Shown: piece after piece, positions 1 through 32,000 of the stretch
Position numbering within the stretch: position 1 is the stretch's first letter
How the letters are laid out: each line of letters opens with the position of its first letter
Assembly (NCBI GenBank): GCA_035400625.1
Contig: DAOMZT010000001.1
Span: forward strand, 270,001 to 302,000
Length of the DNA stretch: 32,000 nt
Direction of reading: 5' to 3'
DNA from: an archaeon
Lineage (GTDB): Archaea > Iainarchaeota > Iainarchaeia > Iainarchaeales > CSSED10-239
Program-made: the position numbers and the translations under genes
Notes under the pieces: generated by a model
Database searches by the model: none
What the model saw: the letters and a program-made list of their open reading frames with translations, nothing else
What the model was told of the DNA's origin: nothing

Positions 1-121
1 CTATACTTAATATTAGGGTCTTAAGGTTTTTAGGAATAGACCCGTCTTCTACAAGAAACTCAATTTCTGAAACAATCTCTTGAATCATTTTAGAAGTGTC
101 AACTTTTTTCTTTTTTGGCAT
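1..121 (-). CDS. Partial small helical protein, UPF0147-like (N-terminal ~40 codons; continues off the window edge)
   Basis: This ORF is not in the track because it is truncated. A reverse-strand ATG at 119-121 gives MPKKKKVDTSKMIQEIVSEIEFLVEDGSIPKNLKTLILSI... The 'D-x-S-[IV]-P-[KR]-N-[IL]-[KR]' stretch resembles the archaeal UPF0147 signature (..SVPRNIRR..). This is recognised from memory only. Confidence 0.35.
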   Translation of the reverse strand, partial: MPKKKKVDTSKMIQEIVSEIEFLVEDGSIPKNLKTLILSI

Positions 122-210
122 TTTTATCACTTCCTTTATTTTTAATCATAAAAATAGAAAATAAATATATATAGTATCAAAAGCTTTTTTAATAGCTTTC
201 TTATGCAGAT

Positions 211-1143
211 TTATGACCATCTGCTTTTCTTTTTCTTTTCTACAGGATATGTTTCTAGAAGTTCTTTTATACTTATGTTTTCTTGACCTTCCATTTCCTG
301 ATTTTTTGTGTAAGTGCTAGACACCACTACCTTCTTTTCAGGGTTGTTTTCCTTTATTGTTTTTAACATAGCAATTTGCTTTTCTTTGTCTAAAGTTGGA
401 TTATATACAAAAACAACCAAGTCAGAGATTGCTTTGATTGCTGCAATTGCTTGCTTTTCAATAGCATTCATTTCTTTAAATTCAGTATGTACTAACCCTG
501 GCGTATCAATTACTTGATAGATGTCTTGCCTTCTTTTGAAAAAGCCAATATTCAAGGCTTTAGTAGTAAATTCATAGCTGTTAATCTCTGGCGTTGCCTC
601 AGTAATCTTTGTAAGATAAGTGGTCTTTCCTGCATTTGGTATTCCCACAAGAACAATAGTCCTAAGATTAAAGTCAGGGCTAGCAATTCTTGAAAATTCT
701 TTTTCAAGATCCAAAAGCTTTGAAAATGTGCTGTCCAGATTTTTAACAATTGAAGCAATTCTTCCAACATATTCTTTCTTTATTCTTACAAACTTCTCTT
801 TATCAAATTTACTGCTTCTTCTGCTTTGCATTTTCAAAAATAATTTTTTATATTTCTCAGATATCTTGTTAACAACAGTAACAGTGCTAGCAATGTGGTT
901 CTTGTATTTCTCCATTGTGCTTTTAGGACAGATGTTCTTAAACATCATCTGGTAATATTCGTTTTTTATCTCATAGTCTGGTAGCTTGTTGTTTATTCTA
1001 TTTAGTCTATCAGTTATTGCTATCTGATAAGCAGAGACATACTTGTGAGAAAACTCGTTTTTTTGAAAGTCTTTCATCTTTCTAACATTAGTTATAACAT
1101 TATCAAGTAGTTCTTTTGATTTTTCTATTTTTGGAAAGTTCAT
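211..1143 (-). CDS. NOG1-family GTP-binding protein
   Basis: The P-loop is 'GIPNAGKTT', G2 is 'FTT' and G3 is 'DTPG'. A long helical N-terminal domain precedes the G domain, as in archaeal Nog1 homologs. Confidence 0.8.
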   Translation of the reverse strand: MNFPKIEKSKELLDNVITNVRKMKDFQKNEFSHKYVSAYQIAITDRLNRINNKLPDYEIKNEYYQMMFKNICPKSTMEKYKNHIASTVTVVNKISEKYKKLFLKMQSRRSSKFDKEKFVRIKKEYVGRIASIVKNLDSTFSKLLDLEKEFSRIASPDFNLRTIVLVGIPNAGKTTYLTKITEATPEINSYEFTTKALNIGFFKRRQDIYQVIDTPGLVHTEFKEMNAIEKQAIAAIKAISDLVVFVYNPTLDKEKQIAMLKTIKENNPEKKVVVSSTYTKNQEMEGQENISIKELLETYPVEKKKKSRWS

Positions 1144-1263
1144 ATTTTTTTCTCTTTTCTTTAATAAAAAAGGTATTTAAAGCAATTGGTTAATAAAATA
1201 TATATAAATATAATATTTTATATATACTTCTTATTTCAAATTAGTAAAACGGTGTAAAAATCT

Positions 1264-2349
1264 ATGAATTTAATTACAGAAAAGAATTATAAAAAACTAA
1301 TGATTCTTCCATTTCTAATGGCAATTATCTGCTTGATATTAGTGTTTGTCACTCCTGGTGTAGAGAAGGGAATAGACCTAAAAGGCGGAAACCAGCTGAT
1401 TATCAGACACGAAAGGGGGGCGCCAATCGATCAATTAAAGCTTGAAGATTCTATAAGAGAAAAATACGGCTTTCAAGAGGTAATTATAAGAGAGACAACT
1501 GGTCCAACAAGCAGTGGACTAATCATAGAATATTCTAATAGCCCGGAGATTGAAATCGCAAGAGCAGAGAAAGCAAAGCTTGATTTTACAAACACTGCCT
1601 TAGTTGATTTAAAAACAAATAGCAAATCTTTATTTGCACCATTACTAGAAAAAAAATATCTTTCTCAAAAAGATATAGACGAGATTGATTCTTTTACAAA
1701 TAAAGAGGATTTAAAAGTATATATTAACGAGACAATAATTCTTGCAAACAATAATTTCAATAATTCAATTATTCATTTTGTAAAATCTGAATTAAACCTG
1801 GAAGATGAGGCAAGAATTCAGACAAGAGAGATTTCTGCAACTCTTGGTTCTGATTTTGTCAAGTCTTCAATAAAGGTTGGTATTATTTCTTTTATATTAT
1901 TGTCATTTGTTTTGTATTTGTTCTTTAAAAAGATTATCCCTACAGGTTTAGTTATCGTTGCAGTAATCTTTGACATTCTGGCAGGCCTTGCAGGAATGGC
2001 AATCTTAGGCTTGCCATTAAGTCTAGCAACAATACCAACGCTATTAATGCTTATTGGTTATGCAGTAGATGACAATATCCTTCTTAGCACAAAGGTATTA
2101 AAGAACAGAACAGATGATGTTTTTACTGCTACAAACAAGGCCATGACAACAGGTATGACAATGACTATAACAACAATAATAACAGTTGCTGTTATGGCAG
2201 TAATTTCATATTTCATGCAGATGTCAGTAATCTTAGAGATTGCTTCAATATTATTCTTTGGTTTACTTGGAGACATAATCGCAACATGGTTCTTCAATGC
2301 ACCAGCAATAATCACTTATGTTCAAAGAAAAAATAAAAACAAAAATTAA
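1264..2349 (+). CDS. secF: Protein-export membrane protein SecF
   Basis: An N-terminal TM is followed by 'GIDLKGG', a periplasmic domain and a C-terminal polytopic bundle with 'LIGYAVDDNILL..KVLKNR', the SecF-type motif. It sits immediately upstream of secD, as is usual in archaea. A GGTG Shine-Dalgarno-like motif lies about 9 nt upstream. Confidence 0.85.
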   Translation: MNLITEKNYKKLMILPFLMAIICLILVFVTPGVEKGIDLKGGNQLIIRHERGAPIDQLKLEDSIREKYGFQEVIIRETTGPTSSGLIIEYSNSPEIEIARAEKAKLDFTNTALVDLKTNSKSLFAPLLEKKYLSQKDIDEIDSFTNKEDLKVYINETIILANNNFNNSIIHFVKSELNLEDEARIQTREISATLGSDFVKSSIKVGIISFILLSFVLYLFFKKIIPTGLVIVAVIFDILAGLAGMAILGLPLSLATIPTLLMLIGYAVDDNILLSTKVLKNRTDDVFTATNKAMTTGMTMTITTIITVAVMAVISYFMQMSVILEIASILFFGLLGDIIATWFFNAPAIITYVQRKNKNKN

Positions 2350-2355
2350 AAAAAG

Positions 2356-4017
2356 GTGTTTTTCAATATGAAAAGTTTATTTAAAAAACCGATTGTTATT
2401 ATTTGGTTATTGATTTTAGCACTATCAATAATTTTACTATTAACCAAAGGGCTACAGTATGGTGTTGATTTCTCTGGTGGTACTTCTTTTTCAATAGTTC
2501 TTGAAAATCAAGTTTCTCCTGAAGAGATGCCTCGAGTAGTTTCTGTAATTAATAGCAGACTTGACTGGGCTGGCTTAAAGGATGCAAAGGTTACTTCTTC
2601 TGGTAACCAGTATATTACAGCACAGCTTGCAGAGTCTAATCCTGATGAAATTGCTAGACTGAAAAACACTCTTTTAAAACAAGGTAAGTTTGAAGCAACA
2701 ATTGATGGTAATCTTTTGTTTGTTGGTGAAGATATCAGAACAATCTATAAAGATCCTGCAAAAGGCTACGGTATCCAAACAATGGACAAGTTAGGTTCAA
2801 GCCAATGGGTTCTGCCATTTATGTTATCTCCTGAGGCCTCAAGAAGATTTGCAGAGATGACCTTCCACAAATGCACTCCAGTAGGTTATGAGAACAACGC
2901 TGTTGTTTACGATTGTGCAAAAACATATTTCTTTATCGACAGGCCAACAGACGCGATATTTATTATAGATAATGAAACATATATTGACGAAAAACAAGTT
3001 CCTGTCTCTCCAGATGTTGTTTCAAGTGCAAGAGTGTCTTTTGATGAGATTATCTCTCAAATAAACACCAACTATTATCTTGTTGGTGACAATTTATCTG
3101 AAGAACAGCTATCTAAGATTCAAGAGGACTTTGCCAAATATCCAAAAGCAATTGTTTCTTCTAATGTTCCTGAAAGCATAAGAAAACAATTGGTTGATAT
3201 TGGCTATAAAGTAGTAGTTATCAATAAGCCAGAGAATGGCTATTGGATCTGGGAAGCAACAGGTCTAAAATCCATAATTTCATTAACAGAAGGAGTAGCT
3301 AATATGTCTGCCCCTTCCACTACTTCAGCAAGCTTTGAGATTTTCAATAATCTTACAATAACAGGCACTGCTAATTCCAGAGAAGAAGCAAAAGCAAGAC
3401 TTGATGAGTTATTGGTAATTCTAGAATCTGGTTCTCTTCCAATACCAATAGAGAGCATAAGCACAGAGTCTATCTCTCCATTCTTGGGTAAGGAGTTCTT
3501 GCAGAATTCTTTATGGATTGGTTTGCTTGCTTTGCTTACAGTTGCTTTGGTTTTGTTTATAAGATACAAGGTTTTTAATTTAATCTTTCCAATATTATTT
3601 TCAGATATCTCTGAATTAATAATTTCTTTGGGTTTCTTGTCTTTGATACAATTTAGAGTTGATCTTGCAACCATTGCTGGAATTATTGCAGCAATCGGTA
3701 CAGGTGTTGATCATGAAATAATAATCACAGATGAGTTGCTAAAAGGAGAGAAAGGCGAAGAAACCTCGTCAACAGGTCAAAGCCTAACTGCAAAGGTAAA
3801 GAGTGCGTTCTTTATTATCTTTGCATCTGTTGCAACAGTGTTTGTTACAATGCTACCAATAATCTTCTTCAATGTTGGTTTAAGTAAGTTTGTTGGTTTT
3901 GCAATAACAGTAATGTTTGGTGCTGCTCTTGGTGCGTTTGTTACTAGACCTGCGTTTGCAGAGATTGCTAAGCTTGTTGTTACAAAACACAATTTAAAAA
4001 AAAGTAAAAAGGAATAA
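2356..4017 (+). CDS. secD: Protein-export membrane protein SecD
   Basis: An N-terminal TM is followed by 'GVDFSGG', a large extracytoplasmic head domain and a C-terminal TM bundle with 'IAAIGTGVDHEIIITDE'. The track start is a GTG at 2356. The ATG at 2368 (MKSLFKK) is an equally plausible start. Confidence 0.85.
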   Translation: MFFNMKSLFKKPIVIIWLLILALSIILLLTKGLQYGVDFSGGTSFSIVLENQVSPEEMPRVVSVINSRLDWAGLKDAKVTSSGNQYITAQLAESNPDEIARLKNTLLKQGKFEATIDGNLLFVGEDIRTIYKDPAKGYGIQTMDKLGSSQWVLPFMLSPEASRRFAEMTFHKCTPVGYENNAVVYDCAKTYFFIDRPTDAIFIIDNETYIDEKQVPVSPDVVSSARVSFDEIISQINTNYYLVGDNLSEEQLSKIQEDFAKYPKAIVSSNVPESIRKQLVDIGYKVVVINKPENGYWIWEATGLKSIISLTEGVANMSAPSTTSASFEIFNNLTITGTANSREEAKARLDELLVILESGSLPIPIESISTESISPFLGKEFLQNSLWIGLLALLTVALVLFIRYKVFNLIFPILFSDISELIISLGFLSLIQFRVDLATIAGIIAAIGTGVDHEIIITDELLKGEKGEETSSTGQSLTAKVKSAFFIIFASVATVFVTMLPIIFFNVGLSKFVGFAITVMFGAALGAFVTRPAFAEIAKLVVTKHNLKKSKKE

Positions 4018-4019
4018 AT

Positions 4020-4469
4020 ATGATAGATGAATTAATAGCAATTGCTAATCAGCCAACTATTAGTGCCCTTACTTCAATATTTGCAGGCCTTGCTATTCTT
4101 TCTTTGATTATTTTGTTTTTCTTATTTTTGTTTTTTATTGCAATATTTGTTTTTTTTGCATTAGCTTGGTACATGATAGCTAAGAAACTAAAATACAAGA
4201 ACGCATGGCTAGCATGGGTTCCTTTAGCAAACCTTTTTTTGCTTCCAATACTTGCAAAACGAAAATGGGGCTGGGGCTTCTTTTTGTTTGTGCCAGTAAT
4301 CAATCTAATTTTTGCAATTATTTGGTGCTGGAAAATCTATGAGAGAAGAGGCTATCCAGGAGCATTAAGTTTATTTAAGGCAGGTTATATCATTCCACCA
4401 ATATTTCCATTAGTTTTTATTATAGACATTGTAATTACAGGCATTGTTGCTTGGGAAAAGAAAAAATGA
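4020..4469 (+). CDS. Small polytopic membrane protein (DUF5684-like)
   Basis: It has about four hydrophobic helices. 'AWLAWVPLANLFLLPILAKRKWGWGFFLFVPVINLIFAII' resembles the DUF5684 core (..WAALIPIYN...GRPWWW.LL.FIP.VN..). The start lies 2 nt after the secD stop. Confidence 0.5.
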   Translation: MIDELIAIANQPTISALTSIFAGLAILSLIILFFLFLFFIAIFVFFALAWYMIAKKLKYKNAWLAWVPLANLFLLPILAKRKWGWGFFLFVPVINLIFAIIWCWKIYERRGYPGALSLFKAGYIIPPIFPLVFIIDIVITGIVAWEKKK

Positions 4470-4471
4470 TT

Positions 4472-4894
4472 TTATTTCAAACTTTTTTTAATTAGCCATA
4501 AAATTACAAAAACCATTAAAAACCAGGACATCACATGAGTGGTGTGATGCCAACCAGCCCTTTCTGATAGCATCACAAGCATTATTCTTAATATATTTAT
4601 CAAAAACAGCAAGATAACGCCAACCCATACCATTTTACTCTTGACCTTTTGTTTTATTGCTAAAAATCCAGAAATCACCCCTAGATACGCAGAAACAGAC
4701 ACGATCCCTGAGCAATATACTACAAACTCAAAGGCCTCATAATTTACAGAATTGCCAAGAAGTAAATGTATAATTTTTTCTTCCAGTCCCACAAGTACAT
4801 TTCCAAAAACAAAAACTCCAATCAATAATAATAAGGCATATATAACTATAAAAACAACTATAAATTTTATTTTCTGTTTTTTGTCCATTAACAA
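4472..4894 (-). CDS. Miniature exosortase/archaeosortase-family protein (about 4 TM)
   Basis: The three signature elements of the exosortase/archaeosortase core appear in the right order and spacing: 'VVYCSGIVSV' (Cys61), 'LINILRIMLV' (Arg103) and 'WHHTTHVMSWF' (His116/117/120). All three are embedded in TM helices. Confidence 0.6.
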   Translation of the reverse strand: MLMDKKQKIKFIVVFIVIYALLLLIGVFVFGNVLVGLEEKIIHLLLGNSVNYEAFEFVVYCSGIVSVSAYLGVISGFLAIKQKVKSKMVWVGVILLFLINILRIMLVMLSERAGWHHTTHVMSWFLMVFVILWLIKKSLK

Positions 4895-4977
4895 TAATTA
4901 TTAGCAATTTCTTATTAAACATATCGCAATAGTTTGTTTTTCTAAAACCATTAATTGCACACCTAATTAATAATTGG

Positions 4978-5023
4978 GGTTTTCATCACCACTGAACAAA
5001 ATTGTTCATTGCCATTGAAAACC
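4978..5023 (-). other. Nested hairpin in the DUF92/archaeosortase-like intergenic spacer (possible terminator or regulatory RNA element)
   Basis: There is a perfect 8-bp outer stem, ggttttca (4978-4985) with tgaaaacc (5016-5023). It encloses a perfect 6-bp inner hairpin, tgaaca (4993-4998) with tgttca (5003-5008), with loop aaat. Confidence 0.3.
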
Positions 5024-5076
5024 TTTATATATTTGTTATGAACAACACAAAATTAGTCCCTGCTTGGAAATGGGAT

Positions 5077-5733
5077 TTATAAAACACAAAGAGCAATAAC
5101 AGAAAGTGCCCCAACAATAAATGTTGTTACAAAATTAGTTTGGCTATTGTCAAGATATCCCTTGTTTTCTATAGTTGCCCCAATAATACTATCAATTATG
5201 CTTCCAATTATTCCAAAGCTTGCAATAATCAATGATATTTTCATATCTACTTTAAATATAAAATAAAAAAACACAAAAGTTATTACTGAAACCAAAAACG
5301 CAGAAAACAGCCCAAGAAACGTAACACCTCCGTTTGTTCCGTGCTCTACTTCTTTCTTTAGGTTTGTTACAAGTCTTGGCTTGGTTTTTGATAGCCTTCC
5401 GATCTCTGAAGAGAGAGTGTCTGCAAAAGCAGCACAGATTGTTGAAGCAGCTGCATAAATCTGTCCAAACACAACTAAGACAGTTCCAACCATGCAGTTT
5501 CCTAAAAGATTAACATAGCTTCTGTTCTCTCCCTTGTTTTTTAGCAATATTGCAGAACCTTCTGCCACACAAAAATAAATTAGTAAATAGACAAATAATG
5601 TTGTTTTTCCAAAATACAAAAAAAGTCCACAAATCACATATATTAAAGAAACAGTAAATACATCATATTTTTTAGAAATCCATAGAATAAGTCCCAAAAC
5701 ATAAAAAAAAATTAAATAAAAGATAAGGTTCAT
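5077..5733 (-). CDS. DUF92 (TMEM19-like) integral membrane protein
   Basis: The protein is polytopic and hydrophobic. It carries the 'ADTLSSEIG' motif (family hallmark ADTxASEIG) and a downstream 'NGGVTFLG'. Confidence 0.65.
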   Translation of the reverse strand: MNLIFYLIFFYVLGLILWISKKYDVFTVSLIYVICGLFLYFGKTTLFVYLLIYFCVAEGSAILLKNKGENRSYVNLLGNCMVGTVLVVFGQIYAAASTICAAFADTLSSEIGRLSKTKPRLVTNLKKEVEHGTNGGVTFLGLFSAFLVSVITFVFFYFIFKVDMKISLIIASFGIIGSIIDSIIGATIENKGYLDNSQTNFVTTFIVGALSVIALCVL

Positions 5734-5751
5734 AAATTAAAAAGTTCTCCT

Positions 5752-6321
5752 TTAAACCAAAGTTACTTTTACAACCATTACTTTATTTATATAACCTAAC
5801 TTTATTAGCTTTGCTTTACATCTCTCAGACAAATGTTGAAAGATCAAGTCATTCCAGTTTTCTTTTGTGGTCTTTGCTGATATCTCTTCATTAAAGAAAT
5901 CAACAATTGCCTTTCTTACTTGTGTTCTAAGAGGTGTTGTAAACTTAGAGCCTGTTATTGCCATGACTTTTATCTTTAGTTTACTTCCGTCTTTTGTTGT
6001 AACATAAAATACTGGTTCAATCTTTGACTTTTGTCTTCTTATCATTCTTCTTAGAATTCCTGGCTTTGCTTCGAACTTTGAAATGATTGTGTCTGCTTTA
6101 GCACCAGTTATTTTATTTACTTTAAAGGTAATTTCAAAGCTTGAGTCTCTGATATTTCCTGTTAGTTCGTTAAGGCCTTTTTTGATATTTCTACCAACTA
6201 GGTTTTTTGGTACTATTGCTACTGTTTCTCCAATTTTCTTTTCATCAAAGGTAGGGTCTGCATGCACATCATACCATTTCTTTTTCTTCCAGTTATCTAC
6301 TGTACTTTTTTTCTCTGCCAT
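5752..6321 (-). CDS. rps3ae: 30S ribosomal protein S3Ae (eS1)
   Basis: The N-terminal 'WKKKKWYDVHADPTF' is characteristic of the eS1 family. Length (189 aa) and basic composition fit. It lies adjacent to rps15. Confidence 0.9.
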   Translation of the reverse strand: MAEKKSTVDNWKKKKWYDVHADPTFDEKKIGETVAIVPKNLVGRNIKKGLNELTGNIRDSSFEITFKVNKITGAKADTIISKFEAKPGILRRMIRRQKSKIEPVFYVTTKDGSKLKIKVMAITGSKFTTPLRTQVRKAIVDFFNEEISAKTTKENWNDLIFQHLSERCKAKLIKLGYINKVMVVKVTLV

Positions 6322-6336
6322 CTTTTAAACACCATT

Positions 6337-6735
6337 TTACTTTACAAGAAGCTTTGCTGACTCATCAGAATATCTCCAAGCCCCGTCTATTCTTTTCTTT
6401 TTAATATTATATTTTCTAAGTCTATTAATCTTAGATACTGTTTTTTGATATCCTCTTTTTGCGCTTGTGTCTTTCTTATTATTTTCTTTGTGTTTGATTA
6501 GTTTAACGCTTTTCTTAATAAGGTACAATAATTCATCAGGCAATTTATCTTTTTTAAGATCAAGTTCTGCTTGTACTTTTCCGATCTTTTTCCCAGTTGC
6601 CTGTAATACAGATTTAACTCCGTATTTTTGCTTTAAAATAAGTCCAATTTCTGCAGTTGTCTTGCCTTTTTTTGTAAGGTCTTCTATTTGGTCATAAATT
6701 TCTTTTTTAGTTAATTCTTTTTTTTCTTCACTCAT
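6337..6735 (-). CDS. rps15: 30S ribosomal protein S15 (uS15, S13e type)
   Basis: 'LPDELLYLIKKSVKLIKHKENNKKDTSAKRGYQKTVSKINRLRKYN' matches the archaeal uS15 C-terminal domain. The N-terminal extension is typical of the S13e type. Confidence 0.9.
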   Translation of the reverse strand: MSEEKKELTKKEIYDQIEDLTKKGKTTAEIGLILKQKYGVKSVLQATGKKIGKVQAELDLKKDKLPDELLYLIKKSVKLIKHKENNKKDTSAKRGYQKTVSKINRLRKYNIKKKRIDGAWRYSDESAKLLVK

Positions 6736-6770
6736 TTATATCACTTTGGTTTTTCCATTATGGTTGTGCC

Positions 6771-6848
6771 TGTGGCGATTAATTAGGCGCGTTTAAATAG
6801 AAATATAGCCATTAAAACAGGTCTATAATATATATATTTGTGGCGATT
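6771..6848. repeat. 10-bp direct repeat tgtggcgatt x2 inside a 226-bp non-coding spacer
   Basis: Identical copies lie at 6771-6780 and 6839-6848. The first sits in a locally GC-rich island (ggttgtgcctgtggcgattaattaggcgcg) in an otherwise AT-rich spacer upstream of rps15. Confidence 0.3.
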
Positions 6849-6961
6849 TATTTATATATATTATTATTTTGGTTTTATAACTTTTGCCAGATAACAAACA
6901 ACTAGAAAAATGTCACCATAACATGCGATAAGAAAACCCAATAAAATAATCAATCGCTAAA

Positions 6962-7522
6962 TTATAAATATCGTGCTCTTTTTTCTATTTCTGCAATCTT
7001 GTCAATTGTTTGTTTGTTTTGTGTTTGCTTTTTATAGCCATCAAGTATTTTCTCCCAGAACCTTTCTGTTTTTTTGTTTGCTTTCAAGGTCTTCTTAAAG
7101 ACAAGAAGGTCTGTTGCCTTGTCCTCTATCTTGTTAGAAAGAAAGCCAAGGCCAAAGTCAATAAAGTAAATCTTCTTGTCTTTGGTTGTCAAGATATTGA
7201 TAAGATTAAGGTCTCCATGTATTATTCCAGAATCATGAAGCTTTGCTATTTCTTTTCCAATTTCAGATAAGACTTTTGAATGCTTGTTTGTGTTATCTAG
7301 TTTTTCCATAACAATGGTGTCTTTTGTTACTGAAAAAACAGTCGGAGTATTTACTCCAGAAACTTTTGCTCTTTTTAGCAGTGTAGATTCTTGCTTGTTT
7401 CTAGTTTTAATTATTCTATTGTCAAGAACAGGATCACGATAAGATTTAGATATTCTTTTCTTAATGATTTTCTTGCCATCAAGAAGAATGATTGCTTCTG
7501 CCCCTTTGTTTATTTCTTTCAT
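6962..7522 (-). CDS. bud32: Kae1-associated kinase Bud32 (KEOPS subunit)
   Basis: The glycine-loop-like 'KGAEAII', 'KKRISKSYRDPVLDNRIIKTRNKQESTLLKRA' and the catalytic 'HGDLNLINIL' followed by 'IDFG' mark a small RIO-like kinase. It is standalone and not fused to Kae1. Confidence 0.85.
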   Translation of the reverse strand: MKEINKGAEAIILLDGKKIIKKRISKSYRDPVLDNRIIKTRNKQESTLLKRAKVSGVNTPTVFSVTKDTIVMEKLDNTNKHSKVLSEIGKEIAKLHDSGIIHGDLNLINILTTKDKKIYFIDFGLGFLSNKIEDKATDLLVFKKTLKANKKTERFWEKILDGYKKQTQNKQTIDKIAEIEKRARYL

Positions 7523-7532
7523 GTTTATTCAA

Positions 7533-8033
7533 TTAACAGAACGGCAAGGCTTTTGCCATTTCTTTTAGGCTTTCAATTTGATATCTGTTTTCTAAAATAT
7601 CAATATATGTATCCCAATAGATCTTGTCTAGTTTCTTAGAATAAGTATTCTTAAAGCCATTAAGCACCTTGTCTCTATTTTGCATTTGTGTTTCTATTCT
7701 TGCAACAGTTGTTCTTGTTATGCACTCATTTTCTACAATTGCATATCTTACTGCCCTATCTAGATTTTTGGCTTCAAGATATAGATAAACATAATCTATG
7801 ATTGCTTGCGCCTCACTAGTCCCTACTCCCTTTAATTCAACAACATAGCCACCATGTTCATCTGGTATAAGGTCGCTTCTAGTCACCATGTATTTCTCAT
7901 TGATTTTTGCAATCTTGTTCATTTGATAGTTTGATATTGCAGTAATAAACAGATAAACTGCAATTGCAGTTATGATTAAAATTACCAACAATCCAAAAAT
8001 ATTAATTGGTTTTCTTTTATGTGCTAATGACAT
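7533..8033 (-). CDS. Hypothetical N-terminally membrane-anchored protein
   Basis: A single TM (INIFGLLVILIITAIAVYLFITAI) is followed by a soluble domain of about 125 aa with no motif I recognise. The start lies 1 nt after the valS stop and the stop lies 10 nt before the bud32 start. Confidence 0.5.
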   Translation of the reverse strand: MSLAHKRKPINIFGLLVILIITAIAVYLFITAISNYQMNKIAKINEKYMVTRSDLIPDEHGGYVVELKGVGTSEAQAIIDYVYLYLEAKNLDRAVRYAIVENECITRTTVARIETQMQNRDKVLNGFKNTYSKKLDKIYWDTYIDILENRYQIESLKEMAKALPFC

Positions 8034-8034
8034 T

Positions 8035-10404
8035 TTAATTCACTTCTATACTATCATCATTTAGATACTGAATATTTAAAATATTATGTGTTTTCTGAAT
8101 GTCTTTTTCAATACACTTGTATTTCTTATTTATCTTCAATTCTTTTATTTCGTCCTTTAATGAAAGATTATTGTCTTTTTTATATTTCCATATGCTGTTG
8201 TTTAGGTTTTCTATATCCTCTAAATTTAGAGCGCTTTCAAATTTCTCAGTTTCTGGGTAACTCTCTTTATTTGGGTCATTATCAAACAGCTCAACAAGTA
8301 TCTTGTGTGTTGTAAAAGGTATTACTGGGAACAATAACACCAGTAGCCTTTCCAAACAATAATTAAGAGTATCAATTGCTGCGTTTTGTTCTTCTTTATT
8401 GAACTTTCCTTCTTGGTTATAAGCTCTGCTTTTTACTAGCTCTAAATAATGTGAAGAAAATGTTGTCCACAAGAAATATTTTAATTTAATAATTGGCTCG
8501 TGAAAATCATAACTTGAATATTTCTTATCACAAAGCTCTATTAGGTTATTTATTTCTTTTAACACAGCCTTATCAAGCTCGGAAAATTCAGAATTAATTC
8601 CCTCACTTCTATCAAACTGAGAAATAAACTTGCTTACATTCCATAGCTTGTTTAGCGTTTTCTGCTCTGTTGATATTCTGTCCTTTGAGCATTTCAAGTC
8701 CTTCTCATTTAGGTTTCCTTCATCTGCTACCCAAAGCCTGAAAGCCTCTGCCCCATAGTCTCTTAATATCTCTTGAGGATCAATTGCATTTCCTAGAGAT
8801 TTTGCCATCTTGTTTCCTTTATCATCTAAAATGTGCTGATGAATATACACGTCATCAAATATAATTTTGCCAGTGAAAAGATAACATTTCAAAAGAGTAT
8901 AATATAGCCAAGTTCTAACTATTTCTTTTCCTTGTGGCCTTAAACTACAGACAGGGTGTTTTTTATAAAACTCAGAGCCATAATCAAGAACAAACAATGG
9001 AGATATACTTGAATCAAACCAAGTATCAAATACCCTAGTTTCTCCTTCTATTTCTGTCCCTCTGCATTTTGGGCAACTATCTACAGGTGCTTTTTCTTTC
9101 CATGGCTTATGATATTTTCCTTTTTCACCAAGTATTGCTTCTCCACATTTTTTACAATACCATATTGGAATTTCAGTTGCGTAATATCTTCTTCTAGATA
9201 TTGGCCAATCAATTGAAACAACATCTAGCCAATCCAATAATATTTTCTTTGTTGCTGGATTTGTGAAGTTTATGGTTTCTGCAATCTCTTTCATCTTCTC
9301 AATATAATCCATTTGTTTTAGATAATATTCTTTTAATGAAATAAACTCAATCTCGTGTTTTGATCTCTCGCAGATTGGAACTTTGTGCTGTATTGTTTTT
9401 TCTTCTGTTACAAGTTCTTTTTCTTTAAGTAGTTCAACCATCTTTTGTCTTGCTTCTTTGACACTTAGGCCTTCTAAAAATTCTGCGTTTTTGTTCATTT
9501 TTCCTGAGATGTCAATAGATATGATTGGTTTTATGCCTTGCTCCACAAAAAACCTAATATCTGAGTAGTCTCCTGCTGAACACATCATGACAAGACCGGT
9601 GCCTTTATCAGTTTTTGCCATTGGGTGTGCTTTTATTGGCACCTCTCTATTAAAAAGAGGAGAAACAGCAGTCTTTCCATTAAGCTTTTGCCACCTTTCA
9701 TCTTCTGGGTTAAAGATAACCATCCCAAGAGAGCAAACAAGTTCTGGTCTAGTAGTGGCTATTGGTATTTTTTCTCCTGTTTCTTTAACACTAAACAAAA
9801 TTGTGTAAAATTTAGAGTCCACAACTTTATAATCAATCTCAGAATCTGCAAGTGTTGTCTTACAGCCTGGACAATAGTTTGTAACCTTCTCATCAAGATA
9901 AATAAGCCCTTTTTTATAAAGTTCAATAAATGTTTCTTGTGTTAGTGTTCTGTATTTCTCTGAGTCTGTCTTATAGACAGAACCAATCTTTCCAGTCTCT
10001 TCATAGGTATTAAAAGATATCCCAAGCATTGCAAAGCTTTTGCTTGTTTCTGTTGATGTTTCTTCTAGTATTTTTTTACAATAATCAATATAGCTTTCTC
10101 TGTCTGTTGTTAATATGGAGATTTTAAATTTCTTTTCTGCAGCCATCTCAATTGGCAGTCCATTTCTATCTAGTCCTAAAGGAAACAGCACATTAAATCC
10201 TTTTAATCTTTTATATCTAGATATAAAATCCATAATAGAATAAGTAGAGGCATGTCCAATATGTACAGGGCTATTGATATATGGTGGTGGTGTGTCTATA
10301 CTATACACTGGCCTATCATTATCTTTAAATTCAAAAACCCTGCTCTCCATTTCTTTTTGAATAATTTCTTTTTCTAGTTCTTTGTTCCATTTATCTAGTG
10401 CCAT
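8035..10404 (-). CDS. valS: Valine--tRNA ligase (class Ia, compact archaeal form)
   Basis: The HIGH region is 'PPPYINSPVHIGHA' and KMSKS is 'KMAKSLGN'. The archaeal ValRS-type editing-domain segment is 'TTRPELVCS...NPEDERW...GTGLVMMCSAGDYSD'. A Cys-rich insertion reads 'WYCKKCG...SCPKCRG'. The length of 789 aa argues against IleRS or LeuRS. Confidence 0.8.
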   Translation of the reverse strand: MALDKWNKELEKEIIQKEMESRVFEFKDNDRPVYSIDTPPPYINSPVHIGHASTYSIMDFISRYKRLKGFNVLFPLGLDRNGLPIEMAAEKKFKISILTTDRESYIDYCKKILEETSTETSKSFAMLGISFNTYEETGKIGSVYKTDSEKYRTLTQETFIELYKKGLIYLDEKVTNYCPGCKTTLADSEIDYKVVDSKFYTILFSVKETGEKIPIATTRPELVCSLGMVIFNPEDERWQKLNGKTAVSPLFNREVPIKAHPMAKTDKGTGLVMMCSAGDYSDIRFFVEQGIKPIISIDISGKMNKNAEFLEGLSVKEARQKMVELLKEKELVTEEKTIQHKVPICERSKHEIEFISLKEYYLKQMDYIEKMKEIAETINFTNPATKKILLDWLDVVSIDWPISRRRYYATEIPIWYCKKCGEAILGEKGKYHKPWKEKAPVDSCPKCRGTEIEGETRVFDTWFDSSISPLFVLDYGSEFYKKHPVCSLRPQGKEIVRTWLYYTLLKCYLFTGKIIFDDVYIHQHILDDKGNKMAKSLGNAIDPQEILRDYGAEAFRLWVADEGNLNEKDLKCSKDRISTEQKTLNKLWNVSKFISQFDRSEGINSEFSELDKAVLKEINNLIELCDKKYSSYDFHEPIIKLKYFLWTTFSSHYLELVKSRAYNQEGKFNKEEQNAAIDTLNYCLERLLVLLFPVIPFTTHKILVELFDNDPNKESYPETEKFESALNLEDIENLNNSIWKYKKDNNLSLKDEIKELKINKKYKCIEKDIQKTHNILNIQYLNDDSIEVN

Positions 10405-10476
10405 ATATAGCTTCTCTTTAAAATATAATATATAATATAGGCAACTTAATACTTAAAAATAGTTGTTTTTTCTTGC

Positions 10477-11106
10477 TTATCTATTAACCATCTTAATATA
10501 TTTTATAACAGTCTGATAAGCAAGTATTTCTAGGTTTGTTTGGCTTATTTTTTCAGTTATCTGATCAATCTTTGTGCTTGCGTTTTCTTTCTTAAATTGT
10601 TGTCTTTTTTTGTTATAGTCTCCAATAACACTGTCTTTATAGATCAAAGATTTGGTTACAGTATCTGCCAGCTTTTTTCTATAGTCATAATCAACTAAAA
10701 AAGTATCTGCAAGTGTCCCGTATTCAGGGTCCATTATTACTTCGTCTGTTAGCTTACAGTTTATCACATCTTCTCTGTATTCTGGGTTTAGTGCTTGCTT
10801 AAGTTTATGTTTCCAGAATTTGCCTTTAAAATATTTCTTTAGTTTTATGTCTCTATAGTAGTTTTGTGCCTTGTCTTTTTCTTTTTCCCAGTATCTCTTT
10901 AGTTTTTTTAGTTTTTCTTTTGTATCTTGCAGTTCTGTGATTTTTTTATCAATATCTCTAATATTTGGATGTATTATTCTTTTATTTTCAAGTATTATAA
11001 ATTTTTTCTTAAAATATGCATCCAAATATGGCTTGTCTTTGTTTTTTTCTAACTTCAATTCTTGTATGAAGGTTTCATAGTTATTTATTGTTTTGGTTAA
11101 TGCCAT
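10477..11106 (-). CDS. Hypothetical Lys/Glu-rich coiled-coil protein
   Basis: This is a clean 209-aa ORF with heptad-like charged stretches (KITELQDTKEKLKKLKRYWEKEKDKAQ). It has no TM and no recognisable catalytic motif. Confidence 0.45.
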   Translation of the reverse strand: MALTKTINNYETFIQELKLEKNKDKPYLDAYFKKKFIILENKRIIHPNIRDIDKKITELQDTKEKLKKLKRYWEKEKDKAQNYYRDIKLKKYFKGKFWKHKLKQALNPEYREDVINCKLTDEVIMDPEYGTLADTFLVDYDYRKKLADTVTKSLIYKDSVIGDYNKKRQQFKKENASTKIDQITEKISQTNLEILAYQTVIKYIKMVNR

Positions 11107-11251
11107 AGTTACATCATTGCTCTTGCCTTAGTATAGATGAATTAAACTAAATGTTTTTAAAGCTTTATAGTTTTTTCAATTATTTTTTGTGATATTACAA
11201 AAATTATTCCATTTATAATTATTTCTTATCTTTAATTATATGTGATAAATT

Positions 11252-11572
11252 ATGTTTGGTGGAATAGATCCTAGAAGAATGCAAAGCATGATGAAGCAGA
11301 TGGGTATTGAAAATAAAGATATTCCTGCAAAGAAAGTAATTATAGAAACAGATTCTAAAAAAATAATTATAGAAAACCCAGCAGTAACAGAAGTATCAAT
11401 GCAAGGTCAAAAGACCTATCAAATCATGGGTGATGTTAAAGAAGAGGTTAATATCCCTAAGGAAGATGTAGATATGGTAATGGAAGCCACAAAAAAATCA
11501 GAAACAGAAGCAAAAGAGGCTTTAGAAAAGACCTCAGGGGACATTGCAAAAGCCATAGAGTTATTATCTTAA
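11252..11572 (+). CDS. nac: Nascent polypeptide-associated complex protein (NAC alpha homolog)
   Basis: It starts with 'MFGGIDPRRMQSMMKQMGI' followed by a NAC beta-barrel region. The C-terminal UBA-like tail is 'EAKEALEKTSGDIAKAIELL'. Confidence 0.85.
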   Translation: MFGGIDPRRMQSMMKQMGIENKDIPAKKVIIETDSKKIIIENPAVTEVSMQGQKTYQIMGDVKEEVNIPKEDVDMVMEATKKSETEAKEALEKTSGDIAKAIELLS

Positions 11573-11575
11573 ATT

Positions 11576-12865
11576 CTATTTCTGCAAGCCAAGATACAAG
11601 ATATTGTCTCTTTGTACATATGCTTGTATTTGCAAAGTTAAAGTTGTTTTATTAAGGTCTTGTGGGTAATCAACAAGTGCTTGAGTGCTTGTTTCTTCGT
11701 AGTTGTATTTCTTGTTCTCAATTATAAGATTGCTAGTATCAACATTAGCTATGGTCTTGTATTTTATATCTGTGAATCCGTATTTTTCAAGTATATTATT
11801 AATTTTAGAAATATCTATGTTTTCGTAATTTAGAATAGCGCTTATGTTTGTTTTTGGTTCATTAGTAATAACTGTGGCACCACTAATTTTTTTTATTTGT
11901 GTTTTAAGTTCTTGGTATTCGTTATCTTTTGTATCTTCATTTAAATAAACTTCTAAACTTAAATCTTCTTCATTTAAAGAATAATTTGAAAATTTATTTT
12001 CGTCTCTTAAGTTATCTAGAGCAATGCCCAATTCTTCTGTATTTTTGTCTTCTGGTATAGTAAACATTAGGTTTTGTGAGAAGCTAAATGTTATTTCAGT
12101 GTCATTATAGTCTGTTTTTATTTTTTCTTCAATTTCTTTTTTGTCTTTGGAGTATATTAATGTTGTTTGTGCATCTAGAAGTATTTTTGCATCATAACCA
12201 ATAACATTAAAATCTCCAGAGCTTATGAGCATTTGTGGATAGGAACTAAGATTATACATCTCTATTCCAGTGGCACTTAATAGCTTTTGGCCACTAAATG
12301 TAGCATAACAAGCAACAAATATGTTGTCTTCTTTTATTGTCTCAATATTAATTATTCCTTCAATAGGTGTTGCCCCAAAAGAATAAAGGATTTCTTGGTT
12401 GTTATCGTTTGTAAAGTTTACTTCTGCAGGAACTGAAAGCAAAGCGTATTGATACATCTCTATTGGCTCCTCAATAATGTTTAGTTCTTTTATCTTAGAA
12501 ACAATTTCTTGTTTTTTGTCTGCAAGAATATTAAGTGTAATAACTACATTAATGCTTCCATCTTCTGTTTGTCTAAAAGAAACATTTTTGCTTTTTAGGC
12601 CCTGTAGCTCTAATAGCTTGTTATCAATAGATGCTTGATCATAATCAACAGGTTTGCCTGCCACAATTATTTGTGGAAATACTTCTAGGACATTTGCATC
12701 AAACTGTGCATTATAGTTAACAGGCGTAAGATTTACATTTAAATCTGAGTTGATATCGCTACCAGGTTTTGCTCTATCCCCCCCAGTAGTCATTATTGCA
12801 AATATTGACCCAACAAAAAGTAACACTAAAAGTATAGAGAAAATCGTTTTATTATCTAGTTTCAT
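11576..12865 (-). CDS. Hypothetical secreted/membrane-anchored acidic protein
   Basis: The N-terminal signal anchor is 'IFSILLVLLFVGSIFAIM'. The remaining ~400 aa are Asn/Asp/Glu-rich with many N-x-S/T sequons. I recognise no family. Confidence 0.5.
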   Translation of the reverse strand: MKLDNKTIFSILLVLLFVGSIFAIMTTGGDRAKPGSDINSDLNVNLTPVNYNAQFDANVLEVFPQIIVAGKPVDYDQASIDNKLLELQGLKSKNVSFRQTEDGSINVVITLNILADKKQEIVSKIKELNIIEEPIEMYQYALLSVPAEVNFTNDNNQEILYSFGATPIEGIINIETIKEDNIFVACYATFSGQKLLSATGIEMYNLSSYPQMLISSGDFNVIGYDAKILLDAQTTLIYSKDKKEIEEKIKTDYNDTEITFSFSQNLMFTIPEDKNTEELGIALDNLRDENKFSNYSLNEEDLSLEVYLNEDTKDNEYQELKTQIKKISGATVITNEPKTNISAILNYENIDISKINNILEKYGFTDIKYKTIANVDTSNLIIENKKYNYEETSTQALVDYPQDLNKTTLTLQIQAYVQRDNILYLGLQK

Positions 12866-12941
12866 AAAAAGTTCACATGTTTTTATTCTTTTTCCTATAT
12901 ATTATTATATATAAAAACTATTTAAATAAATCAGTTTTATT

Positions 12942-13865
12942 ATGGCTTCATTTAATATTGGTAAAATCAGGATAAGAAACAAGGGGATATTAGCCCCAAT
13001 GCTAGAATATACAAATCTTGCCTTTAGGCGTCTTTGTGTAGAAAACGGTTGTGCATTGCCATACACGGAAATGGTTCATATCAATTACATTCTTAATTCT
13101 TCTCTTGAAGAGATCCCTGAGCTAAAAACAAAAGATGAAGATTATCCTGCCTCTCTTCAACTAGTTGGTAATTTTACAGATGCTAAAAAAACAATTTCTG
13201 CTTTTAAAAAAATAGAAGATCTTTCTTTTAAGATTATTGATTTTAATCTTGGTTGTCCATCTCCAAAGATAGAGGCTGGAAAATCAGGTGCTTTTCTTCT
13301 TGATGATATAGATTTAGTTTCTAAGACTCTTAAAGAGATAAAGCAAGACACTCAAAAAGCAATAACTGCAAAAGTAAGGCTAGGCACTACAAAAAAAGAT
13401 ATTTCTGTAATTGCTAAGTCCTTAGAAAATGCAGGGATTGATGCTATTGCTATTCATGGCAGGCTAAAGACACAAGGTTATAAAACGCCTTCAGATTATA
13501 AAGCTGTTGAAAAGATAGCAAAAGACCTGTCTATTCCAGTAATCTATAATGGAGACATAAGCTTAAGCAATTACAAGATGTTTGATGATATCGATGTTTT
13601 TTCAGGATTAATGGTTGCAAGAACTGCTCTTAATAGCCCAGAGATTTTTTCTTTAATTTCTGATAAAAATCCAAAGACAAAACAAGAAAACATTAGATTA
13701 TTTACTAAGCTTTCAAAGAAATACAACCTAGAAATCAAATATCAAAAGAACAATCTGCTACAGCTAGTTTCTGGTTTTTCTGGTTCTAAAAGGCTTAGAG
13801 AAAAGATATCAATTGCAAAGACACAAGAAGAAATCGATAATTTGTCTTTACCCACATTTTTATAA
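12942..13865 (+). CDS. dus: tRNA-dihydrouridine synthase (Dus family)
   Basis: 'LAPMLEYTNLAFRRLC' and 'DFNLGCPSPKI' (catalytic Cys loop) are present. 'AKVRLG' and 'AIHGRLK' are typical TIM-barrel Dus motifs. Confidence 0.8.
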   Translation: MASFNIGKIRIRNKGILAPMLEYTNLAFRRLCVENGCALPYTEMVHINYILNSSLEEIPELKTKDEDYPASLQLVGNFTDAKKTISAFKKIEDLSFKIIDFNLGCPSPKIEAGKSGAFLLDDIDLVSKTLKEIKQDTQKAITAKVRLGTTKKDISVIAKSLENAGIDAIAIHGRLKTQGYKTPSDYKAVEKIAKDLSIPVIYNGDISLSNYKMFDDIDVFSGLMVARTALNSPEIFSLISDKNPKTKQENIRLFTKLSKKYNLEIKYQKNNLLQLVSGFSGSKRLREKISIAKTQEEIDNLSLPTFL

Positions 13866-13983
13866 AAGCACTGCATTTTAAACTTTTTGTGGGAAAAAAT
13901 ATTTGTGTTTGTTACAAAAAGGAAAACAGGTTATTTTCTAGAAGAAGTAATTAAATAAAATCAAAAAGAGATTATTCAAATAT

Positions 13984-14718
13984 TCAAGAAAAGGCGAAAT
14001 AAAAAACAACAAAAAGAATCGCCAAAACAATCAAACTGACTTGCCAGTTTTTTATCATATATTTTAATAATTCAAATAGCGCTTTAAATATTCCAACAAT
14101 AAAATTTAACAAATACTCAAAGAATTTTTTAGGGTGCTTGATATCTTTAATCGTTTCTGTGAAAATCTCGCTATTGCTTTTTTTTCTTTTTACTATTTTT
14201 TTGAAATTATTTATTTTTGAAGTCACGCCATCAAAATAAATTTCTAAATTTTCAGCATCGCATCTCCAGATTGGTATGTAGATTTGTTCAAAGCCACTTA
14301 AAGAGATATTGTTTTTTTCTGCACTAAACTTACAGGCCAGCATTTTAGTTATTGTCTCTTGTGCTTCACTTTTCTTAACTATAGATTTCTTAATTCTAAT
14401 CTCTACCTTTTCTACAAAAGAAACATCTAAGCGTTCTATAACCTTAGGGGTTGTAATATCTAAAAGCTTTAAAAATTCATCCTCAACTTTGTTAGTCAAA
14501 GAATTAAGTGCTGTTTGTGCAGAGATGTGCTGATATTTGCCTTCTTTATTTTTACAATCAATATCATAGAAACAGACCCAATAAGGTGTGATATTAAGGT
14601 GAATATTATCTTTTGTAATCTTTACCTTATACCCTTTTTTGTCAAACTCTTTTTGGAATATTGAAATAGCTTCCTCAAGAGTTATTTTGACAGGAAAGGA
14701 TAATTTATTTAATTCCAT
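13984..14718 (-). CDS. Hypothetical tail-anchored membrane protein with an internal duplication
   Basis: A C-terminal TM (VSLIVLAILFVVFYFAFS) sits at the extreme end. Two similar modules end in 'ITPYWVCFYDID' and 'IYIPIWRCDAEN'. The start lies 7 nt after the sepF stop. Confidence 0.5.
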   Translation of the reverse strand: MELNKLSFPVKITLEEAISIFQKEFDKKGYKVKITKDNIHLNITPYWVCFYDIDCKNKEGKYQHISAQTALNSLTNKVEDEFLKLLDITTPKVIERLDVSFVEKVEIRIKKSIVKKSEAQETITKMLACKFSAEKNNISLSGFEQIYIPIWRCDAENLEIYFDGVTSKINNFKKIVKRKKSNSEIFTETIKDIKHPKKFFEYLLNFIVGIFKALFELLKYMIKNWQVSLIVLAILFVVFYFAFS

Positions 14719-14725
14719 CTATATT

Positions 14726-15067
14726 TTACTTCTTCTTGATCTTGACTTTAGATGGTGTTAAAAGTATCTTTGATGCAGAAACCATTGCTAAGTCTCCACC
14801 TGTATCTTTAACAAACATCTTTATTTGTCCAAGAAACTGCTTTGCTCTTTGAGCATTTCTTTTGCTTAGGTTTTCAATATCTAAAAGTACAATATTTCTC
14901 TCTTTTAACTCTCTTATTACTTCTTCCACTTCTGCGTTTGTTTGTAAGCTTATTGGTTTTACCCAAAAGTCTACTTCTTCTGGTTCTTCCTCTACTTCCA
15001 TGTTGTTTAAGTAGTCATCAACATCAAGTTCTTCTTTTCTAGAAAATATGTTGTCAAAAAATGCCAT
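14726..15067 (-). CDS. sepF: Cell division protein SepF (archaeal, DUF552)
   Basis: An acidic N-terminus is followed by 'VKPISLQTNAEVEEVIRELKERNIVLLDIENLSKRNAQRAKQFLGQIKMFVKDTGGDLAMVSASKILLTP'. This matches the SepF core pattern (..l.dl.d...i.d.l..G.iviv.l..l......r..dfl.G.....gG....i....fl..P). Confidence 0.75.
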   Translation of the reverse strand: MAFFDNIFSRKEELDVDDYLNNMEVEEEPEEVDFWVKPISLQTNAEVEEVIRELKERNIVLLDIENLSKRNAQRAKQFLGQIKMFVKDTGGDLAMVSASKILLTPSKVKIKKK

Positions 15068-15255
15068 TTTTATTCACCTTTTTTTTATTTATCCCCTTTT
15101 TTTATAAAAATATAGTAATATATTATTGAACCAAAATATATAAAAACAAATTGTTATATCTTTGTTCAAAAAACCCAGAAATTTAAGAACTTTCCTTTAT
15201 AAACTTTATCTTTTGAAATTAGTTTCCTTTTTAATTTCTTTTTGTTCTTAAATAT

Positions 15256-16434
15256 ATGTTAAGTATGAAAACAACACATGTAATTATTCATTATTCAGAG
15301 ATTGGTATAAAAAAATCTAATCGCTTTATTTTTGAGAATGCTCTTTTAAAAAACATTAATATTTCTTGTAAAGATGAGATTTTATCATCATTTAAGAGAT
15401 ATGGCAGGTTGATTTTGGTTTTAAAGGATGATTCAAATTTAGACACTTTAAAAACAATCCTTGAAAACACGCCCGGCATCTCTAGCTTTTCATTTTCCTG
15501 TTCTTGTGAAAGGGATATTAAAGACATAAAAAAGCTAGCTTACGACATTGCAAAATCCAGAGAAAAGGACTTTTCTAATTTTAGAATAACCACTACCAGA
15601 TCTTATAAAAAGTTTCCATTAACCTCTCAAGAAGCGGATGCAGAGATAGGTTCTGATATTTTTATGCATCTAAAAAAAGCAGTTAAGCTTAAAGGAGCAG
15701 AGCTGGATATCGGTGTTGAGATTACAGAAAAAGAAGTTTTTGTATATACCAACAAAGACACCTTTAAAGGCATTGGTGGTCTGCCAGTAGGTTCAACAGG
15801 AAAGCTGGTATGTTCTTTATCTGGGGGAATAGACAGCCCAGTCTCAGGCTATATGCTAAACAAGCGTGGCTGTAAGGTCATCTATGTGCATATCCAAAGT
15901 AATAATCTAGTGACAAAAGAAGTAGAAGACAAGATTTTCAAGCTCTGTAATGTTTTAAAGAATTTTCAAGGCAATACCAAATTGATTGTTGTTCCTTTCT
16001 CTGATATTCAAAAACAATTGTTGATGCTAGTTCCTGCTGATTATCGTATGATCATTTATAGAAGGTTTATGTTTAGAATAATAAATAAGATTGCAGATAT
16101 AGAAAATGCATTAGGTATTATTACTGGCGACTCTGTTGGCCAAGTCGCTTCTCAAACTCTTGAAAACCTTAATTGCATTTATGAGGTATCTAAGCTTCCA
16201 GTCATCTCTCCATTGATTGGCCTAAACAAGGATGAGATAATTGCAATTGCTCAAAAGATTGGTACTTACAACATCTCAATTGCCCCATATCCGGACTGCT
16301 GTTCTTTTATGGTGGCAGAACACCCAAAGACAAAGGGTCGTCTTGAGGATGTTAAATATATAGAAAACAATATAGCTGATATTGATGGCTTGGTAGATGA
16401 CGCAATCTCCAAAGCAAAAACATATAATTTTTAA
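15256..16434 (+). CDS. thiI: tRNA 4-thiouridine synthase ThiI (no rhodanese domain)
   Basis: An N-terminal ferredoxin-like/THUMP region is followed by the PP-loop 'LSGGIDSPV' and a conserved 'PYPDCCSFM'. The length of 392 aa indicates the short form typical of archaea. An alternative start lies at 15265 (MKTTH). Confidence 0.85.
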   Translation: MLSMKTTHVIIHYSEIGIKKSNRFIFENALLKNINISCKDEILSSFKRYGRLILVLKDDSNLDTLKTILENTPGISSFSFSCSCERDIKDIKKLAYDIAKSREKDFSNFRITTTRSYKKFPLTSQEADAEIGSDIFMHLKKAVKLKGAELDIGVEITEKEVFVYTNKDTFKGIGGLPVGSTGKLVCSLSGGIDSPVSGYMLNKRGCKVIYVHIQSNNLVTKEVEDKIFKLCNVLKNFQGNTKLIVVPFSDIQKQLLMLVPADYRMIIYRRFMFRIINKIADIENALGIITGDSVGQVASQTLENLNCIYEVSKLPVISPLIGLNKDEIIAIAQKIGTYNISIAPYPDCCSFMVAEHPKTKGRLEDVKYIENNIADIDGLVDDAISKAKTYNF

Positions 16435-16442
16435 AGATTATT

Positions 16443-17483
16443 ATGAAAAACAAAAGAGTTGTTGTTGGTGTTTCAGGAGGAGTGGATTCTTCTATATCTC
16501 TTGTTGTTCTTCAAAAGATGGGCTATACACCAATTGCAGTTTCTTTAAAGCTCCCTGTCTTTTCTGGCGCTAGTTGTAAAGATAATTCTTGTTGCACTCC
16601 TCAGGCAGTGGCGATAGCAAAAGATGTTTGTAAAAAGCTAAATATTGAATATCATGTTGTTGATGAAAGAAAAAATTTTGAAAAGGAAGTTGTTTCTTAT
16701 TTTAAAAAAGAATTAAAAAATAACAGAACTCCAAATCCCTGTGTTGTTTGTAATCGTTATAGCAAGATTAAGGCTCTTCTTGATTTTGCTGATTCAAGAA
16801 ACATCAAGTATGTTGCAACAGGGCATTATGCTAAAATAAAAAACGGATATCTTTGTAAACCGAAAGACAAAACAAAAGACCAGACTTACGGCCTTTGCCT
16901 ACTTCCAAAGGCTTGGCTATCACGAATTATTTTCCCACTTCAGGATTTGACAAAAGATCAAGTATATGCTATTGCTCAAAAGCAAGATTTTGATTTTTTT
17001 TCAAAGACCAAGCAGTCTCAGGATTTTTGCTATGTCTCTGGTAGCGACATCTCTAAATTTATAGAAAAAGAGCTTGGCAAAAAGCCAGGCAAGATTGTTG
17101 ATATTTCAGGCAAAGTTCTTGGTAATCATAATGGCTTGTGGTTTTACACTCTTGGTCAGAGAAAAGGTCTTGGAAGAGATGGCAAAAGATATTTTGTTTG
17201 TGGCTTTGATACCAAAAAGAACCATTTGATTATTACACGCAAACAAGAAAAAAAAATTAAAGAAATAACTTTAGAAAAAGTTAATCTTATTACAGAGAAG
17301 TTACCTAAAGAGCTAAAAGTAAAAATAAGATACACAACAATAGAGATTCCTGCAACCGTTATCTTACAAAAAGACAACATGGCAAAAGTAATCTTTAAAC
17401 AACCACAAACAGTAGTAACTCCTGGTCAATTCTGTGTGTTTTACAAAGGGAATAAATGCCTTGGTGGAGGAATAATAAAATGA
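16443..17483 (+). CDS. mnmA: tRNA-specific 2-thiouridylase MnmA (CxxC 'C-type')
   Basis: The PP-loop is 'GVSGGVDSS'. 'TPNPCVVCN' (Cys100/Cys103) and 'SQDFCY' are present, and the C-terminal beta-barrel ends in 'GQFCVFY'. These are bacterial-type MnmA motifs. Confidence 0.85.
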   Translation: MKNKRVVVGVSGGVDSSISLVVLQKMGYTPIAVSLKLPVFSGASCKDNSCCTPQAVAIAKDVCKKLNIEYHVVDERKNFEKEVVSYFKKELKNNRTPNPCVVCNRYSKIKALLDFADSRNIKYVATGHYAKIKNGYLCKPKDKTKDQTYGLCLLPKAWLSRIIFPLQDLTKDQVYAIAQKQDFDFFSKTKQSQDFCYVSGSDISKFIEKELGKKPGKIVDISGKVLGNHNGLWFYTLGQRKGLGRDGKRYFVCGFDTKKNHLIITRKQEKKIKEITLEKVNLITEKLPKELKVKIRYTTIEIPATVILQKDNMAKVIFKQPQTVVTPGQFCVFYKGNKCLGGGIIK

Positions 17484-18046
17484 AAAACACATATTTTTTA
17501 ATGAGGCATGGGCAAAGTACAGGAAATGTCAAACACATAATTGTTAGTGATCCAAAAAACGGAGTGCCTCATTATGGTTTATCTGCTTTTGGAAAGCAAC
17601 AAGCATTAGATTCAATTAGATCAAACAAAGATTTAGACAAACACACAATTATCTATTCCTCTGATTTTAAAAGAGCTAGAGAAACTGCAGAGATTGTTAG
17701 AGATCACATAAAAGCAAAACCAATAATTTTAACCAAAGCCTTAAGGGAAAGAAATTTTGGTAAATTTGAAAAAAAAGACTATACAAATTTTTATTTAAAA
17801 GTTTGGGAATGTGATTTTACTGGAAAACCATTCAAAGGCATAGAATCAGTATATTCAATAGCTAATAGATTTAGAGAATTACTTGATGATTTAGAGAAGA
17901 AACACAAAGGAAAGAAAATTCTTCTTGTAACTCATGGAGATGTAGCAAGTGTTGGTTTAACTGTTTTTAATAATAAAGACCCGAAATATCACAACAAAAT
18001 TTATTCCTCGCTAAAGACTGCAGAAATAAAAAAAGTAAACAAATAA
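17480..18046 (+). CDS. Histidine phosphatase family protein (phosphoglycerate mutase-like)
   Basis: The 'LMRHGQSTGN' RHG motif and a downstream 'LLVTHGD' are present. I prefer the ATG at 17480, which forms an ATGA overlap with the mnmA stop, over the track start at 17456, which would overlap mnmA by 28 nt. Confidence 0.75.
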   Translation: MKNTYFLMRHGQSTGNVKHIIVSDPKNGVPHYGLSAFGKQQALDSIRSNKDLDKHTIIYSSDFKRARETAEIVRDHIKAKPIILTKALRERNFGKFEKKDYTNFYLKVWECDFTGKPFKGIESVYSIANRFRELLDDLEKKHKGKKILLVTHGDVASVGLTVFNNKDPKYHNKIYSSLKTAEIKKVNK

Positions 18047-18161
18047 TTTGCTTTTCAAATTCAACACTCTTAAAAAGCCTTTGATTCTTAATATATAATA
18101 TTCTCTATGGAATAAATTTCTGGTAATAGATTAACTATTTTAATTTAGAACGTGGTAAGAG

Positions 18162-19376
18162 ATGGCAGAGAATATATTCTATACTTTTTTAAACGAAAAT
18201 TCAGTTTTTACTGATAAGTCTAAAATTTCACCGCATTATGCTCCTGAAAAATTACCTTTCAGAGATGAGCAGATAAAAGACTTATCTTTGTGGCTATCTC
18301 CTGTTCTAAAAAAAGCAAAGCCACACAACATCTTTGTATATGGCAAAGTAGGAACTGGAAAAACAACAGTTGTAAGGCATGTAATGTCCCAGCTTGAACT
18401 TTTTGCAAAAGATCAACACCTGCCATTATTGCCTGTTTATCTTAATTGTAGAAATTATCAAACCAAATATACCGTTCTAGTATATTGTGTTCAGTTATTT
18501 TATCCTGACCAGAATTTCTTTGGTTATTCTAGGTCTTTTATTTATGATAAGTTCTTAACTTACATTAAAGAAAATAAAATTAATTTTGTTGTTGTTCTTG
18601 ATGAGATAGATAAAATCAAGGATAAAGAAATTGATGACTTGATTTACACCTTAACAAGAGCAAATGATGAGCTTGAAGGCGGGTCAGTTTCAATCATAGG
18701 CATTTCAAACAATCTTTTCTTCAAGAATAATCTTGACTCAAGAACAAAAAGCTCTCTTTGTGAACAAGAGGCTGTCTATCCTCCTTATAATGCTGAAGAG
18801 TTAAGAGCAATCTTAAATCAAAGAATAGATCTAGCATTTAAAAAAGATGTAGTTAGTGATTCTGCAATTAATGCAGCCGCTGCAATTGCTGCAAAGGAGT
18901 CTGGAGATGCTAGACGTGCAGTTATGTTGCTACTTAGAGCAGGAGAGATTGCAGATATTAAAGGGCACACAAAAGTCACAGATAAAGAAGTATATGAAGC
19001 TAAGGAAAAAGTTGAGCAGGAAGTTATGAAAAGCATGGTTCTTACTCTTCCTATTCAATTACAGCTTGTTCTTTTTGCTATTGCTCAAGGTTCTTTAAAG
19101 CCAAAAGGAGTTATTGGTTTAACTGGCCAATATATGGAAACAAATATCTTACATTCCGGAGAGATCTATGACAAATATTGTGCTCTTTGTAATAAGTACT
19201 CTGAAAAAGCAGTAACTATAAGATGGTTTAGAGAGTATATCAATGAACTTGAAACCTATGGTTTTATTTCAACAACAATTTCTGGCAAAGGCGTAAAAGG
19301 CAACACCACCTTGATAAGATTAGGTATTGATGCCCAAACAATCATTGATCTTTTAAAATCTGAATTTTCTGAGTAA
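18162..19376 (+). CDS. cdc6: Orc1/Cdc6 replication initiator
   Basis: 'LPFRDEQIKDL' precedes Walker A 'GKVGTGKTT' and Walker B 'VVVLDEIDK'. Also present are the sensor region 'IGISNN', 'GDARRAVMLLRAG' and a C-terminal winged helix. Confidence 0.9.
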   Translation: MAENIFYTFLNENSVFTDKSKISPHYAPEKLPFRDEQIKDLSLWLSPVLKKAKPHNIFVYGKVGTGKTTVVRHVMSQLELFAKDQHLPLLPVYLNCRNYQTKYTVLVYCVQLFYPDQNFFGYSRSFIYDKFLTYIKENKINFVVVLDEIDKIKDKEIDDLIYTLTRANDELEGGSVSIIGISNNLFFKNNLDSRTKSSLCEQEAVYPPYNAEELRAILNQRIDLAFKKDVVSDSAINAAAAIAAKESGDARRAVMLLLRAGEIADIKGHTKVTDKEVYEAKEKVEQEVMKSMVLTLPIQLQLVLFAIAQGSLKPKGVIGLTGQYMETNILHSGEIYDKYCALCNKYSEKAVTIRWFREYINELETYGFISTTISGKGVKGNTTLIRLGIDAQTIIDLLKSEFSE

Positions 19377-19442
19377 TGTCCAATTTGGCACCATTACTCC
19401 CATTTATATATCTTTTTTTGCATATATTATTTGTGATTATTT

Positions 19443-19982
19443 ATGGATGATTCTAAAAAGATTCTAGACCCAATAAGGATTAAGATTTTATCTTCTATGA
19501 GAAAGCAGGGCGTTCTGGTTCCAAATATTAGGCAATTAAAAAAACACACTGGTTTTCATAGAGCAACAATAAAATCCTCAATTGAGTTAATGGAAAAGCA
19601 AGGACTAATCAAGCATTATATCCCAACAGTAAATTCAAGTATTGCAGGTTATGGTTTAAGGGTTTGGACTTTTCTTCAAATGGACATCTCTAATCAAAAA
19701 CTTTTAAACAATCTTAAAAAAATAATGACAAAGATTCCTAACATCTATCATTGTTCAGAAGTTATAACAGAAAGAGGTTATAATATCGCAATTGGTTATT
19801 TGGCAAAGAATGTTGAAGACTATTATAATAATATTCAAAGAAAATATTTTATTAATTATCCAGATATCTATAATAACATAAAAGATAGAAGCGTTTTTTA
19901 TCTTTCTGAGCCAACCTATATTCAGAAAAGCCATAGTAGTACAATTATTGACATTCTTGAAAAGGAACAAGGTATAGAATAA
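19443..19982 (+). CDS. Winged-helix transcriptional regulator, Lrp/AsnC-like architecture
   Basis: The N-terminal 'LDPIRIKILSSMRKQG...IRQLKKHTGFHRATIKSSIELMEKQGLIKHY' looks like an HTH. An alpha/beta domain of about 90 aa follows in the position of a RAM domain. The match is weaker than a canonical Lrp. Confidence 0.5.
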   Translation: MDDSKKILDPIRIKILSSMRKQGVLVPNIRQLKKHTGFHRATIKSSIELMEKQGLIKHYIPTVNSSIAGYGLRVWTFLQMDISNQKLLNNLKKIMTKIPNIYHCSEVITERGYNIAIGYLAKNVEDYYNNIQRKYFINYPDIYNNIKDRSVFYLSEPTYIQKSHSSTIIDILEKEQGIE

Positions 19983-19984
19983 TT

Positions 19985-20782
19985 ATGAAAATAGAAATAA
20001 ACTATGAATTATCTGCTGGGAAAAATGCAGAGAATAAATACAAAGGCAGAAATCGTTATTTAGAAAAAATAAAAGGAATAGATAAGGCCTTAGATATTAC
20101 AAAAAACAAAATATCATTGCTTGAAAAACAAAAAGCAAACAAACCAAAGCTTGAGATTTCAAAAAAAGAAAAAAGAAACAAGGAGTGGTATGAAAAATTC
20201 AAGTGGTTTTTCAGCACTAATGGCTTTTTGGTTTTGGCAGGAAGAGATGCAAAAAACAACGAACAGCTTGTAAAAAAATATTTCTCAAATAATGATCTTT
20301 ATTTTCATGCAGATATTCACGGTGCACCACACACCTTATTATTAAATCCAGAAAAAAAAGAAATTCCCTTGCAGGATAAAGAAGAAGCAGCAAACTTTGC
20401 AGCCATACATTCTTCTGCCTGGAGTAGTGGCACATTTTCTTTGGATGTCTATTCCGTTGGCTATGGGCAAGTAACTAAAACTGCTGGTTCTGGCGAGTCC
20501 TTAGGCACTGGTGCTTTTGTAATAAGGGGTAAAAGAGATTATTATAAAAAAATAGATTTAAAGATTGGTGTTGGCTTTGATAATAAAAGAAAAGTAGTTA
20601 TTGCAGGTCCTGTCTCTGCAATATCTTTTGCAAGTAAAGATGTCTATATTTTAGTTCCTGGCAAGACCAAGAAATCAGATATTTGTAAGGAATTAAAAGA
20701 AAGATTCCTAAAGAAAGGAATTGTTGTTTCAGTTGATGACCTGATGTCTAATTTGCCACCAGGAAATTGCGAGATCAAATAA
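19985..20782 (+). CDS. NFACT-R (DUF814) domain protein, short Rqc2/RqcH-related form
   Basis: 'WFFSTNGFLVLAGRDAKNNEQLVKKYFSNNDLYFHADIHGAPHTLL' matches the DUF814/NFACT-R core. A coiled-coil segment precedes it. No NFACT-N domain is encoded. Confidence 0.7.
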   Translation: MKIEINYELSAGKNAENKYKGRNRYLEKIKGIDKALDITKNKISLLEKQKANKPKLEISKKEKRNKEWYEKFKWFFSTNGFLVLAGRDAKNNEQLVKKYFSNNDLYFHADIHGAPHTLLLNPEKKEIPLQDKEEAANFAAIHSSAWSSGTFSLDVYSVGYGQVTKTAGSGESLGTGAFVIRGKRDYYKKIDLKIGVGFDNKRKVVIAGPVSAISFASKDVYILVPGKTKKSDICKELKERFLKKGIVVSVDDLMSNLPPGNCEIK

Positions 20783-20792
20783 TTTTTTATTT

Positions 20793-21398
20793 TTAAAATA
20801 TCAAAAAAATAACAAATAATGGTATTGCAATAAATATGGCCCAAACAACTGGATTCCATCTTATTATTTTTGCACCATCAAGTGGACCAAATGGTATGAG
20901 ATTAAAAAATGCAATCCATAGATTAATTAGAACTCCATAAGTTACAATTATTGCTGGTGCACCTAATAATGCAGCAATAAAAAACAATAAGGCCATTATT
21001 AGGTTAGTGGCTGGCCCAGCAAGAGATATTTTACCATCTTCTTTGATATTGTGTTGTTTACCAAAAATATATACTGCCCCTGGTGCAATAAAAACAACAC
21101 CAAGTAACCCTGCAAAAACAATGCCTGCTATTAAAAATGCTGGCCACATTATAAATCTACCGTGTGCTCCAAGATGTATTGCCATATATTTGTGTGCAAG
21201 CTCATGTGAAATAAAAGAAGTTGCTGTGATTATTAGGCTCAATCCAAACTTCGTTAAAAAATCAGCCCATGTAAAATTAAATTGTTTTGTTGAGATATAA
21301 TCTAAAAGACTATAATTTCCTAAAACAATTGTAAAACATAAAGATATTGCAAGCCATGCAACTAATAGGTCATAAATTTCTGAATTTTTTTTAATCAT
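20793..21398 (-). CDS. Site-2 protease family (M50) zinc metalloprotease
   Basis: 'HELAHKY' (HExxH) lies within a TM helix and is followed by the second M50 motif, 'NLIPFGPLDGAKI'. The protein is polytopic. Confidence 0.8.
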   Translation of the reverse strand: MIKKNSEIYDLLVAWLAISLCFTIVLGNYSLLDYISTKQFNFTWADFLTKFGLSLIITATSFISHELAHKYMAIHLGAHGRFIMWPAFLIAGIVFAGLLGVVFIAPGAVYIFGKQHNIKEDGKISLAGPATNLIMALLFFIAALLGAPAIIVTYGVLINLWIAFFNLIPFGPLDGAKIIRWNPVVWAIFIAIPLFVIFLIF

Positions 21399-21410
21399 TT
21401 ATTTTCACAT

Positions 21411-22157
21411 TTATTTTTTAAAGAAAACTTTATTAAAATTATTATTTATTTTTTCTTTTAAAAACTCTAAATCAATATCATTTTCATTAGCCAAAACCTC
21501 ATAGGATTTTTTAATGTCTGTTATTTCAATTTCTTTTCCTGAATAAGGTATTGGGAAATCTGTCTCTACAAATATTTGGTCAAGATGTTCTTTAATATTA
21601 GGTATGCTTGGTTTATTAAATCTAATTGTTAGATAATATCCCCTATCAAGGGCTGTTTGAATTTCATTAGTGTTGCCACTAAACCAATGAAGTATCACCG
21701 GAAAACCAGAATATCCAGAAAGCACATCAAGAACAGCTTTTGTTGCATATCTAGAATGTACAATTACTGGCAATTTTCTAGATTTTGCAATATCTAGCTG
21801 TTTTTCAAAAATCATTTTTTGCTTTTTTCTAAGTTCTTGGTCTTTTGTTATCTTGTAATCTAGGCCAATCTCTCCTATTGCAATAATATCTTTTGAATTT
21901 TCAAATATTATTTTAAGATAATCAAGACAATTATCTAATCCCGCATTAACAACAACATCAGGATATATCCCATATGCAAAGTAAAGTCCAGGTATATTTT
22001 CTTTTCTTAGGCTTTCAAGTTTTCTGTAGCTGTTTAAATCTACATTGTTTGCGATTGCAATCATTTTTTCTTTTGAGAATGTTTCTTTTATATATTCTTT
22101 TGACAAATCCTCATAATGACAATGAATGTCTATGAATTTTAAATCTTTATTCTCCAT
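21411..22157 (-). CDS. tatD: TatD-family metal-dependent hydrolase
   Basis: 'FIDIHCHY', 'GEIGLDY', 'PVIVHSR', 'ILHWFSG' and 'VETDFP' are present. I prefer the start at 22157 (MENKDL) to the track start at 22190, which would overlap the divergent gene. Confidence 0.8.
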   Translation of the reverse strand: MENKDLKFIDIHCHYEDLSKEYIKETFSKEKMIAIANNVDLNSYRKLESLRKENIPGLYFAYGIYPDVVVNAGLDNCLDYLKIIFENSKDIIAIGEIGLDYKITKDQELRKKQKMIFEKQLDIAKSRKLPVIVHSRYATKAVLDVLSGYSGFPVILHWFSGNTNEIQTALDRGYYLTIRFNKPSIPNIKEHLDQIFVETDFPIPYSGKEIEITDIKKSYEVLANENDIDLEFLKEKINNNFNKVFFKK

Positions 22158-22166
22158 ATATATTAT

Positions 22167-22802
22167 ATGACTATACTTAATTTTAAACAATATAGTTTGG
22201 ATATTCCTGCAAGAGTGTATCTACCTAATGATGATACAACCCTAATGATATCTGTTTTAGAAGAAGAGATAATAAAATCAAATAAGCATTTTGATTTAGC
22301 AATAGAGCTAGGGTCAGGAAATGGCTTTTTAAGCTTAGAGATTTATGATAATGTAAATGAGCTGATTTCTACAGACATCAACCCGATAGTCATTGATTAT
22401 CTTTTAAATGTCAAAGAGAAATATAATCTTGAAAAACAAAAAATAATCTATTCTAATCTTTTTGACTCCATAGACGAAAATAAAAAATTTGATTTAATTG
22501 TTTTTAATCCACCATATGTGCCATCAGAAGAAATCTTAAGTGAAGATGATGATGAGATTAATGGCTATGACTTGGCAGTTAATGGAGGAGAGAAAGGCAG
22601 AGAAATAATTGATTTGTTTATTGAGCAATTACCAAGGCACTTAAAAGACACGGGCGTTTGTTATCTTTTGGTTTCTTCTCTTAATGGCGTTTCTGAAATT
22701 ATAGATAAGCTTTCTGATTTGAAATTAAATTCACAAATCATAGATTCTAAAAAGCTTTTCTTTGAAGAATTATTTGTTTTAAAAATCATGCATAAATTAT
22801 GA
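22167..22802 (+). CDS. N5-glutamine methyltransferase, Mtq2/HemK-like
   Basis: The N-terminal 'VYLPNDDTTLM' is Mtq2-type (VYEPxxDSFLL). SAM motif I is 'ELGSGNG' and the catalytic motif is 'FNPPYVP'. Confidence 0.75.
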   Translation: MTILNFKQYSLDIPARVYLPNDDTTLMISVLEEEIIKSNKHFDLAIELGSGNGFLSLEIYDNVNELISTDINPIVIDYLLNVKEKYNLEKQKIIYSNLFDSIDENKKFDLIVFNPPYVPSEEILSEDDDEINGYDLAVNGGEKGREIIDLFIEQLPRHLKDTGVCYLLVSSLNGVSEIIDKLSDLKLNSQIIDSKKLFFEELFVLKIMHKL

Positions 22803-23485
22803 AATTATTTAAAAAATTAAATCGTGGCCAAAAATTAAGGCGCAAATCTGAAGTGCATAAATCAATAATTGGTAAAAAAACAGGCAGAAGAAAATTAGAA
22901 TCAACAGGTCTAGTAGATCTAATGTTAAAAGAGCGAAAAGAAAACTGGATATCTAAAGGCAAAAAATTAAGACCTGATTCAGAATCTTTCCTTAGAAAAG
23001 ACACTGCTGTTTTAAAAGAAATAAAACAACCAAAAATCATGGTTCTTGGGCCTGGTGAAGGACAGGAGGTTTTGTTTTTAAACAACCTATTAAAGGGAAG
23101 TTTCCCAAAAATAGATGTTTTTGGAATAACAAATGAGTTATCAACAGAAGCAAAAAAGATTGTGAGAAATGAAAATTATCCCAATCTAGAAAAACTTTCA
23201 AAAAAGGATCTTTTTGAACATTTCAATCATCTTAAATTTGTTAGAAAATACGATTATATATTTTCTGATTTAGGTCCGATAGAACATACTAGAAATCCAG
23301 AAATTGCGGTTTTAAAGCTTGCAAGTATGTTAAAGCCAGGTGGCTTTGCAAGAGTAAGTCCCGCAATATCACAAGAGACACATAATAATATAATAAAATA
23401 TTTAAAAATTAAAGGTCATGAAAAAAGCTTAAGTATAGATAACACAATACCTGATGGATATTTATTAATTAAAAGGGTAAAATAA
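22799..23485 (+). CDS. Putative class I SAM-dependent methyltransferase with a basic N-terminal extension
   Basis: 'IMVLGPGEGQE' is a degenerate motif I and 'LKPGGFA' fits a post-III motif. The first ~60 aa are very Lys/Arg-rich. It forms an ATGA overlap with the upstream methyltransferase. The assignment is weak. Confidence 0.4.
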   Translation: MKLFKKLNRGQKLRRKSEVHKSIIGKKTGRRKLESTGLVDLMLKERKENWISKGKKLRPDSESFLRKDTAVLKEIKQPKIMVLGPGEGQEVLFLNNLLKGSFPKIDVFGITNELSTEAKKIVRNENYPNLEKLSKKDLFEHFNHLKFVRKYDYIFSDLGPIEHTRNPEIAVLKLASMLKPGGFARVSPAISQETHNNIIKYLKIKGHEKSLSIDNTIPDGYLLIKRVK

Positions 23486-23488
23486 ATT

Positions 23489-24595
23489 ATGCCAGCAAAT
23501 GTAAGTTATGAGTTTGTAGCAGCTCAAAAGAAATATGATGAAGCAAAAACTGATGAAGAGAAATTAATTGCTCTTCAAGGTATGCTTTCGTCTGCACCAA
23601 CTCACAAGGGTTCTGAAAATCTTCGTAGAGACATAAGTAAAAGAATTGCAGATTTAAAAAACAAAATGGAAAAAAGAGCAGCAGCTCTTAAAAAAACAGG
23701 ACATTCAATAGGCATAAAAAAAGAAGGGGCTGGGCAAGTAGTAATTATCGGTTTTGCAAATTCAGGAAAAAGCACGTTCTTAACAAAGTTTACAAATGCA
23801 AAGCCAGCAATTGCATCATATCCTTTTACTACTACAAAGCCAGAGATTGGCACATTAAATTACGGTGGCGCATTAATTCAATTAGTTGAGATTCCTGCGT
23901 TTCTTGAATCAAAAGAAATGGCAAATCAATTGTTTTCTATTATAAGGTCTGCTGATGCAATTGTTTTTATTGTCCCAAATAATGAGATGGAGCAAAGAGA
24001 TAGGCTCATAACTCTATTAGAGTCTCAAGACATCTTTGTCACAAAGCAAAAGCCAAAAATAGAATTGCGTAAAAGTTCAGATATGGGCTTAACTTTTCTT
24101 AATGAACAAAACTTGGCAATTCCAAAAGAACAGGCAATCTCTCTTTTAAAAGATTCAGGCTATAGGAATCACACTGTAATTCTTGGACAAAAAACAACCA
24201 CTGATGACTTATTGTTGTTGATTAACCCAAGAGCAGTATATATGCCCTCTATTTTTGTGATCATGCCTTTCTCCAAAACAGACATAAATGTTCATAGTTA
24301 TAAAAACATAAAATGCTTTGATTTCAAAGATGATAAAAAAATCACAGAAAAAATTTTTAAAATGGTTAATAAAATAATTGTCTACACAAAAAAGCCTGGG
24401 CAAAAAGCAGATTTATCAGATCCGTTAGTTTTGGAAAAAGGCACAACCGTTAAATTTGCAGCAAAACAAATACACAAATCAATTTCTAAAGAACTAAGGT
24501 GTGCAAGAGTCTGGGGCAGTACAAGATTTCCAGGGCAGAACGTTTCCAAGGATTATGTGCTTCAAGATAGAGACGTTGTTGAGTTTGTTGCATAA
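23489..24595 (+). CDS. Developmentally regulated GTP-binding protein (DRG/Rbg1 family, Obg-like) with a C-terminal TGS domain
   Basis: The P-loop 'GFANSGKST', 'YPFTTTKPEIG' and 'VEIPA' are present. The C-terminal 'RVWGSTRFPGQNVSKDYVLQDRDVVEF' is typical of TGS. Confidence 0.85.
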   Translation: MPANVSYEFVAAQKKYDEAKTDEEKLIALQGMLSSAPTHKGSENLRRDISKRIADLKNKMEKRAAALKKTGHSIGIKKEGAGQVVIIGFANSGKSTFLTKFTNAKPAIASYPFTTTKPEIGTLNYGGALIQLVEIPAFLESKEMANQLFSIIRSADAIVFIVPNNEMEQRDRLITLLESQDIFVTKQKPKIELRKSSDMGLTFLNEQNLAIPKEQAISLLKDSGYRNHTVILGQKTTTDDLLLLINPRAVYMPSIFVIMPFSKTDINVHSYKNIKCFDFKDDKKITEKIFKMVNKIIVYTKKPGQKADLSDPLVLEKGTTVKFAAKQIHKSISKELRCARVWGSTRFPGQNVSKDYVLQDRDVVEFVA

Positions 24596-24703
24596 TATTA
24601 GTATGTTTTCTTAAAAATAAAGCTTTATAAAAGAAACATATATATAATATTTTAGAAAAATATATTTTATAAGGATAATTCTATCTATAATTGAAAATCA
24701 AAA

Positions 24704-25585
24704 ATGAGTACTAAAAAAGACAAGGTTGTAAAATCAAAAAAAAAATTAAAAAGTTTATATAGATTATTTATACCTATTGCTCATCTTTTAAGATCTAAAG
24801 AATTTGATGAAAAATTAATGCAAGCAGATATACTTGAAGAACCAGAGGTTTATCTCTCTAGATATTTTTTTTATGCAATATTTATTCCCTTGATTTTAGT
24901 AATCTTATTTTCTGCATTATTGATTGCTTTTCATTATACAGAATATCTTAAAGTTTTATTCATTGTTGGTTTTTCATCAGTATTTATAATATTGATTTAT
25001 GCTTTGGTTAATCCATATATTAAAATCGGAACAAAGGTTGGAGAAATAAAAAATAATTTACCATTAGCAATACTTAGTATGTCTAGTGTTGCAGAGTCTG
25101 GAGCCCCACCAGAAGCTATGTTTCACACATCTACAATGAAGTCTGAAACTCCTAATATCAGCAGAGAATTTGAAAAAATAAATAAATATTTAAGTTTGGG
25201 CTTATCTTTACCACAAGCTATGGAACATGTTTGTGATAAAACTCCCTCTCCTGAGCTTAAGAAATTTTTAATGGAATTAAAATCTAACATAGAGGCAGGG
25301 GGATCTTTACCAGAGTTTATGAAAAAAAAAGCACAACATGCTCAATTCACTTATAAGCTAATGCTTGATAATCAAAATAAAAAAGCAGAGACCTTTGGTG
25401 ACATATATTCTGCAATTGTTATTGCTGGGCCTTTATTTTTGTTTTCTGCAATAATGCTCTTGGGCATGATAGGTGGTGGAGGGCTAGGTGGCTTAAGTGT
25501 TGAAGCGTTATTGGTGATAGGGGTTTTTGGCCTTGTACCATTAGTTAATATTTTATTTATTATTATTTTGCAGTTTATATCATAA
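24704..25585 (+). CDS. Type IV pilus/archaellum platform protein, first T2SSF-domain half (FlaJ/TadB-like)
   Basis: A TM pair is followed by a cytoplasmic helical domain ('LPLAILSMSSVAESGAPPEAMF...LGLSLPQAMEHV...ELKKFLMELKSNIEAGGSL') and further TMs. This is the T2SSF topology and motif pattern. Confidence 0.7.
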   Translation: MSTKKDKVVKSKKKLKSLYRLFIPIAHLLRSKEFDEKLMQADILEEPEVYLSRYFFYAIFIPLILVILFSALLIAFHYTEYLKVLFIVGFSSVFIILIYALVNPYIKIGTKVGEIKNNLPLAILSMSSVAESGAPPEAMFHTSTMKSETPNISREFEKINKYLSLGLSLPQAMEHVCDKTPSPELKKFLMELKSNIEAGGSLPEFMKKKAQHAQFTYKLMLDNQNKKAETFGDIYSAIVIAGPLFLFSAIMLLGMIGGGGLGGLSVEALLVIGVFGLVPLVNILFIIILQFIS

Positions 25586-25596
25586 GAGGAATAAAA

Positions 25597-26409
25597 ATGA
25601 AATTAAGTCCAAGAATGGAATATTTACTTGATGCAGCCGCAAAAGGTGCAATTGGTTCACTTATACTTGGAATACTTTTACTTAGAACAAATTTCTTTAT
25701 ATTTTGTATTTTCCCAACAATCATCGCAATAGGTATTGCTTCAATAGTTTATACTAAAAAAATTAAGTCTCTAGAATCCAATCTATTTGTTTTTTTAGGA
25801 GATCTTAAAAATCTTCTTCAAGGTGGGATGAATATAGTTACTTCTATGGAGGTTCTTTCAGATCATGATTATGGTGCCTTAAACACATATATTAGAAGAA
25901 TAACTGCTCAAATAAAAATAGGTGTGCCATTTGAAACTTCACTTGTTGAAGTTTTTTCAGAAGTAGATAGTCCAATGTTTAATAAGATTGCAAATGTTAT
26001 TGCAGAAACTATGAAACATGGTGGTAATCTAATTAAGATATTTAGTGCGGTAGCCAATTATGTAAAATTAATTGATGAGATGGGAGAAGAAAGAAGGGCC
26101 AAAACTTTTTCTACAGTTTTTTCTTCATATTTTATGTTTTTTATATTTATTGCAATTATTTTAACAATACAGATTGTATTCTTGCCAATGTTAAAATCAA
26201 ATAGCATAACTACTTCGGGCACACCAATAGAAGAAATTCCATTTAATTCCTATTTCTTATATCTTTTGATTATTCAAGCAAGTTTTGCAGGTCCAATTAT
26301 CGGTAAAATTTCAGAAGGTAATGCGATAGCAGGAATAAAACATTCTATTATATTACTTGTAATTTCCATTCCAATCTACATGATAGTTTCAATGTTGTTT
26401 ATTAAATAA
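25597..26409 (+). CDS. Type IV pilus/archaellum platform protein, second T2SSF-domain half (FlaJ/TadC-like)
   Basis: The architecture is the same as the first half ('LGDLKNLLQGGMNIVTSMEVL...IRRITAQIKIGVPFETSL...IAETMKHGGNL'). The start lies 11 nt after the previous stop and has its own GAGG Shine-Dalgarno motif. Confidence 0.7.
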   Translation: MKLSPRMEYLLDAAAKGAIGSLILGILLLRTNFFIFCIFPTIIAIGIASIVYTKKIKSLESNLFVFLGDLKNLLQGGMNIVTSMEVLSDHDYGALNTYIRRITAQIKIGVPFETSLVEVFSEVDSPMFNKIANVIAETMKHGGNLIKIFSAVANYVKLIDEMGEERRAKTFSTVFSSYFMFFIFIAIILTIQIVFLPMLKSNSITTSGTPIEEIPFNSYFLYLLIIQASFAGPIIGKISEGNAIAGIKHSIILLVISIPIYMIVSMLFIK

Positions 26410-26455
26410 GTTAGATTTATAAAAATTATGAAATAAATATAAATAGGATAAAAAT

Positions 26456-26926
26456 ATGTTAAAATTAAAAATTACAAAAAAGGGAATATCTCCACTTATT
26501 GCAACTATTCTTTTAGTTGCTGTATCTTTAGCTCTTGCAGGAATCTTATATTCTTGGGCATCTCATAATGCAAGCAACACTGTATCAAGTGTTACTGATG
26601 GTCAACAGCAACGAATAGAATGTTCTGCAATTAATTTGTTTATAGAAGAAGGCTGTTCTTATGATACAGATACTGGAATTAATCTTATTATAAGTGACTA
26701 TTCAAGTGTAAATATAGATGAGAATATAGAAATTACTGTTGTTGATATAGATAACAGGTCTAAAACAGCAAGCATTCCTTCAAACTTTCAAGGTGGCATA
26801 ATGGCAGTAAACAGTTCTGTTCTTTCTGATCCAAATGCTCTTAATGGGCTTGGAAAAATACAGAGGGTTTATGTGTTTATTAAGCGTTGCCCAGAAAGAA
26901 AAGCAACGACTATGAGTTGTGATTAA
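26456..26926 (+). CDS. Archaeal type IV pilin, Pilin_N (DUF1628) type, paralog 1
   Basis: The class III signal peptide and conserved N-terminus read 'KITKKG|ISPLIATILLVAVSLALAGILYSW'. Cys pairs are C-x10-C after the helix and a C-terminal C-x9-C. Confidence 0.8.
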   Translation: MLKLKITKKGISPLIATILLVAVSLALAGILYSWASHNASNTVSSVTDGQQQRIECSAINLFIEEGCSYDTDTGINLIISDYSSVNIDENIEITVVDIDNRSKTASIPSNFQGGIMAVNSSVLSDPNALNGLGKIQRVYVFIKRCPERKATTMSCD

Positions 26927-26940
26927 AATAGGTTTTATTC

Positions 26941-27426
26941 ATGAAAAAGTTAAAGGCACTTAGTATTTTAATAACTAGCATTTTATTAATTCTTGTTTCT
27001 GTTTCATTAATTATTATTCTCTTGTCCTGGAGTAGAAATTTTACAACAACAAATCTAAATTCAGCAAATGAAGTGATAAATCAAGAATGTGATAAAGCAA
27101 CTATTCAAATTGCCGATTGTATTATTAATAATGATGGAAATGTAGTTTTGGTAATTAAAAATACAAGCACACAATATATCTTTGATTCTTCTGATGCTCT
27201 GTTAGTTTCTATATATAATGATTCTGGTGTTATGGATGCGGAAAAAGAAATAACTTTGTCTTCTGGTTTAACTTGGAATGGTCTAAAAGAAGGTGAGACA
27301 ATTATTGCAAATATTAAACCAGAAACACAGTCTTTAACTTCTGAACCAGGTGCATGGATAAATGTAACTTTAAGATCTACAAATTGTCCGTTAGCTGCTA
27401 CAACATACTATGGTTGTCATAGATAA
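26941..27426 (+). CDS. Archaeal type IV pilin-like protein, paralog 2 (divergent N-terminus)
   Basis: The N-terminus is 'MKKLKA|LSILITSILLILVSVSLIIILLSW'. It shares the body plan of its neighbours: C-x9-C, a 'VVLVIKNTS' strand and a C-terminal 'STNCP...GC'. Confidence 0.7.
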   Translation: MKKLKALSILITSILLILVSVSLIIILLSWSRNFTTTNLNSANEVINQECDKATIQIADCIINNDGNVVLVIKNTSTQYIFDSSDALLVSIYNDSGVMDAEKEITLSSGLTWNGLKEGETIIANIKPETQSLTSEPGAWINVTLRSTNCPLAATTYYGCHR

Positions 27427-27475
27427 GCTTTAAATATCTTTTTATTAATAATATAAATATTTTAATATTTAATTT

Positions 27476-27481
27476 AGGAGG
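27476..27481 (+). promoter_or_regulatory. Strong Shine-Dalgarno (AGGAGG) for pilin paralog 3
   Basis: aggagg lies 7 nt upstream of the ATG at 27489. It is the best ribosome-binding site I noticed in the pilin cluster, where paralogs 1 and 2 have only 'tagg(a)'. An AT-rich spacer of about 60 nt precedes it. Confidence 0.5.
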
Positions 27482-27488
27482 AAATAAA

Positions 27489-27950
27489 ATGAATATTAAG
27501 AAAAAAGCAATAGAGCCAATAGTTGCAACAATTCTTTTAGTCGTAGTTGCAGTTATTTTGGTTGTTATAGTTCTTGCTTGGGGTAAGAATTTTACAAACG
27601 AGGGTTTAAATAAAGCTGGTGGTGTAACTAGTGATAATTGTATGGGTGCAACAATTGCAATTTCAAATTGTGATTGGAATGGCTCAGCAAAAACAACCAC
27701 CTTTTTAATAAAAAACACAAGTGACACATTTACTTTTCCAGCAGATGATTTTACTTGTGGTGTTTTAGAGGATGGAAATATTACAAACAATAACTTAAAC
27801 GGTGCATTAAATCAGACCGCAGCATTAGGTCCTGGAGCACAACAAGTATTAACCTGTTCAGGTACAAACATCGTTGCAGATTCAGTTACCTTAAAAGTAT
27901 GGTCAAAAGCTTGCCCAAATAACGCATCAGCAGATTTAAAACACTGCTAG
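27489..27950 (+). CDS. Archaeal type IV pilin, Pilin_N (DUF1628) type, paralog 3 (candidate major pilin)
   Basis: The N-terminus is 'MNIKKKA|IEPIVATILLVVVAVILVVIVLAWG'. It has C-x9-C, a 'TTFLIKNTS' strand, one extra Cys pair and a C-terminal 'SKACP...HC'. There are six N-x-S/T sequons. Confidence 0.8.
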   Translation: MNIKKKAIEPIVATILLVVVAVILVVIVLAWGKNFTNEGLNKAGGVTSDNCMGATIAISNCDWNGSAKTTTFLIKNTSDTFTFPADDFTCGVLEDGNITNNNLNGALNQTAALGPGAQQVLTCSGTNIVADSVTLKVWSKACPNNASADLKHC

Positions 27951-27964
27951 TTGTTTAAATAAAA

Positions 27965-28426
27965 ATGTGTAAAATTATGATTTCCAAAAAAGGAGTGTCA
28001 CCAATAATTGCAACTGTACTTTTAGTTGTTTTAGCTTTAATATTGGTCGTCATACTTCTTTCTTGGGGTCAAAATTTTATAAATAGAAACACATCTGATG
28101 TGGATAACACTATTGACAGAAAATGCCTAGGTGCAGGAATTACAATAAACAATTGTAATTACAATGATCAAACAAATACTCTTTCTTTTATTATTGTAAA
28201 TTCAGGAAAGGTTAATTTTTCGAAAGACCACAATCTTAATCTTATTCTAATTGATGCAGAAGGCAATCTAGATAATGATAATCAAAACATCATCAATAGC
28301 CAAGCCTTTAATAGATTAGATTCTCAAAAGATAGTAATTGACCACTATGCCGCTACAACACCAATAGATGTGGAAGTAAGAAGCACCCAATGTGTTAATT
28401 ATTTTGCAAAAGTTTCTTGTAATTAG
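27965..28426 (+). CDS. Archaeal type IV pilin, Pilin_N (DUF1628) type, paralog 4
   Basis: The N-terminus is 'MISKKG|VSPIIATVLLVVLALILVVILLSWG'. It has C-x9-C, a 'LSFIIVNSG' strand and a C-terminal 'STQCV...SC'. The ATG at 27977 (MISKKG) is a plausible alternative start. Confidence 0.8.
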   Translation: MCKIMISKKGVSPIIATVLLVVLALILVVILLSWGQNFINRNTSDVDNTIDRKCLGAGITINNCNYNDQTNTLSFIIVNSGKVNFSKDHNLNLILIDAEGNLDNDNQNIINSQAFNRLDSQKIVIDHYAATTPIDVEVRSTQCVNYFAKVSCN

Positions 28427-28926
28427 AATTTTTCTATTTTTAAAAATTGTATCTTTTCTTCCTTATCAACTAAGGCTATAACAAATTTGGCGTTTATGGT
28501 TGTTGCAAGCCTTTCTGATTTTATAATCTGCTTTGTGTAGATTTTTGTGTTTTTGAAAACATCTACAACCATTTCTGTATGAGTGTGTTCGCCAGCCTTT
28601 GATTTTTTATAAACTCTAAAATCAAATCCAAAGATGTTTCCGTCTTTTACCACATAGCCTTTATTCATTAGTTCTTTAAACACAAGATATTTCTCTGAAA
28701 AGTCTGAAATTTCTTTGTTGCATTTTTTTTCTAATTCCTTTTGGCTTATTGCTTTCTTGTTTTCATCAGCAATAGTTATTTTCTTCTTTTCTAGAAAATA
28801 AAGGCATTCAAAAAGATCTAAGTAAATCTCAAGGCCTTTTCTAAAGCCAAAGCCTTTCTGAGTTAATTGGCTTTTTAGATTATTGTCTTTTACAAGCCCG
28901 CGATTTTTTTCTATTATTACTTTCAT
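28423..28926 (-). CDS. endA: tRNA-splicing endonuclease EndA (short, homotetramer-type size)
   Basis: 'NKGYVVKDGNIFGFDFRVYKK...HTHTEMVV' matches the catalytic C-terminal domain pattern (G.KFG.DF.vY....H). Lys is followed by 'FVIALVD'. The length is 167 aa. The stop overlaps the convergent pilin stop by 4 nt. Confidence 0.8.
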   Translation of the reverse strand: MKVIIEKNRGLVKDNNLKSQLTQKGFGFRKGLEIYLDLFECLYFLEKKKITIADENKKAISQKELEKKCNKEISDFSEKYLVFKELMNKGYVVKDGNIFGFDFRVYKKSKAGEHTHTEMVVDVFKNTKIYTKQIIKSERLATTINAKFVIALVDKEEKIQFLKIEKF

Positions 28927-28941
28927 GTTTTTCTTTCTTTT

Positions 28942-29229
28942 TTATTTATATAATGTAAATAAATTTCTATCAACACCATAGAACAACCCAATTCTTACAC
29001 CTGCATCGATCCAGCCATAAGCATAAGAATAAGAGGCTAGTGCCCTTGTAAAGTCGCCTTTTTCTTCTAATACCATTCCATCCTTAAGATAGTTGTTTGC
29101 CATCTCTAGGTAGTTATCTGCCATATCTTTAAGGAAGGACTCGTTTTCTATATTTATTTTTATAGTTGCTAATGCTTTTTCAAGTAATCCTCTATACTTT
29201 ATACAATATTCTTTAACATCTGTATTCAT
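28942..29229 (-). CDS. DUF357-family protein
   Basis: 'YLKDGMVLEEKGDFTRALASYSYAYGWIDAGVRIGL' matches the conserved DUF357 core (..gd...Al....YA.GWLDAG.R.G). Confidence 0.7.
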   Translation of the reverse strand: MNTDVKEYCIKYRGLLEKALATIKINIENESFLKDMADNYLEMANNYLKDGMVLEEKGDFTRALASYSYAYGWIDAGVRIGLFYGVDRNLFTLYK

Positions 29230-29950
29230 TTATTCCATCTCTTTCAATATCATTTAATGTTGCACAGATTATTAAGCTTTGTGGAAAGCTTTTGCATTTT
29301 ATTTTCTTGTATTCCAAAAAGTCAAAAGTAATGATTTCTTGATCAATTCCTGCAACTCCACAAAGTCCAACACACACTACATCTTTTAGTTTCTTATCTT
29401 TTTCATTGTCAATTTCTTCAAGTATCTGGCAAGCCTCAAAAATACTCATAAACTTTTTTTTGTCAGTCTTAATATCAAGAAGGCAAAGAGTATGTGCATT
29501 GTTCTTTAGATTTTCAATTATACAATCATAAAAGCTAGTAGGCCTGTAGTTGCCATCTGGATAGACAATGCTTGTAGTCTTTCCAAACTTATACTCAAAT
29601 AGTCCAGAAATGCCTCTATAGTTAAAGATAGAAATACCTGCAATTATTTTAATATCTATCTTTTTCTTTTTTGCTTCTTCAATCAATGTAAAATGAGTGG
29701 TTGCTGATAATGGGTTGCCAATAACAAGAAGACAGGAGCCATCTTTAAGATATTTTTTTTCCTGTTCCAGTTCCGTTCTGTTCAGTTGCATTATTTTCTT
29801 TTCTATTATCTCTTCTAGTTCTTTTAGGTCTCCTTGTGAGAAGATATTGGTGTAGTTATCAATATACACTTCTGTGCAGTTTCTTATACAATCCATTGCT
29901 TCAAGAGTAAGTTGTTTAGGTTTTAATCCAACTCCGATTATGTAAAACAT
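29213..29950 (-). CDS. dph5: Diphthine synthase (Dph5)
   Basis: The N-terminal 'MFYIIGVGLKPKQLTLEAMDCIRNCTEVYIDNYTN' and 'LLVIGNPLSATTH' indicate the tetrapyrrole-methylase fold typical of Dph5. Confidence 0.85.
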   Translation of the reverse strand: MFYIIGVGLKPKQLTLEAMDCIRNCTEVYIDNYTNIFSQGDLKELEEIIEKKIMQLNRTELEQEKKYLKDGSCLLVIGNPLSATTHFTLIEEAKKKKIDIKIIAGISIFNYRGISGLFEYKFGKTTSIVYPDGNYRPTSFYDCIIENLKNNAHTLCLLDIKTDKKKFMSIFEACQILEEIDNEKDKKLKDVVCVGLCGVAGIDQEIITFDFLEYKKIKCKSFPQSLIICATLNDIERDGINEYRC

Positions 29951-29952
29951 TC

Positions 29953-30348
29953 TTAACTATAAACTCCAATTTCTATATATATCTTATTATTGGAATTATT
30001 AATATACTTTATGGAATTAGAAAGAGTTGTTGTTTTTTCTATGCCAGAGTAATTCATTTCTTTTCTTTTGTTGTTTATTCTAATATAGCCAGGGGTAAGT
30101 GGGAATAGCAAAAGATAGTTTTTTTCTAAAGTTTCAAGATTATCAATTTTAAGATATTGTGCAGTTATTAGAAGGTCATTGATTTTTTGCGACTTTAATA
30201 ATTCAACATTATTTTTTGCTAAATTTTCTGAAGCAATTGTTTGCATGGTTAATATCAAAAGCGAGATAAAGATTAATGCAAAAAGCCCATCAATTACAAA
30301 GATTTGCCCATTATTTGCATTTTGCAAATTCCAAAATTTTAAAGCCAT
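29953..30348 (-). CDS. Small pilin-like protein with putative class III signal peptide (G|Q type), minor pilin candidate 4
   Basis: The N-terminus is 'MALKFWNLQNANNG|QIFVIDGLFALIFISLLILTM'. A single hydrophobic helix is followed by a domain of about 90 aa. It shares the 'GQ-x-x-V-[LI]-D' N-terminus with the upstream ORF. Confidence 0.5.
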   Translation of the reverse strand: MALKFWNLQNANNGQIFVIDGLFALIFISLLILTMQTIASENLAKNNVELLKSQKINDLLITAQYLKIDNLETLEKNYLLLFPLTPGYIRINNKRKEMNYSGIEKTTTLSNSIKYINNSNNKIYIEIGVYS

Positions 30349-30724
30349 TATTAATCACTATTCCTCTTTTTATACTCAATTCAATTTCTGTTGTTTCTGT
30401 TTGATAAATCACAATATCTGATAGTTTGATTCTGCAGATTTTATTTTTTTTAAGTTCTTTTTCAAACACCAATAGAGATCTCAAGTCCAAGATGTTTTGA
30501 TAACAAAGGCTTTGATGATTAATTTCTGTGAATGCCAAGTAGTCACAGTCACTAACCATTTTATCAACAAACAAAAGCAATTCAAGCTTTTCAGTTTCTT
30601 TTTGATTTTCTATTTGTTCTTTAGCATAGTTCTCAAAGAACAACACTTCAAAATATAAAATAAGGATTAGGCACAGAGAAAAGAACAAAACATCAAGTAC
30701 TATTGCTTGCCCCTTTGATTTCAT
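30311..30724 (-). CDS. Small pilin-like protein with putative class III signal peptide (G|Q type), minor pilin candidate 3
   Basis: The N-terminus is 'MKSKG|QAIVLDVLFFSLCLILILYF'. The KGQ junction resembles EppA-type archaeal pilins and TadE-like pseudopilins. It overlaps both neighbouring ORFs, by 32 nt and 38 nt. Confidence 0.55.
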   Translation of the reverse strand: MKSKGQAIVLDVLFFSLCLILILYFEVLFFENYAKEQIENQKETEKLELLLFVDKMVSDCDYLAFTEINHQSLCYQNILDLRSLLVFEKELKKNKICRIKLSDIVIYQTETTEIELSIKRGIVINNGFKILEFAKCK

Positions 30725-30908
30725 GTTTCTCCCATTTTTCTTCCTGATAATATTTTTCTTTTATAATTTCTATATCCCCTTTTACATTTTTGCTTTTTTC
30801 AAACTTTTCTTTAAAGCCAAGATTGACATTCACAAAAAAGCCAAGCACGATAATGATAATTAAAACACACAATATCATTTCAAGAGTAATTATCCCTTTT
30901 TTATTCAA
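30693..30908 (-). CDS. Very small pilin-like protein (71 aa) with a bacterial-style prepilin N-terminus, minor pilin candidate 2
   Basis: The N-terminus is 'MNKKG|IITLEMILCVLIIIIVLGFF'. It has a short basic leader, Gly at -1, Glu at +5 and a hydrophobic helix, followed by a charged tail of about 40 aa. Confidence 0.55.
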   Translation of the reverse strand: MNKKGIITLEMILCVLIIIIVLGFFVNVNLGFKEKFEKSKNVKGDIEIIKEKYYQEEKWEKHEIKGASNST

Positions 30909-31414
30909 GTATATATCACCACTTCTATTGTGTAATTTTTTGGAAAAGTAAAAGTTGTTTTGGAATATGATGTTTTCTGTTCAAAGCCAAGGTATTTGTT
31001 TTTTGCTAGCCCGTTTGTTATAGTATATCTCTTAACATAAACATTTGGCATTGGCCTTAAAACAATGGTTTTTGTTATTTCTTGTAGTTCTAAAAGATTT
31101 ACTTTTTGTTTTTTCTTTGTATTGATATCAATAACAAACCATTCTTCTGTTTTGGTATCAAGACCAGAAAGATAATTTACTACCTTGGTGTTTATGTGCG
31201 AATTTAGTGTTATTGGGTCTGTGTTAGGAATAGCAAGTTCGTGCTTAACCATTTCTTCAAAATTAATTGCTGCACTGTGCTTTTTCGTGCTTTGTGATTT
31301 TACAATTACAAAATCTAGGTTGCTTTCAATTCTTTCATTACCAGCAATAGACAAGAAAATAAGTGTAAACAACAACACTCCAAGACTAAGAAAGCCTTTG
31401 TTTTTTGTAGCCAT
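30905..31414 (-). CDS. Small pilin-like protein with putative class III signal peptide, minor pilin candidate 1
   Basis: The N-terminus is 'MATKNKG|FLSLGVLLFTLIFLSIAG', followed by a beta-rich-looking domain of about 140 aa. It forms an ATGA overlap with the next ORF. Confidence 0.5.
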   Translation of the reverse strand: MATKNKGFLSLGVLLFTLIFLSIAGNERIESNLDFVIVKSQSTKKHSAAINFEEMVKHELAIPNTDPITLNSHINTKVVNYLSGLDTKTEEWFVIDINTKKKQKVNLLELQEITKTIVLRPMPNVYVKRYTITNGLAKNKYLGFEQKTSYSKTTFTFPKNYTIEVVIYT

Positions 31415-31578
31415 TAGATATTTCTTGATTTCTTTCCTTTATTTAACCAGCTGTTTGTTTTTTTTGTGTTTTTGAAACAATCGCCTCTTTGCTTTAAGTT
31501 TTTACAAAAAATCTAACAAATGTTTTTAAATAGCTCTATCTACAATAAATATATTAATATCAAAAAACGGAATAAGCT

Positions 31579-32000
31579 TTGAAAAAGAACATATTTGTTA
31601 AGGATTTTTCTGACACAACAATTAGTATCTTTAAAGATGAGTCTGTATTCTATCCAAGCTATTTGCCAGAAGACATAAAAGCAAGAGATAAGGAGATTCA
31701 AGAGTTAAGCTATAATTTACGGCCAATCTCTGAAAACAAAAAAGCAAGAAACATCTTAATCTTTGGCCCGCCAGGAACTGGAAAAACCTTAACCTCTAAG
31801 TTTGTGATTAAGCAACTCTCAGAATTTACTCAAAAAGCAAGATCAATTTATATCAATGCGATAGAAGACAACACAAGGTTTGCATTATATTGCAAACTTC
31901 TTTCGCTTTATAATTCTCCACTTCCAAGAAGAGGACTAGGCATTGACGAGTTAATTTCAAGAGTAAAAGAAGAACTTGGCAAAAACGATTTTATTCCAGT
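31579..32000 (+). CDS. Second Orc1/Cdc6 paralog (partial; runs off the window)
   Basis: This ORF is not in the track. The frame opens after a TAA at 31573-31575. TTG at 31579 is the only plausible start before the AAA+ core. The translation reads ..FKDESVFYPSYLPEDIKARDKEIQELSYNLRPI..ILIFGPPGTGKTLTSKFVIKQL.. This gives Walker A plus the typical 'LP.R..E...L' N-terminal motif. Confidence 0.8.
   Translation, partial: MKKNIFVKDFSDTTISIFKDESVFYPSYLPEDIKARDKEIQELSYNLRPISENKKARNILIFGPPGTGKTLTSKFVIKQLSEFTQKARSIYINAIEDNTRFALYCKLLSLYNSPLPRRGLGIDELISRVKEELGKNDFIP

Follow-up and report, generated by a model that had tools for sequence, protein, structure and literature searches.

The 32,000-nucleotide stretch of Diapherotrites/Iainarchaeota DNA analysed here (the window) probably encodes two modules of a single archaeal type IV pilus, an adhesion-type filament whose genes are divided among at least three separate modules. 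The pilus-type genes are ten ORFs at positions 24704-31414, all found where an earlier sequence-only reading had placed them. That reading had taken them for genes of a type IV pilus-like filament of a DPANN archaeon, and matches to the T2SSF and TIGR02537 families, together with homologues named Candidatus Diapherotrites, Iainarchaeum or 'ainarchaeum', bore this out; all ten probably do belong to an archaeal type IV pilus of a small member of this group. When every ORF of ≥ 40 aa in the window was screened from every start for class III signals, eight positives were obtained. Six of them lie inside 24704-31414 (four pilins and the small ORFs S2 and S3), and the remaining two are internal starts within membrane proteins.

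The platform is encoded by two plus-strand ORFs, of 293 aa (24704-25585) and 270 aa (25597-26409), the second starting 11 nt downstream of the first. As had been proposed, each matches Pfam T2SSF once, with E-values of 1.8e-15 and 2.1e-15 and scores of ∼57 bits (cutoff 25.2 bits). The first aligns to positions 10-232 and the second to positions 296-545 of the 555-position NCBIfam ArlJ/FlaJ model; together they make up a FlaJ/TadC-type platform divided into an N-half and a C-half. Homologues of the N-half fall into 66 clusters, nearly all of 264-350 aa (two shorter ones have 240 and 264 aa). In the loci L011, L009 and L010, the N-half has its orthologue in the first platform ORF (39, 35 and 26% identity respectively) and not in the second, to which the C-half corresponds (44, 30 and 30%). 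Homologues down to 26% identity thus keep the platform split, with the N-half gene ahead of the C-half gene. In a survey of 80 GTDB-species ATPase loci of DPANN archaea, the platform adjoined the ATPase in 54, at a median distance of 162 nt; separate ORFs for the two halves were present in 53 of the 54. The earlier view that the arrangement is undescribed must therefore be abandoned, all the more since two one-domain platform genes have been reported in Epd-like and Tad systems (Denise 2019, PMC6668835) and in many euryarchaeal clade 2 loci (Makarova 2016, PMC4858521), and a two-gene platform has been stated explicitly for DPANN (Sivabalasarma & Albers 2026, bioRxiv 10.64898/2026.04.22.720090).

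Downstream on the same strand lie four tandem pilin genes, all positive in the class III screen, with N-termini of the type (K)(G/A)↓(I/V/L)(S/E)P(L/I)IAT (the arrow marks the presumed cleavage site). Pilin 1 (26456-26926, 156 aa, KKG↓ISPLIATILLV) carries two Cys pairs, and in its AF2 model the N-terminal helix 13-40 is the sole confident part. Pilin 3 (27489-27950, 153 aa, KKKA↓IEPIVATILLV) and pilin 4 (27965-28426, 153 aa, SKKG↓VSPIIATVLLV) join it above the 20-bit cutoff of TIGR02537, the archaellin/type IV pilin N-terminal domain (31.3, 21.3 and 30.7 bits for pilins 1, 3 and 4). UpsA-like N-termini were matched by pilin 1 (E 1.1e-7) and pilin 4 (E 4.7e-7). Pilin 2 (26941-27426, 161 aa, KLKA↓LSILITSILLI) is a divergent paralogue with no above-threshold Pfam or NCBIfam match; it aligns with the other three, and two Cys positions are invariant in all four. 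The archaeal-type assignment thus stood, although the Pfam family Pilin_N was matched by only two ORFs and below threshold (12.8 bits for pilin 1 and 13.5 bits for pilin 4; cutoff 25.2).

The minus strand carries four mutually overlapping small ORFs (S1-S4, 29953-31414), in which the predicted second kind of class III-like N-terminus was indeed found: basic or polar residues lead to a G that is followed by ∼20 hydrophobic residues. S1, the first gene of the array (30905-31414, 169 aa, KNKG↓FLSLGVLLFTLIFLSIAG), is a candidate minor pilin by its orthologues, which retain a K(G/A)↓F-hydrophobic N-terminus in the relatives L007, L118 and L117. It fails the strict FlaFind-like rule because charged residues come after 18 hydrophobic residues. 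A single-sequence AF2 model predicts only helix 8-25 (pLDDT 40; 40-43 for the AF2 models overall), and profile comparison with the pilins gave no similarity. S2 (30693-30908, 71 aa, NKKG↓IITLE, acidic at +5) passes the rule and is a candidate for a short Epd/Flp-like pilin; its orthologues begin G↓QLSLE or G↓NLSLE, and the L007 orthologue approaches PF04021 Class_IIIsignal (E 8.4e-4, 19.7 bits against a cutoff of 23.7; TadF 0.009), the window copy itself giving weak matches to TadF (E 0.17) and ComGE (E 0.053). S3 (30311-30724, 137 aa, KSKG↓QAIVLD, Q at +1 and D at +6) also passes and is likewise a candidate minor pilin, with a weak match to ComGF (E 0.76). Its family has only 16 representatives among 1.84 billion proteins; ∼15 full-length homologues keep (G/A)↓Qxxxx(D/E), the length and the Cys pattern, with up to four conserved Cys positions, two of them invariant, in a four-species alignment. 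The signal of S4 (29953-30348, 131 aa, ANNG↓QIFVID, Q at +1 and D at +6) is the least canonical: the window copy lacks K/R near the cleavage site and fails the strict rule. Its orthologues begin KKG↓FVFSLD or SKG↓QIFTID, and its N-terminus is profile-similar to that of S3 (hhalign E 1.5e-5, 80% probability, 40 columns); it is a candidate minor pilin as well. No above-threshold Pfam or NCBIfam profile match was obtained for S1-S4, which are a clade-restricted set.

Between the two groups of pilus genes lie, as had been read from the sequence, endA (28423-28926; tRNA_int_endo E 1.7e-19), a DUF357 gene (28942-29229; DUF357 E 2e-24) and a dph5-like methylase gene (29213-29950; TP_methylase E 1.9e-14), all on the minus strand and confirmed by profile matches. 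They are housekeeping genes and not pilus parts. The spacings of these three genes are -17 to +15 nt by coordinates, and because they are packed tightly on one strand with S1-S4, the seven genes probably form one transcription unit. Among window ORFs of ≥ 90 aa, there was no match to T2SSE, the KaiC-type ATPase family (KaiC/FlaH) or Peptidase_A24, in agreement with the sequence-only reading; none of the three was found in the 10 kb beyond the window end either, which encode Orc1/Cdc6, PCNA, primase and pelota. Nor was an A24 prepilin peptidase found in ∼64 kb of the genome (window, L001 and L113). In archaea, prepilin peptidase genes are not dependable neighbours of the platform gene, pibD and flaK being unlinked to it, contrary to the expectation that a peptidase normally sits beside it. 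Only EppA has been placed 'often' in a locus context (Makarova 2016, PMC4858521).

The suggestion of a machinery lacking its ATPase did not survive, since an intact assembly ATPase is encoded outside the window in the same genome. This T2SSE protein of 658/659 aa and the window's platform occur in the same NCBI accession series and on same-sized contigs (520,848 and 813,239 bp). Specifically, the longest contig is 813,239 bp both for ATPase P0228 (HNW05742.1, HPV65918.1) and for platform P0001 (HNW05401.1, HPV66124.1), and 520,848 bp both for ATPase P0229 and for the window locus (Ga0499518_000003); P0229 is also present in JGI sample 3300049645, which contains the window locus. In GCA_030154545.1, a relative whose gene order is the same, the platform lies at ∼144.9 kb and the ATPase at 211-213 kb of JASEYN010000020.1, ∼66 kb apart. 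The same separation was seen throughout the Forterrea-like clade (L033-L050), where no platform occurs within 3.5-9 kb on either side of the ATPase in 16 of 16 determinable loci. ATPase and platform are linked in the sister Iainarchaeota L053, L054 and L089, and L011 has the row coiled-coil protein, ATPase, N-half, C-half, pilins. Judged from these gene orders, linkage appears to be the ancestral state, and the uncoupling is a derived trait specific to the Forterrea-like Iainarchaeota clade. With a platform built from two genes, as is usual in DPANN, and an ATPase gene in another part of the genome, the locus is largely ordinary.

Could the pilus consist of the plus-strand half alone, with S1-S4 being unrelated small membrane or secreted proteins kept nearby by clade collinearity? 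Platform, pilins and small ORFs co-occur in L007, L117 and L118. This placement is weak evidence for a pilus role, because the whole ∼25-gene neighbourhood is collinear there, and the Orc1/Cdc6, TatD, GTPase, endA and dph5 neighbours are equally syntenic. The low AF2 confidence for the small ORFs, the lack of significant family matches for S1, S3 and S4, the failure of S1 and S4 in the strict screen and the dissimilarity of S1 to the pilin profile likewise fit such a reading. Against it, a basic or polar residue, G/A and a hydrophobic helix stand at the extreme N-terminus in each of the four sets of orthologues, and those of S2-S4 add the Epd/PF04021-type signature of Q+1 and/or an acidic +5/+6; the near-threshold PF04021 match of the S2 orthologue and the consecutive overlap of four genes of this type point the same way, as does L009, where small class III ORFs come in runs of 4-5 right behind the split platform. 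We therefore regard a plus-strand-only pilus as unlikely.

Two other readings concern the filament itself. DPANN archaea depend on external nucleotides, and the minor-pilin-like set comprises four genes, both of which would suit a non-adhesive filament, either a competence (DNA-uptake) pseudopilus with S1-S4 as ComGD-GG-like minor pilins or a bindosome-like structure. However, the ComGE and ComGF matches that might speak for it are very weak and far under the cutoffs, no ComEA/ComEC-like, DNA-processing or substrate-binding gene is present in the window or the ATPase locus, and the characterized archaeal relatives with the same pilin type are adhesion pili (bioRxiv 10.64898/2026.04.22.720090; PMC4858521), which makes this reading very unlikely. 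A decaying remnant, no longer able to build a filament after loss of motor or peptidase, would account for the absence of both genes from ∼42 kb around the platform and of an A24 peptidase from the ∼64 kb examined. It is highly improbable given the intact ATPase, the retained length and Cys pattern of the S3 family and the conservation of ten intact ORFs across species (platform identity 55-80%), from which L117 departs in having a truncated or fragmented S1 orthologue and only three pilin ORFs.

The adhesion-type pilus that we favour finds its closest counterparts in DPANN loci with two platform genes, i.e. archaeal TFF 'system 1' and subsystem 4A (Sivabalasarma & Albers 2026, bioRxiv 10.64898/2026.04.22.720090) and the conserved T4P loci of cluster 2 DPANN (Hamm et al. 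2024, PMC11291902). All share one T2SSE ATPase, a two-gene platform, several class III pilins and a coiled-coil protein beside the ATPase; unlike them, the window's clade does not keep the ATPase adjacent to the platform, and it has its minor-pilin-like genes on the other strand, beyond three housekeeping genes. The Epd pilus of Methanococcus maripaludis and the Epd-like clade (PMC6668835; clade 1, PMC4858521) also have two one-T2SSF platform genes, components spread over several loci and pilins with Q at +1 (QxSxE, PF04021-type), as in the S2-S4 families. In contrast to Epd, there is no EppA, FlaH/KaiC or FleN/MinD gene at the platform or ATPase locus, and the likely shaft pilins are TIGR02537/Pilin_N-type proteins of ∼155 aa with a globular domain rather than Epd pilins of ∼70 aa. 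Haloferax volcanii and other euryarchaeal clade 2 adhesion pili (PilA-family, PilB/PilC; Makarova 2016) resemble the window in their tandem PilA/Pilin_N-like paralogues, in pilins that need not adjoin the ATPase and, in many loci, in two tadC-like genes (PMC4858521); no counterpart of their signature minor pilin, arCOG02911 (250-550 aa), was identified, and the S1-S4 set is confined to the window's clade. By its PDB matches, the ATPase resembles afGspE and FlaI more closely than CpaF, the ATPase of Tad (2OAP 1.3e-92, FlaI 1.2e-73, CpaF 3.4e-38). The platform genes here run N-half then C-half, collinear with unsplit FlaJ, whereas in the Tad operon tadB precedes tadC. TadB is the C-half-like protein by domain assignment (Denise 2019, PMC6668835). 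The bacterial Tad pilus (TadA, TadB, TadC) does share a platform of two homologous one-domain proteins derived by gene fission (PMC6668835), but its secretin, TadZ and Flp-type major pilin have no equivalent here, and the NCBIfam matches of the window's platform are to ArlJ/FlaJ and not to Tad models.

The filament might be built as follows. In the plus-strand module, the N- and C-half polypeptides would together form a pseudo-dimeric membrane platform, and one or more of the four paralogous pilins would form the shaft. S1-S4, the minus-strand module, apparently co-transcribed with dph5, DUF357 and endA, are probably minor pilins, which would prime assembly or cap the filament. The third module, outside the window, encodes the 658-aa ATPase, closest to A. 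fulgidus GspE and FlaI, and with it surface proteins, additional class III-like ORFs and a small protein of coiled-coil type. The pilins would be processed by an unlinked A24 peptidase. A filament assembled from these dispersed modules may serve the archaeon in adhesion or host contact.

All ten pilus-type ORFs that the sequence-only reading had recognized are present. The plus strand carries two platform ORFs (24704-25585 and 25597-26409) and four tandem pilins (26456-28426); the minus strand carries four small ORFs, here called S1 (30905-31414), S2 (30693-30908), S3 (30311-30724) and S4 (29953-30348), which overlap each other and share their strand with dph5, a DUF357 gene and endA, against which they are packed at spacings of -17 to +15 nt. 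The window is AT-rich (G+C ∼30%) and holds archaeal housekeeping genes (S3Ae, NAC, ValRS, ThiI, SecDF, two Orc1/Cdc6, endA and dph5); scanning it for tRNAs and Rfam families found nothing. The organism had been guessed to be a DPANN archaeon, rightly so, because homologues of the window's proteins bear the names Candidatus Diapherotrites, Iainarchaeum or 'ainarchaeum'. Likewise, no ORF in the window matches T2SSE, KaiC/FlaH or Peptidase_A24, as had been claimed.

Several features of the surroundings were recorded in passing. The two Orc1/Cdc6 genes flank the region at 18162-19376 (+) and ∼31570-32000 (+, running off the window end); PCNA and primase genes lie just past that end (locus L001 of the same genome), among replication genes in the next 10 kb. 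The AT-rich spacer 31415-31570 adjoining S1 may contain a replication origin; a repeat search of this intergenic stretch before Orc1/Cdc6 gave nothing convincing and no clear ORB-like repeats. Three minus-strand ORFs without family assignment are possible surface proteins: one of 429 aa (11576-12865) with an N-terminal signal or TM anchor, one of 244 aa (13984-14718) with a C-terminal TM, and one of 166 aa (7533-8033) with an N-terminal TM. Diphthamide-pathway genes adjoin pilus genes twice, i.e. dph5 in the window (29213-29950, minus strand) and a Diphthamide_syn gene by a T2SSF gene of a distant relative (L010:12365-13339). [quoted passage not shown]

The two platform ORFs do match T2SSF models. 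Each carries a single domain (PF00482) at ∼57 bits (cutoff 25.2; E ∼2e-15), and in the NCBIfam ArlJ/FlaJ alignment the first ORF falls in the N-half and the second in the C-half. Homologues of the first ORF form 66 clusters, nearly all of them 264-350 aa long and with one T2SSF domain each; two are shorter (240 and 264 aa). Pairs of N-half followed by C-half also occur in three distant relatives at 39, 35 and 26% identity (L011, L009 and L010 respectively), among which N-halves match N-halves and C-halves match C-halves. Because both the order and the half-to-half matching persist at such distances, the split is old and not a frameshift. To this we added a linkage survey, using profiles of both halves, of 80 GTDB-species loci that surround ATPase relatives: platform and ATPase are neighbours in 54 (median gap 162 nt), and the platform is encoded by separate N and C ORFs in 53 of these. 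Two one-T2SSF platform genes, originating from gene fission, have been described for Epd-like and Tad systems (Denise 2019, PMC6668835), two tadC genes for clade 1 and many clade 2 loci (Makarova 2016, PMC4858521), and two platform genes for system 1 and for subsystem 4A of some DPANN (2026 preprint, bioRxiv 10.64898/2026.04.22.720090). A mix of two pilin classes with a split platform had not been recognized as described; the split platform is in fact the documented norm, and ordinary. In the ATPase loci of Woesearchaeota, Nanoarchaeota and similar groups (L060-L112), the C-half is steady at ∼280-310 aa, and the N-half gene is in many cases ∼400-1000 aa, compared with 293 aa here; many other DPANN therefore have a large N-terminal extension.

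That no ATPase sits by the platform in the window had also been remarked on. The machinery does not lack one: the ATPase is encoded elsewhere in the same genome, represented by homologue clusters P0228 and P0229 (658 and 659 aa, PF00437) from the same accession series as the platform. P0228 (HNW05742.1 and HPV65918.1; 813,239-bp contig) pairs with platform cluster P0001 (HNW05401.1 and HPV66124.1; 813,239 bp). P0229 lies on a contig of 520,848 bp, the size of Ga0499518_000003 (520,848 bp), which carries the window locus, and P0229 also occurs in JGI sample 3300049645, where the window locus is present. When the Forterrea ATPase was compared with JGI metagenome contigs, the window's contig was not among the matches. 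In the 39%-identity relative L011 the gene order is coiled-coil protein, T2SSE ATPase, N-half, C-half and pilins. Its ATPase as query led to cluster P0145 on JASEYN010000020.1 (281,921 bp), a contig on which the 13-gene order of the window recurs, with the platform near 144.9 kb and the ATPase at 211-213 kb. As called, the L011 ATPase consists of two ORFs of 534 and 206 aa (L011:2074-4295); this is probably a frameshift or assembly error, because the second ORF begins inside the ATPase domain. Structural-database matches of the ATPase (2OAP, 1.3e-92; FlaI, 1.2e-73; CpaF, 3.4e-38), with scores of 314 bits for afGspE (2OAP), 252 for FlaI and 135 for CpaF, identify it, as judged from sequence, as a standard archaeal assembly ATPase.

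The ATPase belongs to a module of its own. In the window's organism (L113:7827-14246) this comprises the 658-aa ATPase and a 116-aa coiled-coil protein, three ORFs (310, 117 and 159 aa) whose N-terminus is a TM segment or class III-like, a surface protein of 434 aa and a conserved 8-TM protein of 321 aa. At L113, large proteins carry an N-terminal TM anchor, and the N-termini of two small ORFs are pilin-like: MNKG↓FTYIITTMLLI and MTKS↓FEVAISIILL (arrows, predicted cleavage). The module is conserved across the clade, with orthologues in L012, L014 and L033-L050, and the 8-TM protein is present in 35 fetched loci. In 16 of 16 determinable loci of the Forterrea-like clade of Iainarchaeota, no platform gene occurs within 3.5-9 kb either side of the ATPase. 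Since ATPase and platform are adjacent in sister Iainarchaeota (L052-L054 and L089) and in most other DPANN, gene order points to the uncoupling as a derived, clade-specific rearrangement. That it is clade-wide is a modest new point.

No A24-family prepilin peptidase, whether of the 5-TM PibD/FlaK or the 9-TM EppA kind, was found in ∼64 kb of the genome (window, L001 and L113). All 119 fetched loci were screened for proteins that have five or more TM segments and a GxGD-like motif, and only the platform halves and the 321-aa 8-TM protein emerged. The latter was considered as a divergent EppA-like peptidase and rejected: it has no Pfam match and, as no Asp is invariant among 15 orthologues, is no aspartic peptidase. 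In archaea, pibD and flaK commonly lie apart from pilus operons. Together with the presence of a peptidase in most archaeal genomes having a secretion ATPase (Makarova 2016, PMC4858521), this makes its absence from the window expected.

The four tandem pilins align with one another, with two invariant Cys positions. Three of them score above cutoff with TIGR02537, the archaellin/type IV pilin N-terminal domain. Pfam Pilin_N (PF07790; gathering threshold 25.2 bits) gave sub-threshold scores of 12.8 and 13.5 bits for two, over model positions 1-30 of 78, and no match to the other two. A class III screen of every ORF and every start in the 32 kb returned eight matches, of which two are internal starts of membrane proteins and six fall within the locus, namely the four tandem pilins, S2 and S3; these are predicted cleavage sites only. 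An AlphaFold2 model of pilin 1 from the four-paralogue alignment was uninformative (pLDDT 43).

The class III sites proposed for the small ORFs held for S2 and S3 under the strict screen and failed for S1 and S4. Orthologues from three other species, at 55-69% platform identity, retain related N-termini: K(G/A)↓F followed by a hydrophobic stretch in S1, G↓xxSLE with acidic +5 in S2, (G/A)↓Qxxxx(D/E) in S3 and G↓QIFxID in S4. The 71-aa S2 itself reads G↓IITLE; its orthologues reach 19.7 and 14.7 bits with PF04021 (Class_IIIsignal, the Epd QxSxE family), under the cutoff of 23.7, with E values of 8.4e-4 for PF04021 and 0.009 for TadF. S1, S3 and S4 have no significant family match, profile comparison of S1 with the pilins showed no similarity, and the single-sequence AlphaFold2 model of S1 was uninformative (pLDDT 40). 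The N-terminal profiles of S3 and S4 resemble each other. Among 1.84 billion representatives, searched exhaustively, S3 has only 16 relatives, ∼15 of them full length and keeping the motif and Cys pattern (up to four conserved Cys positions, two of them invariant in the four-species alignment); the S3 family consists of real genes confined to the clade. The placement of S1-S4 near pilus genes is kept in relatives, but proves little, because the entire neighbourhood is collinear. Downstream of its split platform, L009 has runs of small ORFs of class III type, as minor pilins would predict. Collectively, S1-S4 are candidate minor pilins that are specific to the clade and sit within an array of housekeeping genes, a second modest new point. 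In a minus-strand stretch of the collinear relative L117 (18668-19798), a 62-aa ORF that passes the PF04021 threshold (RA↓QISAE) and a 131-aa QxSxE ORF adjoin a DUF3267/M50B-like membrane protein with a HELAH motif, whose orthologue lies ∼9 kb past the window end (L001:228-743); tblastn with the PF04021-positive short pilins of L117 found no match in the available parts of the window's genome.

As to known systems, the two one-T2SSF platform genes are shared with the Epd-like/Tad clade (Denise 2019), which is Makarova's clade 1 or 'system 1', but are not exclusive to it. Epd-like/Tad loci encode short major pilins of ∼60-70 aa without a globular domain and with the QxSxE/PF04021 signature; here S2 has 71 aa, with the PF04021 scores of its orthologues given above, and the tandem pilins are ∼155 aa with globular parts. 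The window and L113 do not contain the EppA and FlaH/KaiC-like or FleN/MinD/TadZ-like ATPase of such loci; in L009, the split platform does have a KaiC-like gene ahead of it. Taken as a proxy, the ranking of ATPase scores (afGspE above FlaI above CpaF) does not favour membership. A relationship of the small ORFs to the Com-pilus minor pilins (ComGD-GG) finds no significant match with the ComGE/ComGF models (S2, E 0.053, 13.6 bits, cutoff 49; S3, E 0.76, 10.5 bits, cutoff 27). The most far-reaching proposal holds that the Forterrea-like clade keeps its type IV pilus machine permanently in three unlinked modules, with a clade-restricted four-gene tip or minor-pilin set in the dph5-DUF357-endA operon and pilins matured without a canonical A24 peptidase, e.g. 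by a different membrane protease, perhaps the DUF3267/M50B-like protein beside the QxSxE pilins of L117; we consider it very improbable. Of the archaeal pilus core of the TFF superfamily, the T2SSF platform, a T2SSE/VirB11-family ATPase in the same genome and TIGR02537-type pilins are present. The locus is a genuine archaeal type IV pilus gene set, and an ordinary one.

In such a system, an unlinked A24 peptidase would remove the short basic leader after G/A, the N-half and C-half proteins would build the platform on which a hexameric ATPase docks, S1-S4 might prime or cap the filament, and one or more of the four ∼155-aa pilins would polymerize into an adhesion filament.

The Forterrea genome paper does not discuss pili. 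Because ATPase and platform are not adjacent in this clade, detection based on co-localization (ordered-replicon MacSyFinder-type models) would miss or under-call its pilus system. The locus leaves the understanding of type IV filament function unchanged, and it gives the Diapherotrites/Iainarchaeota clade a clearly delimited pilus set: the two halves of the platform, candidate shaft pilins and clade-specific candidate minor pilins (four of each), and an unlinked ATPase module. DPANN archaea are thought to depend on host cell contact, for which type IV pili are leading candidates; host attachment by the pilus of this organism is plausible.

Follow-up and report, generated by a model that had tools for sequence, protein, structure and literature searches.

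The window analysed here, a 32,000-nucleotide stretch of an Iainarchaeota genome, carries four consecutive minus-strand open reading frames, which we refer to as O1, O2, O3 and O4. O1 (30905..31414, 169 aa), the largest member of the cassette, starts at ATG and opens with the leader MATKNKG followed by FLSLGVLLFTLIFLSIAG. O2 (30693..30908, 71 aa) starts at TTG and reads MNKKG and then IITLEMILCV, which places a Glu at +5, counting from the residue after the leader. O3 (30311..30724, 137 aa, ATG start) has the leader MKSKG followed by QAIVLDVLFF, and O4 (29953..30348, 131 aa, ATG start) has a leader ending in NANNG followed by QIFVIDGLFAL, so that both carry an Asp at +6. In each protein a hydrophobic helix of about 20 residues begins directly after a short leader that ends in Gly. 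Neighbouring reading frames share 4, 32 and 38 nt, and these overlaps couple the four genes. The ORF sizes, overlaps and N-terminal strings given in an earlier sequence-only reading of this DNA were all correct when we re-read the sequence. No tRNA genes were found in the window.

Inspection of the sequence revealed a TATA-like element, TTAAATAAA (31438..31446, minus strand), centred some 28 nt ahead of the O1 ATG; as a candidate archaeal promoter, it may yield a leaderless or near-leaderless mRNA. Within the cassette, O2 begins at a TTG in a 4-nt overlap with the O1 stop codon (acTTGA), with GGTGAT 6 nt upstream of that TTG, and GGGAGA lies 3 nt upstream of the O3 ATG. The full leader of O4 is MALKFWNLQNANNG, which an in-frame TTG would trim to MQNANNG; leaders of O4 orthologs range from 3 to 14 residues and mostly end in K-G or K-A. 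The leader of the window's O4 departs from this pattern: positions −2 and −3 lack a basic residue, the Gly being preceded by Asn-Asn rather than by Lys or Arg.

All four are genuine genes under purifying selection, with dN/dS values of 0.11–0.36 compared with 0.07–0.12 for the adjoining dph5 (O1: 0.11–0.23; O3: 0.18–0.24). The order O1-O2-O3-O4 is retained in 16 loci of the window's family, in 2 of which O2 fell under the phmmer cut-off, and again in 20 loci that belong to other families of the phylum. A conserved four-gene order, proposed earlier as a check, was thus seen in every related locus that we read, and the genes likewise persist in every related locus that retains the pilin cluster. 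Of 121 genomes sampled from the phylum, 84 have an O1 ortholog, in a single copy. When HMMs of the four proteins were run against all ORFs of their own genome, no paralogs were found, and the weak matches that did appear were to the N-termini of other class III-like proteins. No account of this cassette, for Iainarchaeota or Forterrea, turned up in our literature search.

The feature that unites the four proteins is the N-terminal junction. A class III-type leader plus helix is present in all four window proteins, in their family orthologs, in 150 O1 cluster representatives and, for O2–O4, in about 20 other families. The −1 Gly/Ala is conserved for all four ortholog groups, and the Gly-hydrophobic junction that the sequence-only reading had pointed out holds in homologs throughout the phylum in the broader form [K/R]-[G/A]↓hydrophobic, where the arrow marks the predicted cleavage point. 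An acidic residue follows at +5 in O2 and at +6 in O3 and O4, and is absent from O1; for O2, O3 and O4 this position is conserved within each ortholog group, both in the family and in about 20 other families. Since the motif is also kept in GC-rich relatives, base composition does not explain the combination of junction and acid.

O2 consists of the helix and a tail of about 40 residues, and its +5 acid, E10, is invariant across 14 orthologs. These orthologs read K-[G/A]↓Q-I-S-L-E-F, with Q at +1 in most and Ile in the window's copy. Nine of the 14 match the Class_IIIsignal family (PF04021; best E 9.9e-7); the window's own O2 has no match to it, and only weak sub-threshold matches elsewhere. 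Weak TadF (PF16964) matches, all under the threshold, occur in seven of the 14, the best at E 0.0018; O2 of the window scores 12.3 bits against a cut-off of 27.3 (E 0.17). The N-terminus of O2 aligns with that of a mini-pilin found across the phylum (hhalign 83%) and with that of O3 (83%). The initial description of O2 as carrying a bacterial G↓xxTLE motif needs correction: the PF04021 matches and the K-[G/A]↓Q-I-S-L-E-F consensus identify the motif as archaeal and EppA-type. In 8 of 20 distant lineages O2 is leaderless: its Met lies exactly at +1, in-frame stops occur just upstream, and the acid is at +5 in 7 of the 8. Because these proteins start at +1, the cleavage site in their leader-bearing counterparts would fall after the Gly/Ala. 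The same orthologs speak against the objection, anticipated in the sequence-only reading, that the N-termini might be ordinary uncleaved anchors, as they put the predicted mature N-terminus precisely where the leader ends.

The remaining members share the junction and differ in the rest of the helix. Among 1.84 billion proteins, O1 is represented by 195 cluster representatives, all of about 165–195 aa, that start M-x-x-[KR]-G-[FIL]-[FL]-[SC]-F; the junction pattern holds in 150 of them. O1 has neither Gln at +1 nor acid at +5, the signature of EppA substrates, and no homolog that we examined has an acidic residue in the N-terminal helix. In O3, Q6 (+1) never varies within the family and D11 hardly does; phylum-wide its motif is [KR]-G↓x-x-F-S-x-D, with R120, N77 and C136 conserved and conserved Cys residues in the C-terminal half. 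O4 is the best conserved of the four (mean column identity 53% within the family) and has the phylum-wide motif [KR]-G↓x-x-x-S-x-E-A, Q at +1 being confined to the window's genus. The N-termini of O3 and O4, which the sequence-only reading had likened to each other and to those of EppA-processed pilins and of TadE and TadF, are homologous (hhalign 94.8% over 29 columns). Their acid is at +6 rather than +5, and TadE (PF07811) gave no match.

Beyond the N-termini, the protein bodies had been called unrecognisable, and our searches agree. Neither Pfam nor NCBIfam gave a significant match to any of the window's four proteins, and profile searches of PDB sequences with each of the O1, O2, O3 and O4 alignments found no relative. 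Pfam scans run on the O3 and O4 orthologs one by one yielded scattered chance matches only, with no PF04021 match for O1, O3 or O4, and ComGE (E 0.053) and ComGF (E 0.76) appeared only below threshold. AF2 modelling predicts for O1 (pLDDT 86) helices at residues 6–25, 29–60 and 67–83 and then a beta-sheet with about 7 strands, and for O4 (pLDDT 83) one helix of about 59 residues (7–65), with a short helix and an antiparallel sheet of four strands after it. Both models are predicted to be pilin-like in that a long N-terminal helix precedes an antiparallel beta-sheet. Foldseek comparison of the O1 and O4 models with the PDB returned nothing at E below 0.1 and no pilin, so in speaking of a pilin fold we refer solely to this secondary-structure architecture.

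We then considered the genomic surroundings in which such proteins would operate. The phylum-wide partner of the cassette is the mini-pilin, a highly conserved protein of 57–59 aa (leader about 9 aa, about 50 mature residues) present in 120 of 121 sampled genomes. In all 64 non-family genomes that carry both genes on one contig the mini-pilin lies within 2.65 kb of O1, although these are related genomes and do not count as independent events; in those loci the mini-pilin gene is convergent to O4. In the window's genome it lies 11 kb from the cassette, outside the window. The earlier placement of the cassette in the context of a pilin cluster is accurate for the window's family only, where a plus-strand cluster (24704-28426) is indeed next door. 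We rejected the cassette as part of that cluster because the adjacency is confined to the family, and a functional tie to the dph5-DUF357-endA genes on the same ground.

No ATPase, platform or peptidase gene adjoins the cassette; the machinery is encoded elsewhere in the genome. Three A24 peptidases are present, one of them an EppA-like enzyme of 367 aa (C1:256577-257680) that lies 44 kb from the cassette and is covered end to end by the EppA model (E 1.5e-7), together with five T2SSE ATPases, where genomes of the phylum have 4–6, and three split T2SSF pairs. An EppA-ATPase-TadC core locus lies 12–24 kb from O1 in four genomes that belong to other families, again in related genomes rather than as independent events.

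Taken together, these observations favour the view that O1–O4 are type IV pilin-like proteins with class III signal peptides that form the minor-pilin set of an Epd/Tad-like filament, a reading that we hold to be probable, if by no wide measure. The cassette is most likely a part of the expected kind, in protein families without annotation. Under this minor-pilin reading, each protein would enter the membrane via its N-terminal helix, after which an A24 prepilin peptidase, for which the EppA-like 367-aa enzyme is the candidate, would cut the short basic leader after the Gly/Ala. The mature helices of O2, O3 and O4, with their acid at +5 or +6, could then pack into a short filament or initiation complex, and O1, as the sole acid-less member, may sit at an end position, as do GspK and PilX, which occupy the end position in bacterial minor-pilin quartets. 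The body of the filament would be made of the mini-pilin, with assembly driven by an ATPase together with a TadC-type split platform, both encoded elsewhere. Leader cleavage, incorporation into the filament and a tip or priming role are each what we would expect from the N-termini and the gene context, and the tip complex of fixed stoichiometry envisaged in the sequence-only reading would be compatible with this arrangement.

Three other explanations bear on the same evidence, and the one that deserves most weight, though we regard it as unlikely, is that the four proteins keep their leaders and serve as signal-anchored components of a base, stator or alignment complex of a filament machine instead of as its subunits. 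ArlF and ArlG provide the precedent, since they have pilin-like N-termini and are not filament subunits, and the weak ArlF match of a pilin in the window (27965-28426) shows that N-termini of this kind cross-match. The want of a basic residue at −2 or −3 in the window's O4, the acid at +6 rather than +5 in O3 and O4, and the Foldseek results for O1 and O4, which contain no pilin, also fit an uncleaved anchor. Leaderless O2 proteins that begin at +1 with the acid at +5 are, however, hard to explain if the leader stays in place, and the −1 Gly/Ala is conserved phylum-wide in all four groups; moreover, none of the four matches ArlF or ArlG, and the predicted O4 structure has a helix length and a four-stranded sheet that are typical of pilins.

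Less probable again is that the cassette and the mini-pilin build a short pseudopilus for DNA uptake or secretion, along the lines of ComGC-GG or a type II-like system, in place of an adhesive pilus, which would make sense in an archaeon that depends on a host and has very little biosynthetic capacity. The composition of one small major and four minor subunits is that of ComGC with ComGD-GG and of GspG with GspH-K (PMC8727766), and genes that are near-universal and single-copy in genomes of about 1 Mb are what a housekeeping uptake device would lead one to expect. The ComGE, ComGF and TadF matches point in the same direction, but all Com and Tad family matches are far below threshold, and no DNA-binding or translocation partner of the ComEA or ComEC kind was noticed beside the cassette. 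This pseudopilus would in any case be a variant of the minor-pilin reading rather than another fold or family, and sequence by itself separates neither from the other. We consider it very improbable that the four are small membrane or secreted proteins with no relation to one another, whose class III appearance reflects the composition of an AT-rich genome abounding in Lys and hydrophobic codons and whose clustering reflects genome compaction. Of the genome's 2212 ORFs of at least 50 aa, 125 fit a loose regular expression for N-termini of this type, many of them spuriously, and in the family the cassette runs directly into dph5-DUF357-endA, so unrelated genes are packed together here. Against this, the motif with its −1 G/A and its +5 or +6 acid persists in GC-rich relatives, the cassette keeps its gene order and its mini-pilin link throughout the phylum, and profile comparisons find homology among the N-termini.

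The minor-pilin reading matters because the initiation of archaeal type IV filaments is poorly known, including whether a tip or priming complex like the bacterial quartets exists. A census recognised few type IV filament systems in DPANN archaea (PMC13705601). Iainarchaeota, a DPANN lineage with genomes of about 1 Mb, keep the cassette, the mini-pilin and several ATPase and platform sets, and from their retention we argue that filaments are central, for attachment or uptake, in these probably host-dependent cells. The work also defines four unannotated protein families, O1–O4, whose alignments would let annotation pipelines recognise them.

A more specific proposal, which we put forward tentatively, is that the cassette corresponds, in archaea, to the core minor-pilin complex of bacteria, so that an O1 cap together with O2–O4 would form a heterotetramer that primes and tips the mini-pilin filament, single-copy throughout Iainarchaeota, with O2 in several lineages a leaderless and peptidase-independent pilin. 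To our knowledge, peptidase-independent biogenesis of a leaderless pilin has not been described before. The parallel with GspH-I-J-K, FimU-PilV-PilW-PilX and ComGD-GE-GF-GG is one of organisation: these are sets of four pilin-like genes in one operon apart from the major pilin (PMC7541494; PMC8727766), and so are O1–O4. On both sides conservation of the quartet falls well short of that of the major subunit, a fixed subunit ratio is suggested by translational coupling, and exactly one member lacks the conserved acid (GspK or PilX in bacteria, O1 here), a likeness that we read as functional analogy. There is no sequence or fold match to the bacterial proteins beyond the sub-threshold ComGE, ComGF and TadF hits; the O1–O4 leaders are of the archaeal type rather than G↓F-T-L-x-E, and both GspK and PilX are far larger proteins.

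Tad/Flp systems differ in having two pseudopilins where the cassette has four, and the family matches extend only to a sub-threshold TadF, with none for TadE. They nevertheless resemble the present system in that the major pilin (Flp), about 50 residues long, is accompanied by a small number of larger, pilin-like accessory subunits (TadE and TadF), in the split of their platform into TadB and TadC, which recalls the split platform here, and in the weak TadF matches among O2 orthologs.

The Epd pilus (EpdA, EpdB and EpdC with the major pilin MMP1685; archaeal 'system 1') offers a further comparison. In Methanococcus maripaludis it has a 74-aa major pilin with a 12-aa leader and a larger EppA peptidase, whose substrates carry Q at +1 and an acid at +5, and its ATPase and two platform genes are encoded apart from the minor pilins (PMC4187195). 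The differences are that the Epd minor pilins lie in the eppA locus, whereas the cassette is 44 kb from the EppA-like gene; that the window's O1–O4 have no match above threshold to the pilin models of Pfam and NCBIfam; and that here four genes stand in fixed order, with one acid-less member, the acid at +6 in two and O2 leaderless in some lineages. The Q at +1 and acid at +5 of EppA substrates recur together in most O2 orthologs. Both systems would deploy several small accessory proteins with class III signals alongside a very small major pilin (74 aa in Epd, 59 aa here), and they have in common a two-gene platform, an enlarged EppA-like peptidase, and a scattering of the component genes over separate loci.

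Four consecutive minus-strand genes at window positions 29953–31414, O1 to O4, form what we call the cassette: O1 (30905–31414, 169 aa), O2 (30693–30908, 71 aa, TTG start), O3 (30311–30724, 137 aa) and O4 (29953–30348, 131 aa). Their lengths and overlaps of 4, 32 and 38 nt are exactly as the sequence-only reading had described. The TTG of O2 lies inside acTTGA, whose TGA is the O1 stop codon, with GGTGAT 6 nt upstream; GGGAGA lies 3 nt before the O3 ATG, and a TATA-like TTAAATAAA precedes the O1 ATG by ~28 nt. Against three orthologs, dN/dS was 0.11–0.36 for O1–O4 and 0.07–0.12 for the adjoining dph5, indicating that the four genes are coding and under purifying selection while evolving faster than a housekeeping enzyme.

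We next consider how widely the cassette occurs. The source assembly (0.82 Mb, 30% GC, 5 contigs; the window is C1:270001–302000, C1 being contig DAOMZT010000001.1) has as its closest named relatives Candidatus Forterrea multitransposorum and Candidatus Iainarchaeum/Diapherotrites MAGs, which makes the organism a member of the Iainarchaeota, a DPANN phylum. Within its taxonomic family, 19 of 21 other genomes searched carry a single O1 ortholog, and 16 loci share the order Cdc6 <> O1-O2-O3-O4-dph5-DUF357-endA <> pilins; in two of these loci O2 scored under the phmmer cut-off. One O1 ortholog, in a Forterrea-genus genome (L018, G015:C1:392908–393396), is broken by a single in-frame TAG, which may mark a pseudogene, reflect a sequencing error or be read through. 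Across the phylum, an O1 profile found one copy in 84 of 121 sampled genomes (41 of 53 high-quality ones); the 37 apparent absences could stem from the sensitivity of the profile or from assembly incompleteness rather than true loss. Twenty loci from other families, GC-rich ones included, were also read, and all but one or two of the GC-rich ones clearly keep the four genes in this order. In these distant loci O1, O2, O3 and O4 measure about 175–195, 100–120, 150–165 and 115–125 aa, and three contigs found by a separate search have this layout too. An exhaustive O1 profile search of 1.84 billion proteins returned 195 cluster representatives, all ~165–195 aa and nearly all beginning M-x-x-[KR]-G-[FIL]-[FL]-[SC]-F. 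No annotated family contains O1, O3 or O4, whose bodies had already seemed unfamiliar and whose database names are all "hypothetical protein", and we found no published description of the cassette.

The feature that unites the four proteins is the N-terminal junction (the arrow marks the inferred cleavage point, +1 the residue after it). Within the source family the motifs are [KR]-[GA]↓F-x-S for O1, K-[GA]↓Q-I-S-L-E-F for O2 with invariant Glu, K-[GA]↓Q-x-x-[IV]-x-D for O3 with invariant Gln, and K-G↓[IQ]-x-F-x-I-D-G for O4; in distant loci they become [GA]↓Q-x-S-L-E-A (O2), [KR]-G↓x-x-F-S-x-D (O3) and [KR]-G↓x-x-x-S-x-E-A (O4). The Gly–hydrophobic junction is thus retained in the family, in the distant loci and among the O1 representatives. 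No O1 homolog examined has an acidic residue in its N-terminal helix. The motif of O2, first taken for a bacterial G↓xxTLE type, is instead of the archaeal DUF361 type, because 9 of 14 O2 orthologs match Pfam Class_IIIsignal (PF04021; best E 9.9e-7); 7 match TadF weakly, and the window's own O2 gives sub-threshold matches only. In Methanococcus, substrates of the prepilin peptidase EppA have an acid at +5, with Gln at +1 important to their cleavage (PMC4187195). Profile–profile comparison scored O2–O3 and O2–mini-pilin N-termini at 83% each and O3–O4 at 95% over 29 columns (phylum-wide alignments). As judged from these profiles, it shows the N-termini of O2, O3, O4 and the mini-pilin to be mutually related, and the protein bodies unrelated to each other.

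This mini-pilin, a class III protein of ~57 aa with the pattern KA↓QISVELIIVLAAVVAIVLLLVSQLQ...KIFxEIDEI, lies convergent to O4 in the distant loci, in the place that dph5-DUF357-endA occupies in the source family. A 130–160-aa protein starting GQ-LS-LEFLLL often accompanies the mini-pilin, and an M50-like HExxH membrane protein follows it. The mini-pilin turned up in 120 of the 121 genomes sampled and is far more conserved than O1–O4, with mean column identity of 56% versus 31–42% in phylum-wide O1, O3 and O4 alignments. In all 64 non-family genomes with both on one contig, which are related to one another and so do not represent 64 independent events, the gap between mini-pilin and O1 is at most 2.65 kb (median 1.58 kb). 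The locus is rearranged in the source family, where the gap is 3.2–4.2 kb in one genus and 10–11 kb in the source genus. In the source genome the mini-pilin (C1:312766–312945, minus strand, N-terminus QKA↓QISAEMIILLAAIVAIVLVIITQLQ) lies ~11 kb past the window end, in an operon (C1:311853–312945, minus strand) encoding the 59-aa pilin, a 126-aa protein beginning MKG↓FVTLEY and a 171-aa HExxH membrane protein. Separately, an M50-family (HExxH) membrane protease at window 20793–21398 (minus strand) adjoins an NFACT gene; its ortholog sits directly beside mini-pilin and cassette in other families, suggesting an ancestral locus broken up in the source family.

The immediate surroundings of the cassette are partly family-specific. 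Directly 3' of O4, on the same strand (window 28423–29950), lie a TP_methylase-family gene that we take to encode diphthine synthase (dph5) after a gap of 2 nt, a DUF357 gene overlapping by 17 nt, and the tRNA-splicing endonuclease gene endA; together with the cassette they look like a single transcription unit of unrelated functions, an arrangement seen in the source family only. On its other side, O1 faces an Orc1/Cdc6 gene in divergent orientation. Convergent to the cassette, the plus strand carries four G↓[IV]SP-type archaeal pilins and a platform protein split into two single-T2SSF-domain genes (window 24704–26409, 293 and 270 aa), like TadB/TadC and M. maripaludis MMP0038/0039; no ATPase gene adjoins this pair, and the gene immediately upstream encodes a DRG-type GTPase. 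Since adjacency to the pilin cluster and to dph5-DUF357-endA is found only in the source family, we rejected a functional tie to either.

As to assembly machinery, the source genome encodes three A24 peptidases and five T2SSE ATPases, along with three split T2SSF pairs, of which the window's is one. An Epd-like core locus outside the window (C1:251700–258500, 44 kb from the cassette) combines a T2SSE ATPase, a pair of T2SSF genes, four pilins of the GQ type (59–150 aa), two more class III proteins and a 367-aa EppA-like A24 peptidase, which the NCBIfam EppA model spans end to end; at E 1.5e-7 this match is well short of the equivalog cut-off. Four genomes from other families, complete or nearly so, have the equivalent ATPase-TadC-TadC-peptidase locus 12–24 kb from O1. 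Elsewhere in the source genome, four overlapping class III-like mini-ORFs make up a second cassette (C1:334345–336038, plus strand; 150, 162, 103 and 163 aa), with the N-terminal motifs KG↓QLSIE, KG↓QVMLLD, KA↓FIFSV and KG↓LFELV, again acid-bearing members plus one acid-less; it has no ATPase or platform gene nearby and no detectable body homology to O1–O4.

AlphaFold2 models built from 37-sequence alignments were confident for both O1 (pLDDT 86, pTM 0.70; helices 6–25, 29–60 and 67–83, then a sheet of ~7 strands) and O4 (pLDDT 83, pTM 0.63; helix 7–65, then a short helix before an antiparallel sheet of four strands). The architecture predicted for O4 matches that of type IV pilins. Foldseek searches of the PDB with both models returned nothing with E below 0.1, and profile searches of PDB sequences gave no match, leaving the pilin fold assignment consistent but unproven.

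On balance, O1–O4 are probably processed pilin-like proteins, the accessory set of an Epd/Tad-like filament with the mini-pilin as its body. They could instead be uncleaved anchors building a base complex, which we consider unlikely. The O2 orthologs of 8 of the 20 distant loci (L057, L062, L063, L064, L066, L071, L073 and L076) lack a leader. Their ORFs open with M-N-S-L-E-A, M-N-S-I-D-A, M-Q-S-Y-E-A or the like, and a stop codon in frame stands directly before the start or a few codons upstream; Met stands at +1 and the acid is kept at +5 in 7 of the 8, the position it has in leadered O2 counted from the residue after G/A. Such a shared register is expected if the leader is normally cut after G/A and the spacing from N-terminus to acid matters, and the pattern argues, indirectly, against a signal anchor that stays uncleaved. 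The leaderless orthologs themselves may be pilin-like proteins that need no peptidase. A DNA-uptake or secretion pseudopilus built from the same parts, in place of an adhesive pilus, would be a variant of the filament reading in function and seems less probable than the uncleaved anchors, and that the four are simply unrelated membrane proteins is very improbable.

Class III signal proteins are an established kind of minor pilin (PMC4858521, PMC4187195), and a 2026 census reported that type IV filament systems could be recognised in few cases among DPANN archaea (PMC13705601). Experimental confirmation of three features would make the finding more valuable: the mini-pilin link across the phylum, the lack of an acid in O1 and the leaderless variants of O2. 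Sequence and fold comparisons gave no match to GspH-K, PilV-X, ComGD-GG or TadE/F. Bacterial core minor-pilin quartets, like the cassette, are four-gene operons in which one product lacks the acid, a parallel that is striking, but one of analogy and not homology. In gene layout, judged from its published description, the Epd pilus of M. maripaludis is a close likeness, with a major pilin of 74 aa, an ATPase and two platform genes that lie apart from the minor pilins, and an enlarged dedicated peptidase (PMC4187195).
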